A DNA stretch of 64,000 bases from a bacterium. GTDB lineage: Bacteria; Krumholzibacteriota; Krumholzibacteriia; LZORAL124-64-63. Under the pieces are notes generated by a model that ran no database searches, was not told where the DNA came from, and saw only the letters and a list, made by a program, of their open reading frames with translations. Below are positions 1 to 64,000 of the stretch, one piece after another; the first letter of the stretch is position 1, and every line of letters begins with the position of its first letter. The stretch is taken from positions 128,001-192,000 of the forward strand of contig JANOEP010000010.1 in the NCBI GenBank assembly GCA_031441465.1, given 5' to 3'. The position numbers and the translations under genes are program-made.

Positions 1-174
1 GGCCGAGCCGGCGTCGGCGGGCAGCAGCGTGGCCAGCACCGAGATCGTCGTGGTCTTGCCGGCGCCGTTGGGCCCCAGCAGGCCGAAAATCTCGCCTTGG
101 CCGACCGCGAAGCTCAGGTCGTCGACGGCGCGCAGATCGCCGAACGATTTCACCAGGTTGCTGACTCGGATCAT
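1..174 (-). CDS. ABC transporter ATP-binding protein (5' part; runs off the window)
   Basis: Hand translation from ATG at 174 gives [45 protein letters not shown], with Walker [13 protein letters not shown] overlap with the upstream gene's stop. Confidence 0.9.
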
Positions 175-1082
175 GAGTCGTCCTTTCGGGGCGGGCGCGT
201 CTTCCAGCGCCGATGCACCCAGAACCAGTGGTCGGGGTAGCGGCGGACGAATTCCGCCAGGCGGTCGGTGTGCGCCTGGGTCAGGGCGAGCACGGCCTGC
301 GGCTCGTCCAGCGCGGGATCGGGTTCGATGGCGGCGGTGACGTGCGCCACGTGACGCCCGTCCGGCTGCCGCACCAGGAACACCGGGACGATGGGGCAGT
401 CGAGTTTCCAGGCGAAGTACGCCAGACCGGGGGGTGTTGATGCGAGCGAACCGAGAAATTCCACGAACACGCCCTCCAGTCCGGCGTTGACGTCCGGCAG
501 CATCGCCGCCGTGCCGCCGCTGCGCAGGAGCTTGACCAGCTGGCGCACCGAGCCGTCGGCGCGGATCGCCTGGACGCCGGAACGGGCGCGGATCGCATTC
601 TGGAGGCGGTCCACGTGGGGGTTGCTCTGCTGCCGCACCACGACGTGCAACGGGTGGCCGTAGGCCGTCAGCGCCGCGCCGAGCAGTTCGAAGTTGCCGA
701 AATGCCCCGTGGTGAAGATGAAGCCGCGGCCGGCGGCGCGCAGCGGCGCCAGGACGCCGGGGTCGTCCAGGTCCACCAGTTCTCGGATCCGCTCCGGGGT
801 GAGGTCGTCCATCGCCATGAACTCGAACAGGGAGGTCGCGATCTGCTGGTAGGCGCGCACGGCCACGTCGCGGCGCTCGGCTTCGTCCCAGTCGGGGAAG
901 GCCTGGCGCAGCTGCGTCAAGGCCACCGCGCGCCGGTAGCCCCAGAAACGGAACGCCGCCGCGCCCAGACGGCGTCCCGCGGCGGACCTCCCGCCGGACG
1001 ACAGCCGCCGCACGACCGCCCGCACGGCGCCCAGCACGGCGAATTCCAGCAGCCAACTCACGCGCTTCAGCGGCGAGGCCAC
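171..1082 (-). CDS. lpxL: Lipid A biosynthesis late acyltransferase (LpxL/HtrB family)
   Basis: GHFGNFE (HxxxxE/D) motif, LPD, C-terminal [18 protein letters not shown] upstream of the GTG. Confidence 0.85.
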
Positions 1083-1124
1083 GGTTCCTCCCGTTGCGGG
1101 ACAGGGAGGGCGCCGAGCCCGCCC

Positions 1125-2057
1125 TCAAGGAATCCAGATCCTACGCGCCACCCGTCCTCCGGGCAACCTCACGATCAGCCCGGCCATCTCCAGCGCCAGC
1201 AGACCCTCCAGCCAGACCACCTCCTTGCCCGCCCAGCTGCGGCGCAGTTCCGACAAGCGCAACCCGGTCAGGTCGAGCCGGTCCCAGATCCAGCGGGCCG
1301 ACGAACCGGCCAGCGGCAGCGGCGTCCCGTTCCCGCAACCGGCCGGGTCCTGCGCTCCCAGCTCGAGAGGCCGCGGCCGGCCCAGCACGTCGAACACGTC
1401 GCGCGCTCCCTCGGCGAGGTGGGCGCCCTGCCGCAGCAGGTGGTGGCAACCGCGGCAGCCGTCGTCGTCCACCGGGCCGGGGACGGCGAACACTTCCCGT
1501 CCCTGGTTCAGCCCGTGGAAGGCGGTCTGCAGGGCGCCGCTGCGCAAGGGAGCCTCGACCACGACGACGCCCAGCGCCAGCCCCGAGATCAGGCGGTTGC
1601 GCCGGGGAAAGACGAAGGGCAACGGGGCGACGCCGTCCTCGGCCTCGGTGACGGCGCAGCCGTCCGCCTCGATGCGACGCCGCAGGTCCACGTGGCGCGC
1701 CGGGTAGGTGCGGTCCGCGCCGGTGGCCATGACCGCCACGGTGCGCCCGCCGCCCGCGAGCGCGCCCTCGTGCGCCGCGGCGTCGATGCCCAGCGCCATC
1801 CCGCTCACGATGGTCCAGCCGGCGGCGGCCAGGTCCCGGGCCAGCCGCTGCGCCACCGCCCTGCCGCGTGGCGAGGGGCGGCGCGTCCCGACCACGGCGA
1901 TCGCCGGGGTCGCCAGCACGGACGGGTCGCCGGTGCCGCGCACGCGCACCGGCGGCACGTCGATGTTTCGCCAGAGCTCGGGCCAGCGGGGATCGTGGGG
2001 CGTCAGCGTCCAGACGGCGTCGGATTCGGCGCACGAGGGCGCCCGTTCCACGCGCAT
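1125..2057 (-). CDS. dprA: DNA-processing protein DprA (Smf)
   Basis: [44 protein letters not shown] and GREVFAVPG motifs. Confidence 0.95.
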
Positions 2058-2100
2058 GGCACGTCCTTCCCGGGAGGGAACCGAGGGAGGCGGAGCTGCG

Positions 2101-3120
2101 TCAGTCGGTCGCGGCCAGAGCGGCGCGGTAGAGGTCGCGCAGGACGTGCCGCAGGGCTTCGATCCCCTGGCCGGTCACCGCCGAGATGCAGTGCGGCCCG
2201 CCGGCGCCGTTGTCGGCGGTCCACTCGCCGACCTCGTCGCGCAGTTCCTCGATGGCTTCGGGATCGATCAGGTCGAGCTTGTTCAGCACCACGGTCGCGG
2301 GCAGTTCGCTCAGGCGCTGCCCGTAGGCCAGCAGCTCCTGGCGCAGGACCGCCAGGGTCGCCACGGGCGCGGGGTCGCTGACGTCGATCAGGTAGACCAG
2401 CGCCCGCGTGCGCTCGACGTGGCGCAGGAACTCATGGCCGAGCCCCTTGCCCTCGCTGGCGCCCTCGATCAGACCGGGGATGTCGGCCAGGGTGCAGCTC
2501 ACGAAATCGCCCAGGTCGATGATGCCGAGGTTGGGCACCAGGGTGGTGAACGGGTAATCGGCGATCTTGGGGCGGGCCGCCGTGAGCCGGCTCAGCAGCG
2601 TGGACTTGCCGGCGTTGGGCAGGCCGATCAGGCCGATGTCGGCCAGCAGCTTCAGTTCGAGACGCAGGTGGCGGGTCTCCCCCGGCCGGCCGGGCGAGGA
2701 GACGAACGGCGTCTGGCGGTGGGGCGAGCGGAACTCGTAGTTGCCGCGGCCGCCCTTGCCGCCGGCGGCGACGCAGAAGCGCTGGCCCGGCGTCGTCAGG
2801 TCGCAGATCACGTCGTTGGACTCCGCGTCGTAGACGAGCGTCCCGCAGGGCACGGGCACGTCCTGGCTCACGCCGTCGCTGCCGGTCTTGTTCCAACCGC
2901 CGCCCTTCTGGCCGGACGTGGCTTTGTAGCTGCGGCGGTAGCGGAAGTCCTGGAGGGTGGAACTCAACGACGAGGCGACCAGCCAGATCGAACCGCCGCG
3001 CCCCCCGTTGCCGCCGTTGGGGCCGCCGCGCGGCACGCCCGCCTCGCGGCGGAAGGCCACGGCCCCGTCGCCTCCCTGGCCCGCAATCGCGGTGATCTCC
3101 GCGACGTCGATGAAATGCAC
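2101..3120 (-). CDS. obgE: GTPase Obg/CgtA
   Basis: Gly-rich Obg N-terminal domain, GLPNAGKS, DYPFTTLVPNLG, DIPG, NKLD. Start reset to GTG 3120 (MHFIDVAEI) with GGAGG upstream. Confidence 0.96.
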   Translation of the reverse strand: MHFIDVAEITAIAGQGGDGAVAFRREAGVPRGGPNGGNGGRGGSIWLVASSLSSTLQDFRYRRSYKATSGQKGGGWNKTGSDGVSQDVPVPCGTLVYDAESNDVICDLTTPGQRFCVAAGGKGGRGNYEFRSPHRQTPFVSSPGRPGETRHLRLELKLLADIGLIGLPNAGKSTLLSRLTAARPKIADYPFTTLVPNLGIIDLGDFVSCTLADIPGLIEGASEGKGLGHEFLRHVERTRALVYLIDVSDPAPVATLAVLRQELLAYGQRLSELPATVVLNKLDLIDPEAIEELRDEVGEWTADNGAGGPHCISAVTGQGIEALRHVLRDLYRAALAATD

Positions 3121-3121
3121 G

Positions 3122-4309
3122 TCAGCCTCCGAAGGTGGCCGCTGCGCGGCGGAAGCGCGCCGCGGCTTCGCGGAGCGTCGGCTCCCCTGCGGCATAGCTC
3201 AGGCGCAGGTGGTTGGGGACGCCGAAGGGTTCGCCGGGCACGACGGCCAGCATCTCGGTCTTCAACAAGTGCTCGGCCAGACGCCAGCAGCCGCCGACCG
3301 GTCGCTCGGGATCGACCAGGCCACTCACGTCCGCCAGCAAGTAGAAGGCCCCGTCGGGCACAAGGAAGCGCAAGCCGGGGACCGTCGCCATCTCGGCGAC
3401 CAGCACGTCGCGGCGGGCGCGGAAGGCGCGGGCCATCGCCTCGACCTCGTCGCGGCAGTCGAAGGCCACCAGGGAAGCCTTTTGCGCGATCGTGTTGACG
3501 TTGCTGGTGGAGTGGCTCTGCAGGCGCGTCATCGCGCCGATGGCCTTCTCGTCCGCGATGCCGAAACCGATGCGCCAACCCGTCATCGCGTAACTCTTGG
3601 ACAGTCCGGTCACGGTCACGATGCGGTGCCGCAGGTCCGGGGCCACGGTCATCAACGGGACGTGGCCCTCGTCGGTGTAGACCAGGTCCTCGTAGATCTC
3701 GTCGGTGAGGATGAAGAAACTGGTCTTGCGGCAGTACTCGGCCAGGGCCTCCAACTCGGAACGCGTGTAGACGGCGCCGGAAGGGTTCGAGGGCGTGTTG
3801 AGGATCAGGGCCTTGGCGCGGCCGGCGCCGGCCCGGTCGAGGTCCTCCGGCGTGATCTTCCAGCCCGAACGCGAGGGCACGACCGGGATCATGCGGGCCC
3901 GCAGGGCCGCGATCTGCGCGGGGTAGGTCACCCAGTAGGGCACCGGCACGGCGACCTCGTCGCCCTGGTTGAGCAGGATCGACAGCGCGTTGTACAGGAT
4001 CTGCTTGGCGCCGTTGGAGACGATGACTTCGCCGGGAGTGATGGCGACGCCGAGTCGGGCGGCATAGAAGTCGGCGACCTTGCGGCGCAGGGCCGGCAAT
4101 CCGGCGCTCGCGGTGTAGCCGTTGCCGCCCTCGTCCAGGGCGCGGTGCGCGGCCTCGCGGATCCGCAGGGGCGTGTCGAAATCCGGTTCACCGACCGTCA
4201 GGTTGATCACCGGTTCGCCGCGGGCGAGCAGTTGCTTGGCCTGCCCATCCAGCTTCAGGGTCGGGGAATCATCGATCACATCCGCCAGCCAACCGAGCCG
4301 CATTTCCAT
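3122..4309 (-). CDS. PLP-dependent class I/II aminotransferase (aspartate aminotransferase-like)
   Basis: GEPDF, NTPSNPSG, DEIY and SKSYAMTGWRIG (PLP lysine) motifs. Confidence 0.92.
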   Translation of the reverse strand: MEMRLGWLADVIDDSPTLKLDGQAKQLLARGEPVINLTVGEPDFDTPLRIREAAHRALDEGGNGYTASAGLPALRRKVADFYAARLGVAITPGEVIVSNGAKQILYNALSILLNQGDEVAVPVPYWVTYPAQIAALRARMIPVVPSRSGWKITPEDLDRAGAGRAKALILNTPSNPSGAVYTRSELEALAEYCRKTSFFILTDEIYEDLVYTDEGHVPLMTVAPDLRHRIVTVTGLSKSYAMTGWRIGFGIADEKAIGAMTRLQSHSTSNVNTIAQKASLVAFDCRDEVEAMARAFRARRDVLVAEMATVPGLRFLVPDGAFYLLADVSGLVDPERPVGGCWRLAEHLLKTEMLAVVPGEPFGVPNHLRLSYAAGEPTLREAAARFRRAAATFGG

Positions 4310-4436
4310 GATATCCCCCCAGCGTCAGGACCGTCGCCGCGCTCCATGGCGCGATTTCCCCATTAATGTGGCTCCCCGCGGGGTCGGGGCAAGGACGAAC
4401 CGTCGCCGGCCGCTGGCGCCTCCGCCGGCGGGCCGG

Positions 4437-4931
4437 TCAGGCGCGGGCGAAGCGCCGCCGCAGGGCCTCGGCGACGCCCGGGGTGACGAAGGCGTCCAGG
4501 GCGCCGCCGCAGCGGGCGATGTCGCGCACCAGCGTGCTCGACACCATCGCCAGTTCGGGCCGCGGGAACAGGACCACGACTTCGAAACCCGGACTCAGGA
4601 CGCGGTTGAGGGCCGCCATGGCCTGCTCATGATCGAGGTCCGCCTGGGAACGCACGCCCCGCAGCACGGCGGTCGCGCCGAGTTCGCGGGCGGTGTCGAC
4701 GAGCAGGCCGTCGAACCCGATCACACGGCAGCGATCGGCGCCGGCCAGGCCGACCAGCGCGCCGCGCACCAGTTCGACGCGCTCCTCCCGCTCCAGGAGC
4801 GTCGCCTTGCCGCCGGCCGCCACCGCCACGGTCACCCGGTCGCAGAGGGCGAGCCCCCGCTCGAGGAGGTCGAGGTGACCGCGCGTGAACGGGTCGAAGG
4901 TGCCGGGGTACAGGAAGTGGCGCTCGTTCAT
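4437..4931 (-). CDS. coaD: Phosphopantetheine adenylyltransferase
   Basis: YPGTFDPFTRGH, LRGVR, VSSTLVR. ATG 4931 overlaps the rsmD stop (ATGA). Confidence 0.95.
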   Translation of the reverse strand: MNERHFLYPGTFDPFTRGHLDLLERGLALCDRVTVAVAAGGKATLLEREERVELVRGALVGLAGADRCRVIGFDGLLVDTARELGATAVLRGVRSQADLDHEQAMAALNRVLSPGFEVVVLFPRPELAMVSSTLVRDIARCGGALDAFVTPGVAEALRRRFARA

Positions 4932-5482
4932 GACGATGGCTCCAGCAGGCTGAGGGTGGCGGCGCCGTAACGCCGGTCGTCGCGCCGCCAACCCTCCGGG
5001 GCGGCGCGCAGCGCGCAACCAGCGCCGTGCTCGAGCACGGCCACGGCCAGGCGCCCCTGCGCGGACAGCGCGAGGAAGAGTTCCCAGAGCGCCGCGCCCG
5101 TCCGGTCGGCGTAGGGCGGGTCCGCCAGCAGGATGGTCCCGCCGGCCAAGGTCGGGGCCGCCGCCTCCAGCCAGGCGACGGCGTCGCGGCGGTGCAGGCG
5201 CGCCGTCGCGGGTGCGGCGCGACAGGCCGCCAGGTTGCTCCGCACCGCGGCCAGCGCCCGCGGCGAGTGGTCGACGAAGTCGCAGGACGCGGCGCCCCGG
5301 CTCAGCGCCTCGAGACCCAACCCGCCCGCGCCGCAGCAGAGGTCGGCCACCGGCGCGCCGTGGATGCGGCGGCCCAGGATGGAGAACAGCGCCTCCTTGA
5401 CCCGGTCCGTCGTCGGCCGCGTGGCCAGCCCCTCCGGCGCGACGAGGCGCCGCCCGCGCCACTGTCCGGCGACGACCCTCAT
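4928..5482 (-). CDS. rsmD: 16S rRNA (guanine966-N2)-methyltransferase RsmD
   Basis: MRVVAGQWRGRRL, TRPTTDRVKEALF, GLEALSRGA, DPPY; rsmD-coaD adjacency. Confidence 0.93.
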   Translation of the reverse strand: MRVVAGQWRGRRLVAPEGLATRPTTDRVKEALFSILGRRIHGAPVADLCCGAGGLGLEALSRGAASCDFVDHSPRALAAVRSNLAACRAAPATARLHRRDAVAWLEAAAPTLAGGTILLADPPYADRTGAALWELFLALSAQGRLAVAVLEHGAGCALRAAPEGWRRDDRRYGAATLSLLEPSS

Positions 5483-6021
5483 GCGCCCACCGTCGCGCGC
5501 TGGCGTTGCCAGGTGACGTGGCGCGTCAGGGCGCGGCGGGCCGTGACCTCCGGCGCCGACTGGTCCGTGCGCACCCGAAAGTCGGCGGCGCGGGCGTAGA
5601 GAGGCCGACGCACGCCATCGAGCGCCCTGGCCGCGGCCCAGTCCCCCGCGGCCAGCAGGGGGCGGTCGTCGCCGGCGTCCGCCGCGGCGGCCAGGCGGGC
5701 CTGCAGCGTCTCCCAGGGCGCGTCCAACCAGATCACGCTGCCCCGGTCGCGCAGCAGCGCCACCGCCGCGGGCGTCGTGACGAGCCCGCCGCCGCAGGCG
5801 ATCACCAGATCGGCCTCCGGCGGCAGGGCGTCCAGCGCCGCGAATTCGGCGGCGCGGAAGCCCGCCTCCCCCCGCGCCCGGAACAGCTCGCCGATGGTGG
5901 CGCCCTCGCGCCGCACCACCTCGCGGTCGAGATCGATCACCGGCAGCAGCGCCCGCTCGCCGAGCAGTCGCGCCGCCGTGCTCTTGCCGCTGCCCATGAA
6001 GCCGATCAGGGAGATCCACAC
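5479..6021 (-). CDS. aroK: Shikimate kinase
   Basis: LIGFMGSGKST, DLD, GE..FR..E, GGG, RPLL, R.PLY. GTG start at 6021 with GGAGG 6 nt upstream. Confidence 0.93.
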   Translation of the reverse strand: MWISLIGFMGSGKSTAARLLGERALLPVIDLDREVVRREGATIGELFRARGEAGFRAAEFAALDALPPEADLVIACGGGLVTTPAAVALLRDRGSVIWLDAPWETLQARLAAAADAGDDRPLLAAGDWAAARALDGVRRPLYARAADFRVRTDQSAPEVTARRALTRHVTWQRQRATVGA

Positions 6022-6055
6022 GTGCCGCCTCCAACCCGCTGGGATGCCGGCGGCG

Positions 6056-6084
6056 AGCATAGACAAAACACGGGCGTCGGGCAA
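6056..6084 (-). promoter_or_regulatory. Putative sigma70-type promoter for aroK-rsmD-coaD
   Basis: Minus strand reads TTGCCC-N17-TATGCT. Confidence 0.45.
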
Positions 6085-6102
6085 GCCTTGCCCGACGCCC
6101 GT
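6062..6102 (-). terminator. Intrinsic terminator after the sigma54 response regulator
   Basis: Perfect inverted repeat 6070-6085/6087-6102, followed on the minus strand by GTTTTGTCT. Confidence 0.7.
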
Positions 6103-6142
6103 TCGGCTCGACGGCCCGGAATCGCTCCGGCGAACCGGCCGC

Positions 6143-7642
<1,500 letters not shown>

Positions 7643-7788
7643 GCATCGCTCCTTGGGTCGTGCCGCGCGGGCGGCCGTGCGTCTCCCGTCCGTCCCACTG
7701 GATATCGGTCAGATTGCAAGACACTTGAGCACGAAGGTGCAGGATTCCGCACCAGCCGGCATCCGGCCGGGGCAGAATGCAACGGCGG

Positions 7789-8985
7789 CTACACGGTGAG
7801 GAGTTCGGCGACGGGAGTCCCGGCCGTGTCCAGGACCAGCGGCAAGTCGATGCGGAACTCGGCGCCGCCGTCCGGCCCGGCCCCGACCTGGATGACGCCC
7901 CCGTGCGCCTGGACGATGCGCTGGACGACGGGCAGCCCGAGGCCGGTGCCGCCCGTCTTGGTGGTGACGAAGGGCCGGAACAGCGTGTCCCGCACCTCCG
8001 GTGCGATGCCCGGCCCGGTGTCCGCGACGACGAGCCGGCAGACGGTGTTGTCGTCGTCCAGCGTCGCGCTCAGGGTCAGGGTGCCGCGGCCGCCCATCGC
8101 CTCGCACGCGTTGAGCGAGAGGTTCAGCAGCACCTGCTGCATCTGCTCGGGGTCCATGAGCACCAGCAGGTCGTCAGGTTGGATCTCGGCCACGATGCGC
8201 AGGCCCTCGCGCCCCTGCTGGTGCATGCGGACCTGGAAGGCGAATTCCTCGAGGAAGGGCTTCAGTTCCGACAGCTGGCGCACCGTCGGGCGCAGCCGCG
8301 CGTAGGCGAGGAAATCGCTGACGATGCGGTTGACCCGCTCGCTCTCCTTCAGGATCAGCGCCAGCAGACGCTGTTCCTGCCCGCCGACCTTCAGTTCCGC
8401 GGCCAGCAGTTCCGCGCTGCCGCGGATGCTGCCCAGGGGGTTGCGGATCTCGTGGGCGATGCTGGCGGACAGCTCGCCGATCGCGGCCAGCCGGTCGTTC
8501 TCGCGCATGCGTTCGCGCAGGGCGTTGACCTCGCTCAGATCCTGGAAGATGGCGACGGCGCCGGCGGGGTTGCCCGCGTCGTCGCGGACGGGGTGGACGC
8601 TGATCCCGGCCGGCAGCCGGCGGCCGTCGGGCAGGGTGAGCAGGATCTCGCGGCGCGCCACCGTCTCGCCGCCGGCCAGCACCTGGACCACGGCGCGCGC
8701 GAACTCCCGGCGCCCCTCGTCGAAGGCGTCGGCCACGGTCTGGCCGGTCAGCGCCTCCTCGCTCACGCCCAGGATGCGCGCCGCGGCGGGGTTGGCCCGC
8801 TGGATGACGCCGTGCCGGTCGGAAATCACCAAGCCGCTGCCGAGGTTGGTCAGGACGTGGCGCAGGTCCGTGCGCAACTCCCGCTCCCGGGTCAGGGCCG
8901 TGCGTGCCTCGGCGCGCGCGCGCGACAGGCGGCGCAGGAGCACCGCGCACACGACCAGCAACGTCCCCGACAGCACCCACGACAT
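7789..8985 (-). CDS. PAS-domain sensor histidine kinase (NtrB/PilS-like)
   Basis: N-terminal TM helix, PAS domain, H-box AHEIRNPL, N-box NLSLNA, DTGPGI, FVTTK, GTGLGL. Confidence 0.93.
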   Translation of the reverse strand: MSWVLSGTLLVVCAVLLRRLSRARAEARTALTRERELRTDLRHVLTNLGSGLVISDRHGVIQRANPAAARILGVSEEALTGQTVADAFDEGRREFARAVVQVLAGGETVARREILLTLPDGRRLPAGISVHPVRDDAGNPAGAVAIFQDLSEVNALRERMRENDRLAAIGELSASIAHEIRNPLGSIRGSAELLAAELKVGGQEQRLLALILKESERVNRIVSDFLAYARLRPTVRQLSELKPFLEEFAFQVRMHQQGREGLRIVAEIQPDDLLVLMDPEQMQQVLLNLSLNACEAMGGRGTLTLSATLDDDNTVCRLVVADTGPGIAPEVRDTLFRPFVTTKTGGTGLGLPVVQRIVQAHGGVIQVGAGPDGGAEFRIDLPLVLDTAGTPVAELLTV

Positions 8986-9032
8986 GAACGGCCTCCCCGC
9001 GGCGCCGCGCCCCGCACGCGGCAGCCACCGGA

Positions 9033-9455
9033 TTATCGGCCGGGCGTGCCGGAACTTGACCCGCCAGGGCGGGCGACGACCGGCGCCGCGTCGTAGAGCA
9101 GCAGCGGGCCGAGCCGCTCCGTCAGCTTCGGCCCGATGCCCTTGACCCGCCGCAGGTCCGCCTGGTTGCGGAACGGCCCGCCGCGCTCCCGTTCGGCCAC
9201 GATGCGACCGGCGAGCACGGCGCCGACGCCCGGCAGGTAGGTCAGGGTGTCGGCGGTCGTGCGGTTGACGTGGAAGGGCGGCGCCGGCGGCTCGGGCGCG
9301 ACCTCCTCGACAGCCAGGGCCGGCAGCAGCCCGTCCAGGAAGCCGGGATCGCGCCAGGCGCCGTCGGCATCCACGAGCAGGGCGTGGCGGACCCAGCGGC
9401 CGGCCAGCACCGCGGCGAACAGCAACAGCAGGCCCAGGGCTTCGCGTCGGGTCAT
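9033..9455 (-). CDS. comEA: ComEA-family helix-hairpin-helix DNA-binding protein
   Basis: N-terminal TM, VNRTT...LPGVG...RIVAERERGGPF...DLRRVKGIGPK. ATG at 9455. Confidence 0.85.
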   Translation of the reverse strand: MTRREALGLLLLFAAVLAGRWVRHALLVDADGAWRDPGFLDGLLPALAVEEVAPEPPAPPFHVNRTTADTLTYLPGVGAVLAGRIVAERERGGPFRNQADLRRVKGIGPKLTERLGPLLLYDAAPVVARPGGSSSGTPGR

Positions 9456-9537
9456 GGGGGCTCCGGCCGGCGCGCGCCGGCGGCGGGGAGGCGGGCCGGG
9501 GCGCGGGAGTCGCCCGGGTGGGATCAGAGGGCGACGG

Positions 9538-11397
9538 TCAGCGCCGCAGGGTCCACTGCAGACGCCAGCGCATCTCGCGCCCCGGGGCAGGCGCCAGCGG
9601 GGTGACGGCCGTGGTGTCGCCGGTGAGATTGCGCAGTTCGAGGCCCAGGTCCGCGCCGACCAGGCGGAACGAGCCCAGCAGGTGGTGCAGGGTGCGGGCG
9701 GGTACGTCGGTCCCGCCGCCGGGGAGCCAGGGATCCGACATCGCGCCGCGGTGCTCCAGGACGTAGCCCAGTTCGAGGATGCCGTCCTCGTGGAAGGCGT
9801 GGCGCTCCCAGAACACATTCAGCACGGCGGACCGCTCCGGCGGCAGGGCCAGCGGCGATCCGGCGCCGACGTCGGTCCCGCGCCAACTCGCCGTCGCCTC
9901 CCAGCGCAGCAGGCCGGCCAGCCGGACGGCCCGCGCGACGGCGACGGTCGCGGCCCAGCCCTCGAGTTCCACTTCGTTGGCCCAGCGACCGCTGCCCGCG
10001 CCCGGAGCGGCGGCGCGCCAACCGATGCCGTCGCGGAGCCGCCGCCACGTCGCGTCGAAGCGGACGGCGTGCCCGGCGAAGCGGCCGTCGGTGGCGAGCG
10101 TCGCCTCGGTGAGGTCCTCCCAACCCAGGCTGCGCGCGGGCAGCATGACGACGGTGCGGCTCCCGGAGAACACGCGCTCGGAGGTGTACAGCTCGTCCAG
10201 GCGCGGTGCCCGGCCGCCGCGGCTCAGCCCGAGCCACAACGGCCAGGCGGTGGGGCGCCAGGTCGCGCCGGCGTGCGGCGACCAGCCAACGTGTTCGTGC
10301 CAGCGGCCGGCACACTCGAGCCGCCAGTCGGGCGGCAGGCCGCCGTCGCGCGGCGACTCCCAGGAGAAGTCGCAGACCCCGTCGCGGCCGCTCTTACCGA
10401 CGCGCGAGGTGTCCGCCCCCGCCCAGGCCGCGGTCCCGGACGCATCGTCGGCCAGTCGCCAGGACGCCACCTGGGCGCCCAACCGCCAGGCGGCGCGGCC
10501 GAGTTCCAGTCGGGCGCCGTCGCGGGCCGTCTCCACCTTGCGGTCGTCGTCCCCGATCTCCCGCACCACGTCCACGCGCGAGGACCACAGGCCGGCGCTC
10601 CATTCGCCACCGCCCCACGGTTGGCGCCAGTGCGCGGTGGTCCGGTCCCCCCACGTCTCCTGACGCTGCGCGCCGTACCGGGGCAGGTCGGTCAGATGAC
10701 GACGGTCGCGGGCGTAGCCCACGACCAGGGTCGACGTGTCGGGGAAGCGGCGGACCAGGGTCGTGCGGGTCAGGCGCGATCTGCTCTCGGCGGCGCCGGT
10801 GCGCGTGCTCCCGTCTTCGGGCAACTCGTCGAGCAGTTCCTCGAAATCGAAACGCCCCTCCCAAGGCGCCTGCTGGGTGCGCAGGGAGAGCCGTCTCAAA
10901 TAAGTGTCGCCGGCCCCCTTGAAGAAGGCGCTGTCCAGCAGGCTGCCGCCGGTATCCGCCGGGCAGGATTCCCAGGCGAGCCGAGGCGAGCCGCCGCCGC
11001 CCGGGTCCTGGGCGAACCCGACCCGCGCGAGGTCCGCGCCGGCCAGCGACCACGTCCAGGGATCGTCGGCCCAGCGATGGCCGAGACCCAGCGGCAATCC
11101 GTCCCGGACGGCCGACGGGACGCCGTCGTCCCCGGGCAGGTGCAACAGCAGCAGGGGCGCGCCCGGCGCGCCGTCGCGCACCGCGACCAGCGGCGAACTG
11201 CGCCCCAGCAGGTCCATGACATCGCCGGCGAAGGGCACCCACGGCGTGCGCGAACCGGGCGGCGACTCGGCCAGCGCCGCCGAGCGGACGCCGGCCGGCG
11301 CGACGGCCTGCGTGAAGGCGCACGAGGCGGCGATGGCGTTCCACGCGAGCGCCGCCGCGCCGTACCGCAGCAGCAGGCTCAAACGGCCGCGCGTCAT
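9538..11397 (-). CDS. Outer-membrane beta-barrel protein, TonB-dependent-receptor/porin-like
   Basis: Signal-peptide-like N-terminus, Trp-rich alternating strands, RAPRLDELY and ELRNLTG...GREMRWRLQW resembling TBDR C-terminal motifs. ATG 11397 overlaps the hutI stop. Confidence 0.6.
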   Translation of the reverse strand: MTRGRLSLLLRYGAAALAWNAIAASCAFTQAVAPAGVRSAALAESPPGSRTPWVPFAGDVMDLLGRSSPLVAVRDGAPGAPLLLLHLPGDDGVPSAVRDGLPLGLGHRWADDPWTWSLAGADLARVGFAQDPGGGGSPRLAWESCPADTGGSLLDSAFFKGAGDTYLRRLSLRTQQAPWEGRFDFEELLDELPEDGSTRTGAAESRSRLTRTTLVRRFPDTSTLVVGYARDRRHLTDLPRYGAQRQETWGDRTTAHWRQPWGGGEWSAGLWSSRVDVVREIGDDDRKVETARDGARLELGRAAWRLGAQVASWRLADDASGTAAWAGADTSRVGKSGRDGVCDFSWESPRDGGLPPDWRLECAGRWHEHVGWSPHAGATWRPTAWPLWLGLSRGGRAPRLDELYTSERVFSGSRTVVMLPARSLGWEDLTEATLATDGRFAGHAVRFDATWRRLRDGIGWRAAAPGAGSGRWANEVELEGWAATVAVARAVRLAGLLRWEATASWRGTDVGAGSPLALPPERSAVLNVFWERHAFHEDGILELGYVLEHRGAMSDPWLPGGGTDVPARTLHHLLGSFRLVGADLGLELRNLTGDTTAVTPLAPAPGREMRWRLQWTLRR

Positions 11398-12722
11398 CGC
11401 GACACCAACCGGCGGCCGTCGCGCCACACCTCGCGCACGGGATTGCGCCCGGCGTGGTAGGGCACCAGGCGGTGGTCGTCGACGTCTAGCACCAGGAAGT
11501 CGGCGGCGCGGCCCGGCGCCAGCGAACCGACTTCGTCCTGGAGACCGAGCGCCCAGGCGGCGTTGATCGTGCAGGCGGCCAGCGCCTCGGCCGGCGTCAG
11601 GCGCATCTGGGTGCAGGCGATGGACTGGATCAGGGGCACCGACGCGATCGGGCAGCTGCCGGGGTTGAAATCGGTGGCCAGGGCCACGGCCACGCCCGCC
11701 TCGATCATCGCCCGCGCCGGCGCGTAGCTGCGCAGGCCCAGCGAGAAGACCGTCCCGGGCAACAGCACCGCCACGGTCGGCGCGCCCGCCAGGGCGGCGA
11801 TGCCCGCGGCGTCGATGCGGATGAGGTGGTCCGCCGAGTCCGCTCCCAGCCGCGCGGCCAGCGCCGCGCCCCCGAACGGCTCCAGTTCGTCGGCGTGGAC
11901 GGTCGCGCGCAGGCCGAGTTCCTGCCCCCGTCGCAAGATCGTCGCGGTCTGTTCGAGGTCGAAGACCGTCGGCTCGCAGAAGACGTCCAGCCGCTCGGCC
12001 AAGCCCTCGCCGACGATCCGCGGCAGGATCTCGTCGCAGACGAGCTTGACGTAATCCCCACGGCGGTCCCGGTACTCGGGAGGCACCTCATGGGCGGCGA
12101 GGCAGGTGCGGACCACCCTCAGGCCGACCGTGCCGGCCGCTTCCCCGGCGATGCGGAGCATGCGGGCTTCATCATGATATGACAAACCATATCCGCTTTT
12201 AATTTCTATGGTTGTTGTTCCATGTTCAAGTACTTCACGAAGTCGCGCCACGGTCAGATCCAACAAGTCGTCATCGCTGCGCGCTCGTAGGTCCCGCACC
12301 GAGGACTGGATGCCGCCTCCCGCTGCGGCGATCTGCAGGTAGGTCTCGCCGCGTAGGCGCCGCTCGTACTCGTCCTGCCGGGTCCGGCCGAACACGGCGT
12401 GGGTGTGGGGATCGACCCAGCCGGGCACGACGCAGCGGCCGCCGGCGTCGTGGACGGCGCGCGGTGCGCCGCATCGGGCCAGCAACGCCGCTTGCGGTCC
12501 GTAGGCCAGCACGCGCCCGCCGGCCACGGCGAGCGCCGCCCCGGCGACCAGGCCGGGATCGTCGAGGTCGGCGCCGCGTCGGGGACCGGCGCTCGCCGCT
12601 CCCGGGCCTGGTCGGCCCGGCGCATCCAGCGTGCACAGCTGGCCGATGTTCTGCACCAGCAGGTCCGGCCCCGCCGCCAGGGCGGCGTCGTTTTCCGTCA
12701 CGACGCGGTCGATCGTGGTCAT
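11394..12722 (-). CDS. hutI: Imidazolonepropionase
   Basis: PGWVDPHTH, GGGIQSSV, GTTTIEIKSGYGL, DVFCE, HADEL, SADHL, ALATDFNPGS. ATG 12722 follows AGGAG. Confidence 0.95.
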   Translation of the reverse strand: MTTIDRVVTENDAALAAGPDLLVQNIGQLCTLDAPGRPGPGAASAGPRRGADLDDPGLVAGAALAVAGGRVLAYGPQAALLARCGAPRAVHDAGGRCVVPGWVDPHTHAVFGRTRQDEYERRLRGETYLQIAAAGGGIQSSVRDLRARSDDDLLDLTVARLREVLEHGTTTIEIKSGYGLSYHDEARMLRIAGEAAGTVGLRVVRTCLAAHEVPPEYRDRRGDYVKLVCDEILPRIVGEGLAERLDVFCEPTVFDLEQTATILRRGQELGLRATVHADELEPFGGAALAARLGADSADHLIRIDAAGIAALAGAPTVAVLLPGTVFSLGLRSYAPARAMIEAGVAVALATDFNPGSCPIASVPLIQSIACTQMRLTPAEALAACTINAAWALGLQDEVGSLAPGRAADFLVLDVDDHRLVPYHAGRNPVREVWRDGRRLVSR

Positions 12723-12724
12723 CG

Positions 12725-17498
<4,774 letters not shown>

Positions 17499-17513
17499 TC
17501 ACTCCAGCGGCGG

Positions 17514-19355
17514 TTAGAAGGACTGCAGCAGAGCGACGTGCAGCTTGGCGTCCTCGAAACGGAACGCACCCGGAAAGCCGATCGCCAGGGAGATCTCGCC
17601 GGCGGCCGAGGTCGTCATCAAACCGAGCCCGTAGCCGCGCAGATGGCTGGTGGCCGTGATCCGTCTCGTCGCATCCGCCGGGTCGGCGGTGGTGGTGCGA
17701 ACGTACCCCAGGTCCAAGAAGGTGTAAACACGCGAGCGGTCCGGACGTCCCCAGCGCAGTTCGAACGCCGCCGAGGCCACCCGCTCGCCGTGGAACTGGT
17801 CCTCCAGGTAGCCGCGCAGGCTGCGGGCGCCGCCGAGCCGGTACTGCTCGGTGAGGGGGGCGCCGGCCGCGTCGCCGCGCAGATCGCGGAACAGACCCGT
17901 CACCGCCGTGCTCGTGCGCGGTCCCCACCAGCGTTCGACGCCCAGATCGGCCTCGACCAGGGTCTGCCGCACCTCGCCGGCCGACGCGCCGGGAACCGCC
18001 CCGTCGCCGGTGCGCAATCCGGCGCCCCGGCGGGCCGATTCCAGGGCGAACGCCCCCGACCAACCGTTGCTCGCCGGATCGCCGCGCCGGCGCAGGATTC
18101 CCGCCCGGGTGCGCCAGCGGGACGTGCTCGACCAGGCGCCGGTGGCGTAGGTGCTGCGGTCGCGGCCCAGACCGAACTCCACACCCCAGGGACCGGACAC
18201 CGGCAGGCGCAGGCGGCCGTCGAGATGGAAACGCGTGGAGACGTTCCGTTGGACCTCGTGGCCGACGGTCAGGTCCGCATCAAGCGGCGTGCCGCCGATG
18301 AGCGGTTCGCGCCAGCCGATTTCGAGCCGGGACCGTTCGCGGCCGTCGTCGCTCCAGAGCAAATCGAGGCCCCGCCCGCTGCCGGCGAGGTTGGCCAGGT
18401 GCAGGTCCACCTGACCGCTCAGTCGCGAGGCCCCGTCCACGCCGGTGCGGCTCAGTCCGAGCATCACCGACGCGCGGTTCGGCCGCGGCTTCAGACGCAC
18501 CGGCCAGTGCACGCCGACCGCGTCGGCTTGCCCGGTCGCGTAGACGACCGGCGCGCCGACCTCGGCGTAGATGTCCCGCAGCTGCAGGCGGCGGCGCGCC
18601 GCTCCGAGTGACGACTCCCGGAATCGTGAACCGGGCGCCAGTCGCGCGGCCCGCGCCAGGAACGCCGACCCGCGTCCGCCGGGCAGGTCGGAGGTCGTCG
18701 GACCGAAGGCCACGGCGGGACCGGGCACGAGGATCGCCGTGACGTCCAGCAGGGGCTCATCGTCGCGGATCGCGACGCGCCGCACGATCCAATGCGCGAA
18801 GGGATGGCCGGCCTCCCCCGCCGCCTGCAGCAGGCCCGCGACGGCGCGCCGCCAGACGTCGGCGCCGACGGGGTCGCCGGGACGAGGCAGCCAGCGGGCC
18901 AGGGCGGCGCCGCGACCGGCGAAGTCGTCGCCCTCGACCTCCACCCGCCCGTGACGGTGGAGCGGCCCCGGCGACACGACCAGCGCCTGCCCGCTGTCGC
19001 GGCTCGCCGGCGCCACACGGCAGGCGAGGTACCCGCGCGCGAGCCAGCGATCGCGCAGCAGGGAGGCCGACGGCCGTCGTGCGGCGCCGTTGGTTGCCGC
19101 AGGATCGGCCGGTCGTGAAGGGTCGGCCAGCCAACCGGGAAGGGAATCCGCCGCCGCGCCCGTCGCCGCCACGACACCCGGCGGCAGGGAGGCCAACCAG
19201 TCCGCGTCTTCCAGGAGCCAGTTCTGCAGACGCCGGTCGCCGGCCGTCGCCGCCGAGAGACGCACCGCGGTCGGCGCGGCCGCGACGGCCGTGCTGCTAC
19301 CCAGGAACGCGGCCAGCAAGGCGCTAGAAACGAGCCGTCGACTCCAGTCGGACAT
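17514..19355 (-). CDS. Omp85 (BamA/TamA-family) outer-membrane protein
   Basis: Signal peptide, POTRA-like region, HLANLAGSG barrel start, LGGARSLRGY lid motif, C-terminal Phe. Confidence 0.82.
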   Translation of the reverse strand: MSDWSRRLVSSALLAAFLGSSTAVAAAPTAVRLSAATAGDRRLQNWLLEDADWLASLPPGVVAATGAAADSLPGWLADPSRPADPAATNGAARRPSASLLRDRWLARGYLACRVAPASRDSGQALVVSPGPLHRHGRVEVEGDDFAGRGAALARWLPRPGDPVGADVWRRAVAGLLQAAGEAGHPFAHWIVRRVAIRDDEPLLDVTAILVPGPAVAFGPTTSDLPGGRGSAFLARAARLAPGSRFRESSLGAARRRLQLRDIYAEVGAPVVYATGQADAVGVHWPVRLKPRPNRASVMLGLSRTGVDGASRLSGQVDLHLANLAGSGRGLDLLWSDDGRERSRLEIGWREPLIGGTPLDADLTVGHEVQRNVSTRFHLDGRLRLPVSGPWGVEFGLGRDRSTYATGAWSSTSRWRTRAGILRRRGDPASNGWSGAFALESARRGAGLRTGDGAVPGASAGEVRQTLVEADLGVERWWGPRTSTAVTGLFRDLRGDAAGAPLTEQYRLGGARSLRGYLEDQFHGERVASAAFELRWGRPDRSRVYTFLDLGYVRTTTADPADATRRITATSHLRGYGLGLMTTSAAGEISLAIGFPGAFRFEDAKLHVALLQSF

Positions 19356-22300
19356 CGTGCTGCCACCCCCTCTCCCCCAACCGGCGGCCGAAGTAGCCGG
19401 CGGTCAGGGTCAGGGTCGCCGACGGGGTCCAGGCCAGGCGGGCCGCCGCTTCGACGTTGCCTCCCGGATAGGGGTAGAAGTAGGGGCGCAGCGCGCCCGG
19501 CGGTTCGTCGGCCTCGACCCACGACCAGCGCAGTTCGGAATATCCCGTCCAGCGCCGCTCGAACCGCAGCCGGGCTTGCGGCTTCAGGCCCCAGTCGCGC
19601 TGCCGGACGCCGGAGACGAGGTCGCGGCGCTCGGCGCGGTCCAGCGCGATCACCAGCTCGTTGCCGGGCGACGGCCGGCGGCTGCCTTCGACCTCCCAGC
19701 CCGTGGTCAGCGAATCGTAGGGGCGGTTGCCGGCGACCGCCTGCTCGCGGTTGGCCCGGGTCTCGTCGGTGCGCGTGGCGCGCAGGCGCAGGCTCGTGCG
19801 CTCGTCGACGTTGAAGGTCAGCGTTCCCTGGTGCAGGCGGCGCAGGCGTTCCTCGGGATGGGTCGCGTACTGGCGGTCGAGGCCCTCGTCGAACTCGAAG
19901 CGCCCGCGCAGGTCCCAGCGCCGCAGGTGCCGCAGCAGCCACAGCTCCTGCCGCAGGGAGATCTCGCCGAGCACCGTGTCCTGCTCGTCGAGGATCCGCG
20001 CGGGCGCCAGGCGCATCAGCCCGCCCACGTCGTCGGTCCGGCTGCGCCCGCGCACGGTCGCGCGGGTGACCGACTGCCAGGCGCCCCAGACGCGGTCCTT
20101 GCCGAGCACGGCGAAATCCTGCCGCCAGGAGAGGTCCGCGCTCACCTCGGTGGTGGCGATCAGCGAGTCGGTGCCGACGGTCACCACGTCGAAGTCGCCC
20201 AGGTCGTAGCCGACGAAGGCGCCGCTCTGGTCGTAGTCGCCCTGCCGCAGGCCGACGAAGAGGATCTGGCGGTCGAGCACCTCGCTGCGGCTGCTGTCCA
20301 CGGCGTAGACCAGGCCCCAGTCGCTGCCCGTGCGTTCCCAGCGCCCGTGCAGGTCGATCCGCGCCAGGCGTGTGGTGAGGTCCGGCCCGTCCGGGACCTC
20401 GACCCGCCGCAGCGTGCCGTCCGCGGTCAGGCGGACGCCGCCCAGCGCCGGCGTGCCGAGCCGCCAGCGCGTGGTGCGGCTGTCGCGATCACGCTCCCAG
20501 TGACCGGCGCGCAGGCTGTCGGACAGCCCGCGCTCGAAGCTCGCGCCCCAGGCCCAGGCGGCGCGGGCCGGCGCCTCCAGACCGGCGGTCCAGCGGCGGC
20601 GCTTCGCACCGGCGGTCCGGCCCGCGGCCGCCGCCGCGTCGGCGTGTTGGGCGCGCTCGTAGGCGAAGGAGGGCCGCGCGTAGGTCGCGTCGACGCCGAT
20701 CGCATGGCCCTGCTCGCGCCGCAGGACATCCAGGGGATCGGCCAGATCCTCGCTGCGCGCCTCCTGCCAGTGCGAGGCGCCGTCCAGGCGGCCCCAGGCC
20801 CAGCCGGCATCGGCGCCGGCGCGCCGGGCGTCCAGGGACGTCCCGTGGGACAGGCGGCCCCACTGCCCTTCCAGGCGCAGGCGTCGCGTCCCGCCGCCCG
20901 AGGTCAACGAACCCGTCGCCGACGACTCCACATCGCGCGCCTGCAGGAAGCCCGCGCGACGAGCGCGGTCGCCCAGACCCCAGCGCTCGTAACGGAAGAG
21001 ATCGCGCGCCAGCTGGAACGGCGCGAAACGGGCCCCGAGATCCTCGTGCTTCGCCTGCAACGCGACGACGCCGACGCGACGCCCGCCCGGTTGCCAGGCG
21101 CGTGCGCCGAGGTCCAGCGCGGCGCGCAGGGCGCCGCCCGCGTCGTCGCCGTCGTCACGGCCGGAGAGGGCGTTGGCGTCGAGGCTGCTCGCGTCCCACT
21201 CCAGGGACAGCAACGGGCGGCGCGGGTCGCCGAGCGTCGCCAGGAAGGTCGCCAGCCGCTGCGACGTCGGGGCGGGCAGCAGGCGGCCGATGCGGTAGGA
21301 TCCGCCCCCGGCGCCGCGGTAGGCGTAGACGGTCCGGCCCAGCGCCGTCAACGACGCGACGCCGTAGTCGCCCAGCCCGGGGCCGGCGTCGTAGAACTCG
21401 ACCAGGTGATCGCCGGCGAGCGTGTCGTGGACCGCCACCTGGATGCCGCCCAACGATTCGAACCGGTAGTCGCCCGCACCCGCCGCGACGACCGTCAGGC
21501 CCGGGGACACGGCCGGCTGATCGCCGGCCGCGGCGAGGACCGCGCGGTCGGCTTCCGACAATTCGCCGGCCCGCAGGCGGGTGGGGTCGTCCTGCTCGCG
21601 CACCAGCCGCATCGTCAGCGCCGCCGTGCGCCCGCCGAGCAGACCGACGTCGACGGCGGCCTGCGCCTGCGCGCCGGACACGGTGCGGGAGTACGGCCCC
21701 TCGCCTTCTTCGAACTCCACGACGATTTCCGAGTCGGCGGTGATCAGGCGGCGGTAGGTGAAGGTCACCGTGCCGCGGACGTAGTCGACGACGTAGTCGC
21801 GGTCGGAGCCGCGCGTCATCGTCTGGCCGTCGAGGCGCACGCGCTCGCTGCCGGCGACCAGGAAGACCCCGGACCCGCCGGCGCCCAGCTGGTACGGGCC
21901 CTGGTTCGCCTCCTCGCCGCGGAGCTGGAGCGTGCGGTACAGCCCGCGCGGCGAACCGGCCATCGCAGCGACGCCGGCGGCGACGTCGGCGGTGCCCGGC
22001 CGGGCCTCCAGCACGAAACCCTGCAGCTTGCGCCGGTAGTTCCCGAATTCGGTGCCGCCGCGTTCGGCGACGAAGTCGCCCAGGACGGCGTTCCAGCGCG
22101 GCGCGGTCAGCTCCACGCGCACGCGGTCGATGTCGCGCAATTCCTCGGTGTTCCCCTCCGGGACCACCGGCAGGTTGTCGTCCGACAGCGCCGCCCTCAC
22201 CGAGATGGTTTCGGTGAGACGGCCGGAGATGTCCAGGCGGAGATTCTGGTCCACGCTGAGGTCGCGGCGGTTGCCCGAGGCCATGCGCACGGATTTGCTG

Positions 22301-22800
22301 CCGCTGACCAGCAGGTCGTCCAGCGGATCGCCGGCCGCGGCGGCCGACGGCAACGGCGGCGGCAACACGCCGGCCGCCGTCGCGGGAGCGGTCGGGTCGG
22401 TGGCCAGCGGCGGGCCGCGCACCGCATGCAACTCCTCGTCGGGCGGCACCACGGCCGGGACGAAGTCGTACCGCAGCCGGACGGCGACGACGACCGCACC
22501 GGGATCGCCCAGCGGGCGCAACGGGAACCAGATGCCGCGCGTGCCGTCGAGCCGGTAGTCCGTGTCGGCGCGCCAGGTCACGCCACCGACGACCGCCTCG
22601 AAGCCTTGGTTGAGCACGAAGGGTTGGGCCAGGGCGAGGCTCGTGGTTCCGGGCGGCAGCAGATGCCACTCGGTCTCGCTCAGCGCGGATCGCGGGCCGC
22701 CCGGCTCCGCCCGGGCCGCGGGCGCGCCGGCGCCCAGCAGGACGGCGGCCGCCAGCAGCCGTGACGCGATCCGCAGCACGGGATGCCGCACGCCGCGCAC
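19324..22800 (-). CDS. Large hypothetical outer-membrane protein (1158 aa)
   Basis: Signal peptide (ARA-E), long amphipathic strand pattern, C-terminal DVRLESTARF. Confidence 0.75.
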   Translation of the reverse strand: MRGVRHPVLRIASRLLAAAVLLGAGAPAARAEPGGPRSALSETEWHLLPPGTTSLALAQPFVLNQGFEAVVGGVTWRADTDYRLDGTRGIWFPLRPLGDPGAVVVAVRLRYDFVPAVVPPDEELHAVRGPPLATDPTAPATAAGVLPPPLPSAAAAGDPLDDLLVSGSKSVRMASGNRRDLSVDQNLRLDISGRLTETISVRAALSDDNLPVVPEGNTEELRDIDRVRVELTAPRWNAVLGDFVAERGGTEFGNYRRKLQGFVLEARPGTADVAAGVAAMAGSPRGLYRTLQLRGEEANQGPYQLGAGGSGVFLVAGSERVRLDGQTMTRGSDRDYVVDYVRGTVTFTYRRLITADSEIVVEFEEGEGPYSRTVSGAQAQAAVDVGLLGGRTAALTMRLVREQDDPTRLRAGELSEADRAVLAAAGDQPAVSPGLTVVAAGAGDYRFESLGGIQVAVHDTLAGDHLVEFYDAGPGLGDYGVASLTALGRTVYAYRGAGGGSYRIGRLLPAPTSQRLATFLATLGDPRRPLLSLEWDASSLDANALSGRDDGDDAGGALRAALDLGARAWQPGGRRVGVVALQAKHEDLGARFAPFQLARDLFRYERWGLGDRARRAGFLQARDVESSATGSLTSGGGTRRLRLEGQWGRLSHGTSLDARRAGADAGWAWGRLDGASHWQEARSEDLADPLDVLRREQGHAIGVDATYARPSFAYERAQHADAAAAAGRTAGAKRRRWTAGLEAPARAAWAWGASFERGLSDSLRAGHWERDRDSRTTRWRLGTPALGGVRLTADGTLRRVEVPDGPDLTTRLARIDLHGRWERTGSDWGLVYAVDSSRSEVLDRQILFVGLRQGDYDQSGAFVGYDLGDFDVVTVGTDSLIATTEVSADLSWRQDFAVLGKDRVWGAWQSVTRATVRGRSRTDDVGGLMRLAPARILDEQDTVLGEISLRQELWLLRHLRRWDLRGRFEFDEGLDRQYATHPEERLRRLHQGTLTFNVDERTSLRLRATRTDETRANREQAVAGNRPYDSLTTGWEVEGSRRPSPGNELVIALDRAERRDLVSGVRQRDWGLKPQARLRFERRWTGYSELRWSWVEADEPPGALRPYFYPYPGGNVEAAARLAWTPSATLTLTAGYFGRRLGERGWQHDVRLESTARF

Positions 22801-22808
22801 CGCCGCTC

Positions 22809-23807
22809 CTATCGGTAGAGGATCCGGTAGATCAGCACCGCCTGGCGGTCGCGATCGGCGACCGCCAGCAGGTCGTCGGGGCCGACGGCGACGTCGATGG
22901 GCAACTGCGGCGTCGCCAGCAGGCCCAGCGAGGAATCGGTGCTGAACAGGTGCGTGAGGTCCGGCGCGTACACGTGCACGGCCCGGCCCGCGGGATCGGC
23001 CACGAAGAGGTTGCCGTCGGGGTCGGTGTCCAGGCCCTGCGGCGTCAGCAGCACGTTGTGGCGGTCGAACTCGCCGCCGACCATCTGCTCCAGGTAGCCG
23101 AGCCGCGAGAAATGCTGCAGGCGGCGGTTGGCCCGATCGGCGACGACGAAGCTGCCGTCGTTCAGGAACGCGACGCCGCTGGGCTCCTGGAACTGCTCGC
23201 GGTGCGAGCCGGGCCCGCCGACCGTCGTCTGGATCGCCAGGAACGAGTCCAGCAGGACGGCCTGGCTCTCGGAGGCGTCGGTGAAGACCAGCCGCCCGTC
23301 GAGATCGATGTCGAAGCTCGAGGGCAGGCGGTCGAACCCCGGATCGAGGTGCGCGAAGCTCACCAGCTGGTCCTGGTAGGCGCCGCCGAGGTCGTAGCGC
23401 AGCAGGCTGCGGCCGTCCATGTCGAGCACCAGGACCTTGAAGTGGTCGACGCGCACGTCGACGGGCCGGAAGAAGCGCGAGCCGGGGCTGTCGAACTGGA
23501 ACCAGAGGTCGTCGGCGGGGCTGTAGCCGTGGACGCGTCCCGCCTTCTCGTCGCAGATGTAGAGGCTGCCGTCGCCGTACCAGCAGATCCCGGCCAGCCC
23601 CTCCAGGGGGTAGTAGGGGGCCGAGCGCACGTTCTCGTAGGCGAGCAGGAATTCCAGGGCGTAGGGGCGCGCCGTCGCGACGGTCTCGGCGCCGTCGGTC
23701 GCGGCGCCGGTATCGGCGCCGAAGTCGGCGCCGACCTGCGGCGACGGGGCCGGCGCGCAGCCGCCGAGGGCGGCGGCGAGGCTCAGAACGAGCGCGAGAC
23801 GACGCAT
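22809..23807 (-). CDS. NHL-repeat (beta-propeller) lipoprotein
   Basis: Lipobox LGGC after MRRLALVLSLAAA; repeats such as FQEPSGVAF..VVADRANRRLQ and PQGLDTDPDGNLFVAD. Confidence 0.85.
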   Translation of the reverse strand: MRRLALVLSLAAALGGCAPAPSPQVGADFGADTGAATDGAETVATARPYALEFLLAYENVRSAPYYPLEGLAGICWYGDGSLYICDEKAGRVHGYSPADDLWFQFDSPGSRFFRPVDVRVDHFKVLVLDMDGRSLLRYDLGGAYQDQLVSFAHLDPGFDRLPSSFDIDLDGRLVFTDASESQAVLLDSFLAIQTTVGGPGSHREQFQEPSGVAFLNDGSFVVADRANRRLQHFSRLGYLEQMVGGEFDRHNVLLTPQGLDTDPDGNLFVADPAGRAVHVYAPDLTHLFSTDSSLGLLATPQLPIDVAVGPDDLLAVADRDRQAVLIYRILYR

Positions 23808-24598
23808 GCGGTGCCCCCGTGTCCGCCCGCCGAGCGGGACTCGAGGTCGAACCCGAAGCCGGCGACCTCCAGCTGGTGGTCGCCCGCGCCGGCGCCGCGG
23901 ACCGCGTCGTAGGCCGACACGGCGCGGTTGACGATCGCGAACAGGATCATGAAATCGCGGCGGTCGTAGGCGATGTTCGCGTCGGCGCGCAGGCTCTGGT
24001 AGTTCTCCCGGTGGTCGCCGCTGCGCCAGAACCAGCCTTCGGCGGGGTCGAGCAGGCCGGGGGCCGTGGCCGGGTCCCGGCCTTCGGCGCGCGCCTCCAT
24101 CATCAGGGCGGTGTTGAAGTCTTCGCTCTCCATGTAACGGCCGACGGCCCGCCAGTAGTTCTCGGTGTGCTCGGGATCCTGGACGCCGGCGAAGATCTGC
24201 GCGTAGTCGCGGGAGTCCTCGCTGTAGCCCACGGCCTGGGAGTGGAACACGAAGTAGGCGGTCCACACCGCGGCCTCGGCCCCGGCGAAGGCCAGGGCGC
24301 GATCGCGGTCGCCGTTGTAGTACTGCCCCGCTCCGGGCAGCGCCAGCGAGAGCAGCCCCGCGGTGAACTTGCGGCCGAAGTTGCGCGGGCCGGCGCTTGT
24401 CGGTTCGCGGCGCACGCCGCCGACCGAGGCGCCGCCTCCGAGTTCCTGCACGTCCCACCGGGACGAGGAAGCGGCCAGTCCGGTCGCTTCCCACCGCGCG
24501 GCCAGCAGGTCGGGAGCGGGATCGGCCGCCGCCGGCGCCGCGCAGGCCGCCGCGGTCAGAGCCGACGCGATCACGATCCGTCGCAGGGACATGTGCAT
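23783..24598 (-). CDS. Hypothetical membrane/exported protein (DUF5683-like)
   Basis: Signal peptide, SLALPGAGQYYNG motif plus hydrophobic helix, C-terminal Phe. Confidence 0.7.
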   Translation of the reverse strand: MHMSLRRIVIASALTAAACAAPAAADPAPDLLAARWEATGLAASSSRWDVQELGGGASVGGVRREPTSAGPRNFGRKFTAGLLSLALPGAGQYYNGDRDRALAFAGAEAAVWTAYFVFHSQAVGYSEDSRDYAQIFAGVQDPEHTENYWRAVGRYMESEDFNTALMMEARAEGRDPATAPGLLDPAEGWFWRSGDHRENYQSLRADANIAYDRRDFMILFAIVNRAVSAYDAVRGAGAGDHQLEVAGFGFDLESRSAGGHGGTACVVSRSF

Positions 24599-24612
24599 GA
24601 CTTGCCGCCTCG

Positions 24613-25521
24613 TCAGTAGGAGATGGACACGCCCAGCCGGCTGGAGGTCAGCCCGCGGGGCTCGGCGATGAGGGCCAGTTCGTGACCGGCCACGTTCATG
24701 GCGGCCGAGCGGCCGCCCGAGAAGACGCCCTGCAGGTAGGCCACCTGGACCATGCTGAACACACGGGTGAACATGTTCACGTAGACCAGCTTGTCGCGAT
24801 TGTCGAACGACGCGTTGGATTCCTGGCGCAGCGCGCGGTAGGCCTCGCGGTGGGCGGTGACGCGCACGTCCTTCAGGATGCGGCTGTTCAGGTCGGTGTA
24901 GTCGTCCCAGGTCGGGTCGGTCTGCTGCCACCAGTTCACCGACCAGCCGCGCGGGTCGGAGAAGTCGTCCCAACCGAACACGAACTGGTCCCACTTGCCG
25001 GCGTTCTCGTAGTACTCGCGCTCGTCGTCCTCGCGGGAGACCCACAGCGACAGGTCCGTGTAGGCGGCCACGTCGTAGAAGAAGGTGCCGACCTCATCGC
25101 CGTCGCCGAAGGCCGCCGCCAGCTGCGCCTCGCTCCAGTGCGCGTCGAGGTAGTCGTAGTAGTCCTGCCGCTTCTGGTTGCCCTGGTCGTGGTAGTGCTT
25201 CACGCCGATCCAGGAGGCGACGTCCAGCGCCATCATGGCGTAGCCCCGCTTGTAGCCGAGGCTCGCCTCGCCGAGGCCCGGCACCAGCAGCGAGAACAGC
25301 ACCGGCCGCAGGGAACCGCCGCCGTCGCCGCCGCCGGCGTGCGACGGCGCCAGCCGCGAACCGCCGATGTCGCTCTGCGGCAGGGCGGCGCGCTGCAGCG
25401 TGGGGGTTTCCGTCGCGGCGCGGTCCAGCAACCAGCCGGCGCGGCCGCGGTCGGCGTCGCCGGCGGCGGCGGCCGCCGACCACAGGATGAGCATCGTGAT
25501 GAGGATCAGGCTCGAGCGCAT
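24613..25521 (-). CDS. Hypothetical membrane/exported protein (DUF5683-like), paralogue of the neighbouring gene
   Basis: Signal peptide, SLLVPGLGEASLG, YYENAGKWDQFVFGW, C-terminal LGVSISY. Confidence 0.75.
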   Translation of the reverse strand: MRSSLILITMLILWSAAAAAGDADRGRAGWLLDRAATETPTLQRAALPQSDIGGSRLAPSHAGGGDGGGSLRPVLFSLLVPGLGEASLGYKRGYAMMALDVASWIGVKHYHDQGNQKRQDYYDYLDAHWSEAQLAAAFGDGDEVGTFFYDVAAYTDLSLWVSREDDEREYYENAGKWDQFVFGWDDFSDPRGWSVNWWQQTDPTWDDYTDLNSRILKDVRVTAHREAYRALRQESNASFDNRDKLVYVNMFTRVFSMVQVAYLQGVFSGGRSAAMNVAGHELALIAEPRGLTSSRLGVSISY

Positions 25522-25566
25522 CGTCTCACTCCCCTAGCGCGGGCCGGCCCGCGGTGTGGATGGCGG

Positions 25567-28500
25567 TCAGCGCTCCACCGCGAGGCGGAGCAGTCGGGTG
25601 ACGCGTCCCTCGGCGGCGGGCGCCGTCAAGCGGACCAGGTAGACGCCCGAGGACAGCGTGTCCGGGCTCCAGCGGATCTCTTCGAGCGTGCCGTCGCCCC
25701 CGTCGTGCCGCAGTTCGGCGACGCTCTCGCCTTCGAGGTTGAGGACCGACAGGCGGGCCTCACCGGGCCGCGCGCTCCAGTAGCGGAACGCGACGTCGCG
25801 GCCGCGCAAAGGGTTGGGGTAGGCGACGAAGCGATCCCGCTCCGCGGCCTGAGCCGAGAGGTCGCCCAGGTCGTGCGGTTCGCCGACGCGTCCGTTGCGC
25901 AGGGGGCCGCCCAGGGGACCGAGCCAGCACGAGGTCGCGGTGACGTCGCGCGTGGCGGTGCCGGGCAGCCAACCCACCGCCGAACCGGTGACCGGCGCGC
26001 CGCCGAGACCGGGAGCCGACCTGCCGCCCGGGTCCGCGAGCCAGAGCACGCGGCCGAGTTCCGGTTCGTCGCCCGCGACCAGCGACGCGCCGCCGGCGTC
26101 GCCCCACAGCAGCGGTGAACGGGGCAACAGGCGGCCCGTCGCGTCCCAGACCAGCAGGTGCCCGCCGTCGGTGGCGGCGAGGACCTCGTTGCGACCGTCC
26201 CCGTCGACGTCGAACACGACCACGGCGCCGTCGAAGGCCGTCGGGGTGGTGAAGGGGAACTGCGAGGCGAGTTCCAGGGGGAAACCGGCCAGCGACACGC
26301 CGGCAGCCGAGCAGGCGAGCAGGTGGGTCGCGGTCGTCAGGATCAGGTCGTCGCGCCCGTCGCCGTCGAGGTCGGCCACCGCGGGTTCGCCCGTCGGCGC
26401 GCCGCGCGGCGGCAGCGGCCAGGCGGTCGTCGCCGGCGCGAGGTGAGGGAAGAACTCCACCGACACGGCGGCGCCGTCGCGGCCGATGACGACCATCCGC
26501 GCCGCGACGCCGTCCTCGAGCACGGCGACGCGGTAGCCGTCGGCGGCCGGCGGCAGGCCGAGGCGGCCGGTGCTCGCCCCGGCTTCGCCGAGCCCTTCGA
26601 CGGGGATCAGGAACCAGCGGTCGTCGGTCAGCAGCAGGAAGCGGTCCACGCCGAAGGGAGCGCTCACGAGGCGGGGCGCGGCCAGCACCGGGCCGACGAC
26701 CGCTTCGGAGAGCGCGCCGAGGTCGATGGGCTCGCCCACCCGCGCACCCTGCTCGTCCAGCAGCAGGGCGCGGCCGGGTTCGGTGCAGCACAGCAGGCGC
26801 GCCTCGCCGCCGGGCAACCGCCCGACGATCGGTCCGAACGCCAGCGTGTCGGCCACGGCGTACGGTCCCCACAGGCGGGGCCAGAACGCTCCGGAGACGA
26901 GGCTCAAGTACGCAGAAACGCGGCCGCCGCGCTCGCCGACCACCAGCTGGTCGCGGCCGTTGGCGGCGAAACGCGCGACGACCGGCGGTCCGGCCAGGGG
27001 CTCCGTCAGGACCGCGGCCGCGCCGGCCGGCCAGTCCGGTGATCCCTGGGCGACGGGACGACCCGCGGCGTCGAAGAGGAAGAGGTAGGCCGGCTCGTCG
27101 GGCGTGCCGTCGGTGACGGCGTCGACGGGCAGCGAAGCGCAGGCCAACGCGGGACCCGGACCCGTCCCCCCGATCCCCTCGACCAGCCAGGGGGTGACCG
27201 ATTCCGGCGCCAGAAGGCGGGCGGCGGCCGGATCGAGCGCCGCCGGCAGACGGACCGGTTCGCCGGCGCGCAGCGGCAGGGTGTGGGCGGTGAAGGTCAT
27301 CGTCGCGCCCTGGGCCGAGATGCCCGTCATCTCGAAGCCGGTCCAGGCCCGCTCGTACGTGCGGGTCGAAGGCCGCCCCTCCTGCCGCAGCGCCGCCGTC
27401 GTGCCGGCGTGGAAGGGGTCGCGCGCCGAACCGTAGAAGCCGAAGACGTAGGCGTCGTAGACCCCGACGTCCTGGATGCCGTCGGCCTCGAGCAACCGCA
27501 GGCCGTCGCCTGCGCCGTTGATCGTGTTGTCGGCCAGTTGCGCCTCGATGCGCGCCTCGTTCACGTGCCAGACCAGCAGGCCGCCGTCCGGCAGGAAGAA
27601 GTCGTACATGCCCGTGTTGCGCGAGACCTCCTCCAGGGGGCCGGGACCGTCGGGATCCTCGAGATCGCCGCCCATGTAGAGGAAGACGCCGGTCGCCGCG
27701 TCGCGGACGAAGCCGATGCCGCTCGTGTCCGGCAACGCGGCGCCGCTCAGCGGCACCCAGCGGTTCTCCACCAGGAAGAACTCCCGCGGCGAGACGCCGC
27801 CCAGGATCGCCTGCGGGTAGGCGGGATCGAAGTCGTACGGCGCGCCGGCGACCGAACTGCCGCTGTAGTGCTGCACGTACTGGCTGCGCGGGATCTGGAC
27901 GGCCGGCAGGTGGACCTCGCGGTCGCCGCCGCCGATGGTCGCCGTCTCGAGCCAACCGAGGTACCAGCGGTTCCAGGCGCCCAGCGAGGGCGGCAGCAGG
28001 CCGGCGACGCTGAAGACGTCGATGGAATCCGGGTACTCGGGATGGATGTTCAGACCGACGTTGGCCACCAGGTTCGGACCGGAGTCCATCAAGTCCCAGA
28101 GCCCGACCGCCGGCAGGCCGGTGGTGGTGTCGTAGATGTCGGGCAGGCCCAGCGAGTGGCCGAATTCGTGGTAGAGGGCGCCCGCGATGCTGCCCAGCCA
28201 GTCGTCCTGGCTAGTGGATTCCGGGATGATCGAGCACTCGCTGATCGAGCCGGGTGTGCCGGTCTCGGTGTCGGCGCCGAGCAGGGCGACGGGTTCGCCC
28301 AGGGTCACGAAGAAGGTTGGGACGTCGTTGGGCGAGTCGCGGTTGATGTCGCTCTGCCAGTCGCCGCCGGCGTGGACGAAGATCACGTAGGTGAGTTCGT
28401 TGTCGTCGTCGAAGTCGGCCAGGTTGGCGCTGCCGTCCTGCTGGGTGCCGGCATCCGCCGCCCCGATGACGTCGTGCACGAAATTCTCCAGCAGTTCCAG

Positions 28501-29145
28501 GGTCCAGCCGCCGCCGGCGCCGGGGCCGTAGTCGGCCAGGTCCGACAGACGGTAGCAGTCCTGGTCGCCTGCGGGCAGCACGCGCCCCTCGATGACGAGA
28601 CGTCCGCCGGACTGGATACGGTAGTACTCGCCGAGACCGTTCAGGTGCGCTTCGAAGTAGGCCCTGTCGTGGGGAGGTCGGTCGAAAATCGCGTCGGGGT
28701 CGGGGGCCAGCACGAAGTTGCCGTCCGACGTGACGCTCGTCAGTTCACCGCTGAGGTCGGTGTCGAAGCCGATGCGGATCAGCAGCACCCGCAGCGTCGT
28801 CGGTTCCCCGGACTTCGTCGCCGACGCCGACGCCGCCCGCACACCCGGGCGCCGGGAAACGTGCCGTCCCTCGAGCAGGTCGTGAACGGCGTGGAAGCGT
28901 TCCTCGAGCACCTCGAGCCGCCCCTGCGCCGCGTCGCGCGCCCGCTCGCCGCCTGGGCCCGCGAACAGGCGCTCCGGCGCGACCTTCACGACGGGCACCT
29001 TGACGGTCGGCCGCGCGTCGACCGCCGCCGTCGCCGCGACGGCGCACGTCCCGAGCCCCACGCACAGGACCAGGGACAGCAGTCGCTTCGCGATGCGGGC
29101 CGGTTCGTGCCTGCGCGGTGCGCCGTCGGTCTGCATGCCGTTCAT
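25567..29145 (-). CDS. M6-family (immune inhibitor A-like) zinc metalloprotease with FG-GAP repeats and T9SS C-terminal sorting domain
   Basis: VHAG, HEFGHSLGLPD, WDLMDSG, EFFLVENR, DLDGDGRDDL/DVDGDGRNEV, CTD AYPNP...LSSGVYLVRL. Confidence 0.88.
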   Translation of the reverse strand: MNGMQTDGAPRRHEPARIAKRLLSLVLCVGLGTCAVAATAAVDARPTVKVPVVKVAPERLFAGPGGERARDAAQGRLEVLEERFHAVHDLLEGRHVSRRPGVRAASASATKSGEPTTLRVLLIRIGFDTDLSGELTSVTSDGNFVLAPDPDAIFDRPPHDRAYFEAHLNGLGEYYRIQSGGRLVIEGRVLPAGDQDCYRLSDLADYGPGAGGGWTLELLENFVHDVIGAADAGTQQDGSANLADFDDDNELTYVIFVHAGGDWQSDINRDSPNDVPTFFVTLGEPVALLGADTETGTPGSISECSIIPESTSQDDWLGSIAGALYHEFGHSLGLPDIYDTTTGLPAVGLWDLMDSGPNLVANVGLNIHPEYPDSIDVFSVAGLLPPSLGAWNRWYLGWLETATIGGGDREVHLPAVQIPRSQYVQHYSGSSVAGAPYDFDPAYPQAILGGVSPREFFLVENRWVPLSGAALPDTSGIGFVRDAATGVFLYMGGDLEDPDGPGPLEEVSRNTGMYDFFLPDGGLLVWHVNEARIEAQLADNTINGAGDGLRLLEADGIQDVGVYDAYVFGFYGSARDPFHAGTTAALRQEGRPSTRTYERAWTGFEMTGISAQGATMTFTAHTLPLRAGEPVRLPAALDPAAARLLAPESVTPWLVEGIGGTGPGPALACASLPVDAVTDGTPDEPAYLFLFDAAGRPVAQGSPDWPAGAAAVLTEPLAGPPVVARFAANGRDQLVVGERGGRVSAYLSLVSGAFWPRLWGPYAVADTLAFGPIVGRLPGGEARLLCCTEPGRALLLDEQGARVGEPIDLGALSEAVVGPVLAAPRLVSAPFGVDRFLLLTDDRWFLIPVEGLGEAGASTGRLGLPPAADGYRVAVLEDGVAARMVVIGRDGAAVSVEFFPHLAPATTAWPLPPRGAPTGEPAVADLDGDGRDDLILTTATHLLACSAAGVSLAGFPLELASQFPFTTPTAFDGAVVVFDVDGDGRNEVLAATDGGHLLVWDATGRLLPRSPLLWGDAGGASLVAGDEPELGRVLWLADPGGRSAPGLGGAPVTGSAVGWLPGTATRDVTATSCWLGPLGGPLRNGRVGEPHDLGDLSAQAAERDRFVAYPNPLRGRDVAFRYWSARPGEARLSVLNLEGESVAELRHDGGDGTLEEIRWSPDTLSSGVYLVRLTAPAAEGRVTRLLRLAVER

Positions 29146-29174
29146 CCCGCCTTCCGGAACGCGGAGTCGCCGTC

Positions 29175-30200
29175 TCAGAAATCGTAGCCCAGCGAAATAC
29201 GGGTCACGTGCTTGAGGCCCTTCGCCTGCGGCACCGAGGCGAAGCCGAACGTGATGTTCTTGCCGACCCAGCGGCCGAGGTCCAGGCCGAAGCCCCAGGT
29301 GCTGTCCTCGATCTCGCCGGTGCCCTTCTTGAAGCCGAAGCGCAGGTAGAGGGACTGCGCGTAGGCCAGCTCCGTGCCGACGCCCCACTCGTTCTCGCCG
29401 AAGTCGAGGCCGAGACCGTAGTCGTCGTTGTTGTCGTCCCAGTTCAGCAGGGGCACGAGGTAGTCCGCGACCAGCAGCAGGGACAGCGCCTCGCCCTGGA
29501 CCACGCCGTAGGCGGCGCCGAAGGTGAGCTTGCGCGGCAGGGGATCGCTCTGGTCCTCGTCCACGTGCGTGATGTTCGGGCCGAGGTTGGCCAGGGCCAC
29601 GCCGAGGTTGGCCTTGAGCGCCGGGATCTTCCAGAGCAGGCCGGCGTCCACGGCGAAGGTGCTGCCCGAGCCGCCGCGGCCGTCCTGCAGCGCCGCGTCG
29701 GGAGCCAGATTGTCGCGGAAGTACTTCACGCCGAGGCCGGCGCCGAGGTTCGTCGAGATGCGGGTGCCGTAGGTGAGGCCCATCGCCCACATGTTCGAGG
29801 AGAAGATGCCGGTGGACTCGCCGTTGTCGTTGGTGCCTTCCTGGTCGCCCATGGACAGGTAGGTCATGTTGAACCCGAAGCTGCCGCCCCACTTGCGGGC
29901 CGCGTAGCCGCCCCAGTACAGGGCGATGTCGTCGGCGAGGTCGGGCACCAGCTTGGACTGCATGAACTCCATCCGCCCCGGACTGGTGTCGTTGGCGAAG
30001 GCCAGGCCGCCGGGGTTCCACCACATGGCGGTGGCGTCCTGCGCCAGGGCGGTGCCGGCCTCCCCCATGCCGTTGAAGCGGGCGCCGATGGGGAATTCCA
30101 GCGCGATGGCGCCGGCGCCGGACATGGCCAGGGCCGTCCCGGCCGCGGTCGTCAGGCAGGCTGCGGCGAGCAGCGTCACGAATACGGGTGTCCTCTTCAT
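29175..30200 (-). CDS. porV: PorV/PorQ-family T9SS outer-membrane barrel
   Basis: GARFNGMGEAGTALAQDATAMWWNPGGLAF signature, C-terminal SLGYDF; directly downstream of porU. Confidence 0.88.
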   Translation of the reverse strand: MKRTPVFVTLLAAACLTTAAGTALAMSGAGAIALEFPIGARFNGMGEAGTALAQDATAMWWNPGGLAFANDTSPGRMEFMQSKLVPDLADDIALYWGGYAARKWGGSFGFNMTYLSMGDQEGTNDNGESTGIFSSNMWAMGLTYGTRISTNLGAGLGVKYFRDNLAPDAALQDGRGGSGSTFAVDAGLLWKIPALKANLGVALANLGPNITHVDEDQSDPLPRKLTFGAAYGVVQGEALSLLLVADYLVPLLNWDDNNDDYGLGLDFGENEWGVGTELAYAQSLYLRFGFKKGTGEIEDSTWGFGLDLGRWVGKNITFGFASVPQAKGLKHVTRISLGYDF

Positions 30201-30276
30201 CGGAACGTCCTTCCATCCTGGGTTCCGGGGGCTTCGGCGCCCCCGCCGTTGGCAACCAGGGCAGGCCGGGCCTGCC

Positions 30277-33200
30277 TCATTTCATGAGCACGAGTTTTCC
30301 GTTCACCGTCACCGGGTGCCGCGCGTCGTCGACGGTGCTGCCGCGGACCACGTACAAGTAGACGCCGTTGGCGATCTCGTCGCCGCGGGAATCGCGGCCG
30401 TCCCAGGCGAGCACCTGCGGCCCCGCCTCGGCGAAGCTGTGCGTCGTCTGCCAGACCGCCCGCCCGGCCACCGTGAAGATGGTCCAGGTGACGGTCAGCG
30501 GGTCGCTGGTCTCGAAGAGCAGGCGCGCCGGGCCGGAGGTCGGGTTCGGGAAGACGGAGACGTCCTGCAGGCCGGTGACGGCCGCGGCCACGACGTGGAA
30601 CGACAGCGTGTCGCTGCCCACGTTGCCGAGCAGGTCGCTGGCGAACATCGCCGCCGCGTGGGGGCCCGGGGCGAGGTTCTCGGGCAGCGGCACCGAGACG
30701 CGGGCGCGCGTGTAGCTGCCGGGATCGAAGACGAGGCGGTCGGTGACGTTGCTCATCTCGCCGTTGCCGTCGAACTCGAGCAGCACGCTGTTCAGGGGCG
30801 TCGTGCCGAGGATGCTGACGCCGCTGCTGTCGGCCAGGTCGGCGTGCAGTTCGGTCCCGACCTTGACCCGCGTGCTGCCGCCGGCGAAGGCCAGGGCGGC
30901 CGTCGGGCCCGCGACATCGTCGAGGCCACCGGTCGCGACCCGCGCCGCCGGCAACTCGGCGTACGCCGCGCGCGAGCCCTCGGGAGCGTCGACGATCAGC
31001 CGCACCTTGCCGTGCGCGCCGGTGCGCAGTTGCAGCGGCACCTTGAACTCCACGCTCAGCGTGTCGCGATCGGCCTCGCCGGTGCCGCGGAAGACGGGGG
31101 CGCCGGGCTGCCAGTAGTCGAGGCTGGCCGTGCCGATCTGGTAGTGGCGGTCGTCGCGGGACTCCTGCACCAGCAGGTCGTACGTCGTGCCGGGGCCCGC
31201 GGTCAGGCCGTAATCCGAGAGCACGCAGACGACCCGCTCGCGGCGCCCGGTGCGCAGGCTGTCGGAGGTCGCGGCCTGCAGGACAGGGCCGCCGCCGGGG
31301 TTCGGCAGCGCCAACGCCGGGTCGCCGAACAGGTTGTACCGGTAGCTGTTGTGCATCATCTGGGGGTTGCCGTCGCCGAGACCGACCTTGGCCAGCCAGA
31401 GCGCCGCTCCCGGCGAACGGCCGGGATCGACCACGCGGCCGGGATAGAGGTTCGCGTAGAAACGGTCCGAGAGCGGGTCGTTGTAGATGACGTAGCTGAC
31501 CTGGGAGGCCGCGATCGCCGCGATCGTGCCGCCGGCGGGCTGCGACACGAACACTTCGGCCATGCTCTGGCGGACAGCCGAGTCGAAGATGCCCACGTCG
31601 CAGCTGAAGGCCAGGAACACGCCGCGGCGCAGGCCGTTGTTCAGACCGTAGATGTCGTCGGTCAGGAAGAGCTGCTCGTCGGCCAGGGTGTGCTCCGAGC
31701 CGTGGCCGATGTAGTGGAAGATCGTGGTGCCCTCGTTCAGGGCGCGCTTGGCGGCCAGGCGCGCCAGCGGCTTGTAGACGCCGCTCGGGGCGGCGGCGTA
31801 GTCGATCATCAGCAGCTTCTCGGCGTCGATGGTCCAGGGCACGTAGGTGTCGACCAGTTCGGTTGCCTGCAGCGTGTGCACGCGCTCGAAGCTGCCGGGA
31901 CTCGACGGCTGCGTGAAATCGTCGGCCGCGAACACGACCCGGTTGCGCCAGGCGCCGGGCGGCGTCGCCGTCTCGTAGGCGACGATCCGGTCGACCATCC
32001 CCGCGGCTTCGCCCAGATCGCGCGCGGTCAGGCGGCCCACCGCCAGATCGGGCACGTCGAGACCCCGGACCAGGGCGTCGAAGGACACCAGGGCGTCGTC
32101 CGTGGCGTAGGGATAACCGGAGTAGTCGGTCAGGAGGTCGGGGAAGAACGTCCGCGTCCAGGTGGGCAGCAGGTCTTCGAACTGGTTGCGATAGCCGCGG
32201 TAATCGCGCGACGCGTCGCCCGCCAGGCAGACGTAGGCCAGGCGGCCGCCGCCGCGCGCCCAGAGCCACTTCAGGAAGTTGCGCAGAGCGAACGGGTCCT
32301 TCATGCCGGCGCCGAAGGCGTCGTACACGGCTTCCTCGTCCACCGCGACGGCGGCCGGCGCGTGGCCGATGCCGGGCAGGTGGAGCGAGCGGTGGGCGGC
32401 CAGCCGGGCCGCGGGCGCGGCCAGTCGCGGGTCGTGCAGCACGACGTCATCGTACTCGCCCGACATGCGCAACAGGTCGCCCGGCGTGCGGCGTCCGTGC
32501 GCGGCCGGGGCCAGGGCCTCGGCGCCGGCGAAGGCGACGAGGTGGACGTCGGTTGCGGGGTCGCGCAGCAGCCCGAGCACCAGCCGGTTCGCCGCGAGCG
32601 GCTGCCCCGTCAACGCCCGTGGGACGACGGGGTCGCTCACGTCCCAGCAGGAAGGCGCGGCGCCCGCAGGGTGCGTCAGGACGAGGTCGACGGCTTGACC
32701 GGGAGCGGCGACCTGCTCGCCCCAGTGCGTCACGTCGAGCTGGCCCGCCGATTTGACGAGCCTCTCTTTGACCAGCATGTCGATGGAATCGAGGATGAGC
32801 GCCGGCGACCCGTCGGGACTCTCCTGCGACAGGGTCAGGCTGTTGAACCCGGTGCGCACGACATCCGTCCAGCCCGCCAGGCGGATCCGGAGGCTGTCCT
32901 GCTCCTGACGGATGGTCCAGGTCGCGCCGAGTGCCTGGCCCACCTGATCGCCGCCGTTGAGCCAGGCGCGAGCCGTGTTGATTTCCGACCCGCCCTCCCC
33001 GAAGCGGTGGTTGGAGCGGACGTCGATCTGCAGGAACGTCAGGCTGTCCGCGAGGGCCGACGCCAGGGACAGCGGCACGATCTTGCGGTCGAAAATCGCG
33101 GTGTCCCACGCCCAGTTGTCCTGCAGGCGCCCGTAGACCTCCAGGATGTTCTGCTCGAAATGGTGGCGGGCCAGCTGCAGCGTGTCGTCGGCGGCCGCGC

Positions 33201-34335
33201 CCGGCGGCGCGGCGCTGGTCGCGATGCGCAGGGGTGCGCCCGGCAGCGGCGACTCGACGGTGTAACCTTCCCAGGTCAGCCAGTAGACGCTGCGCCCGGC
33301 GTAGGGGTGCTCGCGCCAGTCGAGCCGGCCGGCGCCCGCGTCGCTGCGGTCGCTCCAGGCATCCGTCCCGACGGCGTAGAAGAGCAGGGCGTCGCCGGCA
33401 TCCCACGTGCCGTCGGCGTCCTCGAGCTTCAGGGCGACTTCGTTCAGGGCGTGCCAGCCGTCCTGCCAGCTCCCCGGCAACGAGCCGTCCTCGGGCAGCG
33501 GCGTCGTGTCGGCGCGGTAGAGGCGCAGCTTCCGGGCGTCGACGGCCGCCGCGCTCACGCCGTCGAGCGCCAGGTTGAGAGCCGTGACGCGGTGCACGCC
33601 GGTCGCGGCGATCTCCAACTTGATCCAATGGTCGGTCAGCAGGAATGGGTGCGAGGCGTCATCCTTCGCCGCGTCGGCGGTTCGGGCGGCCCGGCCCCGG
33701 GCGAGCAGGTCGAACAGCGAGGGGTTGCACACGGCGGCGGCGCCGAAGGCCGCGGTGCCCGCTTCGCCGCCTACCGCTGCGGCGGCCAGCCAAGGCGAGT
33801 ACGCGTCTTCGGGCGCGTGGTCCACGGCGACGGTGACCTCGGCCAGCAGTCCGTCCCCCACCAGCGGGGAGACCGTGAGCGCGGCGACCGGCACGCCCCG
33901 CAGCAGGCGAACGGCGTCCAGGCGCACGGCGTCGGCCGGGTCGGCGGTCAGCGAGGGGGCGATCGACCAGGCCGCCCCGGTCACGCGCAGGCGCGGGCGC
34001 GTGGTCGGCAGGGCCAGCAACGCCGAGGCGGTCGGCGCCAGCGTGGAGTCCCCGCCGGCCGCCCGCACGACCGGTCCCGGCCGCCGCCAAAGTAGGTCCT
34101 GGACACGAGCGTCGGTCCCCGCGGCCGGTTCGAACGGAAAAACGAAGCGCAGGACGGTCCGCTGCACGTCGGCCGACAGCACCTCGACCCGCGGCGCCCC
34201 GACCGTCGGCGCACCGGCTGCGCCGGCGTCGGCCGCGACGGCGCCGGACACCGGCGCCGCGCCCGCCCAGCCGAGGGCCAGCAGCGCGACGAACCGCGGG
34301 ACGTTCCGGCCGAAGCGCATACCCCGGCGCCTCAT
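30277..34335 (-). CDS. porU: T9SS sortase PorU (C25 gingipain-like) with FlgD-like C-terminal domain
   Basis: YIGHG and FSC catalytic His/Cys motifs, VGRL, ADD, YNLFGDPAL, VFPNP...WDGRDSRGDEIANGVYLY. ATG 34335 overlaps the trm112 stop. Confidence 0.9.
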   Translation of the reverse strand: MRRRGMRFGRNVPRFVALLALGWAGAAPVSGAVAADAGAAGAPTVGAPRVEVLSADVQRTVLRFVFPFEPAAGTDARVQDLLWRRPGPVVRAAGGDSTLAPTASALLALPTTRPRLRVTGAAWSIAPSLTADPADAVRLDAVRLLRGVPVAALTVSPLVGDGLLAEVTVAVDHAPEDAYSPWLAAAAVGGEAGTAAFGAAAVCNPSLFDLLARGRAARTADAAKDDASHPFLLTDHWIKLEIAATGVHRVTALNLALDGVSAAAVDARKLRLYRADTTPLPEDGSLPGSWQDGWHALNEVALKLEDADGTWDAGDALLFYAVGTDAWSDRSDAGAGRLDWREHPYAGRSVYWLTWEGYTVESPLPGAPLRIATSAAPPGAAADDTLQLARHHFEQNILEVYGRLQDNWAWDTAIFDRKIVPLSLASALADSLTFLQIDVRSNHRFGEGGSEINTARAWLNGGDQVGQALGATWTIRQEQDSLRIRLAGWTDVVRTGFNSLTLSQESPDGSPALILDSIDMLVKERLVKSAGQLDVTHWGEQVAAPGQAVDLVLTHPAGAAPSCWDVSDPVVPRALTGQPLAANRLVLGLLRDPATDVHLVAFAGAEALAPAAHGRRTPGDLLRMSGEYDDVVLHDPRLAAPAARLAAHRSLHLPGIGHAPAAVAVDEEAVYDAFGAGMKDPFALRNFLKWLWARGGGRLAYVCLAGDASRDYRGYRNQFEDLLPTWTRTFFPDLLTDYSGYPYATDDALVSFDALVRGLDVPDLAVGRLTARDLGEAAGMVDRIVAYETATPPGAWRNRVVFAADDFTQPSSPGSFERVHTLQATELVDTYVPWTIDAEKLLMIDYAAAPSGVYKPLARLAAKRALNEGTTIFHYIGHGSEHTLADEQLFLTDDIYGLNNGLRRGVFLAFSCDVGIFDSAVRQSMAEVFVSQPAGGTIAAIAASQVSYVIYNDPLSDRFYANLYPGRVVDPGRSPGAALWLAKVGLGDGNPQMMHNSYRYNLFGDPALALPNPGGGPVLQAATSDSLRTGRRERVVCVLSDYGLTAGPGTTYDLLVQESRDDRHYQIGTASLDYWQPGAPVFRGTGEADRDTLSVEFKVPLQLRTGAHGKVRLIVDAPEGSRAAYAELPAARVATGGLDDVAGPTAALAFAGGSTRVKVGTELHADLADSSGVSILGTTPLNSVLLEFDGNGEMSNVTDRLVFDPGSYTRARVSVPLPENLAPGPHAAAMFASDLLGNVGSDTLSFHVVAAAVTGLQDVSVFPNPTSGPARLLFETSDPLTVTWTIFTVAGRAVWQTTHSFAEAGPQVLAWDGRDSRGDEIANGVYLYVVRGSTVDDARHPVTVNGKLVLMK

Positions 34336-34520
34336 GGGCGCTGCTCCGGCGTTGCGGGCAGGGGCGCCGCCTCGTCGATCAGCAGGATCGGGATGTCCTG
34401 CTCGACCCGGTAACGCAGGCGGCAAGCGGCGCAGTCCAACCAGGCGTGGTCGGGCGGCACGGTCAGGGACCCCTTGCAGCGGGGACAGGCCAGGATCTCC
34501 AGGAGCTTCGGACTCAGCAC
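34332..34520 (-). CDS. Trm112-family (YcaR-like) protein
   Basis: LLEILACPRCKG...C..C...YRVEQDIPILL. GTG 34520 follows GAGGAGG. Confidence 0.9.
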   Translation of the reverse strand: MLSPKLLEILACPRCKGSLTVPPDHAWLDCAACRLRYRVEQDIPILLIDEAAPLPATPEQRP

Positions 34521-34691
34521 GACGTCCTCCTCGGGACGGGGCGCGCCGTCGGCCGGACGAGCCGGGCAGGCGGCGGGGCGTTCTCCAGGTGCGACAAGAC
34601 CGGAACCCGAAACGATACCGAGGGAACGGGAATCAACGGCGGGTCCACCCCAGTGCCGTCCGGACGATCGTCCGCTCCACGTCACCGGGGT

Positions 34692-34747
34692 AGGATACTT
34701 GAAGAGGTTGGCATGACAAGGATAAAGGAAGTCGGCCGGCGTGTCAA
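34692..34747 (-). promoter_or_regulatory. Two tandem sigma70-type promoters upstream of trm112-porU
   Basis: TTGACA-N17-TATCCT (34747-34719) and TTGTCA-N16-TATCCT (34719-34692) on the minus strand. Confidence 0.65.
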
Positions 34748-34778
34748 CGCCCGGGCGGCCGGGCGCGGCGGACCCGGA

Positions 34779-35747
34779 TCAGCCTTCCTGGAAGATCCCC
34801 ATGGCGAGGAACTTGTCGAGGCGCTGGCGGCGGAGGTCCTGCGCGCTGACGGTCGCCAGCTCGTCGAGGTCGGCGATGATGCGGGACTTGAGGACGGCCG
34901 CGGTCGCGATGTGGTCGCGGTGGGCGCCGCCGGTCGGCTCCGGCAGCACGGCGTCGATCACGCCGAGCCGCAGCGCGTCCCGGGCGGTGATCTTCATGGC
35001 CCGCGCGGCGTCGGCGGCCTTGGCCCGGTCGCGCCACAGGATCGCGGCGCAGCCCTCCGGACTGATGACGCTGTAGATGGAATTCTCCAGCATGTAGACG
35101 CGGTTGCCCACGCCGATGGCCAGGGCGCCGCCGGAGCCGCCCTCCCCGGTGACGAAGACCAGCACCGGCACCGGCAAGGCGGCCATGTCGCGCAGGTTGC
35201 GGGCGATGGCCTCGCCCTGGCCGCGCTCCTCGGCTCCCAGACCGGGGTAGGCCCCGGGCGTGTCGATGAAGGTCACGATGGGCCGCCCGTTGCGGGCCGC
35301 CAGCTCCATCACCCGCATCGCCTTGCGGTAGCCTTCGGGATGGGCCATGCCGAAATTGCGATGGATGTTGCTCTTGGTGTCGCGGCCCTTCTGATGCCCG
35401 ATCACCACGACCGGCCGGTGGCCCAGGAAGGCCAGGCCCGTGATCAGGGAGGGGTCGTCCCGGAAGGCGCGGTCCCCGTGCAGTTCGTTGAACCCGTCGA
35501 AGATGAGGCGCAGGTAGTCCTGGGTCGTCGGCCGGCGCGGGTGCCGGGCCAGCTGCACGCGCTGCCAGTCGTCGAGGCTGTCGAAGATCTCGCGCCCCAG
35601 CGTCGTCACTCGCTCGCGCAGGCGCTGGACCTCGTCGGTCACGTCCAGGCCGCGCAGGCTGGCCGAGTCCTCGAGGGTGCGGATGCGCTCCTCGAGTTCC
35701 ACGATGGGTTTCTCGAACTCCAGCCAGGGTGTCGTCTTGGGGTTCAT
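34779..35747 (-). CDS. accA: Acetyl-CoA carboxylase carboxyltransferase alpha subunit
   Basis: LEFEKPI, ARHPRRP, ELHGDR, FGMAHPEGYRKA, DTPGAYPG, GEGGSGGAL, YSVISPEG. Confidence 0.98.
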   Translation of the reverse strand: MNPKTTPWLEFEKPIVELEERIRTLEDSASLRGLDVTDEVQRLRERVTTLGREIFDSLDDWQRVQLARHPRRPTTQDYLRLIFDGFNELHGDRAFRDDPSLITGLAFLGHRPVVVIGHQKGRDTKSNIHRNFGMAHPEGYRKAMRVMELAARNGRPIVTFIDTPGAYPGLGAEERGQGEAIARNLRDMAALPVPVLVFVTGEGGSGGALAIGVGNRVYMLENSIYSVISPEGCAAILWRDRAKAADAARAMKITARDALRLGVIDAVLPEPTGGAHRDHIATAAVLKSRIIADLDELATVSAQDLRRQRLDKFLAMGIFQEG

Positions 35748-35804
35748 CGAGGGTCGTGCTGCTCCCGGCGTGGTCCGGGGACATTCCCGGACGGCGAAGC
35801 GCTG

Positions 35805-35834
35805 AATCTATCGGTACGGGCCGCCGGGTGTCAA
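35805..35834 (-). promoter_or_regulatory. Putative sigma70-type promoter for accA
   Basis: TTGACA-N18-TAGATT on the minus strand. Confidence 0.55.
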
Positions 35835-35848
35835 GACCGCCGAACCGG

Positions 35849-38800
35849 TCAGGCGCCGGCCGACTGCCGGCGGAAGCCGCCGCCGGGGCGGCGGGAAGCT
35901 CCGGCGGGGACCGAACAGCGGAACACGGTGCCGACCGCGCCGGGCAGGTTGCGCAGGCGGCGCAGCGCGCCCAACGACAGCACGACGCGGTGGCTGCGGG
36001 ACCGCAGCAGCCAGCTCCGCCCCCCCCGCGTGACCTCCACGAGCAGGGGCACCGCCTGGGCGGCCGCGCCCTCCGCACCGGCGTCGTCCCGGGCGGACCG
36101 GACGACGTCGTCGAGGGCGTCCGCGGCGGCTTCGGCGCCGGGCGCGTCGAGGTCCAGGCGCAGCAGGACCTCGTGGGTCCAGGACCGCAGCGCCTCGTCG
36201 ACCGTCACGGCGCGGTCGGCGATCACGATGCGGGTGCCGTCGTCGTTGACCCGCATGCGCCCGCCGACGATCAGGATGCCGTCGCCCTGGATCAGCGGCG
36301 CCGACTTCTCGTAGAGATCGGCGTAGGCGATCAGTTCGATCATGCCGCGGCGGTCTTCGAAGTGGGTGCGGGCGTACAGGCGCTTGTTGCGGTCGCGGGC
36401 CTCGGTGAAGGACGTGACCACGCCGGCCAGATCGACCCACGCGCCTTCGCCCAGGGCCGCCGCGCGCCGCGTGTCGGAGACCGGCAGCGCGTCGATGAAT
36501 TCGCGGTACTCGTGGAAGGGGTGGCCCGACAGGTAGAAACCGACGGCCTGGCGTTCCAGGCTCAGCTCGTCCAGGGGGTCGTGGGGAGCGCAGGACTCCA
36601 GGACGGGTTCGACTTCCGCGCCGGCGGCCGTGCCGAAGAGCGAGGCCTGGCCGCGCGTCCGCTCGCGGGCGACCCGCGACCCGTAATGCAGCGCGCGGTC
36701 GAGGTTGTGGAGCATCTGGCGGCGATGCCCATGGAGGCCGTCCAGCGCGCCGGCGTTGATCAGGCTCTCGACGACCTTGCGGTTGAGCGCGTTGAGGTCG
36801 ACGCGCTCGCAGAAGTCGTAGAGGTCGCGGAAGTCGCGCCCGAGTTCCGCGCGGGCGCGCACGATCTCCTCGATGGCCTTGCTGCCGACGTTCTTCACGG
36901 CGCCCATGCCGAACAGGACCTCGCCCTCGCGCACCCCGAACTCGCAGCTCGGGCTGTTCACGCTGGGCGGCACAATGCGCAGGCCCAGCGACTTGACCTC
37001 GTCGATGAGCTGGGTCACGCGGTCGGACTTGCGCATCTCGGTGCTCATGGTCGCGGCCATGAAGGCGGCCGGGTGGTGCGCCTTGAGCCAGGCCGTCTGG
37101 ACCGACAGCACCGCGTAGCTGGCCGAGTGCGACTTGTTGAAGCCGTACTCGGCGAACTCGGCCATGGTGTCGTAGACGGATTCCGCCAGCGACTGCGGGT
37201 ACTCCCGCGCGCGCGCGCCCTCGACGAACAGCACGCGCATCTGGTCCATCATGTCCTTGTTCTTCTTGCCCATGGCCTTGCGCAGCGTGTCCGCCTGGCC
37301 CATGGAGAAGCCGCCCATGACCGCCGCGATCTGCATCACCTGTTCCTGGTACAGGATGACGCCGTAGGTCTCGCGCAGCACGGGCTCGAGGTCCCGGTGC
37401 GGGAAGACCACCCGCTTGCGACCGTGCTTGCAGTCGACGTAGACCTGGTCCATGTGCGCGTTCAGCGGGCCGGGCCGGAACAGGGCGTTGACGGCGACGA
37501 TGTCCTCGAACGCCTCGGGCTTCATCTTGCGCAGTAGTTCCTGCATGCCCGAGCTTTCCAGCTGGAAGACGCCCACGGTCCGCCCCTGCTGCAGCAGGCG
37601 GTAGGTCTCGGGGTCGTCCATCGGCAGTTCGGCGGGCGTGAGGCGCCGGCCGGTCGTCTGCGCCACGAGACCCAGCGCCTTGTCGATGACCGTCAGGGTG
37701 CGCAGGCCCAGGAAGTCCATCTTCAGCAGGCCCATCTTCTCGACCATGCGCATGTCGAACTGGCTGGTGATGTCGTCCTTCGCGGACTTGTACATCGGGA
37801 TGTGCTCGATCAGCGGCGACGGCGTGATGAGCACGCCGGCGGCGTGGATGCCGGGGTTGCGCGAGAGTCCCTCGAGCACCAGCGCGTTGCGGATGAGCAT
37901 GTCGTGCCGCGGCGACTCCTGCCGCACGGCCTTGAAGCCGGGCACCTCCTCCAGCGACGCCGCCAGTGAGACGCCCGGCCCCTCCGGCACGAGCTTGCTG
38001 AGCCGGTCGGCCTCCGCGAAGCTGAAGCCCAGCACGCGCCCCACGTCCTTCAGCACGCCGCGCGCGGCCATGGTCCCGAAGGTGATGATCTGCGAGACGT
38101 TCTCGCGGCCGTACTTCTCCTCGACGTAGCGGATGATCCGCGGGCGCTTCTCGAAGCAGAAGTCCACGTCGATGTCGGGCATCGAGACGCGTTCGGGGTT
38201 CAGGAAGCGCTCGAAGAGCAGCTGGTTGCGGATCGGGTCGATGTCGGTGATCCCCAGGCAGTAGCAGACGAGGCTGCCTGCGGCCGAGCCGCGGCCCGGC
38301 CCGACCGGGATGTCCATCTCGCGGGCCGCGCGGATGAAGTCCCAGACGATCAGGAAGTAGCCCGCGTAGCCCGTCTCGCGGATCACGCCCAGCTCGTAGG
38401 CGAAGCGCGCCTCCAGTTCGGGCGTGATCGCGGGGTAGCGGCGCGCGAGGCCCTCGCGCGCGAGGTGCACCAGGTAGGCGCACTCGTCGGGGAAACCGGG
38501 CGGCAGCGGGAAGGCGGGCAGCAGAAGTTGGCCCAGTTCAAGCTTCAGGTCGCACATGTCGGCGACCCTCAGCGTGTTCTCGCAGGCCTCGGGCCAGTCC
38601 CGGAAGAGCTGCAGCATCTCCGGTGCGGACTTCAGGTAGATCTGGTCGGTGTCGTAGCGCCAGCGGCCGGGGTCCTCGAACTGGCGGTTGGTGCCGATGC
38701 AGAGCAGGAGGTCGTGGGCCTGCGCGTGGTCGCGCTCGAGGTAGTGGCAGTCGTTGGTGCAGATCAACCCGACGCCGGTCTGGCGCGCCACCTCGGGCAT

Positions 38801-39370
38801 CAGGCGGCGGACGCGCGCCTCGTCCTCGATGCCATGGTCCTGGATCTCCAGGAAGTAGTTGTCGGCGCCCAGAATGTCGCGGTATTCGCCCGCGGCGCGC
38901 GTCGCGCCCGCGACGTCCCCCTGCCGCAGGTAACGGCTCGGCTCGCCCGACAGGCAGGCGCTCAGCGCGACCAGCCCCTCGCGGTGCGCGTCGAGCAACT
39001 GCTTGTCGATGCGCGGCTTGTGGTAGAAGCCGTCGAGGTAGCCGCGCGAGGACAGCTTCATGAGGTTGCGCCAGCCCGTGCGGTCGCGGGCCAGCAGCAC
39101 GGTGTGGTGGGGCCGGCCGCCGGCCTCGGCGCTGCGGTCGCGATGGTCATGGACGACGTAGGCCTCCATGCCCAGGATCGGCTTGATCCCCGCCTTGCCG
39201 CAGGCCAGGTAGAACTCGACGGCGCCGAACAGGTTGCCGTGGTCGGTCAGGGCGACCGCTGGCATGCCGAAGGACGCCGCGCGCTTCGCCAGGGCCTCGG
39301 CCTTCATGGCGCCGTCGAGCAGCGAGTAGTCGGAGTGGTTGTGCAGGTGGACGAATGTCGTCGGTGCCAT
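35849..39370 (-). CDS. dnaE: DNA polymerase III alpha subunit
   Basis: FVHLHNHSDYSLLDG PHP domain, GPGRGSAAGS, PDIDVDF, KMDFLGL, YGFNKSH. ATG 39370 with GAGG upstream. Confidence 0.98.
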   Translation of the reverse strand: MAPTTFVHLHNHSDYSLLDGAMKAEALAKRAASFGMPAVALTDHGNLFGAVEFYLACGKAGIKPILGMEAYVVHDHRDRSAEAGGRPHHTVLLARDRTGWRNLMKLSSRGYLDGFYHKPRIDKQLLDAHREGLVALSACLSGEPSRYLRQGDVAGATRAAGEYRDILGADNYFLEIQDHGIEDEARVRRLMPEVARQTGVGLICTNDCHYLERDHAQAHDLLLCIGTNRQFEDPGRWRYDTDQIYLKSAPEMLQLFRDWPEACENTLRVADMCDLKLELGQLLLPAFPLPPGFPDECAYLVHLAREGLARRYPAITPELEARFAYELGVIRETGYAGYFLIVWDFIRAAREMDIPVGPGRGSAAGSLVCYCLGITDIDPIRNQLLFERFLNPERVSMPDIDVDFCFEKRPRIIRYVEEKYGRENVSQIITFGTMAARGVLKDVGRVLGFSFAEADRLSKLVPEGPGVSLAASLEEVPGFKAVRQESPRHDMLIRNALVLEGLSRNPGIHAAGVLITPSPLIEHIPMYKSAKDDITSQFDMRMVEKMGLLKMDFLGLRTLTVIDKALGLVAQTTGRRLTPAELPMDDPETYRLLQQGRTVGVFQLESSGMQELLRKMKPEAFEDIVAVNALFRPGPLNAHMDQVYVDCKHGRKRVVFPHRDLEPVLRETYGVILYQEQVMQIAAVMGGFSMGQADTLRKAMGKKNKDMMDQMRVLFVEGARAREYPQSLAESVYDTMAEFAEYGFNKSHSASYAVLSVQTAWLKAHHPAAFMAATMSTEMRKSDRVTQLIDEVKSLGLRIVPPSVNSPSCEFGVREGEVLFGMGAVKNVGSKAIEEIVRARAELGRDFRDLYDFCERVDLNALNRKVVESLINAGALDGLHGHRRQMLHNLDRALHYGSRVARERTRGQASLFGTAAGAEVEPVLESCAPHDPLDELSLERQAVGFYLSGHPFHEYREFIDALPVSDTRRAAALGEGAWVDLAGVVTSFTEARDRNKRLYARTHFEDRRGMIELIAYADLYEKSAPLIQGDGILIVGGRMRVNDDGTRIVIADRAVTVDEALRSWTHEVLLRLDLDAPGAEAAADALDDVVRSARDDAGAEGAAAQAVPLLVEVTRGGRSWLLRSRSHRVVLSLGALRRLRNLPGAVGTVFRCSVPAGASRRPGGGFRRQSAGA

Positions 39371-39386
39371 CGGCCTCGGTCCAGGT

Positions 39387-39431
39387 CGCTCAGTTGCCAT
39401 GCGCTCGGTTGCCATGCGCTCGGTTGCGATT
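39387..39431. repeat. Tandem repeat, 3 x 15 bp, upstream of dnaE
   Basis: cgctcagttgccatg / cgctcggttgccatg / cgctcggttgcgatt. Confidence 0.9.
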
Positions 39432-39461
39432 CTTTCGGGGACGCCTCGCGGTCGAACGCCC

Positions 39462-39490
39462 ACCATAGCAGCACCGCCGGGTCGCGTCTA
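39462..39490 (-). promoter_or_regulatory. Putative promoter for dnaE
   Basis: TAGACG-N17-TATGGT with an extended -10 TG. Confidence 0.4.
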
Positions 39491-41319
39491 CCGGGCGGCG
39501 CCGATGCCGGAGGAAGGCCGCAGATCCAGCAGATAGACGCGTTCGACGGCCAGCCCGGCGCGGTCCTGGGCCGCGACCTCGAGGCGGTGGGGTCCCGCCG
39601 GCAGGTCGTCGGGCAGCTCGAGCAGCAGGCGGTCGCGCAGGGGGTCGGGTTCGGGGACGAGCGCCGTGCCGTCCACCGCGACGCTGATCGTCGCGGGGTC
39701 GACGCCGCTGCCGCGGTCGTCCAGCGGCAGCGCGAGGATTTCCCAGCGCGGCGGCGTGACCGCAGGGTCGACGGCGGCCGGGCCGGGTCCGACGATCCCT
39801 TCGGCGGGTCCGGGACCGAGGTAGGGCGGCGTGCGGTCGGCGAACAGGGCGTAGCGCCCCGGCCCCCCGATCTCGACCGTCCAGAGGTCCCCTCGGCGGC
39901 GCGGGTCGCCGACGCGGCCCCAGGTCGCGTCGCCCCGCTGGACATAGAGACCGACCCCGGCCGGCAGCGTATCGGCCAGACTCGCCGCGAGGGGCAGCAC
40001 CACCGGTTCCCGGCGGCACCAGTCGGGGCTGAACACGTCGAGCGTCCAGCCGAGATGGACCAGGCCCTGGGCCCGCCGGGCGCTGCGCGCCTCCGCCGCC
40101 GACAGCCGGCCGGGCACGGCGGCGAAGGGGCCGGCCGCGACGGCGGCTTCGCCCGCCGTGCCGATCGCGCAGAACGGCGTGAGCCGGCTGCCGGGCACGG
40201 CCCCGGGCGTCTCCACGGGCGCGGAGCGCCAGCCCACCGCCGACGAGGCGCCGTCGCCCGCGCCGACCACCGCAAGCAGCCAAGTGACGTCGGCCACGTT
40301 GCCGGCTCGGTCCTCGACGCGCAGGCGCACGACGTGGTCGCCGGGGGTCAGGACCTCGGGATCGCGCGACCACTCCCCGCCCCGGCGACCGGCGAGGCCG
40401 TTGCCGTCGCGGCGCAGCAGCCAGCGCTCGCGGCCCTCCGGCAGCTGGAGCCACTCCAAGCGCATGAAGCTCTGGGTCGTCAGGTCGAAGACGTCGTTGC
40501 GCGCCTCGTGGACCAGCGTGTCGTCCAGGGTCACCGTCAGACGCCAGGGCTCCAGACGGTGGCCGGCGAGGTCGGCCGTCTCGTTGACGCGGGCCGTGAA
40601 GGCGACGGGACCGTCGACCGTCAACGGCGGCAGCGTCCCGCGCAGCGGCGCGCCCGTCTCGTGCAGGCGCGCCCCGGCCGAGCCGGCGACGCGCACGCCC
40701 GGCGCCGCGGGCAAGCAGCGCACGGCCAGGATCGAGGGGGGGATCGTGTCGGGCGGCGCGAAGCCCCAAGCCAGGGGATCCAGGGGCAGGTTGCCGGCGT
40801 CGCGCACCTCGAAGTGCAGGTGCGGCCCCAGCGTGCCGCTCTGGCCGGACAGGGCCAGCACCTCGCCGCGCCGCACGCGGTGGCCGTCCGGCGTCAGCGC
40901 GAGGTCGGCCTCGCTGGCGCCGCGCCGCCGCAGGTCGGCGCGCACCAATTCGCGCCAGGGGTCGGCGAGGCGCTCGAGGTGGGCGTAGACGTAGGTCCGG
41001 CCCGAATCACCGTGCAGGTAGACGACCCAGCCGTAGCCGAAGGGCGCCACGCGCAGCCGACTGATCCAGCCGTCCTCGGCGGCGCGGACCGGCAGCCCGC
41101 AAAGGCCGCCGGTCTTGAGGTCGATCCCGGCGTGAAAACGGCCGAGGCGGTGTTCCATGAAGTTCGAGGTCAGGTAACGGGTCGGCAGGTCCAGGGGCCA
41201 GGCGGGGCCCGCCTCCGCCCCGGCCTGCGCCCGGGCCGGGCCGGGCGGACGCCGCCGACGGCGCAGAGCGCCGCGGCGAGCGCAGCGGCGAACAGTCGAC
41301 GGGCCAGGGGACGGGACAT
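39488..41319 (-). CDS. M23-family metallopeptidase; frameshifted near the 5' end in this sequence
   Basis: HAGID and HLHFE zinc motifs. The frame extends upstream of ATG 41158 (WPLDLPTRYLTSNF). A signal peptide from ATG 41319 (GGAGG RBS) is out of frame across (ccggg)3 at 41231-41245. Confidence 0.85.
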
Positions 41320-41512
41320 CTCCACCTCCGGGTGCGGGCCGGAACGGTAGCAGCGGCCGGCGGCGATGTCCAGCAAACGCCTTTTTCCTGGCCCGTTGGG
41401 ACCAGCCGTGCTAGATTTCCCAGTTCGTGCCAACCTGACGCACCGCCCCGTTCCGCGAGGCCGGACGTCGGGGCGTGCCGCACACCGTCGTTCCGATACC
41501 AGGAGATCCACG

Positions 41513-43318
41513 ATGTTCCAGCTTCTGCGGTCCCGGGCGAAGTTCTTCTACTGGATCATCGCCATCAGCTTCATCCTCTTCACCTTCGTGGTGTGGGGCG
41601 CCCAGTGCAACGACACGAACATGGGCGGCGGCTCCGCGCCGCAGGTGCTGGGTAAGATCAACGGCGAGAAGATTTCCGTCAGCGAGTGGGACGATGCGTA
41701 CCGCGGGTACCTCGCCCAGATGCGCCAGCAGTACGGCGGCGCCGCGCTGACCGCGAACCAGGAAGCCGTCGCCGCGGAGACCGTCTGGCAGTCGATGCTG
41801 CGCTTCAAGCTGGCCAACCTGGAAATCGAGGAGCGCGGTCTCGGTCTGAGCGACAAGGCGCTCGAGGACCTGATCTGGAACGACCCCCCGATGGAGCTGC
41901 GCGCCCAGTTCACCGACAGCACGGGCGTGTTCAACCAGGCGGCCTACCGGCAGGCCCTGGAGGATCCGAACTTCAACCTGGACGGCCTGCGCAACTACCT
42001 GCGCACGGCGATCCCCCAGCAGCGGCTGATGACGGCCCTCGCCGCCGACGCCACCGTCAGCGAGGCGGAGCTGCGCGAGGAATTCACCCGCCAGTCGGGC
42101 CGCGCCGTCGCCGAGTACGTCGGCGTCACGCTGAGCGACCTGACGCTGCCCGTCCCGCCCACCGACGCGGAGATCGCGGCCTACTACGCCGCCCATCCCG
42201 ACGAATTCGAGGAGCCGAAGCGGGTCAACGTCCAGCTCGTGCAACTGCCGATCGCGCCCAGCGAGGCGGACGAGACGGAAGTCCTGACCATGGCCGGCGA
42301 GGTGCGCCAGGAGATCCTCTCCGGGGAGATCGATTTCGCCCGCGCGGCCGCGCTCTACTCCGAAGACGAAGGCTCGAAGGCCAACGGCGGCGACCTGGGC
42401 AACTTCGACCGCGGCCGCATGGTCCCGGAGTTCGCCAACGCCGCCTTCGCCCTGCCCATCGGCGAGATCAGCGCGCCGGTCAAGACCCAGTTCGGCTACC
42501 ACCTGATCGAGGTGCTGGCGCACGTGCGCGACGGCGGCGCGACGGACCAGGTCCACGCGCGCCACATCCTGTTCAAGGTCACGCCCGGCGCCGACACCGC
42601 CGCCGGTCTCTACGAAAAGGCCGAAGCCTTCCGTCAGAACGCCCTCGACAAGGGATTCTCCGCGGCCGCCACCACGGCCGGCCTGTCCGTGCAGACGCCG
42701 CAGCCGTGCCGCGAGGGCCGCGACATCCCCGGCTACCAGAACACCGTGTCGGGCACGCAGTTCGCCTTCTCGTCGAAGCCTGGCGAGGTCAGCCGCGTCC
42801 TGGGCGGGGAGGATTCCTACTACGTGGTCGCGAACGTCGGGATCCTGCCGGCCGGGCCCGCGGCGCTGGCGGATGTCCAGCCGCAGATCGTCGTCAAGGT
42901 CACCCGCGAGAAGAAGCTGATCCTGGCCGATGCGAAGCTCACGCCGGCCGTGGCCGCCCTGAACGGCGGGCGCACCTTCGCCCAGGTCGCCGCCGAGCAC
43001 GGACTCACCCACGCCGTGACCGACACCTTCACCGCCTCGGGCAACGTGATCGGGATCGGCTACAACACGGACTTCAACAAGGCGGCTTTCGCCAACCCGA
43101 TCGGGTCGCTGGTGCCCCGCGTGGACACGAACCGCGGCCTGTACGCCCTGCGCGTGCTGTGGCGCACGGCCTTCGACGAGATGGGCTTCCTGTCACAGCG
43201 CCCCACGCTCGAGCAGAACGTGCTCGGGCGCAAGCAGCAGGAAGTCATCGACGCTTGGTACAAGGAACGGCTGGAGAAGGCCAAGATCGAGGACAACCGG
43301 TCGGCGCTGCTGAACTGA
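41513..43318 (+). CDS. PpiD/SurA-like peptidyl-prolyl isomerase
   Basis: N-terminal TM helix, SurA-N region, parvulin motifs SEDEGSKANGGDLG, MVPEF, PVKTQFGYHLI, ARHILF; AGGAG RBS. Confidence 0.92.
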   Translation: MFQLLRSRAKFFYWIIAISFILFTFVVWGAQCNDTNMGGGSAPQVLGKINGEKISVSEWDDAYRGYLAQMRQQYGGAALTANQEAVAAETVWQSMLRFKLANLEIEERGLGLSDKALEDLIWNDPPMELRAQFTDSTGVFNQAAYRQALEDPNFNLDGLRNYLRTAIPQQRLMTALAADATVSEAELREEFTRQSGRAVAEYVGVTLSDLTLPVPPTDAEIAAYYAAHPDEFEEPKRVNVQLVQLPIAPSEADETEVLTMAGEVRQEILSGEIDFARAAALYSEDEGSKANGGDLGNFDRGRMVPEFANAAFALPIGEISAPVKTQFGYHLIEVLAHVRDGGATDQVHARHILFKVTPGADTAAGLYEKAEAFRQNALDKGFSAAATTAGLSVQTPQPCREGRDIPGYQNTVSGTQFAFSSKPGEVSRVLGGEDSYYVVANVGILPAGPAALADVQPQIVVKVTREKKLILADAKLTPAVAALNGGRTFAQVAAEHGLTHAVTDTFTASGNVIGIGYNTDFNKAAFANPIGSLVPRVDTNRGLYALRVLWRTAFDEMGFLSQRPTLEQNVLGRKQQEVIDAWYKERLEKAKIEDNRSALLN

Positions 43319-43342
43319 CGCCCGCTCCGGAACCGACCACAC

Positions 43343-43383
43343 GAAGGGCCCCGGTCGCCGCTGCCAGGCGACCGGGGCCCTTC
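43343..43383. terminator. Hairpin between convergent genes (probable bidirectional terminator)
   Basis: Perfect 17-bp stem gaagggccccggtcgcc / ggcgaccggggcccttc with a 7-nt loop. Confidence 0.75.
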
Positions 43384-43402
43384 TGCGTGTTCGCGGCAGG
43401 AA

Positions 43403-43834
43403 TCAGCCGTCGTCGAAGGGGTTGCGGGGCTTGCCGCGTTCGAATTTCAGCAGCCCCTCGCCCATCCCCTTGAGCTTCTCCTGCTGCTTGCGGTCGTGGT
43501 CGCCGTCCGCGAACAGGCGGCTCATCCTTTCGGCCTCTTCGCGCTTGCGCTGTTCGAACTCGGCCAGGGCCTCGCTCATGGCGCTCCCCTGCTCCTGGTC
43601 GAGCTGCTCGAGCAGCAGGTGGTCCCTGATCTCCAGGTGGTTCTCGTAGGCGCTGGCCACCAGGTGCAGGATGCCCAGTTCGTGCAGGGCCGACACCTTC
43701 AGGCGCAGAGCCTCCGGCGCCCAGCCCAGCAGCTCGGCGGTCTGCTCCGGTGTCGGCGAGCCGCCGTTGAGGTGGGACAGCACGCGGACGGCCGCCACCA
43801 CCAGATGTCCTTCGTCACGGGTCACATGAGCCAC
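43403..43834 (-). CDS. Hypothetical protein (possible winged HTH plus coiled coil)
   Basis: GTG start after GGGAGG; SPTPEQTAELLGW..EALRLKVSALHELGIL resembles a wHTH; charged helical C-terminus. Confidence 0.7.
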   Translation of the reverse strand: MAHVTRDEGHLVVAAVRVLSHLNGGSPTPEQTAELLGWAPEALRLKVSALHELGILHLVASAYENHLEIRDHLLLEQLDQEQGSAMSEALAEFEQRKREEAERMSRLFADGDHDRKQQEKLKGMGEGLLKFERGKPRNPFDDG

Positions 43835-43934
43835 GGCGTCCTCCCGTCCGTTTGTCCGCCGCCATGATGACGCCGCCACCCGCCCCGCGCAACCCTGTCG
43901 TCGCCTGCGGCCGGGATCCATCGCCGAACCGGGC

Positions 43935-45110
43935 TCAATCAACGAGTCGGGCGCGCAGCCGCGCCGCGCGGTGCTCGTCGCCCAGCTCCTGCGCGTGCGC
44001 CAGCGCCCGGCGGGGGTCGCGCAGCCGGTGTTCGTAGAGGATCGCCGCCTCGAGGTGGGCCCAGGGCGAGGGGCCGTGCCGCTGCGCGCACTCCGCCAGC
44101 AGCGTGCCGACGCGCTCCCAGTCGCGCACCCGCTTGAGGATCCGGACGGCGTCCGCGTAGAAGCGCGGCGGCGCCTCCTGCCGCGCCGCGTCGGGCAGCG
44201 CGGCGACGATCCAGGCCGCGGCGGCGGACCGCGCCTCCAGCGGCGCGTCGGCCCGGCGTTCGCAGAGCCGCGCCAGGGACCAGGCGTCCTGCCAGGGCAG
44301 CGGCCCGGAAGGTGGTCCGGAGAGCGGCGCGTCCAGCAGGCGGGAACGCACGATGGCCGCATCGAGGATCGCGGCCATGCCCTGCAGGTCCCAGAGGTTG
44401 TGCTCGCAGACCTCGCGCAGGGTCCCGGTCTCGCCGTGGCGCACGAAGTTCCACCAGGCGGCCGGGATCAGATGGCCGGGGATGTCGTCCGCACCGCGGT
44501 GGGTGCAGCCGGCCTCGTTCTCGACGGTCGCCTGTCGGCAATCCGGCAGCCGGCGGCCCCAGAGGCGGCGCGCGACCGGCAGGAGATCCAGGCCGGCGAG
44601 ACCGTCCAGCATCCCGCGCCGCCGGCAGAGGATGCCGCGGGTGCGCAGCAGCGGCAGGTCGAAGGTCTGGCCGTTGTAGGTCACCACCACCGCGAAGCGG
44701 GCCGCGAGTTCCGCCAGACTCCCGAGCAGCGCATCCTCGGCCGACGGCGAGGTCAGCAGGTACTGCCGGACGCGCAGCCCGTCCCCGTCCCACCAGGCGG
44801 TCCCCACGAGGAAGGCCAAGGTGCCCGTGCCGCCGGCCAGTCCGGTGGTCTCGGTGTCCAGCAGCAGGATGCCGTCGGCGGGGACGTCCGCCGGGACCGG
44901 CGCGGTCAGGACCCGGGTCAACGGCGCGAGGGAGCGGGGGGACGCGATCCGGACCAGGGCCGAACGCAGGCAGACGGGGCCCGCGGCCGAAGCTACCGTC
45001 ACAAAACCCATCGCCGCCAGGGCCGCCTCGTCGGGCGGGGTCGGGGCGCGGCCGTCGTCGCGGGGCTTGTTCAGGGGCTCGAAGCGGGCCAGACGACTGC
45101 GCAGGTCCAC
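43935..45110 (-). CDS. RNase H-like exonuclease with helical C-terminus (YprB/MrfB-like)
   Basis: LDTETTGL, VTYNGQTFDLP, DDIPG..IP, HNLWDL, AILYEHR; adjacent to a YprA-like helicase. Confidence 0.88.
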   Translation of the reverse strand: MDLRSRLARFEPLNKPRDDGRAPTPPDEAALAAMGFVTVASAAGPVCLRSALVRIASPRSLAPLTRVLTAPVPADVPADGILLLDTETTGLAGGTGTLAFLVGTAWWDGDGLRVRQYLLTSPSAEDALLGSLAELAARFAVVVTYNGQTFDLPLLRTRGILCRRRGMLDGLAGLDLLPVARRLWGRRLPDCRQATVENEAGCTHRGADDIPGHLIPAAWWNFVRHGETGTLREVCEHNLWDLQGMAAILDAAIVRSRLLDAPLSGPPSGPLPWQDAWSLARLCERRADAPLEARSAAAAWIVAALPDAARQEAPPRFYADAVRILKRVRDWERVGTLLAECAQRHGPSPWAHLEAAILYEHRLRDPRRALAHAQELGDEHRAARLRARLVD

Positions 45111-45111
45111 G

Positions 45112-47385
45112 TCAACCCGCCGGCGACGCCGCGGCCAGCAGGCGGCGGGCGCCCTCGCGCGCGGTGGCGCCCGCATCGGCCGGCACGCCGACGCAGGCCG
45201 GGCAGCCGTGACCGCACGTGCAGCGCTCGAGGTGGCGCAGGGCGCCGGCCGTGATCTCGTCCAGCTGCAGGAAGATGCGGCGGGCGTAGCCGACGCCGCC
45301 GGGGTAGGCGTCGTAGAGGTAGAGGGTCGGGCGGTCGGTGAACGGCGACTTGACCATCGGCAGGGCGTGGATGTCCGACGGGTCGGCCATGATGAACGCC
45401 GGCGCGACGCGCCCGAGCAGGTGGGCCAGCCCTTTCAGGGCGTCGCCCAGGTCCAGGCGGGACGCCGCCAGCCAGGCGTGCGCGTCCGCGGGCAGCTCCC
45501 ACCAGAAACTCGTGGTGTGCAGTTCCATCTCCGGCAGGTGCACCCGTCCGGCACCCACGTTCTCGTGGGTGCCCAGCTTGATCTTCTTGTAGACCGTGAC
45601 CTTGCTCACCAGCCCGATCTCCCCGAGCCCCTTACGCCCGTAGGGCGCGTCCAGCGATTCGTCGTCGGTGAGCGTCCGCAGCTCGGTCTTGCGCTGGGCG
45701 TCGGTGTAGTAGTCGACCTGGACGGGCTTGACGTAGGCCTTGCGCCGCTCCCAGTCCAGCTTGTCGACGTGGTACTGGCGCCCGCCGTGGATGTAGACGG
45801 CCTCGTCGTGGAGCATCTCCTGGGCCCCGAACAGGTCCATCTCGCCGATGACCAGGCCGCGGGGCTGGTCGGTGTCGATGATGACGACGTTCTCGGGCGC
45901 GGCGCTGCGCAGGCTGACGTCCTCGGCGGGGTACGTCTCGGCCATCCAGTGGTAACGGGAGGCGTCGCGGTGCAGGACCCCCTGCTCGGCGAGGTAGTCG
46001 AGGATCTCGCCGACGTCGCGCCCGCCGAACTGCTCGCCCGCGTCGAAGGGCAGCTCGAAGGCCGCGCACTTGAGGTGACTGACCAGGATCACGAGGTTGT
46101 CGGGGTCGACCGCCGCGCTCTCGGGGGCGCGGGCGAAGAACCACTCGGGATTGGCCACGACGTACTGGTCCAGGGGGCTGCTGGTGGCCACCAGCACGGC
46201 CACCGAGAGGTTCCGGCTGCGCCCGGCGCGGCCCGCCTGCTGCCAGGTGCTGGCCACCGTACCGGCGTAGCCGCACATGACGCACACGTCGAGCCGGCCG
46301 ATGTCGATGCCGAGTTCCAGCGCGTTGGTGCTGACGACCGCCCGGACCGTCCCGTCGCGCAGCCCCTGCTCGATGGCGCGCCGCTCGGTGGGCAGGTAGC
46401 CGCCGCGGTAGCCGCGCACCTCGCCGCTGCGGATGCCGGTGCGCCGGCCCGCCCGCGCCAGGTAGGTCAGCAGCAGCTCGACGCGCGTGCGGGAGCGCGC
46501 GAACACGATCATCTGGGCGTCGGCGGCCAGGAAGCGCTCGGCCAGCGCGCGGGTCTCCTTGACCGCCGAGCGGCGGATCCCCAGTTCGCGGTTGACCACC
46601 GGCGGGTTGTAGAAGATGACGTGCTTCTCCCCCTGCGGCGCGCCGTTGTCGTCGATGACGCGCACCGGGCCGCCGGCCAGCTGGGCCGCCAGTTCGCCGG
46701 GGTTGGCGATCGTCGCCGAGCAGCCGATGAACAGCGGGTCGGCGCCGTAGAAACGGGCGATGCGCCGCAGCCGGCGCAGCACGTTCGCCACGTGGCTGCC
46801 GAACACGCCGCGGTAGTGGTGGACCTCGTCCACGACCACGTAGCGCAGGTTCTCGAAGAGCTTGACCCACAGGGTGTGGTGCGGCAGGACGCCCTGGTGC
46901 AGCATGTCCGGGTTGGTGATCACGATGTGGCCGCTGCTGCGGATCGCCCGGCGCGCCGTCTCGGGTGTGTCGCCGTCGAAGGTGTAGGTCTTGATGTCCG
47001 CGCCGAGGTCCGTGATCACGCCGTGGACCTCGTGCATCTGGTCCTGGCTGAGCGCCTTGGTCGGGAACAGGTAGAGGGCCCGGGCCTGCGGGTCGCGCAG
47101 GATCGTGTCCAGCACCGGCAGGTTGTAGCACATCGTCTTGCCGGAGGCCGTGGGCGTGACCACGACGAAGGGCTCGCCGGCGGCGGCGGCCCGGACGGCT
47201 TCGGCCTGGTGGGTGTAGAGTTCGGAGATCCCGCGCTCCCGCAGCGTGGAGACCAGCCGCGGGTGCAGGCTGTCGGGGAAGTCGGCGGTGCGCGCTTCCC
47301 GCGGCGGCAGCACTTCCCACCGGGTGACGTTGTCCAGGAAGGTCGCGTCGGCGCGGAGCCGGTCGAGCAGCTGCGCCAGGTTCAC
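45112..47385 (-). CDS. DEAD/DEAH-box helicase with DUF1998 (YprA/MrfA-like)
   Basis: PTASGKT, PTKALSQDQ, DEVH, SATIAN, ALELGIDIG, QQAGRAGR, YDAYPGG, CTCGHGCPAC. Confidence 0.93.
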   Translation of the reverse strand: MNLAQLLDRLRADATFLDNVTRWEVLPPREARTADFPDSLHPRLVSTLRERGISELYTHQAEAVRAAAAGEPFVVVTPTASGKTMCYNLPVLDTILRDPQARALYLFPTKALSQDQMHEVHGVITDLGADIKTYTFDGDTPETARRAIRSSGHIVITNPDMLHQGVLPHHTLWVKLFENLRYVVVDEVHHYRGVFGSHVANVLRRLRRIARFYGADPLFIGCSATIANPGELAAQLAGGPVRVIDDNGAPQGEKHVIFYNPPVVNRELGIRRSAVKETRALAERFLAADAQMIVFARSRTRVELLLTYLARAGRRTGIRSGEVRGYRGGYLPTERRAIEQGLRDGTVRAVVSTNALELGIDIGRLDVCVMCGYAGTVASTWQQAGRAGRSRNLSVAVLVATSSPLDQYVVANPEWFFARAPESAAVDPDNLVILVSHLKCAAFELPFDAGEQFGGRDVGEILDYLAEQGVLHRDASRYHWMAETYPAEDVSLRSAAPENVVIIDTDQPRGLVIGEMDLFGAQEMLHDEAVYIHGGRQYHVDKLDWERRKAYVKPVQVDYYTDAQRKTELRTLTDDESLDAPYGRKGLGEIGLVSKVTVYKKIKLGTHENVGAGRVHLPEMELHTTSFWWELPADAHAWLAASRLDLGDALKGLAHLLGRVAPAFIMADPSDIHALPMVKSPFTDRPTLYLYDAYPGGVGYARRIFLQLDEITAGALRHLERCTCGHGCPACVGVPADAGATAREGARRLLAAASPAG

Positions 47386-47459
47386 GGCGTCCGCCGATCC
47401 GCGCCGCCTGCCGGTTGCCTCATCACGACGGTTGCCTCCGGAGCGCGGGCGACGGCCGG

Positions 47460-47726
47460 TCAGCTGTCCTTGGGCGGCGAACCGGCGTCGCCGGTGTCGG
47501 CGCGCGGTGGGTCGCTGCGGGCGGTGTCGGTGCGGGCGACGTCGATCTCGCGCTTGACCTCGTCCTTGGCGTCCTGGGTCGCGCGGCGGAACTTCTTGAC
47601 GGAGGAACCGAGCGCCTCGGCGATCTCGGGCAGGCGTTTCGGCCCGAAGACCATCAGGACGACGAACGCGATGATCAGCAGCTCGCCCCAGCCGACGCCG
47701 CCGAAGACGGCGAGAAACGGTGCCAT
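47460..47726 (-). CDS. tatA: Twin-arginine translocase TatA/E subunit
   Basis: ELLIIAFVVLMVFGPKRLPEIAEALG..KFRRA. Confidence 0.92.
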   Translation of the reverse strand: MAPFLAVFGGVGWGELLIIAFVVLMVFGPKRLPEIAEALGSSVKKFRRATQDAKDEVKREIDVARTDTARSDPPRADTGDAGSPPKDS

Positions 47727-47744
47727 GTCCCACCCTCCGATCGG

Positions 47745-48008
47745 TCAGCGGTACCAGCGCAGGATCTGCGAGGCCACGAACACGCCGACCAGGCTCATGA
47801 AGTTGAAGTGCAGCTTGAAGCCGAAGGCGATCTCCAGGATCACCAGGTCCCACTGGTTCAGCTCGGGTCCGAAATCGACCGAGCGCACGAACAACTGGTG
47901 GGCCACCGAGCCCTCTTCCAGGAACAGGCCGATGATCTCGCTGAAGATGGCGCCGATCAAGATACCCAGGAACAGGGTGAGCAGCACCGTTCCCATGGAC
48001 TTCCGCAT
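47745..48008 (-). CDS. Small membrane protein (DUF4321-like)
   Basis: Two hydrophobic segments around a DLVILEIAFGFKLHFN hairpin pattern; GGGAGG RBS. Confidence 0.72.
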   Translation of the reverse strand: MRKSMGTVLLTLFLGILIGAIFSEIIGLFLEEGSVAHQLFVRSVDFGPELNQWDLVILEIAFGFKLHFNFMSLVGVFVASQILRWYR

Positions 48009-48107
48009 CCGCACCCTCCCCTGACCCTGACGAATCCCCGCTGCGTGCGGTGCAATATACCCCGTCCACCCCGTGAAACCAACGGGAATCGCGCCGCGGC
48101 GCCCCGA

Positions 48108-48611
48108 CTAGAGCCCCGAGCCGCGCAGGGCTTCGGCCAGGGCGGGCCGCAGCTGGGCGTAGGTCTGGTCGAGGGTTTCGGGGATCACCCGCGCGTCGCC
48201 GATGACGGTCATGAAGTTGGTGTCCGCCCGCCAGCGCGGCAGCAGGTGGACGTGGAAGTGCCCGGGGATGCCCGCGCCCGCCGCTGCGCCGCCGTTGTAG
48301 CCGGCGTTGACGCCGTGGGGCTGGTAGACCTCGCGCACCGCCCGTTCCGCGGCCGCGAGCAGGCGCGCCAGGTCGGTCACCGCCTCCGGGGCGCAGTCCG
48401 GCAACCCGCCGACGTGCTCGTTGCACACCAGCAGCAGGTGCCCGCCGTTGTAGGGGTAACGGTTGAGGATCGCGAACCAGTGCCGCGAGCGGTGCAGGAT
48501 GTACTCCTGCTCGTCGCGACCGCCCTGGCAGGCGCAGAACACGCACTCCGACTCCCGGTGGTCGCCCTGCTTGACGTAGTCGAGGCGCCAGGGTGTGAAC
48601 AGGCGGTCCAT
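48108..48611 (-). CDS. HIT-family nucleotide hydrolase/phosphorylase
   Basis: CVFC, LNRYPYNGGHLL, histidine triad HFHVH, PRW..DTNF. Confidence 0.93.
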   Translation of the reverse strand: MDRLFTPWRLDYVKQGDHRESECVFCACQGGRDEQEYILHRSRHWFAILNRYPYNGGHLLLVCNEHVGGLPDCAPEAVTDLARLLAAAERAVREVYQPHGVNAGYNGGAAAGAGIPGHFHVHLLPRWRADTNFMTVIGDARVIPETLDQTYAQLRPALAEALRGSGL

Positions 48612-48626
48612 CGGTGCTCCCTCCGC

Positions 48627-49373
48627 TCAGCCGCGGCGGCGCAGCAGCGTCTCGGCCGCGGCCAGCTCGTCGACCGTGTTGATGCCGACCACCTCGTCGG
48701 GATCGTCCATGGCCACGGCCTGCACCGCGCGCCCGTCCGCCACCAGGTGGGCGATCGTGTCGGTGAGGTAGTACTCGGACTGGTCGTTGTCCGCCCGCAG
48801 CTTCGCGAGCGCCGCGAACAGATCCGGGGTCCGGAAGCAGAAGACGCCGGTGTTGTACTCCCCGATCGCCAGCTCGCCCGGCGTCGCGTCGCGGGCCTCC
48901 ACGATGCGCAGCAGCCGCCCGGCGGGGTCCTTGACGATGCGGCCGTAGGCGCCGGCGTCCGCGACCACGCAGGTCAGCACCGAGGCGCTCGCCTGCGCGT
49001 CGACCGTCGCGGCGACCAGGCGCCGCAGGGTGGCGGGCCGCAGCAGAGGGACGTCGCCGGCCAGGACCAGGGTCCAGCCGTCGCCGGCGAGGCCGGGCAC
49101 GGCGACCTGCACGGCGTGCCCCGTGCCGAGCTGCGGATCCTGCAGGGCGAAGCTCACGTCGGGCGCCCGGCAGGACTCCTCCACCAGTTCCGCCGCGTGG
49201 CCCACGACGACCACGGTGTGGGGCACGCCCGCGGCGCGCACCGCGCCCAGCACGTGGTCGAGCAGGGTGCGCCCGCCGATGCGGTGCAGCACCTTCGGCA
49301 GTTCGGATTTCATGCGGGTGCCCTTGCCGGCCGCCAGGACGACGGCCTGCAGGACGGGCGGGGTGTCGGTCAC
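48627..49373 (-). CDS. Nucleotidyltransferase, GlmU N-terminal (uridylyltransferase) domain only
   Basis: LAAGKGTRMKSELPKVLH, QLGTGHA, GDVPL, YGRI, EYYLTD, GINT; stops at about 248 aa. Confidence 0.88.
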   Translation of the reverse strand: MTDTPPVLQAVVLAAGKGTRMKSELPKVLHRIGGRTLLDHVLGAVRAAGVPHTVVVVGHAAELVEESCRAPDVSFALQDPQLGTGHAVQVAVPGLAGDGWTLVLAGDVPLLRPATLRRLVAATVDAQASASVLTCVVADAGAYGRIVKDPAGRLLRIVEARDATPGELAIGEYNTGVFCFRTPDLFAALAKLRADNDQSEYYLTDTIAHLVADGRAVQAVAMDDPDEVVGINTVDELAAAETLLRRRG

Positions 49374-50248
49374 GGTTGTCCTCCTTCGAGCAGGGACGCC
49401 GCGCGCACCTCGTGCGGCCCGACGTCCAGGACCAGGTTGTCGATGAGCCGCGCCGGGCCGACCCGGGCGGCGATCGCGAGCAGCAGCCGCCCGTCGGCCC
49501 GCTCCGGGCGCGTCAGGTCGGGCACGCGCCGGACCTCGGCGTACTCCACGACGTCGGCCTCGGCGAGGTGCAGGGCCAGCATTTCCTCGAGCGCGTCGAC
49601 GGCCCGCTCGCCGGCCTCCAGTTCGCGCCGTGCGGCCCGCAGGGCGCGCGACAGGCAAGCCGCGCGCCGGCGGTCGTCGCCTTCCAGGTAGCGGTTGCGC
49701 GACGACATGGCCAAGCCGTCGGTTTCGCGCAGGGTGGGCGCGTCGACGAGCCGCACCGGCACCGCGAGGTCGCGCACGACCTCGTCCAGCACCAGGCACT
49801 GCTGGGCGTCCTTGCGGCCGAACACCGCCACGGCGGGGCCCACCAGGTTCAGCAGCTTGACGACCACCGTCGCGACGCCGCAGAAGTGGCCGGGCCGGCG
49901 CGCGCCGCACAGGGCGTCCGCCCGGGGACCGGGCTCGACGGCCGCTCCGTCCGGGCCCGGGTACATCTCCGACACCGCGGGCGCGAAGACGGCGGCGGGA
50001 TCCAGCGGGCGCAACAGTTCCAGGTCGTGTTCGAGGTCGCGGGGGTAGCGGGCGAAGTCCTCGCCCGGCGCGAATTGGGTCGGGTTGACGAAGATCGAGA
50101 CGACGACCGGGCCGATCGCCGCCGCCCGCTCCACCAGGGACAGATGACCCGCGTGCAGGGCGCCCATGGTGGGCACCAGCACCAGCCGGCCGGTGGACCT
50201 CAGGGGTGCGAGTCGCGCGAGGTCGGCCCGGGTGTGCAGCAGTTCCAC
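49370..50248 (-). CDS. panC: Pantoate--beta-alanine ligase
   Basis: VPTMGALHAGH, SIFVNPTQF, RPGHF, FGRKDAQQ, GLAMSSRN, RLIDN. Start set to GTG 50248. Confidence 0.96.
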   Translation of the reverse strand: MELLHTRADLARLAPLRSTGRLVLVPTMGALHAGHLSLVERAAAIGPVVVSIFVNPTQFAPGEDFARYPRDLEHDLELLRPLDPAAVFAPAVSEMYPGPDGAAVEPGPRADALCGARRPGHFCGVATVVVKLLNLVGPAVAVFGRKDAQQCLVLDEVVRDLAVPVRLVDAPTLRETDGLAMSSRNRYLEGDDRRRAACLSRALRAARRELEAGERAVDALEEMLALHLAEADVVEYAEVRRVPDLTRPERADGRLLLAIAARVGPARLIDNLVLDVGPHEVRAASLLEGGQP

Positions 50249-50252
50249 GCCC

Positions 50253-51104
50253 TCAATCCTCCCCGGCGCGGCGGGCCGGGTCCGGGCTCTCGTCCGGCGC
50301 GTCATGGAAGCAGTGTTCGGGTGCCGGGAAAACTCCGTCGCGCACCTCGGCGGCGAAACGGCGGACGGCGGCCGCGGCTTCGTCGCCCAGATCGGCGTAG
50401 CGCTTGACGAAGCGCGGACGGCGGCCGCGGTAGAGGCCCAGCAGGTCGTGGAAGACCAGGATCTGGCCGTCGCAACCAGGGCCGGCGCCGATGCCGATGG
50501 TCGGGATCCCCACGTGCGCGGTCACGCGCGCGGCCAGTTCCGCGGGGATGCACTCCAGCACCATGGCGAAGCAGCCGGCCTGCTCCAGGAACGCGGCTTC
50601 GTCCAGCAGACGGGCGGCGGCGTCCTTCCCGCGTCCCTGCACCTTGAAGCCGCCGAAGCGGTGCACGGACTGCGGCGTGAGGCCGAGGTGGCCCATGACC
50701 GGGATTTCCGCCGCCAGCAGGGCCTCGAGCATCGCGCCGCGCTGGCGACCGCCCTCGACCTTGACCGCCGTCGCGCCGCCGTCCTTCACCAGGCGGATCG
50801 CGTGGCGGACCGTGTCGTCGGGCGAGACGTGGAAGCTGCCGTAGGGCATGTCGGCGATCACCGGCACGCCGGGGCGCGCGCGGACGACCGCCGCGGTGTG
50901 GTGCACCATGTCGTCGATGGTTACCGGCAGGGTGGTCTCGTGGCCCAGCACGACCATGCCCAGCGAGTCGCCCACCAGCACCGCGTCGACGCCGGCCTCG
51001 CGGGCGATCTGCGCCGAGGCGAGGTCGTAGGCCGTCACCATCACGATCCGCTCGCCCGCGCGCTTGCGGGCGGCGAAGACCTCGAGGTTCGGCTGCGGCT
51101 CCAT
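50253..51104 (-). CDS. panB: 3-methyl-2-oxobutanoate hydroxymethyltransferase
   Basis: TAYD, LVGDSLGM, DMPYGS, KVEGG, GHLGLTPQ, IGIGAG..CDGQILV. Confidence 0.97.
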   Translation of the reverse strand: MEPQPNLEVFAARKRAGERIVMVTAYDLASAQIAREAGVDAVLVGDSLGMVVLGHETTLPVTIDDMVHHTAAVVRARPGVPVIADMPYGSFHVSPDDTVRHAIRLVKDGGATAVKVEGGRQRGAMLEALLAAEIPVMGHLGLTPQSVHRFGGFKVQGRGKDAAARLLDEAAFLEQAGCFAMVLECIPAELAARVTAHVGIPTIGIGAGPGCDGQILVFHDLLGLYRGRRPRFVKRYADLGDEAAAAVRRFAAEVRDGVFPAPEHCFHDAPDESPDPARRAGED

Positions 51105-51130
51105 GGCGTCTCCCGGGGTGGCGAGGCCGG

Positions 51131-51793
51131 TCAGGCGGGCGCGAAGAATCGGGTTCCCTGGAACGTCTCGCGCAGCTGGTCGTACAGGCGCTCGAAATCC
51201 CGGGGCACGTTCACGTAGTCGAAGTCGTTCGTGTTGACCACCAGCAGCGGCGTCTGCCGGTAGTGGTGGAAATAATAGCTGTAGGCGCCGTTGAGCGCCT
51301 CGATGTAGTCGCGGTTCATGTCGCGCTCGAAGCTGCGCCCGCGCTGCGCGATGCGCTCCATGAGCACGTCGGTCGAGGCCTGCAGGTAGATCACCAGGTC
51401 CGGCTGCAGGATGCGCTGCTCGAGGATCGTGGCCAGCTGGTCGTAGAGTACGAGTTCGTCGTCGCGCAGGTTCAGGTTGGCGAAGATGCGGTCCTTCGCG
51501 AACAGGTAGTCCGAGACCACCTTCTGGGCGAAGAGGTCCCCCTGCACCAGGCCCTGCTGCTGGCGGTAGCGGCTGAGCAGGAAGAAGAGCTGGGTCTGGA
51601 AGGCCAGGGCCGAACGGTCCTGGTAGAACTTCACCAGGAAGGGGTTCTCCTCCACGACCTCCAGGTTCACCTGGGCGCCGAGGCGACCCGCCAGGCGCTT
51701 GGTCAGGCTGGTCTTGCCGGCCCCGATCACGCCCTCCACGACGATGTAACGCCAGGGCAGCGTCGCCGCCGCCGCGCCTCCGTGCTCAGCCAT
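51131..51793 (-). CDS. Deoxynucleoside kinase
   Basis: VEGVIGAGKTS, ENPFL, QLFFL..RY.Q, PDLVIYL, RGRSFE. Confidence 0.92.
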   Translation of the reverse strand: MAEHGGAAAATLPWRYIVVEGVIGAGKTSLTKRLAGRLGAQVNLEVVEENPFLVKFYQDRSALAFQTQLFFLLSRYRQQQGLVQGDLFAQKVVSDYLFAKDRIFANLNLRDDELVLYDQLATILEQRILQPDLVIYLQASTDVLMERIAQRGRSFERDMNRDYIEALNGAYSYYFHHYRQTPLLVVNTNDFDYVNVPRDFERLYDQLRETFQGTRFFAPA

Positions 51794-52352
51794 CGCTCCC
51801 GTCCCAGGCCAGGGTTCCGCCGGGCAGGGGGCCAACCGGGGGCCCGCCCGCGGCGCGGATGATTGCACGAACGGCACCCACTGTCAGCCCCGAATCCGGC
51901 AGGATCCGACCGGGGTCCAGCTCCGCGAGCGGTTCCAGCACGAAGGCCCGCACGTGCAGGCGCGGGTGGGGGATCACCAGGTCCGGCTCGACCGAGATCA
52001 GGTCGCCGTACAGCAGGATGTCCAGATCGAGGCGTCGCGGCTGCAGGTGGGTGTCGGGCGGGCGGCCGCAGTCCCGTTCGATCCGCTGCAGCGCCGCCAG
52101 CAGTTCGCGCGGCGGCAGGGCCGTCGCGAAGCGGGCGCAGGCGTTCAGGTAGGGGGGCTGCGGATCGCCGGGACCGACGTAGGCGGTCTCCCAGATGCCG
52201 CTGCGGTCCAGGGGACGCACGCCGGGCAGTGCGGAGACGGCGTCCCAGCCCCGGCGCAGCCAGGTCAACCGGTCGCCCAGGTTGCTGCCCAGGCCCAGCG
52301 TCACCGTCGTCTCGTCGGGCCGAGGCCCCGACGATCCGGGGCCGGCCTTCAT
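51786..52352 (-). CDS. folK: 2-amino-4-hydroxy-6-hydroxymethyldihydropteridine pyrophosphokinase
   Basis: GLGSNLGDR, YLNA, PRRLDLDILLY, PHPRLHVRAFVLEPL. Confidence 0.95.
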   Translation of the reverse strand: MKAGPGSSGPRPDETTVTLGLGSNLGDRLTWLRRGWDAVSALPGVRPLDRSGIWETAYVGPGDPQPPYLNACARFATALPPRELLAALQRIERDCGRPPDTHLQPRRLDLDILLYGDLISVEPDLVIPHPRLHVRAFVLEPLAELDPGRILPDSGLTVGAVRAIIRAAGGPPVGPLPGGTLAWDGSDG

Positions 52353-52771
52353 TGGATGGACTCCCCGTGACCGTGCCGGTGCAGGGGTTTGCGGGCCTTG
52401 CGGGACAGCAGGTCCTCGCGGGTGCGGTCGATGGTCACCGAGACGCTGCCCAGGAAGTTCTTGATGGGCGGGTTCGGCTTGTGGACCGTGACGGTCGCCG
52501 CGTCCAGGGCGAACTCGGTCAGCAGCATGTCGCAGATGCGGCCGGCCAGGGCCTCCAGCAGCTGGAACGACTCCCCCGCCGTCAGCTCGATGATGCGCTG
52601 GTGGACCAGGGTGTAGTCCAGGGCGTCCTGCATGGAGTCGCTGATCGCGGCGCCCTGCACGTCGGTCCACAATTCCACGTCGATGACGAAGCGCTGGCCG
52701 AGTTCGCGCTCGGCCGGGTGAGCCCCGTGGTAGGCGTACACGTCGATGCCCGTCAGTCGGATGCAGTCCAT
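52349..52771 (-). CDS. folB: Dihydroneopterin aldolase
   Basis: YAYHGAHPAERELGQRFVID, LDY, LLEALA, VHKP. Confidence 0.95.
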   Translation of the reverse strand: MDCIRLTGIDVYAYHGAHPAERELGQRFVIDVELWTDVQGAAISDSMQDALDYTLVHQRIIELTAGESFQLLEALAGRICDMLLTEFALDAATVTVHKPNPPIKNFLGSVSVTIDRTREDLLSRKARKPLHRHGHGESIQ

Positions 52772-53922
52772 CAGAGCCTCCTGAATCGTTCCGCGGCCTC
52801 GGCCAGCCGCTCGTCCGGAGCCGTCAGGGACAGCCGGAACCAGCCTTCGCCCCCGGCGCCGAAGCCCGTGCCGGGAGTCACCACGACCGCCTCGCGCTCC
52901 AGCACGCGCCGGCAGAAGCCGCCGCTGTCCTCGCCGGCGGGCACGCGCGCCCACACGTAGAAGGTCGCCTCGGTCGCGAACACCTCGAACCCGGCGTCGC
53001 GCAGCGCGGCGGTCATCCGCCGGCGGCGCGGCGGGTAGACCGCCATGACCCCGCGCAGCAGGTCCTCGCCCGTCGGGCTGAGCGCCTGCGCGGCCACGTC
53101 CTGGACCGCCGAGAACACCCCGCTGTCGATGTTCTGCTTGACCTTGTCCAGGGCGGCGATCACCTCGGGATGACCCGCCGCGAAACCGATGCGCCAGCCC
53201 GTCATGTTGAACATCTTCGAGAGGCTGTGGAATTCCACGACACGCTCGCGCGAGGGGTCCGTCTCTCCCAGCAGCGACGCCGGACGACCGCCTTCGGGCA
53301 CGACCTCGAGGTAGGCGGCGTCGCTGGCCACCACGACGTCCGCGCCGCGCAGGGCGGCGACGACGTCGGCGTAGAAACCGGGCGCGGCGGTCGCGCCGGT
53401 GGGGTTGTTCGGATAATTCAGGTACAGCAGGCGCGTGCGCTCGCCGGCGGCGGCGGCCAGCGCCGCGGGATCGGGCAGGAAGCCGCGCTCGGCGGTCAGC
53501 GGGAAGGCGCGCGGCACGCCCCCGGCCAGCAGCGTGGCCGAAGCGTACACCGGGTAGCCGATATCCGGCACCAGGACCTCGTCCCCCTCTTCCAGCAGCG
53601 ACAGCGGCAGGTGGGCGAGACCTTCCTTGCTGCCGATCAGGGCCAGGACCTGGGTGTCGGGATCGACCACCACGCCGTGGCGCCGCCGCAGCCACTCCGC
53701 CGCGGCCCGCCGCAGCGCCGGCGAGCCGCGATTCGCCGGGTAGCGGTGGTGTTCCGGGCGGCGGATCGCGGCGGCCATCGCGTCGAGCAGCGGTGCGGGC
53801 GTCGGTCGGTCCGGATCGCCGATGCCCAGGTCGATGACGTCGCGTCCGGCCGCCATCGCCGCGCGTTTCGCGCGGTCGATCTCGGTGAAGAGGTAGGGCG
53901 CGAGGCGCTGCAGTCGGGACAT
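52771..53922 (-). CDS. dapL: Class I/II aminotransferase, LL-diaminopimelate aminotransferase-like
   Basis: APYLF, DLGIGDPD, LIGSKEG, LNYPNNPTG, DAAY, SLSKMFNMTGWRIGF. Substrate specificity is inferred. Confidence 0.72.
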   Translation of the reverse strand: MSRLQRLAPYLFTEIDRAKRAAMAAGRDVIDLGIGDPDRPTPAPLLDAMAAAIRRPEHHRYPANRGSPALRRAAAEWLRRRHGVVVDPDTQVLALIGSKEGLAHLPLSLLEEGDEVLVPDIGYPVYASATLLAGGVPRAFPLTAERGFLPDPAALAAAAGERTRLLYLNYPNNPTGATAAPGFYADVVAALRGADVVVASDAAYLEVVPEGGRPASLLGETDPSRERVVEFHSLSKMFNMTGWRIGFAAGHPEVIAALDKVKQNIDSGVFSAVQDVAAQALSPTGEDLLRGVMAVYPPRRRRMTAALRDAGFEVFATEATFYVWARVPAGEDSGGFCRRVLEREAVVVTPGTGFGAGGEGWFRLSLTAPDERLAEAAERFRRL

Positions 53923-54008
53923 GGCGCTCCAGTCGGGCGATCGCGGCACGGTCAGGGACGGGGCGGCCGGCTGCCGGCGCTCGCGAACACCTGGCCCCGG
54001 ATGGGCGA

Positions 54009-54071
54009 CGTGCGACGGGGGACGTGGTGCGTGGGTCGAGGGTCGTGAATCGCCGGGCGTTGATCGCTGGT
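54009..54071. repeat. Degenerate heptamer array (9 x 7 bp, each beginning CG on +)
   Basis: cgtgcga cggggga cgtggtg cgtgggt cgagggt cgtgaat cgccggg cgttgat cgctggt. Confidence 0.65.
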
Positions 54072-54102
54072 TCGCTCCGCCAGGATCTCCGGCGAGCGTG
54101 GG

Positions 54103-54131
54103 AACATAGGACAACCGCCGGAACGTGTCAA
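54103..54131 (-). promoter_or_regulatory. Sigma70-type promoter for the dapL-folB-folK-kinase-panBC operon
   Basis: TTGACA-N17-TATGTT on the minus strand; the -35 overlaps the upstream gene's stop codon. Confidence 0.65.
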
Positions 54132-54745
54132 CGTGCCCCGGCGCACGGCGAATCGTCGTCGGGGCCGGGTGGGACGTCGAAGTCCCGCGCCACGCCCGCA
54201 TCCGTCACCGGCAGGCGGATCACCGCGATCCCCGCCGCGTCGATGAGGTCGCGCATGGGACCGTCGCAGGCCGCGGGATCGCCGTCCAGCCACGCCGCGA
54301 GGGGCGCCACGACCGGGTGGCCGCGCCGTTCCCCGACGACGGGCACGATCACCGCGTCGGGCCGCCGCGCCGAGGCTGCGGCCAGCAATTCGCACGTCGC
54401 CGCGGCGACCAGGGGCACATCGACGGGGTGCAACCAGAGGTGCGTGGCGCGGCCGGCGAGCCGGGCGGCCGCCACCAGGACCGAGGCTGCGGTGTCGCCG
54501 CCGGGCGGGTGGAGCGCCCAGACCGGGCGCAGGCGCCGGGGCAGCAGCGGGGCGTAGAGCGCGGCCAGCGCCGGCGTGGTCACGATGCAGAGCGCCCTGC
54601 CCGCCGCGTCGTGCAGCTCGGCCACCCGGCGCAGCAGGGGGCGCGGGTCGTCCCGCAGCACGACACATCCCTTCGGGGCGCCCATGCGCCGCGAGTCGCC
54701 GCGGGCCAGGATCACGGCCCAGTCGCGCCGTTCGCTCCCGCTCAT
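54128..54745 (-). CDS. MocA/MobA-like nucleotidyltransferase
   Basis: AVILARGDSRRMGAPKG, HPVDVP, GHPVV, DFDVP. Confidence 0.8.
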   Translation of the reverse strand: MSGSERRDWAVILARGDSRRMGAPKGCVVLRDDPRPLLRRVAELHDAAGRALCIVTTPALAALYAPLLPRRLRPVWALHPPGGDTAASVLVAAARLAGRATHLWLHPVDVPLVAAATCELLAAASARRPDAVIVPVVGERRGHPVVAPLAAWLDGDPAACDGPMRDLIDAAGIAVIRLPVTDAGVARDFDVPPGPDDDSPCAGAR

Positions 54746-55335
54746 GCGCCCGTCTTCCCCGGTTGGTGGTCCGGGCTCCCCGCCGTCAACGGTCCAGCGG
54801 TGCGGTAGGCCGCGCGCAGGCGCGGCTCGGGACCGCGCACCTCGCCCAGGACGAACAGCGGCACGCCGCGCGCCTCCATCAGCCGGTCGAGTGCGGCGAA
54901 CAGGCCGAGGCTGTCGAGGCAGTCGTCGAGGCGCAGCAGGGCAGGTGCCGCGGGCGTGCCCGCGGCCGGGCGCGCGAGCAGCCCGTCCGGCCCGCAGAGC
55001 TCGTCCAACATTGCGTCCCAGCCGCGTGCCGCCGCGTCGGACAGGGACACGACCGGCACGGCCAGCGACGTCCGCGCGGGGAAGACCGCGCCGGCCGTCA
55101 CGTCCACCGCGAGCACGACGTGATCAGGATGCTGCGCGGCCAGGGCGTCGACCTCGTCGGGGGCGAGCCCGTCGGGTCCCAGCGTGCAGGACAGAATGGC
55201 GGCGCCGTCGGCGGTGAGGGCTGCGGCGGCGGCGTCGCGCAGGCGCGGCGCGTCTTCGTGCCCGTACCACACCACGACGTGGCCACCGTCGCGGGGCAGG
55301 AAGGCGTGCCAGGGCACCAGGAATGCGAAGTTCAT
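54742..55335 (-). CDS. Hypothetical protein, possibly a degenerate YqeC-like protein
   Basis: ATGA-coupled on both sides; weak resemblance to the YqeC layout; next to a MocA-like gene. Confidence 0.6.
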   Translation of the reverse strand: MNFAFLVPWHAFLPRDGGHVVVWYGHEDAPRLRDAAAAALTADGAAILSCTLGPDGLAPDEVDALAAQHPDHVVLAVDVTAGAVFPARTSLAVPVVSLSDAAARGWDAMLDELCGPDGLLARPAAGTPAAPALLRLDDCLDSLGLFAALDRLMEARGVPLFVLGEVRGPEPRLRAAYRTAGPLTAGSPDHQPGKTGA

Positions 55336-56480
55336 GCCGGTCGCTCCCCGGCGCGGCCGCCCCGCGGCGAGGCCGTCAATCCCGAGTACCAATCCGCCAG
55401 CGCGGCAACCATCCGGTCGCGGTGGAAACAGGCGTCGACCCGGCGGCGTCCGGCCTCACCCATGCGCGCGGCCGACGCGGGATCGGCCAGCAACCCCGAC
55501 AGCGCGGCGGCGAGCGCCGCCACGTCGCCCGGCGGTACCAGCAGACCCGTCTCGCCGTGCACGGTGACCTCGGCGACGCCGGTGGGCAACTGCGTGGCGA
55601 CCACGGGCAGGCCGGCGGCCATCGCCTCCAGTTGGACCAGGCCGAAGGTCTCGGCCCGCAGCAGGCTCGGTAGCACGAGCGCCGCGGCGCCGGACATCAC
55701 CGAGCGCAGCGCCGCGTCGTCCAACTCGCCGTGAAGCCGGACCCGGCCCGCGAGATCGGGTTGCGCCGCCCGGCGCGCCAGCCGGGCTCGCAGGGGGCCG
55801 TCACCCACGACTTCCAGTTCCGCGCCGGGGATCCGCGCGACGGCCTCGAGCAGGACTTCCAGACCCTTGTAGTAGACCAGCCGGCCTACGAAGAGCAGGG
55901 GGCCGCGCCCCGGGCGGGTCGTCAGACGCCACGGTCCGGGATCGATGCCGAAGGGGATGACGGCCGTGCGCCCCGCGTGCGGGGCCAGCAGCGGCGACTG
56001 ATCCCGCAGGCTCGCCGTCGACACCGCGACGCCGTCGCAGCGCGCCAGCAGGCGGCGCACGAGCGGCTGCAGCAGCACCTTGCCCAGCCGCTGGCGCGTG
56101 ATGTCGGCGTGGTACCAGACGGTCAGCCGGCCGTCCGCACCCAACTCGCGCGTGAGGGCCAGCATCGCCGCCGCGGCCAGCGGGTTGGGCCAGTGGAGGG
56201 TGATGACGTCGGGGCGTCGCCGCAACAGACGCCGCAGCTCGATCGCCAGGGTGGGCATGAGGGGTTGCGAGGCGAGCGTCGCGGCAACGCCGCAACGCAC
56301 CAGTTCGCCGCCGCCAGCAGGCGACGACCAAGTTGTGCGGCGCGTCGCGCGCTCCGCGCCCGCGACCAGCACATCGACCTCGTCGCCCCGGGCGAGCAGG
56401 CCGGCGGTGATCGCGGCCAGGACCGTCTCCATCCCGCCCTTGGCGGGCGGGTAGTACTTGCCGATCTGGAGGATGCGCAT
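55332..56480 (-). CDS. Glycosyltransferase family 4 protein
   Basis: MRILQIGKYYPP..GGME, LHWPNP, FVGRLVYYKG, ETFGLVQLEAMAAGLPVV (Ex7E). Confidence 0.93.
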   Translation of the reverse strand: MRILQIGKYYPPAKGGMETVLAAITAGLLARGDEVDVLVAGAERATRRTTWSSPAGGGELVRCGVAATLASQPLMPTLAIELRRLLRRRPDVITLHWPNPLAAAAMLALTRELGADGRLTVWYHADITRQRLGKVLLQPLVRRLLARCDGVAVSTASLRDQSPLLAPHAGRTAVIPFGIDPGPWRLTTRPGRGPLLFVGRLVYYKGLEVLLEAVARIPGAELEVVGDGPLRARLARRAAQPDLAGRVRLHGELDDAALRSVMSGAAALVLPSLLRAETFGLVQLEAMAAGLPVVATQLPTGVAEVTVHGETGLLVPPGDVAALAAALSGLLADPASAARMGEAGRRRVDACFHRDRMVAALADWYSGLTASPRGGRAGERPA

Positions 56481-56554
56481 GGTCCACCCACAGTAGCCGA
56501 TGGCAGCGGGCCGTCCAGCGGCAAGTGCCGCGCCGGCGCGCAGCCGCCGCCTGG

Positions 56555-56592
56555 AAAGCGGAAGGCGGCCCCCCGGAGGAAGCCGCCCTCGC
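56555..56592 (-). terminator. Probable intrinsic terminator after groEL
   Basis: Minus-strand hairpin GGCGGCTTCC-TCCG-GGGGGCCGCC (with G-U pairs) followed by TTCCGCTTT. Confidence 0.55.
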
Positions 56593-56612
56593 ATCGTGCG
56601 GAACGAAGGGGA

Positions 56613-58572
<1,960 letters not shown>

Positions 58573-58613
58573 CTTCTCCGCCTCCTTCTGCCTGTGGGGA
58601 ACAAGGCCGACCG

Positions 58614-58640
58614 TTAGCACTCTCGGCCTAGGATTGCCAA
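58614..58640. promoter_or_regulatory. CIRCE element (HrcA operator)
   Basis: TTAGCACTC-N9-GATTGCCAA versus consensus TTAGCACTC-N9-GAGTGCTAA, lying between the promoter and groES. Confidence 0.88.
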
Positions 58641-58646
58641 GTCGGG

Positions 58647-58674
58647 AATATAGCACGACAACCGACCCCTGCAA
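58647..58674 (-). promoter_or_regulatory. Promoter for groESL
   Basis: TTGCAG-N16-TATATT with an extended -10 TG, immediately upstream of the CIRCE. Confidence 0.6.
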
Positions 58675-58905
58675 GGCGGATATCCTGCATCTGCCAATTC
58701 CTGCGCCAAGTAAATGCCATTATGTCATGCCTCTGCCGGAACCGCCCATCCGTTTGGCCGAACACCGTGGTCCGGGTACCGGATAAAGGCGGGAGCGCAC
58801 GGGTTTGGGAGGGCCTTGATCACGCCGGGCTGAAACCGCGCTTGCACTCGGCGCACGGTTCGTTACCCTGATCGCGTCCGCACACCGAAGCTGACGGGAG
58901 ATCGC

Positions 58906-61464
58906 ATGCTCGACCGGATCCGACTGCGCGACCTGTTGCCGCCCGCCGCCCTGGGCGACCCTTTCGGCCTCGCCGCCTCGGGCGACGAGTTGCTGCAAGC
59001 CGACCCCGCCCGCGCCCTCGGCGCGGCGCACGACGTCGCCGCCCGGCTCAACGAGTCCCGGCGCGACGCCGGCGGGCCGTGGGTCCACGCCGGCCAGATC
59101 CAGGCCCTGGTGCTGCTCACGGCCGCCGCGGCGGTCCTGCTGCGCCGCTTCGCCGCGACCCGGGATCCCGACCTGTGGCGGGCCGCCAGGCGCTGGCTCG
59201 AGGACGATCTGGGCCGGGAAACCGTGGCCGCGCTGCAGCAGGCGCTGGCCTTCCGCCAGACGACCGCCGGTGTGGACGGCGCCACCGTGCGCGCCGACGC
59301 CGACGCCGATGCCAACACCGACGCCGCCTGGCTGCTGCCGCTGCTGCTGCTGGGCCTCGCCGGCGAGAACCGCGCCCTGGACCCGGTCCGCGCCCTGATC
59401 GACGACACCCCGCTGCGCACCCGCCGGGGCTACGCGCAGGCCTGGCCGAGCCTGTTGGCCTACCTCGGCCGCCTGCCGGCCTTCGATGCGCACGTCGGCA
59501 GCCTGGCCGAGTTGCTCGTGCTGCCGCAACGCCTCGCGCCGGACGACCTGCTGGCCCAACTGCTGCGCGCCCACGAGGCCTGGTCGCCGTGGCTGGGCGA
59601 GGAGGGGCCGCCGCTGCTGCTCGCCGCGGGCGTGCTGCACGAGGAGCGCCGCGCCCGCTTCGAGGGTGCCGGCTCCGCGCCCGAGATCAGCTTCGCCGAG
59701 ACGGTGGCCCCGGCCGACGGCGCCGCGCCCTCCCCCCGGCTCGAGGAGCACGAGGCCGTCCGCTACAGCCACGACCGCGCATGGATGCCGAGCCTGGTCC
59801 TGCTCGCCAAGAACACGCACGTGTGGCTCCACCAGCTGGCGAACCGCTACGGCCGGCCCGTCGTGCGCCTCGACCAGGTGCCCGACGAGGAACTGGACGA
59901 GATCGCCGCGCGCGGCGTCACCGGCCTCTGGTTGATCGGCATCTGGCAGCGCAGCCGGGCTTCGCGGACGATCAAGCAGCGTCGCGGCAATCCCGAAGCG
60001 CTCGCGAGCGCCTACGCGCTGGACGACTACCGCGTGGCCGACGACCTCGGCGGCGAGGAGGCGCTGGCCGACCTCCGGCAACGCGCCGGCGTCCGCGGCG
60101 TGCGGCTCGCCGGCGACATGGTGCCCAACCACACCGGCCTCGACGGGCGCTGGGTGATCGAGAGGCCCGACCTGTTCCTGGGCCTCGACCACTCGCCGTT
60201 CCCCGCCTACTCCTTCACCGGCGAGGACCTCTCGCCCGACCCGCGCGCGGCCATCCACCTGGAGGACCACTACGCCGACCACAGCGACGCCGCGATCGTC
60301 TTCCGCCGGACCGACCGCGCGACCGGCCGCGCCCGCTACATCTACCACGGCAACGACGGCACCAGCATGCCGTGGAACGACACCGCGCAGATCGACTACC
60401 TGAACCCCGCGGCCCGCGAGGCCGTGATCCAGGAAGTGCTGGCCGTGGCACGGCGCTTCCCCGTGATCCGCTTCGACGCCGCCATGGTCCTGGCCCGCCG
60501 CCACGTGCGCCGGCTCTGGTACCCCTCGCCGGGCGAGGGCAGCGACATCCCCGGCCGCGCGGCGCACGCCCTGCCGCAGGCGGCGTTCGACGCGGCCATG
60601 CCGCGGGAATTCTGGCGCGAGGTCGTGGACCGCGTGGCGCAGGAGGCGCCCGACACGCTGCTGCTGGCCGAGGCCTTCTGGCTGATGGAGGGCTACTTCG
60701 TGCGCACGCTGGGCATGCACCGCGTCTACAACAGCGCCTTCATGCACATGCTGCGCGATCGCGACAACGCCAAGTACCGCCGTTCGCTCAAGAACGTCCT
60801 GGCCTACGACCCGGCCATCCTGCAGCGCTTCGTCAATTTCATGAGCAACCCCGACGAGGCCACCGCCGAGAGCCAGTTCGGCAAGGGCGAGCACTACTTC
60901 GGCGTGTGCGCGCTCATGGCGACGCTGCCGGGGCTGCCCTTGATCGCCCACGGGCAGTTCGAGGGCTTCACCGAGAAGTACGGCATGGAGTACGCGCGGG
61001 CCTACCGCGACGAGACGCCCGACGAGGGCTTCCTGGAGCATCAGGCGACGATGATCTTCCCGCTGCTACGCGAGCGCGCGCTGTTCGCGGGCGCCGAGCT
61101 GTTCCGTCTCTTCGACCTGATCGACGACGACGGTGACGCCCAGGAGGACGTCTTCGCCCACGTGAACGGATTCGGCGCGCGCCGCTGCCTCGTGCTGTTC
61201 AACAACGGGCCGGCGACGCTCACCGGCACCCTGGTGCGTTCGGCGCCCTGCCGCAACGCCCACGGCGACCTGCGGACCGGCACCCTGGCCGAAGCGCTGG
61301 CGCTGCCCGCCGCCGGATCGGGCGTGCTGCGCCTGAGCGACCCGCGCACCGGCTTCACGCAGGAAATCCCGCTCGACGCCGTGCGCGAACGGGGCCTGCG
61401 GGTCACCCTCGCCCCCTTCGAGTGCCGGGTCCTGCTCGACCCGGTTGTCGCGGGGGCGGGCTGA
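58906..61464 (+). CDS. GH13 alpha-amylase-family glycoside hydrolase
   Basis: GLWLIGIW, DMVPNH, IRFDAAM, LLAEAFW and FMSNPDE matching GH13 conserved regions. Confidence 0.88.
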   Translation: MLDRIRLRDLLPPAALGDPFGLAASGDELLQADPARALGAAHDVAARLNESRRDAGGPWVHAGQIQALVLLTAAAAVLLRRFAATRDPDLWRAARRWLEDDLGRETVAALQQALAFRQTTAGVDGATVRADADADANTDAAWLLPLLLLGLAGENRALDPVRALIDDTPLRTRRGYAQAWPSLLAYLGRLPAFDAHVGSLAELLVLPQRLAPDDLLAQLLRAHEAWSPWLGEEGPPLLLAAGVLHEERRARFEGAGSAPEISFAETVAPADGAAPSPRLEEHEAVRYSHDRAWMPSLVLLAKNTHVWLHQLANRYGRPVVRLDQVPDEELDEIAARGVTGLWLIGIWQRSRASRTIKQRRGNPEALASAYALDDYRVADDLGGEEALADLRQRAGVRGVRLAGDMVPNHTGLDGRWVIERPDLFLGLDHSPFPAYSFTGEDLSPDPRAAIHLEDHYADHSDAAIVFRRTDRATGRARYIYHGNDGTSMPWNDTAQIDYLNPAAREAVIQEVLAVARRFPVIRFDAAMVLARRHVRRLWYPSPGEGSDIPGRAAHALPQAAFDAAMPREFWREVVDRVAQEAPDTLLLAEAFWLMEGYFVRTLGMHRVYNSAFMHMLRDRDNAKYRRSLKNVLAYDPAILQRFVNFMSNPDEATAESQFGKGEHYFGVCALMATLPGLPLIAHGQFEGFTEKYGMEYARAYRDETPDEGFLEHQATMIFPLLRERALFAGAELFRLFDLIDDDGDAQEDVFAHVNGFGARRCLVLFNNGPATLTGTLVRSAPCRNAHGDLRTGTLAEALALPAAGSGVLRLSDPRTGFTQEIPLDAVRERGLRVTLAPFECRVLLDPVVAGAG

Positions 61465-61498
61465 TCGTCAGCGGGTGCACGATCGTCAGCGGGTGCAC
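61463..61498. repeat. Perfect 18-bp tandem duplication at a convergent gene junction
   Basis: gatcgtcagcgggtgcac x2 (61463-61480 and 61481-61498). Confidence 0.92.
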
Positions 61499-63057
61499 TG
61501 GGCCACGAAGCCGGCGATCCGCTTCACCACGCCCTTGGCGCACTCCGGCGCCGGCGTCCCACCCGCAGCCGGCACCTCCTGCAGGCAATGGTTCAACCCG
61601 GCCGCCACCGTGCAGGCCACCTTCAGGTGGCCCTGCTCGTTGAGCCAGGTCTTCAGCGCCGACGCTTCCGTGGACGGGACCACGTCGTCGCGATCACCGT
61701 GCAGCAGCATCACCGGCAGGCCCGCCGCCAGCAGGGGCGGGCGCGGGTCGCGGGCGAGGAACGAGGCGAGCCAGGGGGCGTCCGCCGGACGCGGCTGCGC
61801 GGCGTGGAGTTCCGCGCCGGGCGAGGTCACCGCCCCCACGAGGATCAACCCTTTCAGGGGGCCTCCGGCCTGCGCGCAGAGGGCGGCCGCCTCCCCCGCC
61901 AGCAGGCCTCCCTCGCCGTGGGTCAGCAGCAGGATCTTCGCGGGATCCACCCCGGCGGCCGCGCCCAGCGCGGCGGCGGCGGCGGCCGCGTCGCGGGCCA
62001 TCGCTTCGAGCGCCAGCACGCCGTCGGCGGGCGGGCGCGGCTCGTAACGCAGCGTGGCGATGCCGGAGGCGGCGAGTTCCGCCGCCAGGTGCGCGTAGAA
62101 TTTGAAATCGCCGGACGCGGCGTCGCGGCCCGACTGCGCCGGACCGGCGACGAGCACCACCCCGGCGACGGGTCCGGCCCCCGGCGCCTTGGCACCCGGC
62201 GCCTTGGCGGCCGCGTCCTTGCCCGGCGGCGGCATCGTCAGGGTGGCGGCGAGCGCGAGGCCGTCGCTGACGACCGTCGTCTCGGCGCCGCCGGGACCGG
62301 CGACGGCGCCGGCCCCCGGCGTGCCGCCCGTGGCCATGACCCGCCCCTGGGGCGTCTCGACGCCGAAGAAACTGCCGTCCGGGTGCTGGTGGATCTTCAT
62401 CACGACCGGTTGTTTCAGATCCTTGTGCGTGATCGTCAGCTCGAAACTGCGCACGGGCACCTCGACCCCCTTCTGCGCGATCGTCCCGTTCCCCAGCCCC
62501 CGCACGGCCAAATCCAGCTTTTGATACCCGTTGGTGGCCGCGAAGGTCGCCGTGTACGTAGCGGCGTCCCGGGACGAGAGCAGGTCGCTAAGAGCCATCA
62601 GCGCCGGCGCCGCCCCCTGCGGCAGGTAGACGGTCTGTGCGGCCAGCTTCTCGGCCGGCACGGGCATCTTCATGCCGTTCACCGTGGCCGACACCTCGGG
62701 CTTCCCGTCCGGCACGTGGACGCTCACGATCTCGAGTTCCTGCTCGGGCGTCTTCACCCAGGAGGACGCGCGCACGAAGCTGCGCAGGTCGGGTGTCATC
62801 TCCAGGGTCCACTTCAGGCTCGTGGTGCCCCGGATGGTGCCACCGCCGCGGTAGGAGACGCGCCCGTCCGCGTGCACGGTCCGGACGGCGGACATCCAAC
62901 CGGCGGTGGCGCCCTCGGCTTCGACCAGGAAGTGGAGGGAATCGACGGGCGCCTTCCCGGGCCAGGCCGCGGAGGCGCGCATCGCCGGCCCGCACAGGCC
63001 CATCGCGAGCAGCAGCAACAGGGAACTGGTTCGCGCGAAGCGGCGGGTTCGGCTCAT
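61486..63057 (-). CDS. Exported protein with a C-terminal alpha/beta-hydrolase fold (nucleophile apparently absent)
   Basis: Signal peptide (ASA-A), LAATLTMP, GIATLRYEPR, THGEGG, HGDRDDVV, GLNHCL; GGAGG RBS before ATG 63057. Confidence 0.8.
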   Translation of the reverse strand: MSRTRRFARTSSLLLLLAMGLCGPAMRASAAWPGKAPVDSLHFLVEAEGATAGWMSAVRTVHADGRVSYRGGGTIRGTTSLKWTLEMTPDLRSFVRASSWVKTPEQELEIVSVHVPDGKPEVSATVNGMKMPVPAEKLAAQTVYLPQGAAPALMALSDLLSSRDAATYTATFAATNGYQKLDLAVRGLGNGTIAQKGVEVPVRSFELTITHKDLKQPVVMKIHQHPDGSFFGVETPQGRVMATGGTPGAGAVAGPGGAETTVVSDGLALAATLTMPPPGKDAAAKAPGAKAPGAGPVAGVVLVAGPAQSGRDAASGDFKFYAHLAAELAASGIATLRYEPRPPADGVLALEAMARDAAAAAAALGAAAGVDPAKILLLTHGEGGLLAGEAAALCAQAGGPLKGLILVGAVTSPGAELHAAQPRPADAPWLASFLARDPRPPLLAAGLPVMLLHGDRDDVVPSTEASALKTWLNEQGHLKVACTVAAGLNHCLQEVPAAGGTPAPECAKGVVKRIAGFVAQCTR

Positions 63058-63148
63058 GACGGACCTCCGGAGGGGGGGACGGCGACGGTCGCGGGGCGGC
63101 GGCCCTGCGGTGCGCCCGCGGTCAGCAAAGGGGATCGCCGTGCGAGCG

Positions 63149-63946
63149 TCAAGCAAGGATCGGGCGCGGGCGACGGCCGGCCGCGGCCCCGAGCAACGCC
63201 GCGCCCTTGAGCGTCCAGAGCGGGTCCCGCCGCCAGCGTTCGGTCCCGGGGAAGAACGTCGCGGCGTCGCCGAGCAGGCCGGCCTGCCCGCCGGTCAGCA
63301 CGACGTCCAGGGGGCCGTGGCGCGCCACGAGGGCGAGCGCAGTCCCGACCACGCCGTGGGCGCCGACGAGGTAGCAACCGGCGACCAGGGCGCCGTGGGT
63401 TTCGGGACACGGGTCGGCCGGGCTAGGCTTCGGCACGACCGGGTGCAGGCGCGCGGCCCGCTCCCCCAGCGCACCGGCGGCGAGCGCCGCGCCGGGCGCG
63501 ATCAACCCGCCGACGAAGACGCCCGCCCGCAGGACGTTGAACGTGGTGGCGGTGCCCATGTCCACCACCAGCGCGTCGCGCTGGCCGGCGCCGGCCGCGG
63601 CCGCCAGGTCGCAAAACCGGTCCGCGCCCGTGGCGGCCGGCTCGACCAGCGCCAACGCGTAGGGCAACGGCGCGGTATGGTCGGCGGCGACGGCGTCCGG
63701 CAGCCCCGCCAGCAGCACGGCGGTGACCTCGGGCACGACCGAAGCGACCGCGGCGCGCCGCAGGCCGTGGCGGCGCGCGAACGCGGCGAGCCCGTCGAGC
63801 AACTGCTCCCGCCCGGCGCTGTCGCGCGGCGTGGGCAGGTGCAGGAGTTCCGCGAAACGAATGTCGTCGGTGGCGTTAGCTCCCGCCGGCGACCAGGCGG
63901 CCGCGCTGGTGCGGGTGTTGCCGACATCCACCACGAGCATGGTCAT
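63149..63946 (-). CDS. coaX: Type III pantothenate kinase
   Basis: VDVGNT, ASVVP, GADR, VVDMGTATT, GGLIAPG, VLTGG, TLKG. Confidence 0.93.
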   Translation of the reverse strand: MTMLVVDVGNTRTSAAAWSPAGANATDDIRFAELLHLPTPRDSAGREQLLDGLAAFARRHGLRRAAVASVVPEVTAVLLAGLPDAVAADHTAPLPYALALVEPAATGADRFCDLAAAAGAGQRDALVVDMGTATTFNVLRAGVFVGGLIAPGAALAAGALGERAARLHPVVPKPSPADPCPETHGALVAGCYLVGAHGVVGTALALVARHGPLDVVLTGGQAGLLGDAATFFPGTERWRRDPLWTLKGAALLGAAAGRRPRPILA

Positions 63947-64000
63947 CCCCTCCCCGGTCCCGGCGACGACGCCGCCCCGAGTCCGAGCACGTGCACGTCC
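63943..64000 (-). CDS. 3' end of an upstream CDS, possibly biotin ligase BirA
   Basis: Reads ...DVHVLGLGAASSPGPGRG* with ATGA overlap into coaX. birA-coaX adjacency is common, but only 18 codons are visible. Confidence 0.4.
   Translation of the reverse strand, partial: DVHVLGLGAASSPGPGRG

Follow-up and report, generated by a model that had tools for sequence, protein, structure and literature searches.

The window analysed here, a 64-kb stretch (64,000 nucleotides) from an uncultured GC-rich sediment bacterium of the Krumholzibacteriota, carries on its minus strand hutI, a histidine-breakdown gene that encodes imidazolonepropionase (Table 1). The product scores 437 bits against the TIGR01224 equivalog (cut-off 298), matches HutI of B. 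subtilis (2BB0) at E = 2.3e-97 and yields an AlphaFold model with a mean pLDDT of 94.2. Inside the reading frame lies an AT-rich island of synonymously recoded codons that the first-pass annotation had singled out; the 26 codons it quoted are indeed codons 160-185, read from 12245 down to 12168. In the secondary structure of the AlphaFold model, the island starts in the last part of helix 150-166, runs through strand 169-175 and the loop of the active site, and finishes in the first turn of helix 182-199. It includes the codon for Tyr178, whose counterpart in B. subtilis HutI, Tyr152, we take to be an active-site residue. Overlapping genes in other frames were rejected upon manual reading: within the island, stops occur in all five of these frames, and an ATGATG start lying out of frame is peculiar to this genome.

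Table 1. Features of the hutI locus (positions in the 64-kb window)
Feature	Position	Strand	Description
hutI (imidazolonepropionase), host gene	11394..12722	minus	442 codons plus stop; stop-free translation
AT-rich rare-codon island RLREVLEHGTTTIEIKSGYGLSYHDE	12168..12245	minus	hutI codons 160-185; 78 bases
Island core GTTTIEIKSGYGL	12183..12221	minus	codons 168-180; common to bearers of different lineages
Tyr178 codon TAT	12189..12191	minus	aligns with Tyr152 of B. subtilis HutI (2bb0_A, offset 26)
Sigma-70-like match TTAAAA-17-TATCAT	12174..12202	minus (sense strand)	9 of 12 positions; genome-specific, not part of the conserved feature

Twenty-three of the 26 island codons end in A or T, and the GC content of third codon positions (GC3) is 0.15 as compared with 0.91 elsewhere in hutI, a drop of 0.76; the GC count of 24/70 reported earlier for 12171-12240 was reproduced. 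Clustering was assessed by a Poisson-binomial test that takes amino-acid-specific GC3 from the gene's own codon use. The island, which is the lowest-GC3 window of hutI, has 4 GC-ending codons in 27 as against 24.2 expected (P = 1.4e-26). Its GC content is 36% versus 72.5% for the 64-kb window, of which it forms the lowest-GC span at 40, 60, 78 and 100 bases alike (the next-lowest 78-base span reaches 0.50). Genome-wide, 375 low-GC 60-mers were found. Just four of them are both placed in a coding-like frame and flanked by GC3-rich sequence, the one in hutI being the most extreme. The only further strong in-gene island, giving a total of two in the 3.5-Mb genome, is located beyond the window, in a TPR gene; the statement that no other gene here contains anything comparable is therefore valid for the window. 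The TPR-gene island is itself conserved across the genus, and amino-acid changes there go towards AT-coded residues.

The codons used in the island are rare in this host. Computed from 784,491 codons of the genome, the synonymous shares are 0.5% for ATA, 1.8% for ACA, 1.5% each for TCA and GTA, 1.8% for CTT and 0.020 for ATT, and the geometric mean share of the 26 island codons is 0.063. Most of them are decoded by single-copy U34 tRNAs or via wobble, the single-copy species in this genome being Thr-UGU, Gly-UCC, Lys-UUU, Glu-UUC, Val-UAC and Ser-UGA.

Nothing except its odd composition would suggest that the island is an assembly or binning chimera, a possibility raised in the first-pass annotation. 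In two sequencing runs, single contigs of 6,024 and 8,888 bases cover 11400-12900 with no differences and even depth; because these runs are possibly the source of this DNA, they do not count as independent evidence. Independently assembled congeners, however, have the island in frame, and a chimera, whose probability we regard as negligible, is excluded.

To learn whether the patch is conserved, the first-pass annotation had proposed aligning hutI from relatives, and a conserved low-GC3 patch, which it had named as support for function, was indeed found. hutI is present in five of the six congeneric genomes, and all five copies, as well as those on two metagenome contigs, carry the island, with sharp borders that are identical across the genus and a GC3 of 0.26-0.41 versus 0.90-0.97 in the remaining gene. 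Among 143 non-identical hutI genes, 14 show a dip at the island position at P < 0.001, and 21 at P < 0.05. When a test window was slid along 136 hutI genes, starts at codons 139-172 gathered up to 14 significant dips, 7 of them outside the genus, as compared with at most 5 at any other position. On the protein tree the strong dips require six changes, at least five of which are forced by well-supported branches, and significant GC3 dips are spread over no fewer than five separate lineages of the Krumholzibacteriota. Bearers of different lineages have a core in common: among 12 lineage representatives, T170 is ACA in 11 and E173 is GAA in all 12, and the codons for G177 and L180 end in A or T in 11 and 10 respectively; at these four columns the A/T-ending share is 0.10-0.33 in island-free sequences.

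The trait is nevertheless patchy. No dip was detected at the island position in 115 of the 136 hutI sequences, and none at P < 0.001 among 29 and 30 hutI genes of two other phyla, a control set from which locus L205, belonging to a genome flagged as unpublished, was excluded; G102, G142 and G219 underlie none of the claims made here. Forty-one hutI genes of the same sample have a GC3 above 0.85 and no island, and the island-free sequences include those of the close relatives L036 and L118. These absences indicate that the HutI fold itself needs no pause at this point.

Recombination with a low-GC hutI donor was another of the origins proposed; the short patch left by it, possibly the co-conversion tract of a homing intein or intron, would now be decaying to high GC. 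The sharp borders, the location on the most conserved motif and the amino-acid differences within the patch would all suit such an event. However, the sequences nearest to the island are those of the congeners (74-88% nucleotide identity), the best match outside the genus reaches only 65%, and the island encodes the genus-specific residues SYHDEA. Among hutI loci L002-L183 no low-GC donor was found, the sampled low-GC hutI genes all being distant, and plasmid and phage collections contained no match. Moreover, the genus and L006 both have the island although their flanking third positions are near saturation with respect to each other (3-25% of A/T kept). The intein/intron variant was rejected on the basis of 36 longer HutI homologues (775-2210 amino acids), none of which has an insert at the motif and which are fusions with HutU, HutH or FTCD domains. 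Finally, as described below, GC-to-AT changes run at about four times the flank rate, the opposite of a one-way decay to host composition. A horizontally acquired patch was thus rejected, and the recombination reading, which we consider very improbable, is already largely refuted.

We then compared the turnover of third positions within the genus. Where one congener has an A/T third base, another has A/T as well in 81% of cases within the island, as compared with 28% in the flanks, and third-position differences between congeners amount to 26-50% in the island versus 8-28% in the flanks. No island third position is fixed beyond composition. This combination of fast turnover with persistent A/T-richness means that composition is maintained rather than sequence. 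Genus parsimony assigned 10 GC-to-AT and 17 AT-to-GC changes to the island, and 120 and 21 respectively to the remaining gene. Per GC site, GC-to-AT changes are thus about four times as frequent in the island as in the flanks (1.21 versus 0.32; 10 changes against 2.6 expected from the flank rate, P = 0.0004), there is no deficit of AT-to-GC changes relative to the flanks, and the implied equilibrium GC3 of the island is 0.43. Collectively, the island is a genuine, native feature that stays at one position and holds its composition despite sequence turnover, without a conserved motif.

High third-position turnover and unreduced AT-to-GC change are compatible with weak compositional selection and equally with a neutral local equilibrium. 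The main rival to a functional island is a non-adaptive low-GC equilibrium, in which the force that raises GC3 (codon selection or GC-biased gene conversion) is inactive at these 26 codons, or local mutation is raised, and the sites lie near an AT-biased mutational equilibrium. Apart from the turnover, the lack of fixed third positions and the raised GC-to-AT rate, several observations agree with such a process. First and second positions drift to A/T as well, as do some amino acids: in strong bearers the island has a GC12 (GC at codon positions 1 and 2) of 0.48, as against 0.54 in high-GC3 genes without an island. The direction of amino-acid change in the TPR-gene island of the same genus is similar, and in 96 of 136 sequences the hutI island falls on the window where the gene has its lowest GC12. 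In contrast, about 12,500 sampled genome windows with a GC12 below 0.50, that is, equal to or lower than the island's, have a mean GC3 of 0.95, which argues that AT-rich codon bases alone do not trigger an island and led us to reject self-feeding AT-richness as a general process. Further points speak against a non-adaptive origin: although the genome has merely two strong islands in 3.5 Mb, the site in hutI is hit repeatedly, in no fewer than five lineages, and its sharp borders do not differ across the genus. We know of no process that would silence codon selection or conversion bias along a stretch of 78 bases. On balance we hold a functionless equilibrium to be somewhat unlikely.

If the island does have a function, it may reside in the RNA, as an endoribonuclease entry site or a binding site for an RNA-binding protein or sRNA, by which the lifetime or translation of hutI mRNA is set. 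The four-fold sites of the genus island comprise 34 A, 32 T, 19 C and 4 G, a depletion of sense-strand G (4/89) not seen in the remaining gene, where C and G are both at 0.47; the excess of C over G depends on few alignment columns from seven related sequences. The 131-nt island RNA folds no better than shuffled sequences (z = +0.86), and the lack of a stable fold, together with the codons common to different lineages (ACA at T170, GAA at E173), would be in keeping with such a site. Being unstructured and G-poor at third positions, the RNA invites comparison with a Rho utilisation (rut) site, an unstructured RNA of about 80 nt that is rich in C and poor in G; in strong bearers overall, however, C is at 0.21 and G at 0.24, and C is thus not above G. 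The glycine codons flanking the core, G168 and G177, are both GGA in five of six genus sequences (GGA and GGT in the copy of genome G005). These two GGA codons, 27 bases apart, were considered as a CsrA site and rejected, because the presence of CsrA does not track the island: CsrA genes were found in 23 of 24 family genomes, island-free ones included, and were not found in G034, an island bearer. Rfam gave no match over 11000-13200 up to E = 1, and a blastn-short search of the rest of the genome yielded no complementary match exceeding 14 bases; most matches were to the GC-rich flanks, and the single 14-base match to the AT-rich core has an E of 1.1. As third positions are moreover free to vary, RNA-level recognition appears quite unlikely.

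Alternatively, the DNA itself could be the functional entity, either as an internal or antisense promoter or as a binding or nucleation site for a nucleoid-associated protein with a preference for AT-rich stretches of a GC-rich chromosome. The island is the most AT-rich stretch of the window, and on the sense strand this genome has one sigma-70-like match as compared with none in shuffles. There is also a precedent in GC-rich mycobacteria, where AT-shifting synonymous recoding of genes created intragenic transcription starts (Hegelmeyer et al., 2023 preprint; PMC10055193). The likeness lies in the A/T-ending synonymous codons within a gene of a GC-rich bacterium, and such stretches can start transcription. 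That recoding was engineered, however, and the natural bearers of the hutI island share no conserved promoter-like match (-35 and -10 hexamers at a spacing of 16-18): among 21 of them, four have a sense-strand match, the matches falling at three different places, and none has an antisense one, and the match in Table 1 is absent at its position from the other six genus sequences. The motifs of the first-pass annotation are all present in the window and yet are barely shared within the genus. The inverted repeat AACCATA (12185) / TATGGTT (12207) and the palindromes ATCATGAT (12171) and AAGTACTT (12228) each occur in one of seven genus sequences, and the minus-strand TTGTCA-N17-CATGCT (12185-12157) in two of seven.

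Gene order likewise lends no support to an internal promoter for downstream genes. The next gene begins approximately 750 bases downstream of the island, and the same gene follows hutI in island-free relatives. More generally, a link to this downstream gene of unknown function or to the upstream DinG-like gene was rejected, as both adjoin island-free hutI too and are absent in distant bearers. A position at the origin or terminus, to be checked by GC skew, was also discarded; the skew does not switch at the island, and the contig's cumulative minimum lies about 75 kb away. The sense-strand asymmetry of C over G would be unexpected for a duplex feature. An element acting as DNA is, in our estimation, improbable. 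Thus, of the suggestion that a second code overlies the coding sequence, the part that stands is a constraint or process beyond the protein code; the specific options of a promoter and a recombination patch do not.

These possibilities may be cast more broadly, with the island as a lineage-specific nucleic-acid signal (an RNase entry site, a docking site for a protein or sRNA, or a transcriptional element) written into active-site codons, and as a case of a general rule in GC-rich bacteria that has yet to be described. Signals would then be placed on the conserved motif with the most forced A/T, since this is the cheapest place for an AT-rich element. The location at the GC12 minimum of the gene and the genus-conserved island in the TPR gene point towards such a rule of signal placement, which we nonetheless regard as unlikely.

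The reading that we favour, albeit tentatively, is that the island is a selected patch of rare codons and low structure with a cis effect on hutI mRNA as it is translated. The rarest A/T-ending codons would be clustered where the amino acids of HutI already force most A/T at the first two codon positions. With single-copy U34 tRNAs or wobble decoding and a G-poor, unstructured RNA, ribosomes would be expected to slow at the island. They would do so just when the beta-sandwich half at the N terminus, barrel strand 1, which bears the HxH metal site, and the helical insert (to residue ∼140) are out of the exit tunnel, and the slowing may tune the folding or the yield of HutI. Both selection as the cause and an effect on elongation rate are inferred. 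Against a selected patch stands its patchy occurrence among hutI genes, and the A/T shift at first and second positions is not required by pure selection for codon rarity. T-ending codons share a tRNA with C-ending ones, and about 10 of the 23 A/T-ending island codons therefore need not be slow. In Streptomyces, the very rare A-ending codon TTA ties expression to the scarce bldA tRNA in a high-GC genome. Control by bldA involves a single codon type and a regulated tRNA; the hutI island, in contrast, involves many codon types, and no regulated tRNA is known.

As judged from its sequence and position, the island is a conserved rare-codon cluster (CRCC), an already known kind of feature, with a putative function. 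CRCCs are position-specific and lie mostly within domains (Chaney et al., 2017; PLoS Comput Biol, PMC5438181). The island shares with them a run of host-rare synonymous codons far beyond chance and beyond the gene's own codon use, located at one alignment position across species, with rarity rather than codon identity being kept, inside a domain and not at its border. The island departs from CRCCs in being much more pronounced than is usual for them (23 of 26 codons; GC3 of 0.15 versus 0.91), in its limitation to some lineages of one phylum rather than family-wide occurrence, in covering an active-site motif, and in shifting first and second positions and some amino acids to A/T. This last difference suggests that composition, and not rarity alone, may be what is kept.

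For annotation, the hutI locus is a warning that islands of this kind are neither foreign DNA nor misassembly. If the island is non-adaptive, the force that raises GC3 can fail over just 78 bases, and this failure can persist across speciation, which would bear on the debate over selection versus biased conversion as the source of high-GC genomes. If it is selected, it would be among the cleanest natural rare-codon clusters, with 26 codons, sharp borders and a large fall in GC3, in a soluble enzyme of known structure whose island-free close relatives provide natural controls. With these controls and the known enzyme structure, the long-debated role of internal rare-codon clusters in folding, yield or RNA fate would become testable by synonymous recoding of hutI.

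As the first-pass annotation had claimed, A or T is the last base of 23 of the 26 codons at positions 160-185 of hutI (12245 down to 12168), and 24 of the 70 bases over 12171-12240 are G or C; the inverted repeat it described (12185-12191/12207-12213), both palindromes (12171-12178 and 12228-12235) and the minus-strand TTGTCA-N17-CATGCT match (12185-12157) were found as well. At each scale tried, no span of the 64 kb is lower in GC than this island, whose 78-base GC content is 0.36 compared with 0.50 for the next-lowest span and 0.725 for the window overall. Third-position GC (GC3) is 0.15 in the island versus 0.91 elsewhere in hutI (P = 1.4e-26 when codon use for each amino acid is taken from the gene itself). 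The genome (G000; 3.49 Mb, 69.6% GC, 74 contigs, the window being drawn from contig C10) uses these codons most rarely of all, with synonymous shares of 0.5% for ATA (Ile), 1.8% for ACA (Thr), 1.5% for TCA (Ser), 1.5% for GTA (Val) and 1.8% for CTT (Leu). Every island codon is still decodable, the U34 tRNAs for A-ending codons being single-copy; ARAGORN listed 51 tRNA genes, among them tRNA-SeC (anticodon TCA).

Against structure 2BB0, the HutI of B. subtilis, the HutI protein scores E = 2.3e-97. Its gene lies outside any hut operon, hutU and two hutH-like genes being located on other contigs. A DinG-like helicase gene precedes it, with ligA and an Omp85-like gene further upstream; a 629-codon frame for which Pfam gave no match, then a ComEA-like gene, follow. 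Helicase gene and hutI are tightly coupled (12722-12745), the helicase stop falling within an AGGAG-containing stretch 5 bases ahead of the hutI start. In one subclade of the relatives, hutI is followed by a homologue of the 629-codon frame whether or not the island is present.

Positions of the island, its neighbours and a second island (window coordinates unless a contig is named)
Feature	Position	Strand	Remarks
Island in hutI	12168-12245	-	codons 160-185
hutI (imidazolonepropionase, 442 residues)	11394-12722	-	TIGR01224, 437 bits (cut-off 298)
629-codon frame directly downstream of hutI	9538-11427	-	signal- or lipoprotein-like N-terminus
DinG-like helicase gene, upstream of hutI	12725-15445	-	
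Second in-gene AT-rich island	G000 contig C10, 213630-213722 (locus L184, about 1630-1722)	-	295-residue protein, TPR-repeat-like as read from sequence

The annotation had raised the possibility of a chimera. Contigs from two sequencing runs, both labelled freshwater sediment metagenome, cover 11400-12900 unbroken and with zero differences, the runs possibly being the source data of this DNA and so not independent. However, hutI is present in five of six congeneric species genomes, and all five carry the island in frame, as do two metagenome contigs (GC3 0.26-0.41 versus 0.90-0.97 elsewhere in the gene), so that the conserved low-GC3 patch proposed as a check was indeed recovered. Since independent assemblies share the island, an assembly artefact is effectively refuted and scarcely conceivable as its origin. 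A recombination patch from a low-GC hutI donor, also suggested, is effectively refuted too and very improbable: the nearest sequences are those of congeners (74-88% identity; best outside the genus 65%), no low-GC hutI close to the island was present in our sample, plasmid and phage collections gave no match, and the island encodes genus-specific residues (SYHDEA). An intein-type insert at the motif was discarded as a candidate (0 of 36 longer homologues). Nor does the island sit at a GC-skew switch, as a link to origin or terminus would have it; the cumulative skew minimum of contig C10 lies at ~65,700, outside the window, and possibly marks a replication-related switch.

What is conserved in the island is its composition, not the sequence. 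Between congener pairs, 26-50% of comparable third positions differ in island codons versus 8-28% in flank codons, and the small motifs occur in just one or two of the seven genus sequences. That the island is an element of the DNA, for instance a promoter, is improbable. A mycobacterial recoding study shows stretches of this sort to be able to start transcription (PMC10055193); promoter-like matches occurred on the sense strand in 4 of 21 bearers (hutI genes with a GC3 dip here), at three different places, and on the antisense strand in none of the 21. The island RNA gave no Rfam match, and its fold is not significant (z = +0.86). An RNA recognition site also seems quite unlikely; a CsrA site was rejected because CsrA occurrence does not track the island. 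Some codon choices recur across lineages: of 12 representatives, 11 have ACA for T170, all 12 have GAA for E173, and 11 have an A/T-ending codon for G177. At four-fold sites the genus island has 34 A, 32 T, 19 C and 4 G (rest of the gene, C 0.47 and G 0.47), a sense-strand asymmetry, though one drawn from a small number of alignment columns in sequences that are related. GC at codon positions 1 and 2 (GC12) is also lower in strong bearers (0.48 versus 0.54).

To follow recurrence, hutI DNA from relatives, named genome records and metagenome contigs was tested, the reference for each gene being its own GC3 per amino acid. The island's 27 codons showed a dip at P < 0.001 in 14 of 143 non-identical genes, and at P < 0.05 in 21. 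In a sliding test of 136 genes, window starts at codons 139-172 gathered up to 14 significant dips, 7 of them outside the genus, and all other positions five or fewer. Strong dips need six state changes, at least five forced by well-supported branches, on a tree made without the island columns, on which gains are not separable from losses. Amino-acid effects were controlled for with hutI genes from two further phyla, those to which a Gemmatimonadaceae record (29 genes) and a Blastocatellia record (30 genes) belong; none dipped here at P < 0.001, and two and one, respectively, did at P < 0.05, roughly chance level. The island is thus a trait of some Krumholzibacteriota lineages, not of hutI generally; 41 genes in the main sample have GC3 > 0.85 yet lack it. 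Elsewhere in hutI, two records titled Candidatus Aminicenantes (L066 and L071) show a separate dip at about codons 313-334 (P < 1e-3 in both, < 1e-5 in one), and the last 27 codons (415-441) dip at P < 0.001 in 5 of 132 main-set and 4 of 29 Gemmatimonadota-side genes, which may be an end-of-gene effect.

Of 375 low-GC 60-mers genome-wide, only four have both a coding-like frame and GC3-rich flanks, hutI being the most extreme of them. The one further strong in-gene island, in the TPR gene, which lies on the same contig at a distance of 73 kb, has a core GC3 of 0.42 versus 0.89 and is kept in 6 of 6 congeners (0.48-0.71 versus 0.90-0.94), but is missing from two further genera in the family (0.97 and 0.87). 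Its amino acids are also shifted towards AT-coded residues.

The hutI island falls where the amino acids force most A/T: in 96 of 136 genes, with or without the island, the 27-codon window of lowest GC12 has its start within codons 150-179. Low GC12 by itself makes no island, because about 12,500 sampled G000 windows with GC12 < 0.50 have a mean GC3 of 0.95. With a mean pLDDT of 94.2, the AlphaFold model shows the island running from the end of helix 150-166 through strand 169-175 and the SGYGL loop to the start of helix 182-199; it thus spans one beta-alpha crossing of the barrel, and includes the tyrosine aligned to B. subtilis Tyr152, which we take to be catalytic. The ribosome exit tunnel holds 30-40 residues of nascent chain, so that with the ribosome at the island the N-terminal sandwich half, strand 1 with the HxH motif and the helical insert would already be exposed.

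Where one congener has A/T as third base, another has A/T too at 81% of island sites versus 28% in the flanks; against the sister genus (L006) the values are 42-71% and 3-25%, the flanks being near saturation. Within the genus, parsimony counted 10 GC-to-AT changes in the island and 17 in the reverse direction (rest of gene, 120 and 21), a rough count from seven sequences on a flank-based tree that probably underestimates the flank AT-to-GC rate. This amounts to 1.21 GC-to-AT changes per GC site in the island versus 0.32 in the rest of the gene (10 changes seen, 2.6 expected at the flank rate, P = 0.0004), and the implied equilibrium GC3 is 0.43 versus 0.69. If the island were a decaying relic, its GC-to-AT changes would run at the rate of the flanks; it is being replenished. 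A non-adaptive local low-GC equilibrium, the main rival and in our view rather unlikely, fits the fast third-position turnover and the A/T drift at positions 1 and 2, but leaves unexplained why islands recur here when GC3 remains high in thousands of windows that are just as A/T-rich.

The reading with most support is that the island is native and maintained, a cluster of rare A/T-ending codons whose position is fixed. Clusters like it were already described by Chaney et al. (PMC5438181), and the hutI island belongs to this known kind. The rare codons would be decoded slowly and the island mRNA would be low in structure; our preferred view, held tentatively, is that selection keeps the island for this combined effect on the mRNA in translation.
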